DNA of 64,000 bases, taken from contig CDRNVI010000060.1 of NCBI GenBank assembly GCA_977017575.1, positions 310,001-374,000 on the forward strand, read 5' to 3'. The notes beneath the pieces were generated by a model. The model did no database searches. It saw only the letters and a program-made list of their open reading frames with translations, and was not told the origin of the DNA. Below, one piece after another: positions 1-64,000 of the stretch; positions within the stretch are counted from its first letter, which is position 1, and every line of letters starts with the position of its first letter. Source of the stretch: Paramoeba atlantica. Its lineage: Eukaryota > Protista > Discosea. A program made the position numbers and the translations under genes.

Positions 1-638
1 AGATTAAGTACACCACTTAATTGATTATTGTTCAAGTTAATATGGTAGAGAGTGGCGGGTAACGAAGAAAGATCAATCGTACCCTGAAACTGGTTGTAAC
101 CGGCATTAAAGCTGTTTATATTCGGGGGTAACTCAGTGAGGTCGACCGGGCCTCGCAGACGATTTTTGTGTATAATAAAATCTGCCATAGAGGCGGGAAG
201 TGCAGTGAAATCGAATACACCTTCATGGAGGTGCCCCGCAACGTTCAACAGTCTCAATGGAGCAGGCAAATCTGTAGAGGACAATGTCCCAGTGAGTCCT
301 GCTTTCTTCTGATGACAGGGCGCCATAACCAATATAACGTGGGGAGGTAGAAAATTCCATGTCACGTTCCCGGAAAGTCCGATTGCATTCCACCAGAGTT
401 GTGTGACTTGTGATTCACGGTTGCACGATACTCCTTTCCAAGAACATGCGGACTTCCTCTTCCACGAGGGAGGGGGGTCGTCAACATGCTGGACGAGCCG
501 ACGCATCATGTCGATCTCCGACATTGTAACTGGGCTAACTTTGCTTCCAAATTTTCGTCTCTTTTGAGCAGGTTGCTCTGGGGGTCTGTCTGCTGCGAAA
601 ATAAAACAAACAGGTAGCAGGCTAAACGTTGTGGCCAT
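1..638 (-). CDS. Leucine-rich repeat protein, 3'-truncated by the window edge (paralog of 58410..59582)
   Basis: Manual translation from the ATG at 638 is open to position 1: MATTFSLLPVCFIFAADRPPEQPAQKRRKFGSKVSP...ACSWKGVSCN...FDFTALPASM...VDLTELPPNI...IDLSSLPATL. Absent from the ORF track because it has no stop inside the window. Confidence 0.9.
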   Translation of the reverse strand, partial: MATTFSLLPVCFIFAADRPPEQPAQKRRKFGSKVSPVTMSEIDMMRRLVQHVDDPPPSWKRKSACSWKGVSCNRESQVTQLWWNAIGLSGNVTWNFLPPHVILVMAPCHQKKAGLTGTLSSTDLPAPLRLLNVAGHLHEGVFDFTALPASMADFIIHKNRLRGPVDLTELPPNINSFNAGYNQFQGTIDLSSLPATLYHINLNNNQLSGVLN

Positions 639-1066
639 ATTATGAGTAAGAAAAGAATATACTATTTTCGTACAAAAAATTATTTTACATGAAAGAGATA
701 ATTCGCTTTGCCCCAGAGAGTCACATTCGTATTATTTTCATTCGCGCCTTCTTTCGATATCCCGTAAATAATATTCCCCGTCATTAAATTACCCGTCAAT
801 ACATCTAGTGCTGTAACAGGGAACAAGTTCTCGACGACGCCTGCCATCGCGTGATAACTGTCATGTATCCCTTCCTCCTTTTTGGCCCGATTACACGGCT
901 GAACTGGTTTCCTGCTTCGCACGATATCCTATCCACTCTTTCCGAAACCATTACCCCCCCCCCCCGGAGGGGACGATGGAGAAGACAGGGAATCTGAACC
1001 GAACCCAGGTTCTACATGACTCGCCCTACATGTAGGTTACACAGCACAACATCGCAAAAACGGTGG

Positions 1067-2710
1067 CTATGCGCGACGAACCAGCGAACCCATCAACATC
1101 CATATCTGGTACAGGCTGCAAAGAAAATGCAGCGCACTAAGCGACCAGAGAGTGTAGATATCAAGCCGTCCCTCAAACTCAAAATGTGCAGCGCCTATGA
1201 TCCAAGCCACCAAAGCGACCAACTTCGGCATGGAGCTTTTCACCACGAGTCGAACCGCATGTTTGTATATTCTCATTGCGTTAAGATTCTCTTGGATCGA
1301 ATCTCTTCGTTTCGACAAATGCGTTTCGACAACGCATGTGGTGTACGGTATGATTAACGGGAGAACGCTGAGATACCAGACTGCATATTGCACTGTGTGG
1401 ACTTTATTAAACGTAACGAACAGCAGCGCGGTAAAGAACAAGCCCACCGGGAGACGCGCTCGTAGGGAATAGAAAACAGTAAGGATACAAACGAGCTGTA
1501 GAAGAAGAGGAACGTGTTTGGCGATGGCATACATTTGTGCCTCGTGTACTTCTGAATTCACGTCGGGTCTTAAATAAAACATGAGAAAGTAGGGCGAAAG
1601 ATTATGTCGGTGGTCAACGCGTGAGAAATGGTAGAGCATGCCCTCATAGAGGGCCTGAAATCCAAAAGCGAGATAGCCGAGCAGAAGGGTGCATAGAAAT
1701 GAAAAGGAGGCAGTGAGAAGAAAAACGGTCTTCGCCCGCAACCGCGGCAGCAGGGTGTCTGTATGAGGATGGAGTGACCCCAAAAGCAACAAGGGGGTAA
1801 AAAGAATAGGAAAGAGACGCAAATGCGTAGCAAGTCCAAACAGTGCCCCTGCAATCATCGGCCGATCCACACACAGGAAATACAGCGTACATAACATCGG
1901 GAGAGCTGCGGTTAGACTGTCCGCATTCCCTCTTGTAGAGATATTCAACACGAGAGGGTGCAATAAATACAGACTGGGGAGAAGCTGAGCCAATGTGTTG
2001 TCGAGCTCTTGTTTCGTTGAGGAACGAGATCCGATGCGCGATTTCGAGTTCAAGCGAGGGGACTGAGCATGAAGTATGATGCTCAGAATCTTTTGCAATA
2101 GCAAAGCTACAAGAATATCTGAAGCACAAAAGATAAGCTTTCCCCACAGAGATGAAATGCCTAATAAGTGACCTGGGGCTGTGATGAGCGCAAGCAGGGA
2201 GGAGTAGCGGTACGTTACTCGTTGAAATGGAGAGTGTTCCGGGAAATACGGCGCATTCTGAAAAATATCCTTAATCCTTCCATGAAATGTGTTCAAATGC
2301 TCACAACTTGTCTCTGGAAGAAATGTGTGACAGCACTGCTCTGTAAATCGACTAAATTGTGTATACCACGAATCCAGAGCATGACTTGTACAGTTCAATA
2401 TTTCATTGCTCTGTATGTAGGTCTGTAGCTGACGTTTTGATTTTTCCCTGTCGTTTTCCGATGAAATATTAAAGAACGGATATCGTGCATTTTTCTTTTC
2501 AGAGGGAGCTGTTAAATAAGAAGATCCTTGGTTTACGATATCATAATCAACATCCGTATAACGGGGCAGCCATCCGCTTGGATCATGAAGATAGGTCCCG
2601 TAGACTACTAAGAAAATTCGGATCAGAATCGCGGAACGGAACAAAAGAGAGGCGTCGATGTCGCACCGTGGTTTTGCAGTGCACTGTTTCGATGCACTAG
2701 ATGTTGGCAT
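1067..2710 (-). CDS. PIGM: GPI mannosyltransferase I (PIG-M/Gpi14)
   Basis: Motifs YTDVDY, PFQRVTYRY, ISTRGNADS, HFSRVDHRHNLSPYF, FNKVHTVQY; multiple hydrophobic TM segments; ~90-aa insertion after the DXD motif. Confidence 0.93.
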   Translation of the reverse strand: MPTSSASKQCTAKPRCDIDASLLFRSAILIRIFLVVYGTYLHDPSGWLPRYTDVDYDIVNQGSSYLTAPSEKKNARYPFFNISSENDREKSKRQLQTYIQSNEILNCTSHALDSWYTQFSRFTEQCCHTFLPETSCEHLNTFHGRIKDIFQNAPYFPEHSPFQRVTYRYSSLLALITAPGHLLGISSLWGKLIFCASDILVALLLQKILSIILHAQSPRLNSKSRIGSRSSTKQELDNTLAQLLPSLYLLHPLVLNISTRGNADSLTAALPMLCTLYFLCVDRPMIAGALFGLATHLRLFPILFTPLLLLGSLHPHTDTLLPRLRAKTVFLLTASFSFLCTLLLGYLAFGFQALYEGMLYHFSRVDHRHNLSPYFLMFYLRPDVNSEVHEAQMYAIAKHVPLLLQLVCILTVFYSLRARLPVGLFFTALLFVTFNKVHTVQYAVWYLSVLPLIIPYTTCVVETHLSKRRDSIQENLNAMRIYKHAVRLVVKSSMPKLVALVAWIIGAAHFEFEGRLDIYTLWSLSALHFLCSLYQIWMLMGSLVRRA

Positions 2711-2877
2711 TCTCCGAGTTCAAAGTAGAAACGTAATTTCCTTAAAAGAGTAGATCTTTTGGAACGTAAAGACGTATTCACTTAAAAACATAAGAAACAT
2801 GATTTTCTATTATTGGTCGTCATAATTTAAACCTCTAACCACCCTCTAAGACGTATCACACGTCATTGACGCCTCTC

Positions 2878-3915
2878 TCAAAGGGCTATCTCTCGTCGGT
2901 TCTTCTCTCGTTTGCGCTCCCACTCAAGTTCCATGTGCTTCCCTTGGCTAGGGTGACTATTTTGATAGGTATCCTTATACACATGCGTGAGGCGTAACGT
3001 AAACCGCGGCCCCAACTCTTGAATCGCCACCTCCTCCATATCCTTAAAAATATACCGATGGGCTCGGACAAAAATAAAGTCCCTTTTATGCAACATCGAC
3101 ACAATCGCGCGTCCTCGAAAATCCCGCGCAATCGGAAACATCGAGGACAGCATCCGCCCCACCCGCTTCCCCACTGCGGTATCAAAATTCCTCAAAAACA
3201 GCTCCGGGACATGCCCGGTACGCTCCCCCGCATTCTCAATCTCCTTGGCCAGTTGCAAACTACTGAGGCGAAATTTCATGGTCGGTCCCGTCGGGAGGTG
3301 ACACAGGGTCATCCCGACGACCCGTCCATGACTTTGGGACAAACTCACCACATGGGTGAAATGCGCCTTCCGCGCGTACCCACACACCTCACGCAGCGGG
3401 TACCGCCCCCGGGGGTAGTACTTCGCCCCGGGGAACAGCCACTTGAGCTCCGTGATGGCACGCTTGGTGCGCACACAGGGGGCGTAGCATGTGGTGAGCA
3501 ACACTTTACGAGGGCTCCCCCCCGCGAGCTCTCCCGTAAAATGAGGGGTAAACTCATCCACGGGGGCTTTTGCGAGTTCCGTACTCTCCGCCGTACTGGG
3601 GATTACGTTTTGTTGATCCATGGTGGGATCGGGTTCGCGGAAATCCTCCTGGGATTTCGGGACCGGTTTGGGACACTTTTCGGGTCCTTTTTTCTTTTCT
3701 TCTTTGCGTCGGGCCAGGCGACGGGCGCGCTTGGCCTCGGCCTTGGCCCCACGCAGGCGGTGGTAGGCCTCGGAGCGGGCCACGCGGTTACGTTGGGTGC
3801 GTAGCCGTCGGTCGCGTAGGGCCAGGGTGGAGGGGTCGAGGGCGTTGGGGGTTCGTGCGCGTTGGGGTTTGGATCCCGGTTTACGGGAGGAGGAGGAGGT
3901 TCGTTTTCGTTTCAT
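2878..3915 (-). CDS. RPF1: Brix-domain ribosome biogenesis protein, RPF1-like
   Basis: Basic N-terminus; KVLLTT, HLPTGPTMKFRLSS, HVPELFLRNFDT, RDFIFVRAHRYIF, IQELGPRFTLRL. Confidence 0.88.
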   Translation of the reverse strand: MKRKRTSSSSRKPGSKPQRARTPNALDPSTLALRDRRLRTQRNRVARSEAYHRLRGAKAEAKRARRLARRKEEKKKGPEKCPKPVPKSQEDFREPDPTMDQQNVIPSTAESTELAKAPVDEFTPHFTGELAGGSPRKVLLTTCYAPCVRTKRAITELKWLFPGAKYYPRGRYPLREVCGYARKAHFTHVVSLSQSHGRVVGMTLCHLPTGPTMKFRLSSLQLAKEIENAGERTGHVPELFLRNFDTAVGKRVGRMLSSMFPIARDFRGRAIVSMLHKRDFIFVRAHRYIFKDMEEVAIQELGPRFTLRLTHVYKDTYQNSHPSQGKHMELEWERKREKNRREIAL

Positions 3916-3950
3916 GGGGGGGGGGGGAAGAGGTGAGAAAAGGAAGTAAT
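3916..3950 (-). promoter_or_regulatory. C-rich polypyrimidine tract upstream of the start codon (putative trans-splicing signal)
   Basis: The + strand is a G/A run (gggggggggggaagaggtgagaaaaggaag) immediately 5' of the ATG on the coding strand. Similar tracts lie at 5773-5890, 12284-12325 and 63780-64000. Confidence 0.5.
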
Positions 3951-4272
3951 TAAGGTGAAATGCTTTTTAGAAGGCGAAATAAAGGTGGAAATGGTGCACA
4001 AAAGAAGTGACTCGATGAATTCGTGGCGTTCATGTTCAGTTTTAGATGTTGGATTATTACACTGAAAAGTGCTAAGACGGGGAAGGACTTATCTACATGT
4101 CTATTTTTGAGGCTACAGTAAAATCTATTTGCGTGAATCGAAGAAAGGCGTTAAACAAGTTCAAAACTTGGTAAAATACAGAGGTATTAGCCGATGATCA
4201 AATATCTTTCTCACCCAAGTGTGCAAACGCGGCACTTGTACTCCACTCCCTGATTGTCTTACAGCCCATGCA

Positions 4273-5772
4273 CTAGCTGATTGTAATCACGGGTGCCAGC
4301 TTTGAAGCCCGCACACGAGGCACAGGGACCTTCCTGACGCCTCCTACGTCAACCTCCTCGGTTGGTTTCGGGCGGCTGCTCACCTCTATTCTTGTCGTTT
4401 TCTTTGCTCGCGGCACCGCAGTCTCCTCTGTGGGTTCCGCTTTTGTGCCTACACGACAACGAGCCGCCAGTTCCTCTAAGAGTTTGGGGCGCAACCCACC
4501 CGTACCCTCCTGAGGACTGGAGCCTTGGCTCTGTAACACCCCCGGGGGACGTGTACGTTTTCCAAGCTGGATGGTCGGAAATAATTTAAGAAGAGGTTCT
4601 TTGGAGAATACCTCTCGATGAATTTTGACAATGCGTGAACTGACAGTACCTGGGGTAAGGGAGAGAGTGACACATGCACAGGGCGGAAGCCAGGGGACGG
4701 AGGGAGCCATAGTACTGGGGGGAACAGAAGTTTTGGAGTGCTCTGCCTCTATCCGGTGGAAAAGTGTGTCTAAGCTATCCTGCGGGGCATCGGAGGGTAG
4801 AGGGGTGTACTGTTCCTCATGTCCACTGTCTACGTTACCTTCCCTCTTCTCCCTTTTATCTCCGCGTGTGTCGAAAAAGATCGTCTGCTTCATTCGCTGT
4901 GCCTCCTCACTCATCGTCCCGCGCGCGCTCAGATAAATATCCCATACGGTCGTGAGATGCGGCATCACGTCCCAGATATAAAAATTATACAACTCAAAGG
5001 TTAACACATCCACACAATGCCGTGTCAAGGTTTTTAGCACCACCTCGGAACTTCGCGTGAACTCCGCATTATGCATGTGGCCCATCACCGCGAGGAGGTA
5101 CCCCTGGGCTTTACGATCCATCCCCAGGACCTCGGCCACAGCTTTTACATTCTTATCCGAGACCACTTCCTGAGCCAGGGCCCCAATTTGGATCGCATTC
5201 CAATGAGGGTACAGCCGAAACAGCAACAACGTAACCTCTCGTCGTAATACCGCCCTACCGCGGTATTCGTATACTTTCGAGATATTGGTTCCCGGGGTTC
5301 CCCTGGATACCGGGGACCCCTTTGCGGTTTGGCTTTCCTTTCTTCCCCCCTCCTGCTCCTCCCCCCCCATCGGGAACACCTCCTGCCCGAGCAGCTGCTC
5401 CACCAGGGCCGCGAGCTGGTACCGCCGGGTCTCGTTCGGGAAGGTCCGTTCTTGGGCGAGCACGGAGGAGGAGATCCCCAGCGCGGCCTGCAGCCCGGTC
5501 TCCAGCAGGTGGCGGGACCGGGCGGGCTGGAAGGAGTGGAAGTGGGACCCGAGGGTGCGGAGCGCGATGTGGCGCGGGGTGAGCAGGTGGGGGACCCAGC
5601 GGGGGACGGGGAGACGGCACAGGATGCAGTGGGTACGGCGAAGGTCATGGGGGGTAGTAGGGGGTGAAGGAGAGGTGGGGGATAACGAGGAGGGCAGAGA
5701 CAGGGGGGTGAGAGAGGAGGAGAAGGCAGAGCGGCGAAGATAGGGGGTTGGGGCGAAGAGGGCGGGTTTCAT
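4273..5772 (-). CDS. Hypothetical protein (499 aa; true start may be downstream)
   Basis: Long ORF on the same strand as all host genes, preceded by a pyrimidine tract; no family recognised. Confidence 0.65.
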   Translation of the reverse strand: MKPALFAPTPYLRRSAFSSSLTPLSLPSSLSPTSPSPPTTPHDLRRTHCILCRLPVPRWVPHLLTPRHIALRTLGSHFHSFQPARSRHLLETGLQAALGISSSVLAQERTFPNETRRYQLAALVEQLLGQEVFPMGGEEQEGGRKESQTAKGSPVSRGTPGTNISKVYEYRGRAVLRREVTLLLFRLYPHWNAIQIGALAQEVVSDKNVKAVAEVLGMDRKAQGYLLAVMGHMHNAEFTRSSEVVLKTLTRHCVDVLTFELYNFYIWDVMPHLTTVWDIYLSARGTMSEEAQRMKQTIFFDTRGDKREKREGNVDSGHEEQYTPLPSDAPQDSLDTLFHRIEAEHSKTSVPPSTMAPSVPWLPPCACVTLSLTPGTVSSRIVKIHREVFSKEPLLKLFPTIQLGKRTRPPGVLQSQGSSPQEGTGGLRPKLLEELAARCRVGTKAEPTEETAVPRAKKTTRIEVSSRPKPTEEVDVGGVRKVPVPRVRASKLAPVITIS

Positions 5773-6012
5773 TGTCCTAGGGGAGATGGGGTGGGGATGA
5801 CGGAGGTGGTTTTAGGGGAAGAGAGGGTGGATCGGTGTAAAGACAGACATGAGAGGGGGGAAGGAGAGCGAGAAAGGAAGGGAAAAGAGTGTATTTTCTA
5901 GAAAAGGGAAGAACTTTTTAAGGTAGCATTCTTTTACGTAATATTCTTTTACGCGGCGTCTCATGTTTTTATTCGTTTTTAATATGGTTTTAAATAGTGT
6001 GGATGAGTTATA

Positions 6013-6163
6013 TTTTGGTTTCTTCGCTAAACGCGGTGGTTGTTTTCAACTTAGAACTCACTCACGCTGCGAGCTTCGCGTTGTAAATTCAACTTAGAAG
6101 GCACCACTGCTGCTCGCTTCGCGTTCAAAACTACCTCGGCATCTAACGAAGCGACTAAAAAAG
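6013..6163. repeat. Degenerate copy of the dispersed palindromic element, with a duplicated loop
   Basis: Arms ttcttcgctaaacgcggtggttgttttcaac and gttcaaaactacctcggcatctaacgaag; two copies of the ttagaa...gcttcgc loop. Confidence 0.8.
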
Positions 6164-8377
6164 GAAAGCTTCTGAAAGATCATGAATAATCCTATAACTT
6201 GGGTAAAAATACACGAATTTTACCCCAGATTTTAGTCGTCTTTGATGCCTTACCAGGAGTGATACGGGGCAAATCTGATCAAAAAACGTCGTAGAATGGT
6301 AGCTGAGGTCACAAAATACGTTTTAGTTGGCGTTTTTGGAATAAGTAAGGGGAGTAATGGTACCTTGTCTTCTTCTCCTTCGCCAACCGCTCCCTCTCTC
6401 TCCGCTACATCCTATCCCCCTACCACTCCCCCATATCATGTTCCCTCTGCCCTACCGCGCAACCTACCGCTCCAGCCTCCTCTCCAGACGTTATTCCCCT
6501 TTTACGAAAGGAAACGATGAGTACTGCTTAATTGCAGCGTTGAGCGTCCAGCGGACCGACACAGAAACACAGAAAACGACACAGAAACACCCGGATGCAC
6601 ATGTTTGCCTTGGCGGCGGGCATCAGAGCCGGTAACTCAGAAGTCGCACTAAAGCCGAATTACCTTCAAGGAAATCACCTTCGCTGTTTTCTCGCAGTGG
6701 ATATTTTGTTTGGGATAAAGCATATTTTTTTTAATGCATGGGATAAAGCATACCCTGGTGGGTAATATGTGGTATTTTACCACGTATTAACAAATTTAAC
6801 TGACTACTCTCGCAAGAAAGATATTCCCTACAATTAGGATATCTAGTTCAAGAAAAGTCTTTAAACAACAGTTTAAACAACAGCTTACTGTTCTGTTCTG
6901 CACACTATGAATATAAACCACCGTCCGGGTTATTATACCTAGGGACACCTATTGTACCTCCTACGTATAATAAGTGTCCCTAGGGTCCTTATTATACCTC
7001 CCCCCCTACCGCATCAGAGGCAGGTACAGAACTTACATGACCGTAAATTTGGATGTTGGAGGGGTCTAAAATTTGTAAAACTTGGCCCATTTTCGAAAGT
7101 TATAGCGCATTCGAGATCTCTCGAACAGGGCTCATGAACGTGCAGGCACGGAATCTGCGCTATTTGGATTTTCGATTTTTTTTACCCTTTTTACAAAGCA
7201 AAGTTATTATACCTAGGGACACTTATTGCGGTGGTTGTATAACTACCGCTCTACCCTCGATTATTGCAAAAAAAGTGAACAAAAACAGTGAAAATCTAAA
7301 GTGGAAAACAGTCATATAATAGAAGAAAAATTTATAAAAGGGGCTCCGGTGGTCCAAAAATTTTCAAATAAAATCGGACCCTTGGGGGGTCCATGGGGGG
7401 GGTCCATGGGGGGGGGGGCATACCGCACGAATTTTTTTTGAAAAAAATATTTTTCGAAACAAAACCGCAGAAGGGGTAGCCGGGGTCTTGGCGCGTATTT
7501 TCCACCCCCCTACCCGGGGGTGACCCCCCCTCGTATCCGCAGGACGGGTCCGCTAAGTTCGGATTTTTTCGAAAAAAAAATTGAAAAAAAATTCAACTTG
7601 GTGTTGAATCATCTCTTCTTGATTCTCAATTCTTGGTGTTGAATCACTCAATGTGATTTGGCATTATTCTAAGATATTCTAAGACACTTTGCGACAGTTT
7701 TCCCTGATATATACAATAAAATTCATCGATACCCTGTAAGATTATCAGTGGTAATCTCAGATTTCAAATGAACCGATTGATCTTCGTCGACACGAAGTTC
7801 CCTTACTAAACAAGATAAATTGATTACCTCATTCGCGTGCTGAGACTATGTAGAACGTTAAAAATTAACGCAGGTTTCATAATATCGGAGCGCATCTGAA
7901 AAAAGCGGCGACGTTTGCTGAGTAATGAGTCGCCAAATACGCAATTTGGCGACTAGGCAGGATTTAGAGAGGAAAAAGGCCAAAACTTGGGAACCGTTAA
8001 ATGGCACTTTATACCGTCTTCAAGCTTCTTGAAACGTTTGTTTTTACGTGGTATCTCGCCACAGATAATACGTGGTGTATTCGCCCACACAAGTGTTTCT
8101 AAAGACATATAGGCAGATTTTCTTCCGTTTTTCGTAATATTAAGCTGAGAAACACCAAGAATGAAAACATTATGCACCCCACACGATTCATAGAGAGAAG
8201 AGGGGATTCGAAACGTGGACAAAAATGGGTGAAAAGTCAATAGAATAGCCGAATTTGATCAATGAAAGATCATTTTTGTTTCTAAAAATTTAAGTGAAAA
8301 ACGGAGAAAAATTCAAAAAATTGGGGTACATTTTCACCATAGAATACCCAAAATATTATTTCAACAATTTTTTCACT

Positions 8378-8808
8378 ATTGTATTTTGAGAGTTTGGGAC
8401 CTATACTAGCCTTCTACACCGTCGTTTTCGCCAGATACCCCTTCTTCTAGCCGTGGCACGCCTCCCAAAATGGCCCATTTTTGACCAAAAAGTGCGAAAA
8501 AGTAATTTTCGGACCCAAAAGGGTCATTTTATGTCAAAAGAATGGTGTGGTTGGAGTCGCATTCTGTACCCAATATGTTCGGTAGGCTTCCATTCACGCC
8601 TACGAATGATTTCCCACACGCAAATATCAGATTTAGTGCTCTGAGAGCAAATATACGCAAAAATCACCCCATTTGTACTCAAAAATCGGCTATTTTTGGC
8701 TATACTCTCTCCTTCTTCAGTTAACCAGGCCAAATTTTCTTTTTTAGGCTCTTCGTTAAACGCGGTGGTAGTTTTCAACGCGAAGCTCGCAGCGTGAGTG
8801 ACTTCTAA
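8378..8808 (+). repeat. ~430-bp repeat, inverted homolog of 14494..14924
   Basis: Direct nucleotide similarity; the spurious ORFs 8453..8644(+) and 14662..14886(-) translate alike (SKEWCGWS...SDLVL). Confidence 0.85.
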
Positions 8809-8850
8809 GTTGAAAACAACCACCGCGTTTAACGAAGAACCTAAAAAAGA
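8738..8850. repeat. Palindromic element: 42-bp arms (40/42 paired) around a 29-nt loop
   Basis: Left arm 8738-8779 is the reverse complement of 8809-8850 with 2 mismatches; loop gcgaagctcgcagcgtgagtgacttctaa. Confidence 0.92.
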
Positions 8851-8919
8851 TTATACCTAGGGACACTTATTATACCTCCTAGGTATAATAACCCGGACGG
8901 TGGATTAGTTTTATGTTCA

Positions 8920-9450
8920 TTGCTCTTTAGGGTGCTATTTAGCATTATTTTATTCCTCCGAAAACTTCCAATTAATGAGAGGACGATCGCCCGTCGGAAA
9001 CTTACTATTTACCTATTCCGAGACCTCCTCATCGCCCACCCGCAATCCCTCAAGACATTAACATTAAGAATGTCCTCCGGGAGGGACATTTCTGATAACA
9101 AAACTATTAAATTTCTTCCACACCGCGAGGGAATGAAGCCTCTTTCACATACTCTCTTGGCAGCATTGCCGTGCCTCGAAGCACAAACTAATGCGTCGAC
9201 CGAGGGCCTTCTAAAGTTTGTGAGTGCATACGAAGGATCACGCCCTGACATTTCCCCAGACCTAATTCTTTCGAAGTTACCGTGTACCAAAAAATATCAC
9301 CTGTCCGAGAAAGTCCTGGCTACCGAAATATGGGGGCTAGTTCATAAGGCGGTCTCTGAAAGTGACTTCTTTGGTCTAGCTGTGGACGGAGGAATCGATA
9401 ACGTGAAACATCAAAACATATTGGTTGGTGTTTTGCATGCAGGAGCTTAG
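8920..9450 (+). pseudogene. hAT-like transposase fragment (region of the first catalytic Asp)
   Basis: FFGLAVDGGIDNVKHQNILV resembles the hAT/DUF659 first-Asp motif; homologous to 29582..30370 (FFGLAIDGGVD). Confidence 0.55.
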
Positions 9451-9534
9451 TTTTTTCTGTCTCCGATCTATTACACGCGTTACAAAGCGTTTAATGTCTC
9501 GTCAATGGTGTCCTCGGCTTTCTTGTCGTGTAAG

Positions 9535-9630
9535 GAAAGTGTAACGGAAGTTCGCAGAGGAACAGTGGTGATGCTATGCTACAAGTTCTGGAGAACTTGC
9601 AGACGCATTCGACATGCATTCATCTTTAAG
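9535..9630 (+). pseudogene. 3' remnant of the Merlin-type transposase
   Basis: Aligns at DNA and protein level to 43630-43726 (AMLQVLENLQTHSTCIHL vs VMLRVLQNLQEHCICIHL). Confidence 0.65.
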
Positions 9631-9911
9631 TCTGATAATTCGGGTAAGAAAAGTCTGAAGATATTGAAGTGAGAAGTAAATCAATTTTCATTTCTTTGTG
9701 TTGGGAGCGACTAGCTTCGAAATAGAGGTAGTATTTATTGGAAATAAATAAAAATCAAGAAAAGGATAGAACTTATTTTGATGTTTTTGTTACAGTCACA
9801 TAGCGAACGTCCAGTATCCAACAGTCCAGTTGAAAACAAACACCATTACTGTTTCTTAACTCCCAAAAAGAAAATATGCGAGTACTCACTCATAATTTTC
9901 GTTGAACTCAG

Positions 9912-10514
9912 CTAATAATTCACTTCAACCCTTGTTCCCACAAACAGGTAGCTCCCAGTTCGTAGCGGATGCGGCAGGTCTCTGACACTGATGATTCCAC
10001 CCATATTACCATTGAACTCCCCATGCAAGTGCATCATTCCATTGGGCAGACTACCGAAGTCTACGTCTCCGGAAAAGTCGTTGTATCCGAATTTTAAACT
10101 CACCAAGGTGGGGGGAAGCTGCGTTAGCTCGGGACAGCCCACAAACCGGTTATTGTCGATCGCGAGCGTCACCAGGTGCGGTGGCAACATAGTGAGATTC
10201 GTGTCCCCTTCCAGTCCGTTATGCGAGAGAATCACGTGCTCCAACGTGAGGGGAAGACAAGTCCAGGACAACTGCCCTCGGATCTGATAATCTGACCAAT
10301 GCAGACGCTTCGCCCCCTGGGGGCTCACCATGACGCCTTGCCACTCGCTCAGAGGGCGATCTGGGGTCCAGGAGGGCTTGAGGTTTTCAGCGCTTTGTAG
10401 GAAATTAATCAGTTGGTACTCCTGCGGGAGGGCCGCACGACGAACTTTGGCGGGTCGTAGGGGCCCGTCTTCAGCTAGAAGACAGACGGGGAGGAAGAGG
10501 AACTGAAACGTCAT
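9912..10514 (-). CDS. Leucine-rich repeat protein (200 aa)
   Basis: Cap SWTPDRPLSEWQGV followed by NxLxGxxxLTxLPxxL repeats; hydrophobic leader MTFQFLFLPVCLLAED. Confidence 0.88.
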   Translation of the reverse strand: MTFQFLFLPVCLLAEDGPLRPAKVRRAALPQEYQLINFLQSAENLKPSWTPDRPLSEWQGVMVSPQGAKRLHWSDYQIRGQLSWTCLPLTLEHVILSHNGLEGDTNLTMLPPHLVTLAIDNNRFVGCPELTQLPPTLVSLKFGYNDFSGDVDFGSLPNGMMHLHGEFNGNMGGIISVRDLPHPLRTGSYLFVGTRVEVNY

Positions 10515-10652
10515 TGCGTGAGTCGTAAAATGGAGTAGATGGGTAAGAGAGAACGGTGTTGAGAAAAAGGTGAAATTGTAGTGAGTAATAAGGATTAAAA
10601 GGGTGTCATCATAAAATTGTACATGTGTAGAATTACATGTGGAAATGATACG

Positions 10653-11120
10653 TTACCATTCATCATGTTTTGCCCTGTTTCGCTCTCTTAGAGAGTTTTG
10701 CTTTTTTTCGTATTTTCCTGCGAGTCTATCGGCGACCTGCTCTCCTCTTTGGGATTTTCGACCCTTGCGTAGCGCCTTCTTCCTCCCCATTGTTTCATGG
10801 GTCTGCTCTTTCTCTGTTTTCTGGTTGAATGTTACGTCGAGCCTAAGCTCTCGATTCCGTCGTTTCGCTTTAGGACGCATAGGAGGCGAGTCTGTGGAAG
10901 AGGAATTATTTCGCAGAGTGGGAAATTTACCTTGTTTATGAATCCCTCGTCGCGGTCGAGTCCTCTGTCGGATATCTAGCATTGACTCTAAGTGTTTTTC
11001 AAGGTCGGTTGCTGAAATTTCTTCCCCCACAACCGACCTCTTTTTTTGTTTCTCTTTAGTATATTGTTGATGTCGCTTTTTGCGACGAAGCATGCGTGTG
11101 GGTCCCGCCTTTAATTTCAT
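10653..11120 (-). CDS. Basic K/R-rich protein, possibly an Alb1-like ribosome biogenesis factor
   Basis: C-terminus RKSQRGEQVADRLAGKYEKKQNSLRERNRAKHDEW loosely resembles the Alb1 family; on the gene strand. Confidence 0.45.
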   Translation of the reverse strand: MKLKAGPTRMLRRKKRHQQYTKEKQKKRSVVGEEISATDLEKHLESMLDIRQRTRPRRGIHKQGKFPTLRNNSSSTDSPPMRPKAKRRNRELRLDVTFNQKTEKEQTHETMGRKKALRKGRKSQRGEQVADRLAGKYEKKQNSLRERNRAKHDEW

Positions 11121-11434
11121 TTGTTACAAATTGTAAATAACACACTAGCACTTTTTTAATACACTTAACTCTTACAATAAACGAAAAACAAAAAATGTTG
11201 CAGAAAATCTCTCTTGCAAAAGATCCTTGATAATTATGAGAAAGTGTTCGGCACAATCGTTTTCGATGTAAGCTCATACGCCGAATCATGCTGAAAATCT
11301 CTGCGTAGCGACTCCTTATAAATAAAATCCTTTTTTACTATTCGCCATCCTCAGCAAACCCCAACACAATCTTCCTTCCCAGCACTCTTCATTGACCTTA
11401 CCTCTTTGTAAAAAACAGCACGCCCCTCTCCACC

Positions 11435-12283
11435 CTACCCGTACCTCTTTTTCAGCTCGGTCTGGTCCTCACTACTCACCCTCGTCCACCCCTTACTCGT
11501 GACGACATACACCGTCACAATCCCCCCTGAAAAACAATCCCGGGTGGTGGCGTGGTAAATCGCCCGCCGGGCGAGTTCCACCCCCTCTTCCAACCCCATC
11601 CCGGGACGGTACTCCGCATCCACAACCCCATAGGCAAAAACCGACCCACTCCCCACCGCGAAGACCGAATGCGCGATCCGATCCCCCTGGTCATCCACAT
11701 AGTACAACCCGTACCCTTTTTGCTGGTCATACCCCGCGACCATACTCCCCATCGACAGCCCGTAGTTACGGTAGCCGTAGGTAATATTGGCCAAAATCTT
11801 GGAGGCCGCGCCGACGGAGATGCGGGTCCCGTTCCGCAGCTCCCACAGGCGGCACTCCCGGGCGAGCACGCGGAACCAGAACTGGCAGTCCGCGGCCCCC
11901 CCGGCCATGGTCCCCAGCAGGTACGGGTTGATCTCCAGCACCTTGCGCACGGTCTGGGAGGCGACGTACTGCCCGGTGCTCGCGCGGGAGTCCACCGCGA
12001 GCACGACCCCGGAGTCGAGGCGCATTCCCAGCGTGGTGGTCCCGTGCTTGTGGGAGAGGGGGGGGAGGGAGGCCCGGGGGAAGGGGGCGCGGGGGAGGGG
12101 GTAGGCCAGGCGGGGGGAGGGGAGACGGGCGGGGCCGTGGAGGGGGCGCTCGTCCATGTAGGGGGGGTGGAGGGGGGAGGGGGGGGAGAAGGGGGAGGAG
12201 GGGTGGAGACGGGGGGGACGGGGGAGGGTGGGATCGAGAAGGGTGGGGCAGGGCATGGGGAGTGAGGTGGGGGTAGGAAACAA
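11435..12283 (-). CDS. PSMB5: 20S proteasome subunit beta5 (chymotrypsin-like); start within the Pro-rich propeptide is uncertain
   Basis: HG|TTTL autocleavage site, AVDSRAS, LLGTMAGGAADCQFW, ECRLWELRNGTRISVGAASKILANITYGYRN (kinetoplastid-like wording as recalled). Confidence 0.96.
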   Translation of the reverse strand: MFPTPTSLPMPCPTLLDPTLPRPPRLHPSSPFSPPSPLHPPYMDERPLHGPARLPSPRLAYPLPRAPFPRASLPPLSHKHGTTTLGMRLDSGVVLAVDSRASTGQYVASQTVRKVLEINPYLLGTMAGGAADCQFWFRVLARECRLWELRNGTRISVGAASKILANITYGYRNYGLSMGSMVAGYDQQKGYGLYYVDDQGDRIAHSVFAVGSGSVFAYGVVDAEYRPGMGLEEGVELARRAIYHATTRDCFSGGIVTVYVVTSKGWTRVSSEDQTELKKRYG

Positions 12284-12330
12284 AGGTGTGGAGTAGAGGA
12301 TGGGTGGAGAAGGGTATAAGGAAGAATATT

Positions 12331-13110
12331 CCAGGTCAAATGTATTCTGAAAATAGACAAAAAAATGATTTTAGTTCTAAATCTCGATAATTTCTTTCCC
12401 ATGACGTAAAAAGATTCAGTAAAAACCTCAGTGCATGTAACCGGAGCCTCGTGGTCCAAAATTATAGAAATAACGGAGAGACTCGCAAAGTTGAAAGTGC
12501 TTCGGCGAATTTTTCGCAAGAAAAAAAAGTTTCGGAGTTAACATAAGACATATCTTCTCGCACAAGTCCACAAACCTTGATGCAAACAGAGAGATACGTG
12601 GTATAATCTGTGGCAAAAAGGTTTTTTATAATTGTGCTAAACGGTTACACTATACCCACAGACAGTGCTAATAATATAGACCAATTTTTCTTATCCAATA
12701 AAAAATACTGTTTAGATGCACGTTATACAATGTATCATGCACCATACATCGTATTGTATACTTCGCATTGTATTCTTCCATGATGTGATATACTTCCACA
12801 AATGTGCACTACACGATTGTGCTAGGCATTCCTTTTGGATCTATAAATTAATATTGGAAGTCAGTCCATGCAAAGCCTCGCTAAAACGTTTCATTCAATG
12901 AACAATTCAAACTTCTAATTAAAATATCATCACGTAGAGGAGATTTTCCATAATTCGTCCATAGAGGTCCAGATTGGTCCATAGGACACGCCAACTTTCC
13001 CTGAAACAAGACCTCGTCGGGGTCTAGTCCCACTTGCTCAATGGAGGGGACAAGATTTGGATTCAAAATTTCAGCGTACTGATGGGCATTCAAATTGCCC
13101 TCAATCAAAG
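12331..13110 (-). mobile_element. Tc1-derived degenerate repeat (shorter copy of 49995..51910)
   Basis: Long nucleotide match to 50000-50190 and 51460-51905. Minus-strand remnant IEGNLNAHQYAEILNPNLVPSIEQVGLDPDEVLFQ resembles the Tc1 region before the second Asp. Confidence 0.7.
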
Positions 13111-13269
13111 TGTTCTACCTACGAATGAAGTCGAGGCTGTGGTGGGTACTTTCGAAGGTAATAATAATAATAGAAATGGAAAAACTATTGGGATTGCAGG
13201 AAGTTCCTTGCAGAAACTAAAGGCGGTACATCTGCACGATCAATACCTCGGTTCTTCCTTGGCTGGCAC

Positions 13270-13790
13270 CGAGAACGCCGAAATGAGTTGGGCACTAGTT
13301 CGAGTTTGATGCTACGAGCATTCCCAGACTTAACTTGTATCGTCGCCAACAACTTGACGACTGGAGGAAAACTTGGGCGACACAGCCCACTACTAACCCA
13401 GCATTGTCCATTTCCCGATCCCCAAGAGTAAAAGATGCGCGCCGCTATGCAACTCTCGATTCGACTCTTAAAGTTTTCTTTGATACCGATTCGTTGACAA
13501 AATTTCCCTGCTTGATTTTTAAACCATCAACTCTCACAAAGTGAGCATCTTCAACGGCAATGTGGGGGAAAATTTCAGGTAACTATGAGTTACGTATCAA
13601 AAATTATGAAGCGCGAGGAACTCAGTGTCCGGGCTATCAAACGATGTTCGACTTTGTCGGACAATGAGATTTTCGCAAAGGCTCTACGATTTCATACATC
13701 AGTATTTAAACATCTTCCTTTCGTCGACGGAGTTATAAATATTGATGAAATACCTCAGAGCATGAGCGGTCGTATGGGAGCTTTTCAGTC
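13270..13790 (+). pseudogene. pogo/Tigger-like transposase N-terminal remnant
   Basis: Across frames: YRRQQLDDWRK, RRYATLDSTLKVFF, KIMKREELSVRAIKR, VINIDEIP (CENP-B-like HTH and first-Asp NxDE motif). Confidence 0.6.
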
Positions 13791-14493
13791 AAGGAGCCCC
13801 TTTGTATTTTCTTCTATTATAGAAAATTTATTACTGTGTTCCTCTTATATTTTCACTGTTTTTGTTCACTTTTTTTTCAATAATCGAGTGTAGAGCGGAA
13901 GTTATACAACCACCGCAATTAGTATTACAAAAAATTATTGTAATACTAATGGGAGGGGGGGTTTACGTTAAAAAGGGAAAAATTAGCAAGAATTAGCAAG
14001 AATTTTGAGGAATTAGAAACAAAAACGATCAAAATCCGGGTAAATGTCTGTAAACGATGCGCCGTAAGAAGACTTTGTAAATATATAGATTGATTGTATA
14101 TTTCATGCATCAGTCCATGCAAAGCCTCAAAGATGTTTCATGTAGTTGTTCAAACTTCTAATTAAAATATCATCATGCAAAGAAAGAATATGTTTACAGG
14201 TCCAGTAATATGCACTAACGACTAACGTAGTGAATCATAAGCTTCATCACACATGTTTCTGTCTCTTCGCCATTGATAAAATGGCATCTAGTGGAAAACA
14301 ATACATAAGACCAGTATGTACAATAAGAGGGTTGAAACTTATGAAACGCAAACCTGACAAATACTACATGTTTACTTGATCTTCATCTTGCACTTCAGAT
14401 GTATTGCAGCTGAGAAATTTTGAATCTTCCCATCCCGCCTTTATATTTAGAAGATAATATTTATGCGCCTTTATACTTAGAAGATACGCCTTT

Positions 14494-14924
14494 ATATTTA
14501 GAAGTCACTCATGCTGCGCGCTTCGCGTTGAAAACTACCACCGCGTTTAACGAAGAGCCTAAAAAAGAAAACTTAGCCTGGAAAGCTGAAAACAGAAAGA
14601 TTATAGCCAAAAATAGCCAAAACTTGGGTAAAAATAGGGTAATTTTTGCGTATATTTGCTCTCAGAGCACTAAATCCGACATTCGCGTGTGGGAGATCAC
14701 TCGTAGGCATGAATGAAAGCCTACGGAACGTGTTGGGTAGAGAACGTGACTCCATCCGCACCATTCTTTCGAAAAAGGCCCCTTGAGGTCCGAAAAATAC
14801 TTTTCCACCTTTTTTAACCAAAAGTGTGTCGTTTTGGGGGGCATACCACGGATCGAAGAAGGGATATCTGGCGAAAATAACTGCAAAGAAAGCTAGTATA
14901 AGTCAGAAACTGTCAAAAACAATA
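14494..14924 (-). repeat. Inverted homolog of 8378..8808, including the loop and one arm of the palindromic element
   Basis: Nucleotide similarity; preceded by three tandem cgcctttata(t/c)ttagaag units at about 14433-14507. Confidence 0.85.
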
Positions 14925-16819
14925 GGGTTACATTAATAAGTATAAATTTGTAATTATTTATGGTTTATAATCCTTTCATAGTGTTTTCATAATTATAAAT
15001 TGTTTTTAAGCGTTTTGGTTTATTCGCATGTCATCTCATTGGTTTACTCGCACGACGGGGGAAAAGGCGACAAGATCACAACGTAGGCAGTATTGAACAA
15101 TTTACTAGCCTATCCGGCCGACCCCCCCTCGATGGATGGAGAAAAAGCGGCGTTTTCTTACATCCCGTTCAGAAAATGGAGAGGAAAATTCTTTTTTTAG
15201 AGAACGCTTAATAAATATGTTCAAATCATTTGCGAGTGAACATGAATCTCTTTTTCTCAGTTACGTCGAAACTTCATTGCATGAAGAGCGTAACAAGTTC
15301 ATTATTGCGGAGCGCAAGGGGGTGTCAAATGATAGCATGTAAATTTCATGGAGGTTTATTTAGTCTTAACGGCGACGGCACACCAGTTTTCTGGGACGAT
15401 AATTCTACGCCGTCAATTTTCGTTATCTTTTTGTTGGACGGCGCGAAGCACTGATGCGCCGCGTTCAATAAGTGTTGAAAGTAGTGATGCTCTTCTCGCT
15501 GAAGACGAAGATTCTGAACATGTGGACATGTCACATTGCGTAAAGAAGCAATTCGCCTCCAACGTGAAGATTTGTCTGTGCGATTCCGTGGATTATTTCG
15601 TGCATCAATCAGAGTACTTTGTGCGTCGCCCGTTGTGGGCAATTCTCGTCCGATCCATAATTACTGCGGTGAAAAATCATTGCACATTTAATTAGTGCAA
15701 TAACTAATTTTTAATTTTTTTGTGGAGAAATTCTTCATTTTTGATTACTTTTTCCTGCTATGGCCCCGTCGCAGTCGACACTTGCCTCAAAGAATTTTTA
15801 CATATCACGGCATGTGGCAGATCTTGTGGAGGAACTTGAAGCAAAACGCTCATCGCGCAAAGCAAAGAGATAAATAAGTGGAGTGGTGAAGAAGTACGTG
15901 AATTCCAAGCACTTTGTGAGAGTCGTTCCGTTTTGTCAAAATCTGCATGCTAGTCAAAATTTGACTAGCATGCAGATTTGGAATCAAACGCACAGTAAGA
16001 AAATGTCTGAACGAAGTGCCTATGCTTTGAAAGACCATGCTCCTTCCGGTAAACGTGCCGAAAAGACATGCTTACGGATGCAGAAAAGAATTATGTTTTA
16101 GATGGCATTAAGATGTACAATGTGTTAAACAAACCTGTTTGGTGCATACTTGGTTACAAGCATGGCTCGAGGGATATTGTGTAGAGATCGGTCTGAACTT
16201 TCTGGGTCATAAGCTGCTCTTGGGCAGGCAGATTCTTGCGTGACAACGGATCTACTGTCCGAGCTTCTACATCCGATTACACGGTTTCCCCTCCTGAAGT
16301 GAAGAAGGCTGGTTTGTAAAAAGTATTCCCACATTCTCTCAGAACTCATGTTTTATGTGGATGAATTGTTCTGTAAGCTATATGACACAAACCGCGAATG
16401 GGTACGTGCATCGAAGGGAAAGTCAATTCAACTTGGCCGGGGTCACCTCTTTCCACGGGCCCCCTGAACTCGAAGGGTTTCGTTGACGAAATTGCATCCC
16501 AGGGTCCCGAAAACCCATCGGCAGATTCAGCTCCAGGGGCCGAAGCGACGCACACACAGACCCCTCTCCCTCAAGTCCATCAGGAGGAGTGGATGTGCAT
16601 AAAGCTACACATGGGCCCCTGTGCGGTGGGACATATCCAGGTCCCGATCCCCCAGGAAACCCCCCTTCGAGGGATGTTCAACGTCGCAGCTTTCACCCTA
16701 GGGGTTCCAATGGATCGAATATGCCTCTCTAATGGCCCCCGAGGGACGTGCGGCTTATTTGTCCACAAGAACTGTAACAGCCCACGTCACGTTTCTGTAC
16801 CTCTCTGCTATTTGAAAGT

Positions 16820-17700
16820 GCTGTTTTCTGGCCCATCCAATAAAAAGTAGGACGGAAAGAAGAAGAAAAAGCGAAAAAGTGGCCCAACTGCGGCGCTCGT
16901 ACTGTGCAACCTCCGCCGAGGATGCATTGAGGCAAACCCCGGACCCCACCGGAAAGCCCGTAAATCTCGACCCCGGACTGGCACTTCCCCGCGTGGCCCT
17001 GAGCTTCAATCCCCTTCTACCGATCTCCGGCCTATCCCAACCTCCGATAGCCACCTCCCGGGCCCTGAACCCTCATCCCCCTCGCAGGGGGGGAGTCAGC
17101 AGAGTACCAGCGAGCCAAGCGTCGAGGCTGGCCCGATCGCCAAAGTTCCCCTGGACATAAAGCCACTCGCCGCAACCGAAGAAGATACTTCCTTCTTCCT
17201 TCTTTTACCTCTTTTACAGCCCTTTCCAGCTTTCACCGAGGATCTTCGGGCGGGGCACTAGGATTCCGATCTGAGCGCCCGCAAGTAGCTATACAATATC
17301 ATCACGACACCCGAACCTACCCACTTGGCACACTCACGAAACTCATCAGCCATATCCTAGCTGGAAAAATTCCACTTGAGGTTCAACACTGTTTCGCAGG
17401 AGAGCGCCCATGGGCTTTACACAAGGGAGAAGGGGACGTCCGCCCTATCGCTGCAGGAGAAACACTACGCCGACTCGCCGGCAAGGATGTCTCTAGGATG
17501 TCTCTCAGAAAGGCAAAAACCGGAAAGCTCTTCAAAGGCCACCAGTATGGAGTAGCAGCGCCTGCCGGAACCGAGTGTATGATACGCATCTGCAGACGGC
17601 TCGTCGCTCAAAAACTTAACGCCGAGGACTTCGTCTTGTGCAAGGTTGACCTCCGAAACGCATTTAACAATGTCTCCAGGGAAATTACGGATTCCGAGGA
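16820..17700 (+). mobile_element. Degenerate non-LTR retrotransposon RT, CRE/SLACS/CZAR-like clade
   Basis: Open frame ~17130-17770: SFHRGSSGG...ILAGKIPLEV...HKGEGDVRPIAAGETLRRLAGK...HQYGVAAPAGTE...LCKVDLRNAFNNVSRE; truncated before the YxDD motif. Confidence 0.8.
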
Positions 17701-17930
17701 TGATTTTGAGGCTATGCGCATCGAACTTGATGACCAACAATGGCTTGGGGTTGACACAAATGTTAATTAATTTTTTTATTTCTCCGAAAGTTAGACAGAA
17801 CTCAAAATGGGGAAGCTAGGTTGGGATCTCCTTGTGGTCTTCCCTGGTACTACCACCTCACTGATGGCACTAACGCGGACATACATGTAGTATCATTCGT
17901 ACAAAAGCAAGAGGTCCAGTTGCATTAGTA

Positions 17931-18012
17931 CTGTACCCCTCCCTACTTCATTGTCACCGCTTTTCGGGAAAAAGGACAATTAAATAGGGGGGGTGCAAAA
18001 TTTGAAGTAGGG
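17931..18012. mobile_element. MITE end, TA|CTGTACCC family (relative of 60553..60766 and 56775..56918)
   Basis: ta|ctgtacccctccctacttcattgtcac...ggacaattaaatagggggg. Confidence 0.65.
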
Positions 18013-18451
18013 GAAAAAAAAAATTTCCCGTCGCGGCGCATGTTTTACTTTATTTTACTATCTGCTACTATTGTTCTTGTGTAAGCGTAAGTCCAACGGA
18101 GACACCAAAAATTCACGATGGGCCCCACTAGACATACCTTGACCGGGTACGGCGGGTACGTACTCGCCTGTACCCACTATATCGGGTACCGTACGAGCTA
18201 CAAAAAAGAGCGGGGTCTACAGCGTAGCATGAGAGATAGCCATCTAAGTTCTTCCGCATATTTGTTTCCTCTTTCAAGATGTGTCAAGTACTACAGAATA
18301 TACATACAGAATTGTATGTAAGTCAAGTAGGCACAAAAGGTACTGACTCCGTGATACATCCTTATGTCTTTATGTTTCCTGTGAATGAACATTTTTTTGT
18401 CTAATTGCTGTATATCAATTATTTCATAAGCATTTCATATTTATAAAATTA

Positions 18452-18609
18452 CTGTCCCGCCCCGTTTAAGCGCACCTCGTTTTCCGCGAAAAGTGCGCTT
18501 AAACGGGGGGTCTGAATCACTACGTAAAAAAAGAATTGGCGCCGCTTCGCGGCGCCGGGCTCTTTCCTTCAACTCTATGTGCGCTTAAACGGGGGAGTCT
18601 GACCGGGTT
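18452..18609. mobile_element. 158-bp TA-flanked MITE with one CTGT end and one AACC end
   Basis: Left ta|ctgtcccgccccgtttaagcgcac; right (rc) ta|aacccggtcagactcccccgtttaagcgcac; central gcgccgcttcgcggcgc hairpin. Confidence 0.7.
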
Positions 18610-18715
18610 TATTAATATTTATATTTATAATTATAAATACAAAAGTTTATTTTTTATATTCCTAATTATTAATGCAACTCCCAGTACATGTATGAGAATA
18701 TAAATGTCGTAAGCG

Positions 18716-19819
18716 CTATCCCACCATGGATCTCTTTCTTCCTCGCAATCGTACGTTTTCTAAACGAGTCATTGTTTGCTGGTATTTATCTGAAGAACTT
18801 GCGTCAGTTGGAAACGAGAGTGAAACTTCCCTGTATCCTTCATAAAACAGGGGCAACCACTCGGGAGAACGACGATGCGAAGCGCTAAGCGCCTTCTCGA
18901 AAACGAACAAATCGACAGCTCGATCTTCAGCTTTGTGAGTGACGCAGCTGAGTCCGAAATCAATCACTCCAAGGGGGCAATTTGAAGTTGAAGTAGCCGT
19001 CAATGGATCGTTACCATTCTCGAACATCGAAGATGATTTCTGTAATCCCTCTTGCTCATTTATTCTAGCATTGCTCGTACATACTAACACGTTGGACGTC
19101 GTCAAATCCCCATGAACAATATTATGGAGGTGAAATTGTCCAATGACACGTCCTAACGTATGGCACAGAAATATGGAATACGAATGATACGTGCAAAAGA
19201 GAGATGTTAAGTCTTTCTTCTGTGACGGTGAGATATCCTTAAACGACTGATCATGCAAAAGTTTCATCTGCGCGTAAAGTGCTTCTGCAGTCCCCAAAGT
19301 AAATGATGTACTTTTAGTGTCGAACTCAATGTTCTGAGTCTGAATGAAGGACATGTACAACTGGGACTCTGCAAGTGCAAGCCACTCACGCAGGGGTTGC
19401 CCTTCGATAAACTCCATATGTATTGCCCAGTTCGTACGATCAACGCTGTAGATTCTCGGGACCCGAACTCCATTAAGTCCCGCACAGCGTTTCAACATGC
19501 GGTACTCCGCCATGGTTCGCTTTTTTCGCAAGGACTGATCAAGAGGTGGGAATCGATAGGGTTTGGAAGGTCTGATTTTTGTGATGTAGCGAACATTGAA
19601 TGGAACGTCGTCTTCGGGGTGATCTTTAGCGAGTTTACTAGTCGCTTCTTTGTGAAAATTCGTTGTGTTCCCTATGTGAGAGGCGGTATGAGAAAGTTGT
19701 GGTTCTGTGTTATCCGGGTTGGTGTTCGAGTCATCTAGTTTTCGTATTCGGGGCGGACACAAAAATACGACTGCCTCAGCTCCATGAAAGAGCAATTCTC
19801 CTTCACAAGTGAATTCCAT
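18716..19819 (-). CDS. BUD32: KEOPS complex kinase Bud32/PRPK
   Basis: GAEAVV, KIRPSKPYRFPPLDQSLRKKRT, HGDLTTSN, IDFGLS, EDRAVDLFVFEKA, RLRGRKRSMVG. Confidence 0.95.
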   Translation of the reverse strand: MEFTCEGELLFHGAEAVVFLCPPRIRKLDDSNTNPDNTEPQLSHTASHIGNTTNFHKEATSKLAKDHPEDDVPFNVRYITKIRPSKPYRFPPLDQSLRKKRTMAEYRMLKRCAGLNGVRVPRIYSVDRTNWAIHMEFIEGQPLREWLALAESQLYMSFIQTQNIEFDTKSTSFTLGTAEALYAQMKLLHDQSFKDISPSQKKDLTSLFCTYHSYSIFLCHTLGRVIGQFHLHNIVHGDLTTSNVLVCTSNARINEQEGLQKSSSMFENGNDPLTATSTSNCPLGVIDFGLSCVTHKAEDRAVDLFVFEKALSASHRRSPEWLPLFYEGYREVSLSFPTDASSSDKYQQTMTRLENVRLRGRKRSMVG

Positions 19820-20071
19820 GCAGCGAATGTAAGACTAAGTAAACCAAGAATATCTTTCGCTGACTACATTTCAACCATGCTTCACAACGTAACGATCTTA
19901 AATAGTTTCATAAGAAAAGTTCATCACAGATATACAACTCTCCGAGAACGTATTTTCGAGAAAATAATATTGCGGAAGTCATGCTTCCCTTTCTCCAGTA
20001 ATTTAGGTTCCACATTTCACGAGACCTTGATGCGTCTTCTCCTTACTTTACTTCTTTCTCCCTTCTTGTTC

Positions 20072-20437
20072 TTAGCCTCGGTAGGCTGCTCCACGCCCAC
20101 GGCCTCCACGGGGGCGTTCTCTCTCGGCGTTGTCTCGTCCCTCAGTGGCGCCCTCACGAGCGCCTGGTTTCATTACGTCCGGAACCACGTTAGGCTTCAG
20201 GTGGAGTAGTTCCCGGATATGCTCAATACCCGCCTCGGTGAGTACCCAGTAGAAGTGTTTCCAGCAGTAGGTCTCGTCCACAAGTTTCTTGGCTTTGAAG
20301 GAACGCATCAGGTTGATAATTTCCAAATTGGGGACGTCCAGCTTGGTGTGTTTTGCAAATTCCTTCTTGCACACCAGCACACCCTGGGTAAAGAGCTCCT
20401 TAAGAATTTCGTCACGGTTTTCACGGCGGATGAACAT
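20072..20437 (-). CDS. RPS10: 40S ribosomal protein S10 (eS10), 121 aa from MFIRRENR
   Basis: LFTQGVLVCKK, VPNLEIINLMRSF, YCWKHFYWVLTEAGIEHIRELL, RGG tail. The ORF-track start at 20668 overlaps GFAT and is rejected. Confidence 0.92.
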   Translation of the reverse strand: MFIRRENRDEILKELFTQGVLVCKKEFAKHTKLDVPNLEIINLMRSFKAKKLVDETYCWKHFYWVLTEAGIEHIRELLHLKPNVVPDVMKPGAREGATEGRDNAERERPRGGRGRGAAYRG

Positions 20438-20628
20438 GAACCAGAGAAGAGTATTTCGCGAAACAAAAAGATAAGCTGTGTTTATCGTAACGAAAAATGA
20501 TGATGCTGTTTTTTGCTCACTAATCACGTCTATAAAAGGATAAAAAAGCAACATAAAAAAGTATCGAAATGTTGTCCCACATAATTCTGTACTCTTACAT
20601 CCATTTTCTACCCCCGCCTTGTTCCCTG

Positions 20629-23256
20629 TTACTCCACCGTCACACTCTTTGCCAGGTGTCGTGGACAATCCACATCATGGCCCTGGAGCACAGCCAGGTG
20701 GTAGGCCAGTAACTGCAGCGGAAGTGCCATTAACACTCCCTGGAGACACTCTACGGTTTCCGGTACCTCCAGTACCGTGTGAAACCACTCAAACGGGAGA
20801 GCAGACGAAGTAGTGGAAGGAGGCGTGCGGCTTTTATGAACACGAAGCGTAGTAGAACGAGGCGTACCGGTTTTACTACTCTCAGTAAAATCAGTTGAAG
20901 TAGGAGCACTACTTTTACTACTACACAGTGTAGTAGAAGCAGGAGTGCTACTTTTACTTAAAGGAGTAGAAATAGGAGTAGTAGTCCATGCACTCCCACT
21001 CCCCCCTTCCCCTTTTGATACCCGTTTTGTGGTAATCAACACCAGGGGGTTGGCTCCCCGAGCGTGGAGTTGCTCCACGGCAGTGTGCATTTTACTTATT
21101 GTACTGTCCCGAGGGGCAATACAAATCACCGGGCGGTGATCATTAACAAGAGCCAGGGGGCCATGTTTCAGATCCCCTGCGGATAAAGCCTCCGCGTGGA
21201 GGTACGCGAGCTCTTTTATTTTAAGAGCCCCCTCCAGGGCGGTGGGGTGGCTGGTGCCGCGCCCCAGGAGAAGCCACGAGGGGTAGGGGAGGAGCTCGGA
21301 GGCGAGTTGGCGTACCGCAGAGTCCAGTTGCAGCGTCTGTTGAACCATATGGGGGAGACTGGCAAAAGAGTGGAGGACAGTGTGGATAAAGGTTTGTTGG
21401 GAGGTATGAGATTGTCCCACCAGAAGGGCGAAGAGGGTAAGCAGCACCAGTTGGGAGGTGTAGGCCTTCGTGCTGGCTACTCCTACCTCAGGGCCAGCGT
21501 TTAGATGGATACCAAACTGAGTACGTCGGGAGAGGGAGGAACCAACGCCGTTAGTAATGCCCATGCGTACCACCTCCTGGGATTCTGCGTATTCTAAGGA
21601 TTGCAATGTGTCTGCGGTTTCACCGCTTTGGCTCACAAACACCACGCAGTCATTTCGAAACAGGGGAGGACGGCGGTCGTTAAAGTCGTTTGCAACTTCC
21701 ACCATAACAGTGGCTTGCGTCATTTTCTCTAGGAGAGGCCGCACTCCGAGGCAGGCATGATAGGAGGTGCCACAGGCAATCAAAATGAAGCGCCCGGTCT
21801 TGTGTAATATGGGGAGATAGCTTTGCACGCCACCCAAACAAATTTGAGAGGTTTCCGGGCGTACACGACCACGCAGACTGTCGGTGAGTGAATCTGCCTG
21901 CAGCAGAATCTCCTTTCGCATGAAGTGGGGAAATCCATCCTTTCGTAGACACTCCAGTGCCATTTCTAATTTTTGTGGAGCCCGGGTTTCCGAGCGTAGT
22001 CGACGAGGGTAGTTTTCTGCACACCTGTGTCGGTTGAAAATCCGCAGCGGTGAAGCGCCGGAGGGGTTAAGATGCGCTACGTCCTCATCCTCCAGAAAAT
22101 ACACCTCGCTTACGTGTTCCGCAATCGCCGAGGGGTCGCTGGCCATCCATCCCTCACATCGTCTAGTGGTATTTAGAGACTCACTGAACATGTCTTCCGG
22201 TTTACGTACTGCATTCTTCTTTTGCACCAAAAATTCCTTCGGGGCTTCATATCCCGTAAAGGCGCTTCCCCTCTCCTTTACCCCTTCCTCTGTCGTCCGT
22301 ATCCCCACCACCAGCGGCGACCCTCGTCTACACCCGACCAGCTCCCCCGGGAAGTGCCGGTTACTCTTCAACACAAACCCGCACGCGCCCTCGAGCTGTT
22401 CCATCACGAGCATGGCAAGTTCGGGAAAAGACAGCGCTGGAAAGGCTGGCGTCTCCTCTCCTTCGCCCCCGGGCCTCTCCTGCCGCTCCCTCTGCTGCTG
22501 TTGCATCAGCCAATCCGCTAGTTTGGCAATCAGCTCGGTATCTGTTGGGGTTTCCACCTGCACGTTGTTTTGGTTCAGCCCCTCACGTATCTCCCTGTGG
22601 TTGGTGACGACACCGTTGTGTACGACCACAAAGGTGTGGTGGGTGGGGTCACTGGTGTGGGGGTGCGCGTTGGTGTCGGTGGGGGGGCCGTGTGTGGCCC
22701 ACCGGGTGTGGGCAACCCCAGAGCCGAGCGTGAGAGAAGGTGAAGAAGAAGATAAAGGTGAACCCGCAGATGAAGATGAACAACCCGATGAGGGAGATGC
22801 GCTACTACAGACAACTCCCGAGACGACTCCCGAAGAAGCCGAAAAAGATGAAGGAGGTGGGGAAGAAGACGAACGGCTCGCGCATTCTGAAGCTGGAAAA
22901 GACGACGAACAAGCGAATGAACTACCCCTCGACCCTTCTGCTGATTTCAGCTCTCCTACCGCACAGGAGCTCCTCTCCTCCGTGTCGCCCTCTCTCTGGT
23001 TTATATTCCTATCCTCCTTCTCCCCTATCAGCTCCCACCCGGTTTGTTGTTTCACGTAATCCACGAGGTTGGAGACGTTGCCTTTCTTCTTAATAATCTT
23101 TGGAGCATTGCGGGGATCCGGGTCGGCATCAAAGCTAATCCCAGCGGAGTCGTACCCGCGGTACTCCAGTCGCCGTAGTCCACGTAGGAGAGTGACGACT
23201 AGGGATTCCGGGGAGTGGGGGAGACCGAAGAATGCGTAGGCAAAGATTCCACACAT
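20629..23256 (-). CDS. GFAT: Glutamine:fructose-6-phosphate amidotransferase
   Basis: MCGIF, LEYRGYDSAG, AHTRWATHG, SQSGETAD, GVASTKAYTSQ, EGALKIKE, LAKSVTVE; several low-complexity in-frame insertions. Confidence 0.97.
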   Translation of the reverse strand: MCGIFAYAFFGLPHSPESLVVTLLRGLRRLEYRGYDSAGISFDADPDPRNAPKIIKKKGNVSNLVDYVKQQTGWELIGEKEDRNINQREGDTEERSSCAVGELKSAEGSRGSSFACSSSFPASECASRSSSSPPPSSFSASSGVVSGVVCSSASPSSGCSSSSAGSPLSSSSPSLTLGSGVAHTRWATHGPPTDTNAHPHTSDPTHHTFVVVHNGVVTNHREIREGLNQNNVQVETPTDTELIAKLADWLMQQQQRERQERPGGEGEETPAFPALSFPELAMLVMEQLEGACGFVLKSNRHFPGELVGCRRGSPLVVGIRTTEEGVKERGSAFTGYEAPKEFLVQKKNAVRKPEDMFSESLNTTRRCEGWMASDPSAIAEHVSEVYFLEDEDVAHLNPSGASPLRIFNRHRCAENYPRRLRSETRAPQKLEMALECLRKDGFPHFMRKEILLQADSLTDSLRGRVRPETSQICLGGVQSYLPILHKTGRFILIACGTSYHACLGVRPLLEKMTQATVMVEVANDFNDRRPPLFRNDCVVFVSQSGETADTLQSLEYAESQEVVRMGITNGVGSSLSRRTQFGIHLNAGPEVGVASTKAYTSQLVLLTLFALLVGQSHTSQQTFIHTVLHSFASLPHMVQQTLQLDSAVRQLASELLPYPSWLLLGRGTSHPTALEGALKIKELAYLHAEALSAGDLKHGPLALVNDHRPVICIAPRDSTISKMHTAVEQLHARGANPLVLITTKRVSKGEGGSGSAWTTTPISTPLSKSSTPASTTLCSSKSSAPTSTDFTESSKTGTPRSTTLRVHKSRTPPSTTSSALPFEWFHTVLEVPETVECLQGVLMALPLQLLAYHLAVLQGHDVDCPRHLAKSVTVE

Positions 23257-23511
23257 GGGAAAAGAGATAGTATAGTTTTAAAGTAGTATAGTTTTTTCTG
23301 TTTTCGAAGGGGTTAATCTCTTTTAATAAAAACAAGAGCTATACAAGACAGAAACGATTCACGTTTTAATTCAATTTATAGGGGAAAATGAGAATTGAAA
23401 ACAGGTAAAAGGGAATTGCCCAGAAACGGAGTACGATTTTCTCCGTATTCTGTAGCTATGGATCTGGGCGCTATATGCACAACACCCGGGAGCTAAATGG
23501 AGAGCGCAGTA

Positions 23512-25416
23512 TTACTCCAGTACGACACAAGAAGGAGCTGGTGTCGGCAACACAGTACTAAACTGGTTTCCAGAGAGACATAGGGTTAGCATTGACGATG
23601 GGACGTGAGAAGTGTCAATAATACCGGTGAATTTATTGTGGCTTAAGTCCAGAGTGCATAAATCATTTGGAAGAGCCCGAAGCTCAATTTCACCAGAGAA
23701 AAGATTGTGCTGTAGGTACAGATCTTCTAAGTTTGAGCACAATCGTGTGAAGTCAGGAGTTCCTGTAAGAAAATTGTTCTCCAAGTGAAGTTCGGCCAAA
23801 TTATCCGGAAGCAAAGACAAATTCACGGGTCCACAAAAGTGATTGTTCGCTAGGTTTAAGGAGCGCAATTCAGCATTCAGATCAGACAAGTTAATTTCTC
23901 CCACAAAATTGTTATTATTCAGCCGGAGGATATCAAGGCCAGCTGGAAGCATCGTAAGATCGATGGTTCCATCGAATTTATTATGTTCTGCGCAGAATTG
24001 AATTAGTGCTTCAGGAAGACATGGCAGAACGAGAGGTCCCGCCAAATCTGGATTATTGTTAATGAAACAATCTTCAAGATTTTCGGGTAGATTTTTGGTA
24101 CGAAACTCCCCACTAAACATATTATTATTTAGTGCGAGTTTTGTCAAGTACTGCGGGAGATTTCCGATAGCAACAGAGGGACCTAATTGATTATGACTCA
24201 GCCAAACCTCCTCTATGGTTTCCGGCAGATGTGAGAGATCTACGTTGCCGACAAATTGATTTTCCATGATCATGATTTGATGCAAAGGTGGTGGAAGTTG
24301 TGTCAAATCGACGCTTCCCGTAAATTGGTTACTGTGTAGTGCAAGGTGTTCCAGTTGCTGCGGAAGTGATGTTAAGTCCAGAGACCCGGAGAGCGCATTG
24401 TTGGGTAGCGCCAAAACATGAAGAAAGGGGGGTAACTGAGTTAGATCAACGCTCCCTGTCAGTTGGCAAGAAGCTATTGCTAGCGTCGCCAGTTGCTCGG
24501 GAAGCTGGGTAATGTCTATCGATCCTGAAAACGAATTCATCCCAAGAAACATTTCTTTTAGACCTGAGGGCAGTGTTATTAAATGAAGTTTGCCTTCGAG
24601 TTGGTTGCGATTCAGCATGAGTGAAACCAATGCTGGCGGAAGATGAGTCAAATCTACACTCCTCGCGAAATGGTTTCTCTTAAGAAATAAGGTTCGCATG
24701 GTGCATGGCAAATGATCTAAATGGAGGTCTCCGTACAGCTCATTCTGCCCAACATCAAACAGGCGTACGTTTGGCGGTAGTCGTTCAATTTCAATTTTGC
24801 CACTAAGCTTGTTCTCCGATAATGCAATATCGCGCATTCCCTCTGGAAGATCGTTCAGAGAAATGCCACCGCTAAACTCGTTATTATTTAGGCGCAACTC
24901 TTGTAGGGCCCTTGGAAGATGACTCATTATTAACTGTCCCGTAAAGTGGTTTGATTGCAATTCTAACACAACTAGTTCGCCGCCCAATTCAGACCATTCG
25001 ATTTCGCCCGTCAGATCGTTTTGTCCCAGATGCAGCTGCAGAATAGATCGAGGTAACTCTGATGTGGGTAAATTTCCGTACAGGGCATTGAACTGCATTT
25101 CCAGCACAGTGACAGTGGGAGGCAAATCTTTCCAATTCGGGACACCTCTTAAATGGTTACACCCCCACTGAATACGAATAATTTCGCTACCGGAATTACA
25201 TCGCACGCCCATCCACTGGCATCCCGGTGTTTTGGTATTCCAGTTCGATGAGGTGAAGGTCAGATTCGATACAAAGTGTGCCAAGTAATACTCTGAGGGC
25301 CAAATAGTTCCCCGTACTTTTTGAGGTCGAGCGGAAATGTTTCTACCCTCTATATCCCGAGGTGGAGAATGTGAAATTATCGTCTTATCATCTTTTGCCC
25401 TTATTGCGCGAAACAT
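23512..25416 (-). CDS. Leucine-rich repeat protein (634 aa, >20 repeats)
   Basis: Cap CQWMGVRC followed by tandem NxFxGxxDLTxLPxxL repeats. Confidence 0.93.
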   Translation of the reverse strand: MFRAIRAKDDKTIISHSPPRDIEGRNISARPQKVRGTIWPSEYYLAHFVSNLTFTSSNWNTKTPGCQWMGVRCNSGSEIIRIQWGCNHLRGVPNWKDLPPTVTVLEMQFNALYGNLPTSELPRSILQLHLGQNDLTGEIEWSELGGELVVLELQSNHFTGQLIMSHLPRALQELRLNNNEFSGGISLNDLPEGMRDIALSENKLSGKIEIERLPPNVRLFDVGQNELYGDLHLDHLPCTMRTLFLKRNHFARSVDLTHLPPALVSLMLNRNQLEGKLHLITLPSGLKEMFLGMNSFSGSIDITQLPEQLATLAIASCQLTGSVDLTQLPPFLHVLALPNNALSGSLDLTSLPQQLEHLALHSNQFTGSVDLTQLPPPLHQIMIMENQFVGNVDLSHLPETIEEVWLSHNQLGPSVAIGNLPQYLTKLALNNNMFSGEFRTKNLPENLEDCFINNNPDLAGPLVLPCLPEALIQFCAEHNKFDGTIDLTMLPAGLDILRLNNNNFVGEINLSDLNAELRSLNLANNHFCGPVNLSLLPDNLAELHLENNFLTGTPDFTRLCSNLEDLYLQHNLFSGEIELRALPNDLCTLDLSHNKFTGIIDTSHVPSSMLTLCLSGNQFSTVLPTPAPSCVVLE

Positions 25417-25640
25417 AAGGATAGCAATTATAAACGTTTACAAAAGAAAAATAAAAAATTCTGCAAAACATTTACTGTATTATATTCAGAATATTGCCAC
25501 CTGTTGCTAAGTACACGTCACTTGCACTGTATTACACGTCACTTGCATCTGTACGTATAATACAGTAACTCAAAAAAGTGTACAAATGTTTCGACATTTG
25601 AATTAATGTTTATATTTTTTTATCACAGAGAATCAGAGAA

Positions 25641-25702
25641 TTTTAGGTTCTTCGTTAAAAGTGGTGGTTGTTTTCAACTTAGAAGTCACTCGTGCTGTGC
25701 GC
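25641..25702. repeat. Half copy (one arm plus loop) of the palindromic element
   Basis: ttttaggttcttcgttaaaagtggtggttgttttcaacttagaagtcactc matches the reverse complement of 8795-8846. Confidence 0.85.
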
Positions 25703-26489
25703 CATAAAATATTGCCCCTGAAATAAAATATCGCCCCTGATCGTTTACCGGACGCTGGTCTTCTCGAACGCATGGAAGAAAACGTCATTAGTTTGTGTGT
25801 CAACTGGATAAATAATCGAAGGAAGCAATTAAAAGGATCTCCGTGCGGTAAAGTGATAGAGCTTTTGTGCACCGTTCCGATCGATGAGATGAGTGTCCAC
25901 CAGTTGTAGTACCTTTCTGGGTCTGTTTGGAACTGAATAATTGAGTTTACAACTTTTTGTTTATGAGGGGATCTTTTTGAGGCCTTAAATGCTTTTTGTA
26001 TGGTCTCTCGTAAAAGCACAATAGAGCCTTAGCCGTAAAGGCCTCGTACAACAACACAAGATCCGGAGGTATCCTCGCAAAAACACACTAAGGATCATCA
26101 CCGAACTTCACCCTCACACTTCGTTGTGGTGGCGACGATGCCGGGCTTGGGACCGGTGACAAATGCGTTTGTGAATCTGTTTGTGAAGTCTGTGATAATG
26201 TATCTTTATAATCTTAATCTTTATAAAAAGAAACAAAGTTATTTGCTTGGGGAACGAGATCTATTAAACACAATGAAATCAAGACAAAATGCGAAATTCC
26301 CCCCTCTTCCCTAATCCCCCCCGCCTTGAGCAAACCCAGGCAAACCCAGGTGGTTTCAGCCCTCTAAATAGGGGCGTAGAGGGGTGACAATTAAGTAGGA
26401 GGAGGCACAGTATTTGCAAATTTGTGATCTTTCTGAAGAACTTCTCAAGAAAGAATACAGAGTGCGAAAAATACGAATTATCAGAACGG

Positions 26490-27463
26490 TCTTGAAACAT
26501 TTTGACTTCAAGGAAAAGATTTTCAATTGAAACTCAGAGAGCTGGGTTTGGATATCATCAGAATTAACTGGAATGACTAACTTGACTTGAAAAGAAGAAA
26601 ACTAATTTAGCTAGTGCTAGTACTATTTAGACACATTATATTTTGTGAGAGTGAAGGCTATGTGATCTTCTATCATATTTTCGTCTATACTTACAGGTAG
26701 TACCGAAGGTAACGAAAAGTAATAGAATAATACTTTTCGTTGTCTTTACAATTCTTTACAATGTTTTTCATTGCTTTTCTCCAATATTCTTCAAATATTG
26801 GGTGAAAAGGGACTTTCTTCCCCCGAAAAAAACTTGAAGTTTTTTCATGGTGGTTTCTCAAACAAAATTTCAGTATTATCCGAGCGAGTGATTAAACATC
26901 GTATTTTTGCTACTTACACGACTCCGCTATATCATTTTTATTTGCACAGGCTGTAAAATGTATAACAGTATCACTTTTTGTAGTTCGGAACCTTGGATGA
27001 CGTAATGATAGAAGCCTGTACCGTACAATGTGAATTGAGGAGTTCTTGTAATCCGCTGTTTAAGAATTTTAAAATTATTGTCCAGGCTCAGAACCGGAAC
27101 CAAGCTAGAGCTCATAAATTTTCTTCTTTGGTACATTCTATTAAGGGAAGTACGAAGTTAAAAGTTTTTGGGGGAAAAAAGTCCCTTATGACCAAATTTT
27201 GTGACCTCCCTTTTGATAAATTTTATAATAGCGGGAAGGGGGGGCAAAAGAAAGTGAATCAAATGAAACGTGTGAAATGGGGGAAATTTTCAGACCTTCG
27301 TTTTTTCTGAAACTGACCGAAGTTTCAGGGGGAGGTCATGGTAACATTCGAGATATCAGAAGTGTCTTGAAACAGTTTAACTTCAAGGAAATGATTTTCA
27401 ATTGGAACTCAGAGAGCTGGGTTTGGATATCATCACGAGTAAATGCAATGATAAGCAAGACTT
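26490..27463 (+). repeat. ~99-bp direct repeat pair (26490-26588 and 27365-27463)
   Basis: Shared tcttgaaaca...ttcaaggaaa.gattttcaattg.aactcagagagctgggtttggatatcatca. Confidence 0.85.
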
Positions 27464-28315
27464 TTAATGGGACGAAAAAAAGAATTAGCAAACTACACAG
27501 AAGATTTTACTTACGACTTTTCTTGCTTGAGCATTTGACAAACACATTTAACTGCTATTCTTGGATTAGTTAATATGCGTAACAAAGGAGTTTTAGCTGA
27601 TGTAAAGGAGTTATTTTAGGGAAGAAGAGCTTTTGTTGCCTGATTGTGATGTTAGATGAGTCATTGTAAAGAAATCGTGTTCTAATGTTGAAAAAAAGTA
27701 GCGCATTTTCGATATTTTAGAACGGATAATTTGCATTACACATACATTCACTACAAGATACACATGTTTGTGAGTGAATCTGATTCAGATGCAAACGGCA
27801 CTACTAGAAGGCGCTGTGCATATTCCACATATTTTCGTTCACTGGAGTTTCCAATGGGTTTATTTCGCTGCTTCAGTGAATCAAATTTATTGTCCAGAAG
27901 TCAAACTTCGAAATAGTCACCATAACTAGTACAGTGGTTTCAGTTGATCTTGCCCCCCCCTCGGAATTTTGATTTCTTTGATCCGTTTTTGATTATCTTT
28001 TCAGCATTGGAGAGATCTCGTCCCCCTAGCGAAGCGCCTCGCCGCCTTTTTTTCATAGAGACCCCCTGGTGCCCCCTGGGTCCAAAAAACACTGTTTTTT
28101 AGACGTTTTCTGTGTACACAACCGCTTTTGCCACGTTTTCCCGATTTTCTGTATATTTTTTACATGTAAGTACGAATGATAGTGTTCTAAATTGATAATT
28201 TGAAAGCTCTATGTCTAGTACTCTCTCTATTGCCTAGATTAATTTAGTCAACACCTCTACATTATGAAGATCAGACCCTCTAACCCCAAACAGGGGGAGT
28301 ACATAGAACGATGTA

Positions 28316-30644
28316 AACCGGGGGTCAGCTCAATATTAAGGTTAGTTTAATATTAAGATCTACTTTAATATTAATATTGACACTTTAATATTAAGATTCA
28401 CGTTAACATTAAGCTTCGATTTTTTACGGATTTTCTTTGGCTCTTTGACTTTTCTGATTTTTCTAATGGACGTTATCGCTACAGTTTGGCCTTTCCGAGG
28501 AGGCCATGGGTCACGGTGGCCTCCCTTGAGGACCACTAGACGTGTCCTCCGCCGACGAGACTCTCGGCTCTCTGCATCTGGCGGTGGCCGAGCTCCCCGC
28601 ACCTCGGCTCTGTCGCAGCTCTCTGCACCTGGAATGACCCCGAAACTGTAATATGGGGATTACGCATCCGGCTCTCTGCACCTGGGACGCCAGCTCTCCG
28701 CACCAGCACACCTCCGGCGAGGACGAAACCTCACTTGATCCACCCGTCGTATGCGGGATAAGGACATAGTGAGTAAATCTCTGCACTATAAGTGCATGAT
28801 AAAACAATGACGGCACTCAACGTAATTACGGAACACCTTAGTTAAGGGACAACTCCTTCTGGGACAAAAGTGTCCCGTAATTAAATGTCACTTAGCTTTG
28901 ACCTGTTTCACGGAAAAGGGCAATACTACATACACAATATATCTCCCCATGGAGCCACCGAGTCCAAGTTTCTGGTGAGTGATTGTACTGCAGGTTCTGT
29001 TGCTATATTTTTTCTTATTTTTGTACATGGCATATATGGGCGTGTAAAACTTTTCTGCTGACAATATGCCGGTCGAGCCGGATCCACCACACTTCGTTCC
29101 AGGCAGTGGAGCGAAACGCACTCCCAAGGCCCAAGTGTGAAGAACCGGATGAAAGATCAAATGATAGTGAAGCATCACATTCCAGTGATTCAGAGGATTC
29201 CTGTAAACTTTGAAAAAAAGGAGGTAGAAGTTCTACCGTAGAACTAAGATTTGCCCTTAAACGGGGGTACAACGGGAGTACGACTTAATGTACCGGGTAC
29301 CCTTTTATATACCGGGGGGGGGGGGTATAATCGCTACCCAATATACCCCCACCCCCTTGTTTTTCACGGTGCCGTCATGAAATTACCCCTTTTAACCTCT
29401 TTGGTTAAGGTTGTCTAGCAAAAACAAACACTAAAAACATTGGAGCTAATATACCCCCCACCCCCCCGCATTATACCCCCCACCCGGTATAAACGGAGAG
29501 CGAATATACCCCCCCCCTTAATATACAGGGTGTACTTTATTATACCCCCCTGTACATATTAAGATTAGCATCTTTCCAATCTTAATTATTAAGATTGCTA
29601 AGAACCCTGTCAACTCCACCGTCGATGGCGAGGCCAAAGAATTTAGCTCCATCTATGGTTCGTCGAATGTCTTCCCAGATCATGTCGGCAATTCGACGTT
29701 CACTGATATGAAATTCGCGAGGAGAAGGAAGGATCGATGCAGCTTCTGAAGGATGTATGTCGGGGGGAAATTCTTGAAATAAGGTCTTTACGCACTCGAG
29801 GAATCCTTCGGTAGAAAGATTTCTCTGAGCTGCGAAACATGGGAGAGCTTCGGAGATGTACTCCTCTAGCGACTTGGGATTTGCAACTTCACTGGAGTCT
29901 TCCATCCCCTGCTGCGCCTTCGAGCAGCACTCTTTCAAATGTTTATAACAAAAATTCTCCCCCTTGCTATGGGTCACCCACCCACATACTTTACATCGAA
30001 CATGCTGTGTGTGGCCCATAGCATCATTCCGGATGCCTGAGACGTTTTTCCGAGCCCACTCGAGGCACAATTTTCCAGAGGACTCAACGCCGAGATCGCA
30101 TCGCTCGTACGTTAATTGCTGCTGTCGACGGAGGCTTCCACAAGCGAGTGGATCGTTCCCGCAGTTGCTTTTTCTCTTTCTCTGGAGAGCATTCTCCTCT
30201 TCAAGCGGAGAGAGGGACGCACTTAACGCTACTTGGGAAGGTGTCTCTTCTAACTGTGACGTAATTGCGGCTACTCTCTCGCGATGCTCCCGTGCTGACG
30301 GTCGCTTTCTTGTGTTTTCAGGGGTGGGGGTTGAAGGTGCGCTTTCCGAGTTCTTTGAACGTTGCGTCATTTAAAACAGTGAGTGAGAAGGTGATTAAAG
30401 GAAGTGATAAGGTGCAAACAAAAAGGCTGAGCAATACTTGTGTACCAGTCCTAAATGTCGCAATAAAGACAAATCTTTCCATTCATATACAGGGAAAAAC
30501 TACATTTCTATAGACACTTAATAAGATTATAGACACCTTCGAAAAGTAGTATCTCATAGTATATACTATAGTATATACTAAAATACTAGTTAGACTATGT
30601 TAATATTAGCATTTCCAATCTTAATATTAGACTGACCCCCGGTT
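28316..30644. mobile_element. TA|AACC-terminated element nested in 27932..31322
   Basis: ta|aaccgggggtcag...aatattaag at both ends (inverted); subterminal aatattaag repeats; tatacccccc repeat array at 29300-29550. Confidence 0.8.
29582..30370 (-). pseudogene. Truncated hAT-like transposase (BED-like zinc finger plus first-Asp motif)
   Basis: HVRCKVC...YKHLKECC; ends at FFGLAIDGGVD and then runs into TIR-like aatcttaat repeats. Confidence 0.6.
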
Positions 30645-32429
30645 TAATCACAAAAGAGAAGAGAACCCCACAATATGTGCAACACAATTGATTCAGTCCC
30701 AAAGAGACTTCGAAACGTGTTGCAAAACAATGGAAGCCATTCCGGATACTACTCCTCTTCTCATTAATTTTAATAAATGCCATTCCTATTTTTTCAAAGA
30801 AAAATTATAGATTTTCAAGAAATTATGGTTTTGAAGAAAAAAACAGGAAAAGCTAGAATAGAGGGGAGGACACCGCAGAAAAATTTGACCCTCGCTTCCG
30901 ACAAGGGCCTTGGATCTCACGTTCTGCGATAGCTTAGCGCAGAAAAATAGCGTTTTTCCATCAGGCAGGATCATTAATCAGGACTTTTTGCCTAACCATT
31001 CTCGTTAATTTCTATAAATATAAATTTTCTTTTTTGTTATAATTAATATTTATAGAAATTAATGAGAGGAGTTCTTTGCATTCAGAGTTAACTTTTGGAC
31101 ACAACCGTTTTTTGCTCCATTTTTCATAGACAAAAAGATGTCATATTTTTTTATTTTGGTCAACTTTCGGGTCACCCAGGGGGCACCAGGGGGTCTCTAT
31201 GAAAAAAAGGCGGAAAAAGTCTTCGCTGGGGGAACGAGATCTCTCCAATGCTGCAAAGATGAGCAAAAGCGGATAAAAAAAGTCAAAATTCCGAGGGGGG
31301 GCAAGATCAACTGAGACCACTGTATAGTAGCCGTACAACAGCCATTTTCAAGCGTGCTGTATCGACATTTAGCGCTCTCGCCGTTGTATTGCAAGGCTAC
31401 TGAATTTGTGCACTAGACATGTCATATGCAGCCCGATAAAAAATAGAAAAATAGGTGGTAAGAGAGTTATTCCTACCGATGAGGCAATAGAATATTCTTC
31501 ACGTGGTGTTCGGCAGTACTATTGACCAAATATCGAACACTAGTAGACTTTGAATGTGCTGACGAGCTTGCTCCATAAAAAGCGAGGGTCCCGACTTTCG
31601 AACAGGCGGAAGCCCGTGGAAAATCCAATGGAAAATCCACCGAACTACTTGAAATAAAGGTTCGTAAAGGTTTCTACTGGAAATGCAGCATAGCCTCCGG
31701 TGAATTTGTCATAGTATCTTCGTTGATACACTCGAAGCCTCGTCAATCTAAATTGTACTGACGTCTTCGATTTTATTCAGTCTCTCGCTAGTGAGGTACG
31801 ACGTACAGGATTTCCGGTACGCTTTCCAAGCCACCATGTCAGAAAAGTCGTTTTCTTGCCCTTATTTTTTCTATCGGCGCACGATTGGCCGAAGGCCACC
31901 AGTAGGGGGTAGTATGGCCGTAGGGGGTATAGCGAGGGCGTGCCTGAGCGGGCCTGAGTCATACGCGGCGTTGTTAGTGGAAAAAAATTTGCGAATTGCA
32001 ACAATTTTCGAAGCCCGATGTACTTGCACCAAAACATCTGCTTTTTGTCTGATGAAAAACAAATTCTGGAAAACAAAAGCGTGGGCGGTGGGGGAAGTAA
32101 ACTGAGCGTGAAGAAATGTAGCTGAAAAAAGTGTCGAAAAGCGGAAAAATATCAGGAAAAATAGCCGAGGCACTGAACCTCCTTAACAGGCACCCAATCC
32201 TGCCTAACACATTGACCCTTCCCCTGCGAGAAACACCAAACTCACAACGATACAGAAGACATCTCAAACAATTAGAAAACGCCTGAGAGCTAGAGCCCGA
32301 GCGTCGCTCGCTGCACGATACGGCGGTACACCGCAGTGTACAAAGATGACACATCCACTCGAGTAATTTGACCTCGACCATGCGAACTAAAATTCGCGAA
32401 GGAACCGGGGCATCATTTAATACACAACG

Positions 32430-32690
32430 TGTAAAAGATTCATTCCCATTCGGAGACAGTTTAGAATCTCAGATCCGGTTCCTCCACGCAGACGTGCGCA
32501 CCTACTACACCAATTCCCCATATCTGCGGTTCTCGGCGACGTCTGTGTCCGCATTGGCACTCGGATTCTCAGGTCCCGCGTATTGCACATGGGCTTTAAG
32601 CTCGCGTGTGGAATTGCGCAGGCACTAATCTGGGGCACAATTCTACACAGAGAACCTGGCGATGAGTTACTAGACCCTATCACAGAGCTA
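32430..32690 (+). pseudogene. Reverse transcriptase fragment, YR-retroelement (TATE/VIPER/DIRS)-like
   Basis: With one frameshift: FLHADVRTYY/HQFPIS...RILRSRVLHMGFKLACGIAQ (RT motifs A and B). Confidence 0.5.
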
Positions 32691-33390
32691 AATCAAGAAA
32701 CAGCACCAGGCATTGTACAAAACCCAGGAAAAGCAGTAATCGCTATCTTGTACGACTCAATCCTGTTAGTGGCGAGGGCGCGCGTGAGCGGACCTGAGCC
32801 ATACGCGGCGTTGTTAGTGGGAAACAATTTTCGAATTGTAAAATTTTTCGAAGCCCCATGAACAGGCACTAAAACATCTGCTTTCTGTCGGTTGGAAAAC
32901 AAATTCCAGAAAAAAAGTGACTGAGGGAAAAGTGGAAAACTAAAGCGCGGGCGGGGTGGAAATACCTTGAACGTGAAAAAAAGTATCTGAAAAAAGTGTC
33001 GAAAAGCGGAAAAATATCAGGAAAAACATTTTTTGTGAAGCAGGGCGAATGCAGTAAGCCAAAAGTGGTGAAGAAAAGGGATAGGAAAGGTACAAAAAGT
33101 CGTGTTCTAAATGAATCATAACAAATAAATGAAAATAATTATGGAAATAATTTATCAAAATTTTACAAATCAATATTTTTTTGGCGCTTTTTAGGTATAC
33201 TTTTTAGTTATTATGGAGAAACGCGTTCACTATATTGTAGATCACTTGCAACACCTTTTTTACGTAGATGTGTCGCAGAAAAGTAATAACACCAAATTTA
33301 CGACTCCTCTGTGGTACTATCCGAGTAGTCACTATACAAACTTGATAATGAGGTTATAGTTTCACTGGAACTGTAGTCCCCCGAATTAGA

Positions 33391-34143
33391 CTATCCTTGA
33401 GGTAAATACATCACGTACGACGGCAATTTCACATCTGGAGCATAGGAAGAAAAATTGTTGCGTCGCAAATCTAGATGCACAATCACGTCTCGATTAGTCG
33501 GTTTCAATAAAGTCTTCAAATCCACGACCCCTTCAAGACGGTTGCGGTGGAGGCCCAAATATTGGATAGTCTCCGGAAGTTTGTCTAATTTTATAGTCCC
33601 TGTAAATAAATTGCGATCAAGAAACAGCTGGAGTAGCATCGGCGGAAGGGCAGTTAGGTTTATCTCACCAGAAAATCGATTACTCTGGACCATCATTTCT
33701 GTAAGAGTTCGAGGCAGGTTCGTAAGATCAAGTGCACCAGACAAAACGTTAGTCTCGGCGATGAAATAATCTAACTGTTCGGGGTACTGTATTTCAGTTA
33801 CTGCACCCTCGAGGCGCGGGTGTCCTACTACGGCTATATGAAGCAGGGTTTTAGGTAAATTATCCCAAGAGAGATGCCCACGTAATCTAAGTGTGCGAAA
33901 ACTGTGATACCATGATATTCCGATAATAGTTTGTGTAGAATCACACACCACTCCTAACCAGGTACATACGGAAACTTTTTTTACTTTCCCGAACCATCCT
34001 TTTTTTGAAGTTTTCCACGATTTTGGCTTCTCAAGAATGGGTGACACAAACCGTTCCATCATGTCTTCTTGAGGAAGCAAATAAGAAGAGACTTTACCAC
34101 GCCTCAAGTCAGAGCCGTCGTCAGCGTTGTAAACAGTAAACAT
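33391..34143 (-). CDS. Leucine-rich repeat protein (250 aa)
   Basis: PQEDMMERFV, VCTWLGVVCD cap, NxLSGxxDLTxLPxxL repeats. Confidence 0.9.
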   Translation of the reverse strand: MFTVYNADDGSDLRRGKVSSYLLPQEDMMERFVSPILEKPKSWKTSKKGWFGKVKKVSVCTWLGVVCDSTQTIIGISWYHSFRTLRLRGHLSWDNLPKTLLHIAVVGHPRLEGAVTEIQYPEQLDYFIAETNVLSGALDLTNLPRTLTEMMVQSNRFSGEINLTALPPMLLQLFLDRNLFTGTIKLDKLPETIQYLGLHRNRLEGVVDLKTLLKPTNRDVIVHLDLRRNNFSSYAPDVKLPSYVMYLPQG

Positions 34144-35989
34144 TAAACAGAATTTTTTAAACTGTTTTCTTTTCCTTTAAACTGTGTTTTTTAAGCGGGA
34201 GTATGATTATTGTACAAAATTAGAGCTTCGTCACGTACGAAATGCATAAAAACCAAAAGTCTTGGGAAATTTTGAACTAACTCTCACAAGAATACTATCT
34301 GTTTTTACTTACCACCTCTTTTTATCCTTTCTAAAAGTTTGTTGCAAGGATTTGAAATGGGATTAGTTCTACTGAAGGGGTATGCTGAAGACACTCCCTC
34401 CATAAAGTGCCCAAAAAAAGTCTGAAAAATATATTTGGTTTCTACCTCAAACGATTTACATAATAGCTATTTTTTGACGACAAGAAAAGTCGTTTTTTTG
34501 CACGAGTGTTTGCAAACTGCGCACGAGCGGCCGAAGGCCACGAGTGTTTTCTGAGTCGAAAACATGGCTTTCCTTATATTTTATCCGCTTTGAGACATTT
34601 TTGCTAAGATTTTCTACAGTTTTACATGGGAAAAAGAATGCCCAGTAAAGAGGGGAACAACACGCGGCGTTGTTAGTGGGAAAACATCCGCCTTTTGCCT
34701 GATGAAAACTAATTTCTGGAAAACAAAAGTGCGTGTGGAGGGAAAAGTAGAAGACAAAAGTGTAGGCGGAGGGAAAAGTAACCTGAGCGTGAAGAAAATT
34801 TTCTGATAAAAGCGTCGAAAAGCGGAAGAATATCAGATTATATCAAATGTTTTATGTAAAGTTTTATGTATACGAACCCATGGTCAAAATAAGGCGCCCT
34901 CCTCTAAAATCTCAATGCTTCGTTTTTTAGGCTAATTTTGTTGCATTTTATAGATCTCAACACATTTTTTTGGATTTTTTAGATCTCAATATAGAGAATT
35001 TCCGGGTTAAGAAGCGTAGCCCCCTCTTAAAACGCTTCTCAAAAATTTACACTCTTTAACAGCAAAAATGTTCTCCCCTCTGAGAAATTCAACTTTGTTT
35101 CCTCTCATTTTTGTTGCAAACGAGAGATCTCGTTTCACTAGCGAAGATTATTGATACATTCATCTCATAGTGACCCCTGGTGCCTCCCGATAGCAGGAAT
35201 CGGTTAGAGCTTTGGGTTAGAGATCGGTCGTGAAAGTTAGCGTTCAATCCGTCTTTATGGAACAAGTCTTATATACGCCAACATCTTTAAAAGATGATCT
35301 TTTATCACCCACTTGATGGTAATAGTGAAGAACATAGCAGAAAATCTGTCAAGAAAGCTCACAGGGCAACAGGTCGCTCCATTTGAATTCTTTTACTTTA
35401 ACTATCGTACAATCCATTATTGCAACGGATCGCTCCTATAGTTTATGGAATTCATCGGGAAGCATGTGCAATTTTCTATGTAGGGGGTTCTAAAGTAGGG
35501 ACCCCATCCCGGGGTTTTGAAAAACGTTCGGGGACCACTTTCCGCGTTAATCAACTCACCAGAGGTTATTGCTCCGTTTTGGCGTTGCATACTACTGTAA
35601 AGTCTACGTATTCCTTTCTTTAATTTCGTAATATTCTAGCGCCGAAGGGAAGGTAGTCATTGCATAAAAAAGGATTACGTACATATTTGTCGTATGGGAA
35701 GGATTAAAAATGGAAAGGTTAAATGATGGTGGGATTAAGCTTATCTTTGTCAAATTAGTAACATGCTGATTAACAGGTCCAAAAACAAATCTATCTAGCG
35801 CATACCGAGCGACCAATTGAGAACGTAGTCCTTTCCCTGCTAAATTGCAGTTAAATTGTAAAGTACATTTTATCCTTCCACAATTCACACAAACCCTTTT
35901 CACCTACCAGCAACCGTTTCATTTGTGAAGTGAGCTTGCTTAATTTTACTTCATTTGACTCTCGGGGAACATGAACTCTCAGTGAAGTG

Positions 35990-38900
35990 CTACTCATCCC
36001 CCTGTGCTTGTTGTGCATACGTCGTGGAGTGCTTTTCCACCACAAATCCCGGCACGGCGGCCAGAAACGACGGAACCGCCGCAGAACCCCGTTGTGCGGC
36101 CGTTCCCAGAGGAGAGGTTTCCCCCCTTGACCCCATGACCTCAGGACTCCCCCCCTCTCCCCCACGATTCGGGGAAGAAGAAGAAGAGCCCCCGGGGAGG
36201 GCCAACTCCTGTGCATCTCGTGGTCCCCACTCCTTCAACTCAATCACAAAGTCACGGAGCAGCGCCGTGAGTGCGGGGAGGTTCGTCCCATGCGACCCAC
36301 ACAGCGCGGTGACAAACCGATCGACTTGGGTAAACGTTAGATTGGGAAACGCCGTGGAGAGCGTTGTGGTCAGATACTGCTGGATGTAACCCAACGAGCT
36401 GGTCTCGGGGTCCTGATCCGCCGCGATCCGAGCCGCCCCGGGGGCGACCTGGAGAATCAGGGCGATGATTTTCACGTGCTGGGCGAAATCCCCTTTATGG
36501 AGGGTGTCGGTCATCGCGACCATCACCTCGGTGAGGATGGTGATCGCGTAGGCCACGTAGAAGGGTGCCGCCAGGGGACTCTGGGAGACACGGTAGAGAA
36601 ACTCCAGGAGCATCTCAGCCCCGGGCCCGGAGACGGCGCTGGTGGTGTGCTTCATCGACCACAGCACACCGTCCATAATCATCGGGGACTCCTGGGCGTA
36701 TCGTAGAAACGGATCAAAGCAGTTTTTGGTAAGCGCGCGCATGAGTTTGAAAACCTGAACGCGGTGGTCGGGGTAGTCCTGCATGTTCTCGGAGATCATC
36801 TGGAGTGTGGGCTCCACGGCGGAGGCACAAATCTCAGAAACATTGTCCCCGACGAAGATACGCAGGCGCTCGCAGATTGTGGTGAGCAAAGTCAGCAGCT
36901 GTGCGTCCCGCAGTGCGGGGAGTGAGCTCTTGTACTCCGGAAGAATGGTGTCGAATACGAGTGGGAGAAGGTATCGCGCTACGGGCTCAGGCATCCGTGT
37001 GCTGCTGCAGAGCTCTGCAAACACTTTTAAGATTTCACGTCGCACGCCCCGGAGTAGCTTCATGGGATAGGTGTGGATCACATTGGCGTCGCGTAGTTTC
37101 AGTTGCTCGTTGATTACAGAAGTGATTTTGCCGTAAAGGTCCATTAGGTTCTCCCGCCGATTGTGTACGTGGTGGACGAAGGTATGTCCTAAGCCTTTAC
37201 CAGCACACACCTCACACCGTAGTAAGTAGATTAACTTCCGCAAGACATCGGGCTCCAGAATGTTCACCGTACCTTGTTGCAAGCTACTGACTAAAGAGTC
37301 CCAATCGGATACAATCACGCGGAAGAGCTCCGGTATGAAAGTCTGTTCCTGTACCGGCTCCGGGGCAGCTCCAACAATAACCCCAAGGGCTTCGAATAAC
37401 ACGTAAATATGAGAACTCTGAAGTACTGGGAGGACTTTGGGTAGTTTCGTTTGAATGAACTCAAGCACGTACGGAAAGTCGTTCTCCTGAGAACCTTCAC
37501 ACAAATTTGTACCGCACAGGCGTGCGAGTTTAAGAAACGTATCAACGGCCATGTCCTGCACTCCAGGAAATGTTTCTTCCATAAATTCGGTAAGCTTGTT
37601 CATTACTGTAGTAAGAAATCGATAGTGACTCCGCAGAAACCGGGGGTACTGTCCTACAACGTACATGATGTTGGAAGCAATCACAGCACGGTTTTCCTTC
37701 CCGCTGGTAACGTCGCACAGCTCAAGCAAAATTCGAATCACACGAATAAAGAAGGTACGCTCGTGTGCTTCCTCCATAGTGCCACTAATCGCGCCTACCG
37801 TCCAGCAGAGCTGATTGAGTTCCCTCCAGGTCCATTCCGTGTCGGAGGGTTGCTGGCCACCAAATTCCTCCTCTCCTGTCCCCTGCGGAGCTGACCGTTC
37901 AGGAACCACATTGTCATCGAGCCGCGCCAGAAAATGAATATGCTCGAGATTATCCAACAGCAAGGTTTCAATCTGCTTCAAATTCAAGTGCGCAAGCAGC
38001 ACCAACGTCTGTCGCATGGTGTTATACAAATCAATCGTCTCCACATCCGTGAGATACTCCTTCGTCAACTCCCCCTGCTCATCCTCCACAATAATCACCT
38101 CTTCCGGTTTCGCCATCGACCCCGTGAGCACGGGAAGCAACGCCGTAAACACCTCACGGTACAGCAGTGCCCGACCTTGATGACTTTTCTGTGCAAACGA
38201 GAACGTTCCCCATCCCGCTGTCCCTCCCTCCTCCCCACGCTGATGCGTATTCTGCGTCGCTGAATGCATCTCCGCGTACACGCGCTTACACAAGTGCAGC
38301 CAGTACTCCACACAGACCTTGAAATTCTCCTTATCCTCCAGTCGCGTTAGCGCGACCAAATACATGTGGCCGCCGAGGGTCTCCTCGGGGACCGCCTCGA
38401 GCCAGCCCGCGTGGTTCGTGAAAAGGCTAATCAGGAACAGCGAGAGGTTGTGGAGGAAGTCGCGTTGCTCCTCGGAGCCGCTCTCGTGGGCGTGGTGGAG
38501 CGTTTGCAGGAGTGAGGGCTCGGAGTCGGGGGGGTAGAGTGTGGCGACGTGACGCATGACCCCGCGGTAGAGCGTGAGAACCATTTGTTGCTGTTGGTGG
38601 TGGTGGTGGTGAGCGTCCGTGCTCGCAGAAAACGTGGAACCGGAAGAAGACGAAGATGAAGAAGCAGAGCTGCTGCTAATCTCGGTAAGACAACGAAGCG
38701 CGCTGTTTCGGGTGAGTCCGACAGGGAGGAAACGAGACCCGAGGAGGGAGACGAGTGGGGTAGAGGAGAGACTTTCGGGGGGTACCCAGGAAAGGTAGCG
38801 TTCGAGCATTTGTAGCGCGGAGGTGAGGACGCGAGGGTCCTCGCTGTTTTCCAGGGCGTCGAGTCCGGTGGTCATGATTTGAGCGTACTCTTGGAGTAGA

Positions 38901-39535
38901 GCTTGCTTTTTGCGTTCCGCCATGCGCTGCGTCATGGTGGCGTTTTCGTAGTTGAACACCTCTTCTGAGAGCAGCGATAGGATTTGGAAGTTGTTCTCGC
39001 AGAGCCCTGGGGTCCGGGCGGCCCCTTCCATGGAGGAGATAAGGTCTTGTGTAAACGACGACCAATGATCTGGCCATTCATGTTTTAGTATGTGAACAAG
39101 GACAACGTTTGCCTTGTTCAGCATTGTTTTTACCGATTTCTCAGCAGAAGAACTGTCTAAAGCACTTGAAATGCTCACAATAAAGTTCGAGACAAAGCTC
39201 CTTATAGCCTCGCGTTGATTAGCGGGAATTTGGTGCCATCGATGAACTACTACTTCATCTAGAAGCTGGAGAGCAAAAAACCGTGTGTACGGACAAGTAG
39301 AGTGCTCGAGGATGTGGTCTACATGGTGCCACACTTCCGGTTCAGCCTTGTACGTCGTCAAGAGCGATTGTGCTTGTCGTACTTCTTCGGTCATAGACTG
39401 TCTTCTTTGGTGTGATTCATTGAGTGCTGCTCCTGCAGGGGACGTCAGGAAACTCTGTCCTTTGTACACCACACCAACAACCCCTTCGAGAAGAGGGAGA
39501 TCTAATACTTGGGTGTTCTGCGTCAGTCGTTCCAT
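35990..39535 (-). CDS. XPO1: Exportin-1 (CRM1)
   Basis: Importin-beta N-terminal domain (TRFFALQLL), KLNQLCW-like ELNQLCWTVGAISG, ASNIMYVVGQYPRFL, GVQDMAVDTFLK, YPDHRVQVFKL. Confidence 0.96.
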   Translation of the reverse strand: MERLTQNTQVLDLPLLEGVVGVVYKGQSFLTSPAGAALNESHQRRQSMTEEVRQAQSLLTTYKAEPEVWHHVDHILEHSTCPYTRFFALQLLDEVVVHRWHQIPANQREAIRSFVSNFIVSISSALDSSSAEKSVKTMLNKANVVLVHILKHEWPDHWSSFTQDLISSMEGAARTPGLCENNFQILSLLSEEVFNYENATMTQRMAERKKQALLQEYAQIMTTGLDALENSEDPRVLTSALQMLERYLSWVPPESLSSTPLVSLLGSRFLPVGLTRNSALRCLTEISSSSASSSSSSSGSTFSASTDAHHHHHQQQQMVLTLYRGVMRHVATLYPPDSEPSLLQTLHHAHESGSEEQRDFLHNLSLFLISLFTNHAGWLEAVPEETLGGHMYLVALTRLEDKENFKVCVEYWLHLCKRVYAEMHSATQNTHQRGEEGGTAGWGTFSFAQKSHQGRALLYREVFTALLPVLTGSMAKPEEVIIVEDEQGELTKEYLTDVETIDLYNTMRQTLVLLAHLNLKQIETLLLDNLEHIHFLARLDDNVVPERSAPQGTGEEEFGGQQPSDTEWTWRELNQLCWTVGAISGTMEEAHERTFFIRVIRILLELCDVTSGKENRAVIASNIMYVVGQYPRFLRSHYRFLTTVMNKLTEFMEETFPGVQDMAVDTFLKLARLCGTNLCEGSQENDFPYVLEFIQTKLPKVLPVLQSSHIYVLFEALGVIVGAAPEPVQEQTFIPELFRVIVSDWDSLVSSLQQGTVNILEPDVLRKLIYLLRCEVCAGKGLGHTFVHHVHNRRENLMDLYGKITSVINEQLKLRDANVIHTYPMKLLRGVRREILKVFAELCSSTRMPEPVARYLLPLVFDTILPEYKSSLPALRDAQLLTLLTTICERLRIFVGDNVSEICASAVEPTLQMISENMQDYPDHRVQVFKLMRALTKNCFDPFLRYAQESPMIMDGVLWSMKHTTSAVSGPGAEMLLEFLYRVSQSPLAAPFYVAYAITILTEVMVAMTDTLHKGDFAQHVKIIALILQVAPGAARIAADQDPETSSLGYIQQYLTTTLSTAFPNLTFTQVDRFVTALCGSHGTNLPALTALLRDFVIELKEWGPRDAQELALPGGSSSSSPNRGGEGGSPEVMGSRGETSPLGTAAQRGSAAVPSFLAAVPGFVVEKHSTTYAQQAQGDE

Positions 39536-39792
39536 GCTTTAGACGTCACTTCTGGACTATAAAAAAAGGATATGGTTCCAGAAAAATTGGTAAAATATTT
39601 TTTTATTGATAAAGTCTAATAATACAATCTGGTATTTTTACTATAATACTGTACTCTACAACGAAGCGGAACGAAAAAGTACAAGGAGTGATGAAATGTC
39701 GTATATTTGGTTGATTCGTTTGGTTGGCTTCCTCTTGTTTACCTCACGTAACAGGGGTCTGGATACATTGGGGGGAGCGCTCAGACTGTATC

Positions 39793-40938
39793 CTACATTT
39801 GTTTGGGAAATTTGTCACATACTTTGCAACAAGACAGTACGACATCGTCTATCTGGGGCCGCATAGCCTTTTCTAGGGCTTCAGCGTACGGAACGGGAAC
39901 TTCGACGCAGCCCACTCGACGAATTGGTGCATCCAGATAGTCAAAACCCTTACCTTCACAAACTCGAGCAACAATTTCCGATCCTACAGAACAGGAGGGC
40001 CAGTTTTCCTCCACAACTACAAGTCGATGAGTCTTTCCTAACGAGCTTTCAATTAGAGAAACATCCAGAGGCCTTAACCAGCGCAAGTTAATCACTTCCG
40101 CATCGATGCCATACTCCTCCCGCAACGCAGCGGCAGCCTCGAGACATATCCCAACGCCTCGAGAAAAACTCACAAGAGTGACATCCGAGCCCTCCCTCTC
40201 CACCTTGCCCGAGATCGAGGGCAGATCATCCATATTTGAAAAAGCTTCGTCCCGCGTAAACCGTTGTCCATACATCAACTCGTTCTCCAAAAAGACCACT
40301 GGCTCGTTGTGGCGTACGGCGCCTTTTAGCATCGTATAGGCGTCGTGTGCACTGTATGGTGCCCCGACCCGTAGCCCAGGTATCGAGGCGTACAGCGCGC
40401 TGAGACAGTGGCTGTGTTGAGCACCGACACCGCTGGCAATACCATTCGGCCCACGAAACACAATCGGACACTGCAGCTGGCCTCCGCTCATGTAACGCCC
40501 TTTCGCGCAGGAGTTCACAATTTGGTCCAGTGCTTGGAAGGAAAAGCTCATGGACATGAATTCCACGATTGGCCGGAGTCCCGCCCAGGCAGCTCCAATT
40601 GCCATTCCGGTGAACCCCTGCTCGGATATCGGGGTGTCAAACACACGTGGGGGACCGCCAAAGTGGTCGAATAGGCCGGAAGTTACTTTGTACGCTCCAT
40701 TGTACTTACCGACCTCCTCGCCCAGGAGAAAAACTTTTCTGTCACGATCCATTTCCTCTCTCATGGCTTGGTTTAATGCTTCTCGAACTGTGATGAGCGC
40801 CTTAGATGGTTTGGAGTTCGCGGAGCTCGCTGATGCCGTTGCATACCATCTTTGTTTGTTTGGCGAAAACCGATTCCACAACGAAAGAGAACGTTTAGTG
40901 TGTTGGTACCCGAATGGTGCGAAATGAGTGCGAATCAT
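39793..40938 (-). CDS. PDHB: Pyruvate dehydrogenase E1 beta subunit, mitochondrial
   Basis: Presequence-like N-terminus; VREALNQA, GEEVGKYNGAYKVT, DTPISEQGFTG, PIVFRGPNG, GAQHS. Confidence 0.96.
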   Translation of the reverse strand: MIRTHFAPFGYQHTKRSLSLWNRFSPNKQRWYATASASSANSKPSKALITVREALNQAMREEMDRDRKVFLLGEEVGKYNGAYKVTSGLFDHFGGPPRVFDTPISEQGFTGMAIGAAWAGLRPIVEFMSMSFSFQALDQIVNSCAKGRYMSGGQLQCPIVFRGPNGIASGVGAQHSHCLSALYASIPGLRVGAPYSAHDAYTMLKGAVRHNEPVVFLENELMYGQRFTRDEAFSNMDDLPSISGKVEREGSDVTLVSFSRGVGICLEAAAALREEYGIDAEVINLRWLRPLDVSLIESSLGKTHRLVVVEENWPSCSVGSEIVARVCEGKGFDYLDAPIRRVGCVEVPVPYAEALEKAMRPQIDDVVLSCCKVCDKFPKQM

Positions 40939-41017
40939 ATTGTGCGTCTCCTCACAGTTTTGGCATCTGGTTTTTCAGAACATAAACATTTTGCCCAATC
41001 GTGCGTTTTACGTTTTT

Positions 41018-41667
41018 ACTTGTGAATTTGATTGGGCAGTATATTGTAATGTACAGTACTGTATTCGTGGCAAAGAGGACACTCCAAAATAAATGAGCAC
41101 AAAATTGCCATAACCAATGTGGAGTGACCAGATAGTGGTTTATTTATAAAATTATTTATAAATAAGACCTACTGTACTTACAATGAAGTGCTTACATGTG
41201 CAATGAATTTATTTTACTTCATGAAATTATTTCGTATAGCAAGTAAACATTGTCAGTTCCCCAAGCGTTCTCTTCAAAGAAATTACTCGGATATCCGCAT
41301 CTGCAAGGATTTTCATCATGATAAGATACATTGGGTACATTTTAACTTGTGTATTTGATGGGCGGTATATTGTAATGTACAGTACTGTATTCGTGGCAAA
41401 GAGGACATTCCAAAATAAATGAGCACAAAATTGCCATAACCAATGTGGAGTGACCAGATAGTGGTTTATTTATAAAATTATTTATAAATAAGACCTACTG
41501 TACTTACAATGAAGTGCTTACATGTGCAATGAATTTATTTTATTTCATGAAATTATTTCGTATAGCAAGTAGACATTGTCAGTTCCCCAAGCGTTCTCTT
41601 CAAAGAAATTACTCGGATATCCGCATCTGCAAGGATTTTCATCATGATAAGATACATTCGGTACATT
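41018..41667 (+). repeat. Tandem duplication of a ~327-bp unit
   Basis: 41018-41344 and 41345-41667 are nearly identical; each has the palindrome tacagtactgta and an AT-rich hairpin. Confidence 0.95.
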
Positions 41668-41829
41668 GGAAGTGGAGATATGTTAAAGTTATACGAAATT
41701 TCACAAAAGATCACTAAATGATCAAAACAAGACTATACTTACATGTGAAAATACATGTACGCATGAAAAAAGAGATTACTGTGGCAGAATCCCTACTCAA
41801 ACAATCCGTGGGGTCAAACCTTCCAACGG

Positions 41830-42130
41830 AGCAACGGTTTCGCAATCAGTGCGGTAACTACAGACAGGCATGTTTCCCCTAAAGAGGGAAAACAGGCAGA
41901 TAAATAATATTTTCATGATCTCGCAAAGTTCGGTCATATTCGCCCTGAGCTGGTTTTCAATAACTTTTTCACCATGGACGAGTTTTTCTGCAAGATGGAC
42001 AACGAAAAGATGGACAACGAAAACCGTGACTGGGTGTTGAGACGTTCTGTGAAGGGAACTTACAGGACCTCGCATTGGTTTTACTTGCACAGTTCTTGTA
42101 TCTGCTGATGGCTCTTTTCATCACGTTCAT
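41830..42130 (-). pseudogene. Possible Merlin transposase N-terminal zinc-ribbon remnant
   Basis: CKFPSQNVSTPSHGFRCPSFRCPSCRKTR...EIMKILFICL fits the Merlin N-terminal pattern by eye. Confidence 0.35.
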
Positions 42131-42492
42131 TTTCTTTGGAAGCGGGTAACAAGCGTAGTGCGCCAAAAGCCTTGAACGAAGAGATGCTAGACGAACGGTT
42201 AAGTCAAGACCATACATGTATACTAGGAACTGGTTTTCAAGAAGCTGAAATAAATGCCTCGTCACGATAATTGACCATGGCCTAATTTTTGGTATATGAG
42301 GTCGTTTCAACTAATTATTGTAGCATCTTGCAGATCTCAATCCCTAATTTCTTGGGGTCACACCACTTTGACGCAATGCTCAACAACTGCACCTGGGGGT
42401 GCACTTACCAGTTTTCCACCTTTTCAGCAGTTTCCTGAATACAGGCTTGGTACAAGCCTTCAGTCACGTTTTGACACTAGTAACTAATGCTA

Positions 42493-42598
42493 AACCACCG
42501 TACGGGTTATTATACCTAGGGACACCGATTGTACCTCTAAGGTTTAATAGAAGCGTAAGAGTCCCTAGGGTCCTCATTATACCTCCCCCCTACCGCTG
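42493..42598 (+). mobile_element. Solo left end of the 6916 TA|AACC element
   Basis: ta|aaccaccgtacgggttattatacctagggacacc...tccctagggtcc...attatacctcccccctaccgc matches 6914-7012. Confidence 0.85.
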
Positions 42599-42729
42599 AG
42601 CAACTTTACAGAGTCCAACGGGTGTCGTTACTGGATCTCTGATGTCCAAGCACGTGTTGATGAAAGCAACGCTGCTAGACTTCGTCATGAGTACTCGGTA
42701 AACCATTATCAACCCTGGTTACAACAGGG

Positions 42730-43870
42730 GCACAGAAAGATCGGTGAAATTAAAGCAAATTTAGCCTTTTTTGTTTCCAATTTCTGTAAACACAAAATTG
42801 CCTTGTTAATCACATTTTTATGAGATATCTTGCTTTCCTTAAGTATTTTTGGTATTTTCTAATGCCCTGTGGGGCGTGCTCGGTTTTCCTGTCAAAAAGG
42901 GCTCACTTTGTGTAAGGTTTCTCTATGGACCGAGGAGGATTGTGTGCAGTGGCTGGAAAGTTACAGGAAAATCCACAAAACACCTCAGAGCATGAAGCAA
43001 TATTAATACAAAGTGGTGGTGCAGTAAGAAGTGCAACGGAAGGTACGTCGCACTAGGCCCACTGGTACCAGGTAGAGCCCACAGAAGTGCGAAGCAAATA
43101 ATAAAATATCTCATACAGTATGTTCAGGATGGACGCCATAAGGATCTCTTATGGCTACAGCTCGTGTTCGCCGACGCGCCAGGACAGTTCTTTCATTTCA
43201 ACAATGTAATGTGATAAGACGTTCTTTTCCATACAAAAACGACACCGCGGACGACATGGTGCAATACGTGTGCGTAAGGGCGGGACGGAGGTCGCTCAGA
43301 CAATAGCTGCTACCATAAGGTCAAATAAGTTATTCCAAATTTTCATGGAAATGTTTCCCGATCGGACTTTCAGCACAATGGTCCCAAACATTTCGGAACT
43401 TGCTTCCGGTGGGCGTACGAGGACCGACAGGGGCACGGCACAACATTCAACTGGGGAACGATTACCAGTGGTAAAGTGTAAATCACCGTCGACAGTGGGT
43501 GACACAGGAAGGTGTGCACACCAACACCATTGAGTATGCTAACTCAATGGCAAAGGAGCGATTGAAGTGTGAAGGGAGCGTTTTGGAAAGGAAATCAGGT
43601 AGAAGAGCAGACGGAGTGCAAGCAATCGCCGAGAAGTGGAACGGGAGCCTCCTCAAGAAAGGAGGAAAAGTGATGCTGCGTGTTCTGCAGAATTTGCAAG
43701 AACACTGCATTTGTATTCATTTGTAGATCAAGTATGTTAAGGGAGCAGTAGTTATTAAAGGGGCAGTAAGGATTAAAGGGGAGATTTTCGGAAAGAAAAA
43801 TGATTTTCTTTTGAAATTTCAGAAAAAGGCTAAATTTTGTTGGTTGAATTTAACCGAAAGATCGCATCAA
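42730..43870 (+). mobile_element. Degenerate Merlin/IS1595-family DNA transposon
   Basis: Across frames: KWWCSKKC, CDKTFFSIQKRHRGR, FPDRTFSTMVPNI, RTDRG, VNHRRQWVTQEGVHTNTIE. A 15-bp inverted core aaatttagccttttt lies at 42757-42771 and 43823-43837. Confidence 0.78.
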
Positions 43871-44424
43871 ACGCAGGCGCAGAACTTATGTTGCGTTGGA
43901 TGGGCCACGCACACTAAGAAATCCTATATAAAATTGACATTGTCAAGAGATTTGACCAGTTGGGGTATAGCAACCACGAAAACATTCGTGGGGCTGTCGG
44001 TGAGGACCAAGACGAGATCACGCGACATCACGTGAGATCATGCGAGAACTCTCTGTTAGAGCAATTTCGCCCAAAAGGGCTAAGAAAAAAATACTTAATT
44101 TTTCGTTGATTTCTTTTCTTGGTTTTTTTGGACCAGACCAGACGTTTTTTTGATCAGACATGCCCCCTACCTCTAATGGTAAGACCCCCGAAAAACGTCT
44201 GAAATATGGGGGGAATCGGGTGTTTGGGTTACTGTGACCCCCCCCTTTATTATGGACACTTTTTCAGTTTTTGTCCATAATAAAGGGTAGGGGGGTGATG
44301 AAAAGGGTGCGATTTTTTATTTATTTAATGTCGGTGTGGTAGGTGCATCGTAAAAAAGCGGTAGTTGTTGGTAAACCGGCTTCGCAAATAGATTCCCACT
44401 AACGACGCCGCGTATGGCTGAAAA

Positions 44425-44497
44425 TATATCCGCCCGGAGTCGAACCTACGACCACCAAATTATGAACGGCAGGTCTTACCAAAAGGACTACCTGGGT
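44425..44497 (-). pseudogene. tRNA-Met(CAT)-like degenerate sequence with an intact Pol III B box
   Basis: acccaggTAGTCcttttggtaaGAC...TTCATAA tttgg TGGTC gtaGGTTCGACTCC has tRNA arm spacing, but the acceptor and anticodon stems pair poorly. Confidence 0.55.
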
Positions 44498-45113
44498 TCG
44501 AGTCCCGCGACCTACGTTTTTAAGCACCGTGATTTGTGCCCAAATCGAGGATAGAGGGGAGGGGCTGGACCCCCTTTTCTCACCCTGCTGGATCCACCCT
44601 ACCCCGGACACCATAAAAAAGGGAGAGTCAGAGGTTGTAAACAACCCACGCAATTTATTTTATTTTGAAATAAGTGTGCGCGCACACTTATTATTCCGGA
44701 AACACACTTACTGTGACCCCCCCCCTTTAATAGAGACCCCCCCTCATCCCCCCTTTAATAGAGACAAAAGTTTGGGGAAATTTGTTTGGGGGGGATTTTT
44801 TTTGGTGAAAGCCGAGAAGAAAAATTGGAATGTTGCTTAAAATGGGGGGAAAAATACTTCGAATTCACTGAATCAATAATCTCTACCAATGCTACCATCC
44901 ACCGCATCCCTGGATTCTCCTGTGAAATTGAAAGATGGTATCCCCAACACAGTTCGTTCTGTGCGTGGTCCTCTAAGGTCCTGGATTATTACAGAACCTC
45001 CAGCGCCACGAATCGGGTATCCGGCATTCGAAATAACAAATAATCCTCTTCAAATCACTGTCCGTGAAAAGAGAGACCAAGTAGAGTTAAGTATGTACGA
45101 CAAGCGCAATATA

Positions 45114-46663
45114 CAGGGGGGTCACGAAAAAGGTGGGGGGTCTAAAATTTGTACCGTGCGAGCTTTTGACCTAATTCCTTCGGCATTCAACAGATCTCGA
45201 AATTTTAAGACTACTGGCACCATTGTTGCCGCCCCTGAAGCTGATATGACGTCATGATAAAATTTTAATGAATTTTTTATCTGAAAATTCTGCAAAAAAT
45301 CGGATTTTTATCATTTTTTATCATTTTAGCCCATTAATCTATGAATAAAATACCACTTAACTCTTTCTAACACATCTCTTATGCCGAAAACACTTCGCCG
45401 CCAGAGACGCACCCTCTCGACGCAACAAATCACTTATGAAACACGTGTAATTTGCGTCCATGAGGTACAAAACCAGGGACGTTCGATTACAGACACTGCT
45501 GCTCTTATGAAATGCAGTGAAGCAACTGTCTCTCGATGGGTTAAACGCCACCGGGAGACAGGAGGGTAGAACGTATAAAATACATACGTAAGAATGCGAT
45601 TGATAATGAAGAGTTTCGAATAATGTTGGAATCTATTGTAGATGAAGAAAATCAACGTAGTCCCATTGGCTGTCCATCTTGGAGGTGGGTTCACCGCCAG
45701 ATCGATCAAACCAAGTACCCATGCTCTCTTTCGTCTGTGAAAAGATCACTGAAAAGGAGCGGGTACATAAGCAGAAAAATGAGGAAAGTTCCTCATCTCA
45801 CGCCTCAGCACAAATTCGACCGCCTGGAGTTGGCAAATCGTTTGGAGAGGTTCACCCCCTTTCAATACGCCCGTATTCTGTGGACGGATGAAAAGATTTT
45901 TAAATGCGGGTACCACTCACGCAATATTTGGTACATTTGCAAAAGGTCAGATGAACCCCTTGAGGTACCAAAAGATGTTGAGAAATATTTCGGAGGAAAG
46001 GGGGTTCATATTTGGATGGCGGTGAGCCTTGAATGGGGGATTCCCAAGGTTCACTGTTTTCATGAGTTTGCGGAGAATGAGACGGTCACTAATGAAACGT
46101 TTCTCTCTGCCATGACAAAACGAAATGGTTTCTACAACTGGTTAAAGCGTAAACCAGCGGCAACAGTGATCATGGATAACGCTCCGGGCCATAATCACGC
46201 TCGCCGCGTCGGCAGAGACATGGGTATCAGCATTCCTGATTGGCCTGCCAAGTCGCCGGATTTAAATTTAATTGAAAATTTGTGGAGCATGACGGATCAC
46301 CACATAAAATTTACTCTCCGCCCCACAAACCGTAAGGAACTACAAGCAGCAATTCCGAAAGCGCTTGATTATCTATTATCTGATATGAAAGCATCGTATA
46401 CTAATACTTCCCGTCCCGAATCAGACTTCTTCGAGAAAAAAACGGGGGATCAATAACGAAATAATGAGAAAATCTAAATATGCAAAAAACAAAAAAGCCT
46501 GTTTTTTGCCGACTCACCATTATCACTCAACCTTATATGCCTAAGTAGTTATAACTCACATAGTCTTAAAATTTCGAGATCTGTTGAATGCCGAAGGAAT
46601 TAGGTCAAAAGCTCGCACGGTACAAATTTTAGACCCCCCACTCTTTTCGTGACCCCCCCCCTG
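45114..46663 (+). mobile_element. Tc1-like DNA transposon, 1550 bp, ~100-bp TIRs, TA TSD
   Basis: TIRs 45114-45213 and 46561-46663 are nearly identical inverted copies; TA at 45112-13 and 46664-65. Confidence 0.95.
45381..46464 (+). CDS. Tc1-family transposase, DD32E, with two -1 frameshifts (361 aa reconstructed)
   Basis: N-terminal HTH (SEATVSRWVKRHRETG), ILWTDEK, IMDNAPGH, DWPAKSPDLNLIENLW; the shifted frame gives the Tc1-like tail FPSRIRLLREKNGGSITK. Confidence 0.88.
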
Positions 46664-48375
46664 TATGCCTGTCGAAATCACCGGTATCCAAGATACAGAG
46701 TAAGTACGGCCTCTCTCGAATTGCCTTGTACAAAATACGCAACCGGGGTGCGAAACATTATCAACATTTGATCAATCGTTCTATGGGCGGAAGCTGTAGA
46801 AATCGATGTTTTAATGCAAGAGGGGGGGATTATAATGACGCGGAGGCCATACTGTACAGTAAAGCAGCTGCTATGGAACGCGTACATCGAGCGTGCGAGC
46901 AAGCTTGCTCCCTCTCGTCCCCTCTTACGCTTTAAATGCAGACAATGTCAATGACTTTAACTCAAATCTTGACAAGGAGTGGAAGAAGTTCCGCGCTCCG
47001 AAGAGGTGCCTTACAACTCATGCCTTAGACTACCCATGTGAAAATGTATTATCGATATATCACAAATTGCCGAATGTGGACACTCACATGATGTTTTTAA
47101 ACACGGGAAAAACGCGATTGATGTTGGGTTTGGGACGTAAACCAACTCAACATATAACTTCTGTCCGCCGCATTATAGCAGTGATTATATTCAACGGCCA
47201 TTTCATTCTTGTGCATTACCACAAATTGGGAATGACCGTATTTGACAATTACCAGGCATTTTCTCCCACTTCCCGCCAGGACTACTTGGAAAGCTTGGCT
47301 TCTCACTTAAGGCCTATTATCGGCACCTCTGCAAGCAACGTAAAAGTAAAATATGCGAAAGTTCAGCAGCAATAACCTCTAATGAATGAATGTGGATTAC
47401 ATGTTGTGAATAACCTGTGTTCGCTGTTATTCCCTAACGGCGTACAGAACAGACTCACTAGGAAGAACATTGCGAAGACTTGGTATCCAAGTGTTTTAGG
47501 GATCCCGTCACCTTTACCTGTACAACAGAGTAGCGACATAAAGGAAGGGAACAACAGTGAGGATGATGAAAACTTGGAGACAGTCGTCCAACTCATCAAA
47601 GACACTGATATAGGAGATGAGACGACAGAGGGATGGGAAGAAAGCATAGTATACCCTATTAACATTGATATATAACTTTGATCTGTAAGGCATATCCTTG
47701 ATCTGTAAAGGTGGGATGTATTTCATCGAGCTGACATTGTTTGTGCTTTCATTTTCTAGTAGTTTATCTTGCGCTTTCATTTTCTCGTTCACTTTGCGCT
47801 AGTAGCAGTCTTTCATGCGCAGAAACATGAGTAGAAAATCTGCTCCAACGATAAATATACCGTTTTTGTAAAACAGGTTTACTACTTTGAGTAGTTGTAA
47901 ACGGACCCTCATATGTGCGTATTTAAGTCCTGAAAAAAAAGGCGCCGCGAAACTTTTTTCGTGCTTCGCATTCTCATTTCACCCCCCCCCTTAATAGAGA
48001 CAAACCACGAAATTTTGTCTACATTAAAGGGGGGGTCACAGTATTATTCCGGAAACACCTATTATTCCGGAAAATGTGGACGAAAAAATCCGGAATAATA
48101 AGTGTGCGGGGGGTTTAGTCCGGGCAGGGTCGAAACAGTACCAGATTTAGATCGTTCGCCTAGTGATACAGATACTAGCGAATCGGAGGTGAGCATATGA
48201 ATCAAATGATTCCTGATAGTTTAACCTTTTTCGTTTGATGTATTCATGGTTTATTTATATTTGAAGACGATTTGCTTCAGTTGTGTAAAAAACGCGTGGT
48301 CTAGACTGCCACAAAAAGTGATCGATAGGACGGTGTTAAGTTTTGACGCTCGTCATAAGAAGTCTACACTATCGT

Positions 48376-48944
48376 TCAGCTATGAGTCCCCCCCCCTTTA
48401 TTTTTGGGTCGCTCGTCCGTTTGACCTAATTCCAGCGGCAAACGAGAGATCTCGATCCCTAGCCTATCTTTGCCGGTCTTCGTTTTTTGTAAGAACTTAA
48501 CACACACTTTTGGCACTAATGCGGTGCTTCCATCACTTTCGTCTCTAAAAAATATAAAGTGGATAAAAAAACGGTACGAAAATGGGTAACAATGCACGAT
48601 GAAAAAAAGAAATGTTCAGAGTACTTAAAACGCATGAACAAGGTGTTGAAGAGCGGGGGTGGAATATTGGATATTAAGCTTGTCTTTGTGTAATCTACTT
48701 TTCCTGCAGTGATTGTATTTAACGGGTTTTACACGGTAAATACAACAAAAATTGGAACATTTTTGTAAAAGTAGCATTTGTTCGGCTCATTTTAAAAAAA
48801 AAAATAATTCGATCCTAATGAGTCGAGAAAAAACAGTTTAAACGGCGGGAAACGCACCTATGTAAAATTCTCTACACGTTCAAAAAAAAGATGATAAAAA
48901 ATAGACCAGTTTTTCAAAATTCGAGGGGGGGGACTTATAGCTGA
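48376..48944. mobile_element. Non-autonomous element with ~20-bp TIRs, related to the Tc1 TIR
   Basis: tcagctat(g/a)agtccccccc inverted at both ends; internal tttgacctaattcc...agatctcga resembles the 45165-45200 TIR segment. Confidence 0.6.
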
Positions 48945-49994
48945 TTGCTAGTGTATGTAAGTGACATTGGTAATTGTAATCTAAACATACTCATTGTTCT
49001 TTGTTATAGCCCGTTCCTGGGAGCGCAAAATTCTTTTGATGAGATCTGCAAAATGCAACAAAAATCAGCTCAAACGGACAATTGTACGAAAAAAACCGGG
49101 GGGTCTTTTTTCGTGATCCGGGGTTTATTAAGCTCAGTTCGTCCCTTTTTGTGCTTTGTGTCATATGAAAGCTGACAAAATTACCTATCTACAGATGCGA
49201 TAAAAAACAGAAAAAAGGACGGAAAAAAGTGGAAAAAAATGGCGCCGCTCCGCGGCGCCCGGTCGGATTTGCCCACAATAGCGGGGGGATACCCCCTTTC
49301 CATACTAAATGGGGGAGCTACAGTAAATTAAAGCAAAAGGACTATTCGTTCACGATTTTTTTTCTTGTTGTAATCTTTCTTACTGGGGGCTCTCTTACTC
49401 GGAGGGAGCATTCCTGCTTGCGTCAAATCACATTTAAGCGGGGAGAACTTTCTCCTCTTTAATAAAAAAATGATTTTTTTTTTTGAAAACTCGGTATTTC
49501 GAAATTTTTCGTACCTTTTGGTTTCTTTACCTAAGAAAATAATAGCGGGAACGTGCAGAACGCGATATTGCACACGAAATCCTCAACACAGATTTCAGCC
49601 TATGGTCACTTATTTGTGACGGGGGGGTTAGTAGTAAAAACGACCAAGAAAGGGGTTTCTCGCCCGAAAAAAAATACATCAGCAAAAATTCTCGAACAGG
49701 CCAACACGGATGAACACATTCGAACCGTACAGATTTCACCTTTATTATTCATCAATCTAAAAAATATGCCCCGACAGCAAATTTTACAAAGGTATAGCTT
49801 CTTTTTTAAAAAGGTATAGATCTAAAAAGGATACACCTTATAAAAATTATGTTATAAAAAAGATATACCTTATACCCGCCCGTGTGCCCACGGGGTAGAG
49901 TGGGATCGAGAAGCGTGAGACAGGGCATATGGAGTGGTGGGGAGTCGGAAAACAAGGTGTGTAAAGGATGGGTGGGTTACGACGTAATAAGAAT

Positions 49995-51910
49995 GCAGTC
50001 CAGGTAAAAATGTATTCTGAAAATGGACAAGAAAGAGAATTTGGTTTCCCCACGACGCAAAATAGTTCCTGTAACAAAACTCAGCGTATGAAACCGGAGC
50101 CGCGTGGTCCTAAATTATAGAAATAAAGGAGAGACTCGCATAGTTGAAGGTGCTCCGGCGAATATTTGGTAAGTAGAAAAAATTTCGGTGAAAAGGGCAT
50201 ATTTTTGTACCAACTCTTCCTATTGACCGAAAACGATTTTTGTAATATTTGAATAAATTTAAATATTATAATAACAATAATAACAGTAATAGGGTAGCTC
50301 GGACGGTGGAGTGCGCTATGGCCCGGCACTGCCGACGAGCAGACAGTACTACCTGACCGTTTTTTACACTGAATTTCCCTCTAACTTTGAGCTAAAAAGT
50401 TTCCATTCATATAATTAGTATTTTGCTCAAGTATCATACTTAAATTTTAAAAAATATCCTCTTAGAACTCCAATTGCTCACTCTTTGATTCTCTCTTATT
50501 AATGCCCCCGGTCAAGAGGAATAAGGTACATGTCCGGTCTGCTTCCAAGGCTAACTCTTCTACTTCCGTTGATCTAAAGCCAATGAATGATCTTTATAAA
50601 AAACTAAGTAAGGACTACCAGGATTTGTTTCTCACTCTTTCTCCTGATGAAGACCCGGGAATCGATGTCAAGAAAGTAAAGCAGAGCAACATTACAGATC
50701 TGTCTAGCTTCGTTAAATGGATTAGTTATCATCTAAGTCTTTCAGTCAAAGATCCCAACTATCGAACTGCCAAGAACTTTGCTCTCATTATTTTACTTGT
50801 TCATAAGCCAGAGATGGAAGCTCAGTTTAAGACTGATAAAGAACTGGACATTGAAGATCTTGAATACCACAGTAGTGATGTCTGACTGAACGTAAGAAAG
50901 ACTGCCTGGGGTAATTATGGAACTAAACGATTTCCATGCAATCCAGATTCAGTGAAGACATTATTAGAGAATACAGTTTCAGGACAGCAAATTAACAGTT
51001 CATCATTTGTAGCTGAATGATTAGAAAGATTATACAATTATAGTGCATTGCACATTCGTGTAATGGAGATTAGGGAATTTTTTAAATTCAATTTAAACAA
51101 TTTATTGGAATCTTTCATTACAAAGGAAGCGTTATAAAAAGAAAGTTAGCATCACCTTTAAAATTCTGTTTCGCGCAGCAATGCGAGCTTCTACTCTGAA
51201 GGGTGTGATATATTTGAGTGAGTAAAATCCTACCATTTACTTACCGCATGAACATTCCTTCCTAGAATTTCCGAAAACTCTTCAGCGCCATGCGAAGGTG
51301 AAAGGTGATTGCAATTCCGCAATGCAAGCATTTGTAATATTTCTGTACATTATTAATGAGGAACGATAAAATGTTTCTGTAAATGTAAGAATGTTTTTCG
51401 AATCGCCGGGGAGAAATTTCATTGAAAACAGAAATTGGTACAAAAATATGCCCTTTTGACCAAAGTTTCGGAGTTAACACGAGATACATCTTCTTCTCGC
51501 ACAAGTCCACAAACTTTGATGCAAACAGAGAGACACGTGGCATAATCTGTGGCAAAAAAGTCTTTTTTAATTGCGCTAAAAGGTTACACTATACCCACAA
51601 ACAGTGGCGATAATATCGGACAATTTCTCTAATCCTGTAAAAATTACTGTTTAGATGTGCGTTATGTCATGCACTATACATCGTATTCTATACTTCGCAT
51701 TGTATACTTCAACACGTGTACATTAAACGATTTTGCTAGGTAATCCTTTTGATTTTTTATCTTGAAAGTCAGTCCATACAAAGCCTCGGTAAAACGTTTC
51801 ATTCAATGAACAATTCAAACTTCTAATTAAAATATCATCACGTAGAGATTTTCCAGAATTCGTCCATAGAGGTCCAGATTGGCCCATAGGACAAGCAAAC
51901 TTACCCTGAT
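49995..51910 (-). mobile_element. Longer copy of the Tc1-derived repeat at 12331..13110, with an extra ~1.27-kb IR-bounded segment
   Basis: The flanking parts align to 12331-13010. The extra segment is bounded by aagggcatatttttgtaccaa and its exact inverse. Confidence 0.75.
50502..50885 (+). CDS. Hypothetical 127-aa protein inside the repeat
   Basis: ATG-initiated, protein-like composition (basic N-terminus, acidic C-terminus) in AT-rich surroundings; no family recognised. Confidence 0.45.
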   Translation: MPPVKRNKVHVRSASKANSSTSVDLKPMNDLYKKLSKDYQDLFLTLSPDEDPGIDVKKVKQSNITDLSSFVKWISYHLSLSVKDPNYRTAKNFALIILLVHKPEMEAQFKTDKELDIEDLEYHSSDV

Positions 51911-52310
51911 TCCATGAAATAAGTAAAATGTGAATAATTGGACACGTCGATAATTAGAAATTTGATATTAAATTTATAGACAGAGATATGCGATGAGATA
52001 CCGGTACATGTCATACAATAGAGGGGCTGCGGATGACGTAAAGCGCTGTTTCGCGGTGTTTCGCGCTGTTTCACGCTGTTTCGCGGCGTTTCAACACTAG
52101 GTAAGTCAAAAAGGAAATAAGTAGCTATTTTTTATTTGAAATAACCTATGAATGAAAGCAGAGTAGGCACTCGAGGGGGGCAAAGTTCGGGAGTATGCCG
52201 CGGTGATCTCCATGCATAAAAAAGATTAAAAGATTAATGTACTATACATTTCAAAACTGATCTTCAGCACTCATTCGCAAATATTAAAAAAGTTGAACAC
52301 ATTTCAAATA

Positions 52311-52397
52311 CTGTGACCCCCTTTAACGTAGAATAATGCGTTTTGTCTCTATGATAGGGGGGTTTGGGGGGGGGTGTATATTAAAGGCGGGTTACAG
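52311..52397. mobile_element. 87-bp MITE of the ta|ctgtgacccc family
   Basis: ta|ctgtgaccccctttaa...ttaaaggcgggttacag|ta; same terminus as 44711 and 44232. Confidence 0.8.
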
Positions 52398-52626
52398 TAC
52401 TGTAGTTAGTGCTGATCTTCTCCATTTTACACTTTCGCACTTCGTATTCACTTTTTCGCCCCATAGCGTTTTACTCGAGCTCGGGAAATCGAATGACCCT
52501 GCCCGATAGGCCCTTTGCAGGGCTTTCCACTTGTTCACTTTCCATTTGGCTGCTTTCAGCGCTTGCTTCGAGGGAAGTGGAAGCTTTCATCCTTTTTTGG
52601 CGCCATGCTGCGCAAGCGCGAGACCG

Positions 52627-53124
52627 TTATCCCGTGATCGAGCGCCACAAGCTCTCGACAAAGTCTCCCACCTCGCCTTTTCGTCGCGGAGCATATAATG
52701 GTTGCTCCTCAAGGTAGCTTTCCATGTCTTGGGCAACCTCACCCAGAAAGTACAGTTCACGTGGACACACATCGAGTAGGAGACGTCCTCGGTGCTGTAC
52801 CAGGAGAAGAAGTGTGCGACGAAGGATAGAGGAGCCAACAGGAACATTAACAATGCTCCTCTTTCCCACAGAAAAACATTCCAGGGTCCTGTTTACCCGT
52901 TCCATGATGCTTGTCACCTTCTCACCAAGCTCTTCAGGAGAAATCTGGAGGACTGGCTTATCAAACACAGTTACGCATTTCGTGAAAATCTTTTTCGTCG
53001 AGCTAACGACGAGCTCAATGATATCATCGTCTGCCACCTCGTCGTCTTCAAATTCACGAAGGATCCTTTTCTTTAAAGATTTGTTGTTCCTCTGCGTCCA
53101 TATTCTACAGAAGGAATATTGCAC
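52627..53124 (-). CDS. Second ORF of the Harbinger-like element (165 aa; probably frameshifted and extending to ~52475)
   Basis: Protein-like ORF downstream of the transposase in the same orientation; function unrecognised. Confidence 0.45.
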   Translation of the reverse strand: MQYSFCRIWTQRNNKSLKKRILREFEDDEVADDDIIELVVSSTKKIFTKCVTVFDKPVLQISPEELGEKVTSIMERVNRTLECFSVGKRSIVNVPVGSSILRRTLLLLVQHRGRLLLDVCPRELYFLGEVAQDMESYLEEQPLYAPRRKGEVGDFVESLWRSITG

Positions 53125-53160
53125 TAAAAAGAATGCTAAAAAATGTGAAAAATAAAAATC

Positions 53161-53277
53161 ATCTGCTCGTATGGTGTAGTAAGCTGTAGTTATTTTATTC
53201 GTGCCGACATCTATTCGTATGGTGTAGTAAGCTGTAGTTATTTTATTCGCAGCGACATCTATTCGTATGGTGTAGTT
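53161..53277 (+). repeat. 48-bp tandem repeat, ~2.4 copies
   Basis: Units at 53161, 53209 and 53257 (atct..tcgtatggtgtagtaagctgtagttattttattcg..cgac). Confidence 0.95.
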
Positions 53278-53307
53278 ATCTTACTAAACTTAAATACGAT
53301 CATATTT

Positions 53308-54414
53308 CTATTCAGACAACTCCTTCTTCTTACCTTTACCTGGCTTCTTTGGTTTATACGGCACATGATGAATGTGCTCCTTAAGAAAATCACGGCGCGA
53401 TCCTATCGGCTCCACGACACCACACCCCCGACTGCACCAGCACTCGGATGGCTCATCTAACACTTGCAATGACTTAACAACAGTGTTATCTACATCATAT
53501 TGAGGGTCAGATGCTAGTACTCCATTAATCACTACTGAAACAATCTGCACTGCATTTCTAACCCATCCGATATCATGATCGGTCCCATGAAAACATCGAA
53601 ATTTATCAAAAAAAGAAAAATATTTTTCTATGCGGGAGCCCACCAGAGACAATCGTGCGTTCACTTGTTTTTCTCCTGTGAGTTTTTTTATTGTACTCTT
53701 TATATGGCACGAAACAATGATTGCAACCTATATACCCAAGATCTCCAAGAAACATTTCGTCTTTGTGATGATTGAAAAGTGGAGTCTTGTGAGTTGTAGT
53801 AGTACTGTAAATTTTCGCATCATGGATACTTCCATTCACAGGTCCTCGAAAAAAGAAAGGAACTCCGGCCAACGTCATCCAAAATTCTACTTTAAAACAA
53901 TGCTCATGATGCTTTCCAGAGTAAGTTGCGTCTTTTTGCACGTACTCACCACGCGTGCTGTCCCAAACAGTGTGCTTCTTGCGCGCTCGGCAAGGAATCG
54001 TGGTGACATCTACGATACATGTCACATCCGAAAGCCACGGAACACCATGCTGAAACCGCAAGTTTGGGTTCATCAGGTGCGGGGAGTAAAGTAACTTTGC
54101 TGTGCTCGAGAAATCTGCACGCAAGGTGCGGATAGAAACTGGCGGATCATTCGGGCTCGTCCAAAGCCCCTGGGGTCATGCAATTGTTCCCATGTGCAGT
54201 TTAAAGCGCACATGCATAGGGAAGATTTTAGACGCCGCATGTCTTTTTCCCCTATAACGGCGCTGTGAACCCGCTGTAGCTCGGAATACACTTGATTAAC
54301 CTGTTCATGGCTTATTCCGTACATTAAAAGGCCCAAGAAAGGTATATTGATACGAAGAGTTTCACAAATAAGCCAAATATTATTGCGGTTATAAACTTTG
54401 CACATGTTATGCAA
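53308..54414 (-). pseudogene. Harbinger/IS5-like (DDE_Tnp_4-type) transposase with two compensating frameshifts (368 aa reconstructed)
   Basis: CIVDVTTIP, YSGKHHEHCFK, GSIHDAKI, FLGDLGYIG, VPYK...LTGEKQVNARLSLVGSRIE. Shifts at about 54125 and 53685; total span 1107 nt. Confidence 0.82.
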
Positions 54415-54714
54415 TCATACACGTTAACACAGAGCATAAGGGAACATAACGGACATTATTAAGTGCATGTTATGAGCTTGCACATGAATTTTCAGACTGT
54501 TCATCACCTGCGCAAGACTGGAAAACAAACCGCTGTTTCGCGGTGTTTCGCGCTGTTTCGGAATAATAACCCGCAGCCCCTCAATAAAGAATAATAACCC
54601 GCAGCCCCTCAAAATACATGTATGACAAGAACATACTCTGTTATATGACAAGTATAACTTACTTATTTCTTTCCTGAGTTTTATTTTCGATCGCTGCGGT
54701 AGATGCTTCTTCAA

Positions 54715-54850
54715 AAAGCGGTGGTTGTTGCTAAACGGAGCTTCGCGTATTGCTTCCCACTAACGACGCCGCGTAGGGCTTGGGCCCACGTAATTTTCAA
54801 CGCGAAGCTCGCAGCATGAGTGACTGAAACAACCACCGCGTTTAAAGAAG
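54715..54850. repeat. Chimeric repeat joining the cccactaacgacgccgcgta family to the loop and arm of the palindromic element
   Basis: The first half matches 44355-44415; the second half matches 8772-8845. Confidence 0.75.

Positions 54851-64000: not shown

Follow-up and report, generated by a model that had tools for sequence, protein, structure and literature searches.

A decayed pogo-like internal-deletion derivative in Paramoeba atlantica that mimics a transposon-borne HTH-Ulp1 protease gene

Introduction

Non-autonomous internal-deletion derivatives are known for several cut-and-paste transposons, for example Ds from Ac, and deleted copies of P, Tc1/mariner and pogo elements, and interrupted gap repair is their usual origin. 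Transposons with a fused or carried Ulp1 domain have also been described, among them Ginger1 and Mutator-like elements including Kaonashi (PMC2836005). Our literature search found no paper on a pogo transposase with a C-terminal Ulp1/C48-like domain.

Here, we analyzed a 64,000-nucleotide stretch (the window) of Paramoeba atlantica contig C60, in which a Tc1-like element lies inside a TA-flanked outer element, which itself lies inside a MITE. The initial annotation had read the outer element as carrying a gene for a DNA-tethered deSUMOylase. Our analysis leads us to consider it very probable that the 1,779-bp outer element is instead the dead, non-autonomous remnant left by an internal deletion in a ~2.9-kb pogo-like cut-and-paste transposon that encodes an HTH-DDE_1-Ulp1/C48 ORF.

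As in such known derivatives, the outer element shares its TIRs, subterminal repeats and TA duplication with its full-length relatives. Internally, it follows the transposase gene colinearly except for one missing block, and many independent derivatives with differing breakpoints exist. Unlike in those systems, the autonomous copy of the window's subfamily is absent from the assembly, and in the relic two recognisable domains happen to lie side by side, mimicking a two-domain gene. Features that the full-length relatives have in common with pogo/Tigger elements (Tc1/mariner superfamily) are a TA duplication, short TIRs and a match to Pfam DDE_1; at the family N-terminus, the CENP-B_N/HTH_23 matches are weak. 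What differs is that the family transposase ends in a Ulp1/C48-like domain and that the window copy is without the DDE core. The position of this domain, C-terminal to the transposase, is as in Ginger1 (PMC2836005). Its predicted fold matches Ulp1/SENP/NEDP1, with His, Asp, Gln-Gln and Cys in the order of the Ulp1/SENP proteases (MEROPS C48, clan CE); however, the family domain is too divergent for Pfam PF02902, its substrate might be SUMO, NEDD8 or ubiquitin, and that of the window copy is cut by a stop codon. In contrast to the Kaonashi-type ULP cargo, the outer element contains no open, conserved ULP-like ORF, and the architecture results from a deletion in a fused transposase gene.

Results and Discussion

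Nested structure of the locus

The innermost layer is a young Tc1-like transposon (45114..46663, + strand) whose 98-nt TIRs show 98% complementarity. It matches Pfam DDE_3, HTH_Tnp_Tc3_2 and HTH_23, with its transposase split over two frames (HTH at 45381-45569; DDE_3 at 45623-46456), and at least 12 full-length genomic copies of it were found at 95-98% identity. Its TA target-site duplication lies at 46664..46665, with the partner at 45112-45113. The sister contig C51 has the outer element at the identical site but lacks the Tc1-like element; the target site, naturally still empty on this haplotype (GCAATA-TA-TGCC), proves the insertion.

The outer element (44711..48041, + strand) is 3,331 bp long with the Tc1-like insertion, and 1,779 bp after subtraction of that insertion and one TA. 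Its CTGTGAC-ended termini, CTGTGACCCCCCC...GGGGGGGTCACAG, are bordered by TA on both sides, and the TA target-site duplication and short TIRs are both present as in the full-length relatives. At the 5′ end, the TIR is accompanied by a second, subterminal copy of a ~19-nt CCCCCCC-TTTAATAGAGAC motif (44711..44771, + strand; repeats at 44718-44743 and 44746-44771), and at the 3′ end a subterminal motif copy likewise precedes the TIR (47982..48041, + strand; motif repeat at 47982-48007), so that two motif copies are retained per end. The copies at the 5′ end are candidate transposase-binding sites.

The MITE is split by the outer element into a left part (44681..44710, + strand), with a 20-nt TIR at 44681-44700 and tandem ~20-bp units, ending in the target TA at 44709-44710, and a right part (48042..48108, + strand) that starts with the TA duplicate (48042-48043) and ends in the inverted TIR copy at 48089-48108. 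When the outer element is excised together with one TA, a MITE of 95 bp remains, with perfect 20-nt TIRs and three tandem ~20-bp units. Of the four-layer nest that the initial annotation described, three layers, including a ~1.8-kb TA-flanked, CTGT-ended element whose removal regains a tandem array, are thus borne out by coordinates, TIRs and TA duplications; the fourth layer is putative. ARAGORN predicted no tRNA in the window, although tRNA-like strings occur at 44420-44510.

The relic ORF of the window copy

The relic transposase ORF of the outer element is found in four pieces, all on the + strand. The first (44889..45113) covers residues 1-75, the N-terminal region up to ...SMYDKRNI, and the second (46666..46928) covers residues 76-163, up to ...SSPLT, containing the putative HTH (...VSKIQSKYGLSRIALYKIRNRG...) and a conserved RNR-FN-RGGDY block. 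The in-frame fusion of these pieces had been predicted by deleting the Tc1-like element in silico, and it occurs naturally on C51, where the ORF across the Tc1 site reads ...SMYDKRNICLSKSPVSK... as a single 164-aa ORF (L032:1680-2174), which starts with ATG, is open, and ends just past the deletion junction.

This junction, with its two sides out of frame, was placed at 46929..46933 (+ strand) by DNA homology breakpoints, protein alignment and tblastn. At the DNA level, homology with the C9 and C4 copies ends at 46928 and homology with the C79 and C56 copies begins at ~46933, and the junction is bracketed by these copies, which from both sides run on into the DDE region. The pieces of the window copy align to residues 1-147 and 494-715 of a 721-aa relative (protein alignment and tblastn) with a gap between them, and the ~346 missing residues (~148-493) comprise the whole DDE_1 core. 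The -1 shift noted earlier near 46920 is indeed present, with frame 1 giving way to frame 0 between 46893 and 46935, and it coincides with the deletion junction.

The third piece (46934..47372, frame 0) encodes a linker and then the Ulp1/C48-like domain over its first two thirds. It is followed by a TAA nonsense codon (47373..47375, + strand), where GAA (Glu) or a codon for Gln stands in other copies, and then by the fourth piece (47376..47675), which encodes the rest of the protease domain plus an acidic C-terminal tail up to the natural stop at 47673-47675. The H-D-Q-C order and the in-frame stop after QQ are as previously described: the codons for His (47199-47201), Asp (47244-47246), Gln-Gln (47367-47372) and Cys (47391-47393, in NECGLH) are readable, and the TAA sits between Gln-Gln and the catalytic Cys, which it precedes by six codons, on both haplotypes. 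Both the deletion junction and the stop are common to C51 and the window copy.

Could the frame break and the stop be intronic, with a spliced mRNA yielding an intact HTH-Ulp1 protein? GT and AG dinucleotides are present near 46882-46941, but the GT...AG candidate at 46882-46941, checked by hand, is 60 nt long and leaves the frame unchanged, and intact relatives are coding throughout both positions (...PLT-RNIVID... and ...QQ-Q/E-P...). Since these relatives read through as continuous coding sequence, the TAA stands in for a coding codon. An intron was therefore rejected as the cause of the frame break, and this explanation as a whole is barely credible.

Intact relatives and the parent family

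Both ORF halves match long ORFs elsewhere in the genome, in which ~1 kb separates the two matches. The intact relatives include L084:1120-3282 (721 aa) and L086:814-3126 (771 aa); both full-length elements are 2.9 kb long, and their termini read CTGTGACCCCCCCCTTTAATA after the TA, as in the window element. The order in the intact family ORFs is an N-terminal, putative CENP-B/pogo-type HTH region, the DDE_1 core and a C-terminal Ulp1/SENP-like (C48) domain, with a ~350-aa DDE_1 transposase core between the HTH and protease parts in every one of them. Pfam DDE_1 (PF03184) was detected in the 771-aa ORF (E 8.9e-7; 29.1 bits versus a cut-off of 22) and in a remote homologue from other public data, P0005 (E 3.8e-5), and it has no match in the window copy. 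Because the DDE_1 core is absent from the window element and present in its relatives, this element belongs to the pogo-like transposons only as a deleted derivative.

The initial annotation was thus right that the window element has no transposase domain. It had also proposed searching the genome for uninterrupted copies and for a DDE domain encoded by them: an uninterrupted copy exists on C51, whereas the suggested design without a transposase did not hold, as the relatives encode DDE_1. Our searches used the window pieces separately, and natural uninterrupted copies (C51, C53, C4 and C26) instead of the joined pieces; the comparisons did not extend to a full-length copy on C63 or to the bona fide PF02902 genes of this genome. 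In Pfam searches, neither the four window pieces nor the 721-aa relative, taken whole or in thirds, matched a C48, DDE or HTH model, and phmmer with the 721-aa protein against the PDB returned no match.

No full-length member of the subfamily to which the window copy belongs (at least 85% DNA identity) was found in the assembly, and the intact relatives show only 55-57% protein identity to the window copy; for these reasons, the parent of this subfamily is inferred rather than observed.

The N-terminal region

Among the DNA-binding parts of the family, the N-terminal region is the best conserved, and several sub-threshold matches point to an HTH. CENP-B_N was matched in three of five family members (best E 0.001) and HTH_23 in four of the five (best E 0.0007), with weak HTH_28 matches also in family members, while the window-type sequence gave an HTH match only at E 0.2. 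In the ESM Atlas, the top matches of this region were all of the CENP-B_N/HTH_Tnp_Tc5/BrkDBD type (scores 0.81-0.86), and a profile of the region gave only chance-level matches against the PDB. The earlier proposal of a pogo/CENP-B-type HTH is therefore upheld in part: the matches are of that type, but all of them are sub-threshold, and the region may represent a weak CENP-B/pogo-type HTH.

The C-terminal protease domain

For the C-terminal part, a structure model, profile searches and language-model features agree that it is, by its predicted fold, a divergent Ulp1/SENP (C48, clan CE) protease domain. An AF2 model of L085:2435-2959, an intact copy 93% identical to the window domain, was built from 27 sequences and reached a pLDDT of 92.2 and a pTM of 0.90. 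Foldseek with this model found Ulp1, Ulp2, SENP1/2/5/7 and NEDP1 as the best matches (E down to 2e-6, probability 1.00), among 53 PDB matches at E<=1e-3. This model replaced a first, poor one from four sequences (pLDDT 52.7), whose Foldseek matches were sub-significant and mostly to clan CE proteases. In the profile search, Pfam C48 (PF02902) lay over the matched stretch in 12 of 32 matches, and C48 clusters accounted for 27 of 30 ESM Atlas matches (top score 0.96). Family members and their remote homologues alike conserve the motifs NGHF, VFD(S/N)Y, QQ and NECG, so that His, Asp, (Gln) and Cys occur by sequence in C48 order within conserved motifs. The Ulp1/C48 identity given in the initial annotation is thus supported, although Pfam Peptidase_C48 (PF02902) has no direct match in either the window pieces or the intact relatives, and the link to this family is transitive only. 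A six-frame scan of the genome with PF02902 matched ten other places, and a word-index protein search with the C-terminal region gave no match.

While the window element itself represents ordinary transposon decay and not a new type of gene, the parent family is of more interest; in it, a Ulp1/SENP-like protease that has diverged beyond the reach of Pfam forms the C-terminal end of a pogo-type transposase. This pogo-Ulp1 family now has fold-level support and remote homologues, P0005 and P0028, in other public data.

Independent deletion derivatives and the question of a dedicated gene

At least five other family copies carry different internal deletions. According to tblastn, they retain residues 1-122 and 482-721, 1-285 and 507-721, 1-183 and 589-721, 1-498 and 675-721, and 1-179 and 630-700 of the 721-aa relative, and the reading frame is broken in five of six derivatives. 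The HTH and protease halves are directly joined only in such decayed deletion derivatives, with a different junction in each, which is at odds with an HTH and a protease combined by design in one transposon-borne gene. This comes close to the outcome that the initial annotation had named as refuting its reading, namely genomic copies in which the two halves are never joined. These independent derivatives show that an apparent two-domain "gene" can be a deletion artefact.

A dedicated HTH-Ulp1 gene would produce a DNA-tethered deSUMOylase as one protein, perhaps by a programmed -1 frameshift, and could act as an anti-silencing helper that relies on a transposase in trans. Both the HTH and the C48-like parts are there, the codons for His, Asp, Gln and Cys can still be read, the frameshift needed is indeed -1, and Kaonashi MULEs provide a precedent for transposase-less carriers of ULP1-like genes (cited in PMC2836005). 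However, the frame break falls on the homology breakpoint at which relatives run into the DDE core, the TAA separates the active-site Gln from the Cys on both haplotypes, the window-type element occupies a single locus in the assembly, the junctions of the independent derivatives are different and mostly out of frame, and on C60 the ORF is broken by the Tc1 insertion. A decayed derivative at a single locus, with its DDE core lost and with the junction and stop described above, is therefore not a dedicated deSUMOylase gene; this part of the initial annotation is not supported, given the frame break and the TAA found on both haplotypes, and we regard such a gene as most improbable. From its sequence, the window element is not expected to give rise to an HTH-protease protein.

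A further alternative is that the 164-aa N-terminal ORF alone is made and competes with the family transposase for DNA, similar to KP, a repressor of P elements. The ORF on C51 is open and ATG-started, it encodes the family's best conserved DNA-binding part, and two subterminal motif copies are kept at each element end. In the window, though, it is broken by the Tc1-like element, and an open 164-aa remnant is what chance would leave in a young deletion derivative; such a competitor would be a long shot. The broader proposal that family derivatives that retain the DNA-binding head, whether or not the protease tail is kept too, are trans-acting regulators, for example through the HTH-only ORF of C51, appears similarly improbable. 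If true, they might act as site-competing repressors or, on read-through, as protease-delivering helpers.

Proposed order of events

We favor the reading of the window element as an internal-deletion derivative, for which the following history is plausible. A deletion, which probably came from interrupted gap repair, took out the whole DDE core and left the HTH region and the protease domain adjoining in different frames, and a later nonsense mutation struck the protease domain upstream of the catalytic Cys. The derivative would have been mobile only through the transposase of a full-length relative acting in trans, as it kept the terminal and subterminal repeats of the family. It presumably inserted into a TA inside the small MITE before the haplotypes or sister contigs diverged, since C51 has the same site, junction and stop. 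The young Tc1-like element presumably came later, entering the TA in codon 75/76 of the C60 copy only.

The right half of the MITE is found again at five or more further genomic sites, and the MITE at this locus is flanked by two different repeat families.

Full-length relatives and the missing transposase core

The CTGTGAC-ended outer element, bounded at 44711-48041 by a repeat scan (TA followed by CTGTGACCCCCCC at the left, GGGGGGGTCACAG followed by TA at the right), descends by deletion from a pogo-like transposon with an Ulp1-like protease fused to its transposase; it is dead and non-autonomous. The initial annotation had read it as a gene for a helix-turn-helix (HTH) head joined to a protease, and had proposed a check for other copies with a DDE domain. 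Such copies do exist. Six-frame genome searches with the N-terminal ORF and the C-terminal piece each returned dozens of matches, and on several contigs the two lie about 1 kb apart in one long open frame. Intact ORFs are present on contig C4 (L084:1120-3282, 721 aa) and on the minus strand of contig C26 (L086:814-3126, 771 aa), the latter with a Pfam DDE_1 match of the pogo/Tigger type (E 8.9e-7; 29.1 bits, cut-off 22). P0005, a remote homologue of 784 aa in public data, has a DDE_1 match too.

The window ORF pieces, 44889-45113 and, with the frame kept, 46666 onward, were searched separately, and natural intact copies served in place of a joined read-through. On the 721-aa protein they are colinear with residues 1-147 and 494-715 (family alignment A3; tblastn coordinates), leaving about 346 residues between 147 and 494 uncovered; this absent block is the transposase core. 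Full-length elements are about 2.93 kb long and have the termini TA followed by CTGTGACCCCCCCCTTTAATA plus a second subterminal motif copy, as in the window. These intact relatives share 55-57% protein identity with the window copy (tblastn), and the assembly yielded no full-length copy from the window's own subfamily.

Each element end carries two copies of a motif of about 19 nt, a C-run followed by TTTAATA... (window 44718-44771 and 47982-48035; L084 911-960 and 3779-3833). Its last 6-7 bases vary by subfamily (AGAGAC, TGGACA, TGCAC), and the motifs are candidate subfamily-specific transposase-binding sites.

Deletion junction and nonsense codon

The switch to the -1 frame, which falls between 46893 and 46935, had been described as a shift within one gene; the change of frame is real, and the breakpoints of two sets of relatives identify it as a deletion junction. 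Copies on C9 and C4 (85-90% DNA identity) match the window up to 46928, past which they run into ...PLT-KTIVMDMIRE..., where the missing region begins, while copies on C79 and C56 (79% identity) match from about 46933 on, with the sequence upstream placed by tblastn at residues 338-458, in the DDE core. Therefore, the junction lies within 46929-46933, and its two sides are out of frame. Downstream, His (47199-201), Asp (47244-46), Gln-Gln (47367-72) and Cys (47391-93) occur in the order originally reported, as does the in-frame TAA (47373-47375), which replaces a codon for Glu in the window's subfamily members on C53 and C87 (...VQQQEPLMNECG...) and for Gln in the C4 type.

Nested insertions and the sister contig

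Direct sequence reading and a repeat scan of 44681-48115 place a Tc1-like element (45114-46663; 98-nt terminal inverted repeats, 98% complementary; TA on either side) inside the outer element, which is 3,331 bp long, or 1,779 bp without Tc1 and one TA. The outer element itself sits in a 95-bp MITE and splits it; this MITE has perfect 20-nt terminal inverted repeats (TIRs; 44681-44700 and 48089-48108), and its interior regains three regular tandem units of about 20 bp on removal of the insert plus one TA, as originally noted. Three layers of the proposed four-layer nest thus stand; the fourth was not confirmed, the MITE flanks being different repeat families.

The 45.7-Mb assembly contains many contigs in near-identical pairs, and the partner of the window's contig C60 is C51, presumably the other haplotype. 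C51 carries the outer element without Tc1, in the same MITE and at the same TA (96-98% identity), with the empty site ...GCAATA-TA-TGCC..., which proves that Tc1 inserted here and duplicated the TA. The in-frame fusion of 44889-45113 to 46666 onward, previously obtained by deleting Tc1 in silico, exists there naturally as a 164-aa ORF (L032:1680-2174). The frame break and the TAA are common to both contigs, and both lesions are therefore older than the Tc1 insertion. We infer that the DDE core may have been lost by interrupted gap repair, that this deletion and the TAA would have come first and Tc1 later, and that the outer element was probably mobilised in trans in the past.

At the right end, C51 (L032:3230-3404 / L002:2830-4336) diverges from window 48037-48450 two bases short of the 3' TIR's end, between ...GGGGGGGTCAC and TCAATACATG..., and nothing on C51 matches the right half of the MITE or the 400 bp that follow. 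The haplotypes differ structurally here, by either another insertion or a deletion.

The Ulp1-like domain and the N-terminal head

Pfam gave no Peptidase_C48 match on the window pieces or intact relatives, and a six-frame PF02902 genome scan found ten other places, none within the family. A four-sequence profile against PDB aligned a single sequence, yeast Ulp2 (5LNB), at the QQ...C motif, with E only 0.07. In ESM Atlas features, 27 of the 30 nearest clusters are Peptidase_C48 (top score 0.96). A profile search of 1.84 billion representatives yielded 32 matches at E<=1e-3, 12 of them with Pfam C48; P0014, P0023 and P0028, checked singly, have it on the matched stretch. The intact C53 copy, 93% identical to the window's domain, was modelled with AlphaFold2 from protease-domain alignment A8 with homologues (pLDDT 92.2, pTM 0.90), and Foldseek matched the predicted fold to 53 PDB entries at E<=1e-3, the top ones being Ulp1, Ulp2, SENP1/2/5/7, NEDP1 and XopD (E down to 2e-6, probability 1.00, TM 0.5-0.68). 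The motifs H(F/Y)xL, xDS, QQ and N(D/E)C(G/A) are kept in A8. These four independent lines (PDB profile, ESM Atlas, large profile and structure) agree on an Ulp1-like identity, upholding the original assignment.

The profile matches include DDE_1 + C48-like proteins, namely P0028 and, by motif, P0005. P0023 is an IS1595-type DDE + C48 protein, and P0016 and P0020 have the protease-like stretch in reverse-transcriptase proteins, P0020 additionally with a UCH domain. Thus several classes of transposon carry the protease module. Ginger1 and Mutator-like elements are known transposons with fused or carried Ulp1 domains (PMC2836005), and the works cited in that paper include ones on ULP-carrying MULEs of Arabidopsis and melon. 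In our literature search, no paper linked pogo/DDE_1 to Ulp1.

For the N-terminal head, Pfam matches among family members were weak (HTH_23 in four of five, best E 0.0007; CENP-B_N in three of five, best E 0.001; HTH_28 in three of five), and the window-type sequence reached E only 0.2, over ...VSKIQSKYGLSRSALYKIRNRG. Its ESM Atlas neighbours are all of CENP-B_N/HTH_Tnp_Tc5/BrkDBD/psq type, with scores of 0.81-0.86, the level of a lead. The position upstream of a DDE_1 core fits as well; the region is best read as a pogo-type DNA-binding head, short of proof, and the pogo/CENP-B type first suggested agrees with these sub-threshold matches.

Other deletion derivatives

Tblastn of the 721-aa protein against extracted loci, with frame status taken from the frames of flanking matches, revealed further derivatives, which keep residues 1-122 and 482-721 (C11), 1-285 and 507-721 (C4/C40), 1-183 and 589-721 (C7), 1-498 and 675-721 (C1/C30/C44), or 1-179 and 630-700 (another locus on C60/C51). 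Five of the six derivatives, the window's included, are out of frame, as random deletions would give, which speaks against an HTH-protease product under selection. This locus, on its two haplotypes, is the only one with the window's junction. A dedicated DNA-tethered deSUMOylase, as once suggested, is not supported: no other intact copy has the HTH and protease halves joined, which largely refutes it.

P0002 (317 aa, predicted protein) is a deletion derivative of a C4-type element, with the N-terminal region and the protease tail. Another copy of the window's subfamily on contig C32 (L083:3605-4219, minus strand; 91-96% identical) is broken behind ...RDRVELS, a point seven codons upstream of where Tc1 sits in the window, by a different element with its own Tc1-type HTH ORF; this is an independent insertion at nearly the same place.

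Surrounding repeats

The Tc1 transposase consists of a 62-aa HTH ORF (45381-45569; Pfam HTH_23/HTH_28) and a 277-aa DDE_3 ORF (45623-46456; HTH_Tnp_Tc3_2 + DDE_3) in separate frames with stops between (45567-45622), either a short intron or a family-wide frameshift. With at least 12 full-length genomic copies at 95-98% identity, the Tc1 family is young and abundant.

The MITE surroundings are TE-dense. The left flank (44326-44654) is a repeat of about 330 bp with at least 40 copies genome-wide (85-92% identity) that looks like a SINE-like retroposon; it has tRNA-like strings (GGTTCGAGTCCCG and a relative on the other strand), in which ARAGORN calls no tRNA. The right flank consists of other repeat families. 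At 48365-48450 a short repeat begins (...GAGTCCCCCCCCCTTTA...; at least 15 genome copies, 88-97% identity), which has the C-run + TTTA terminal signature in common with the pogo-like family.
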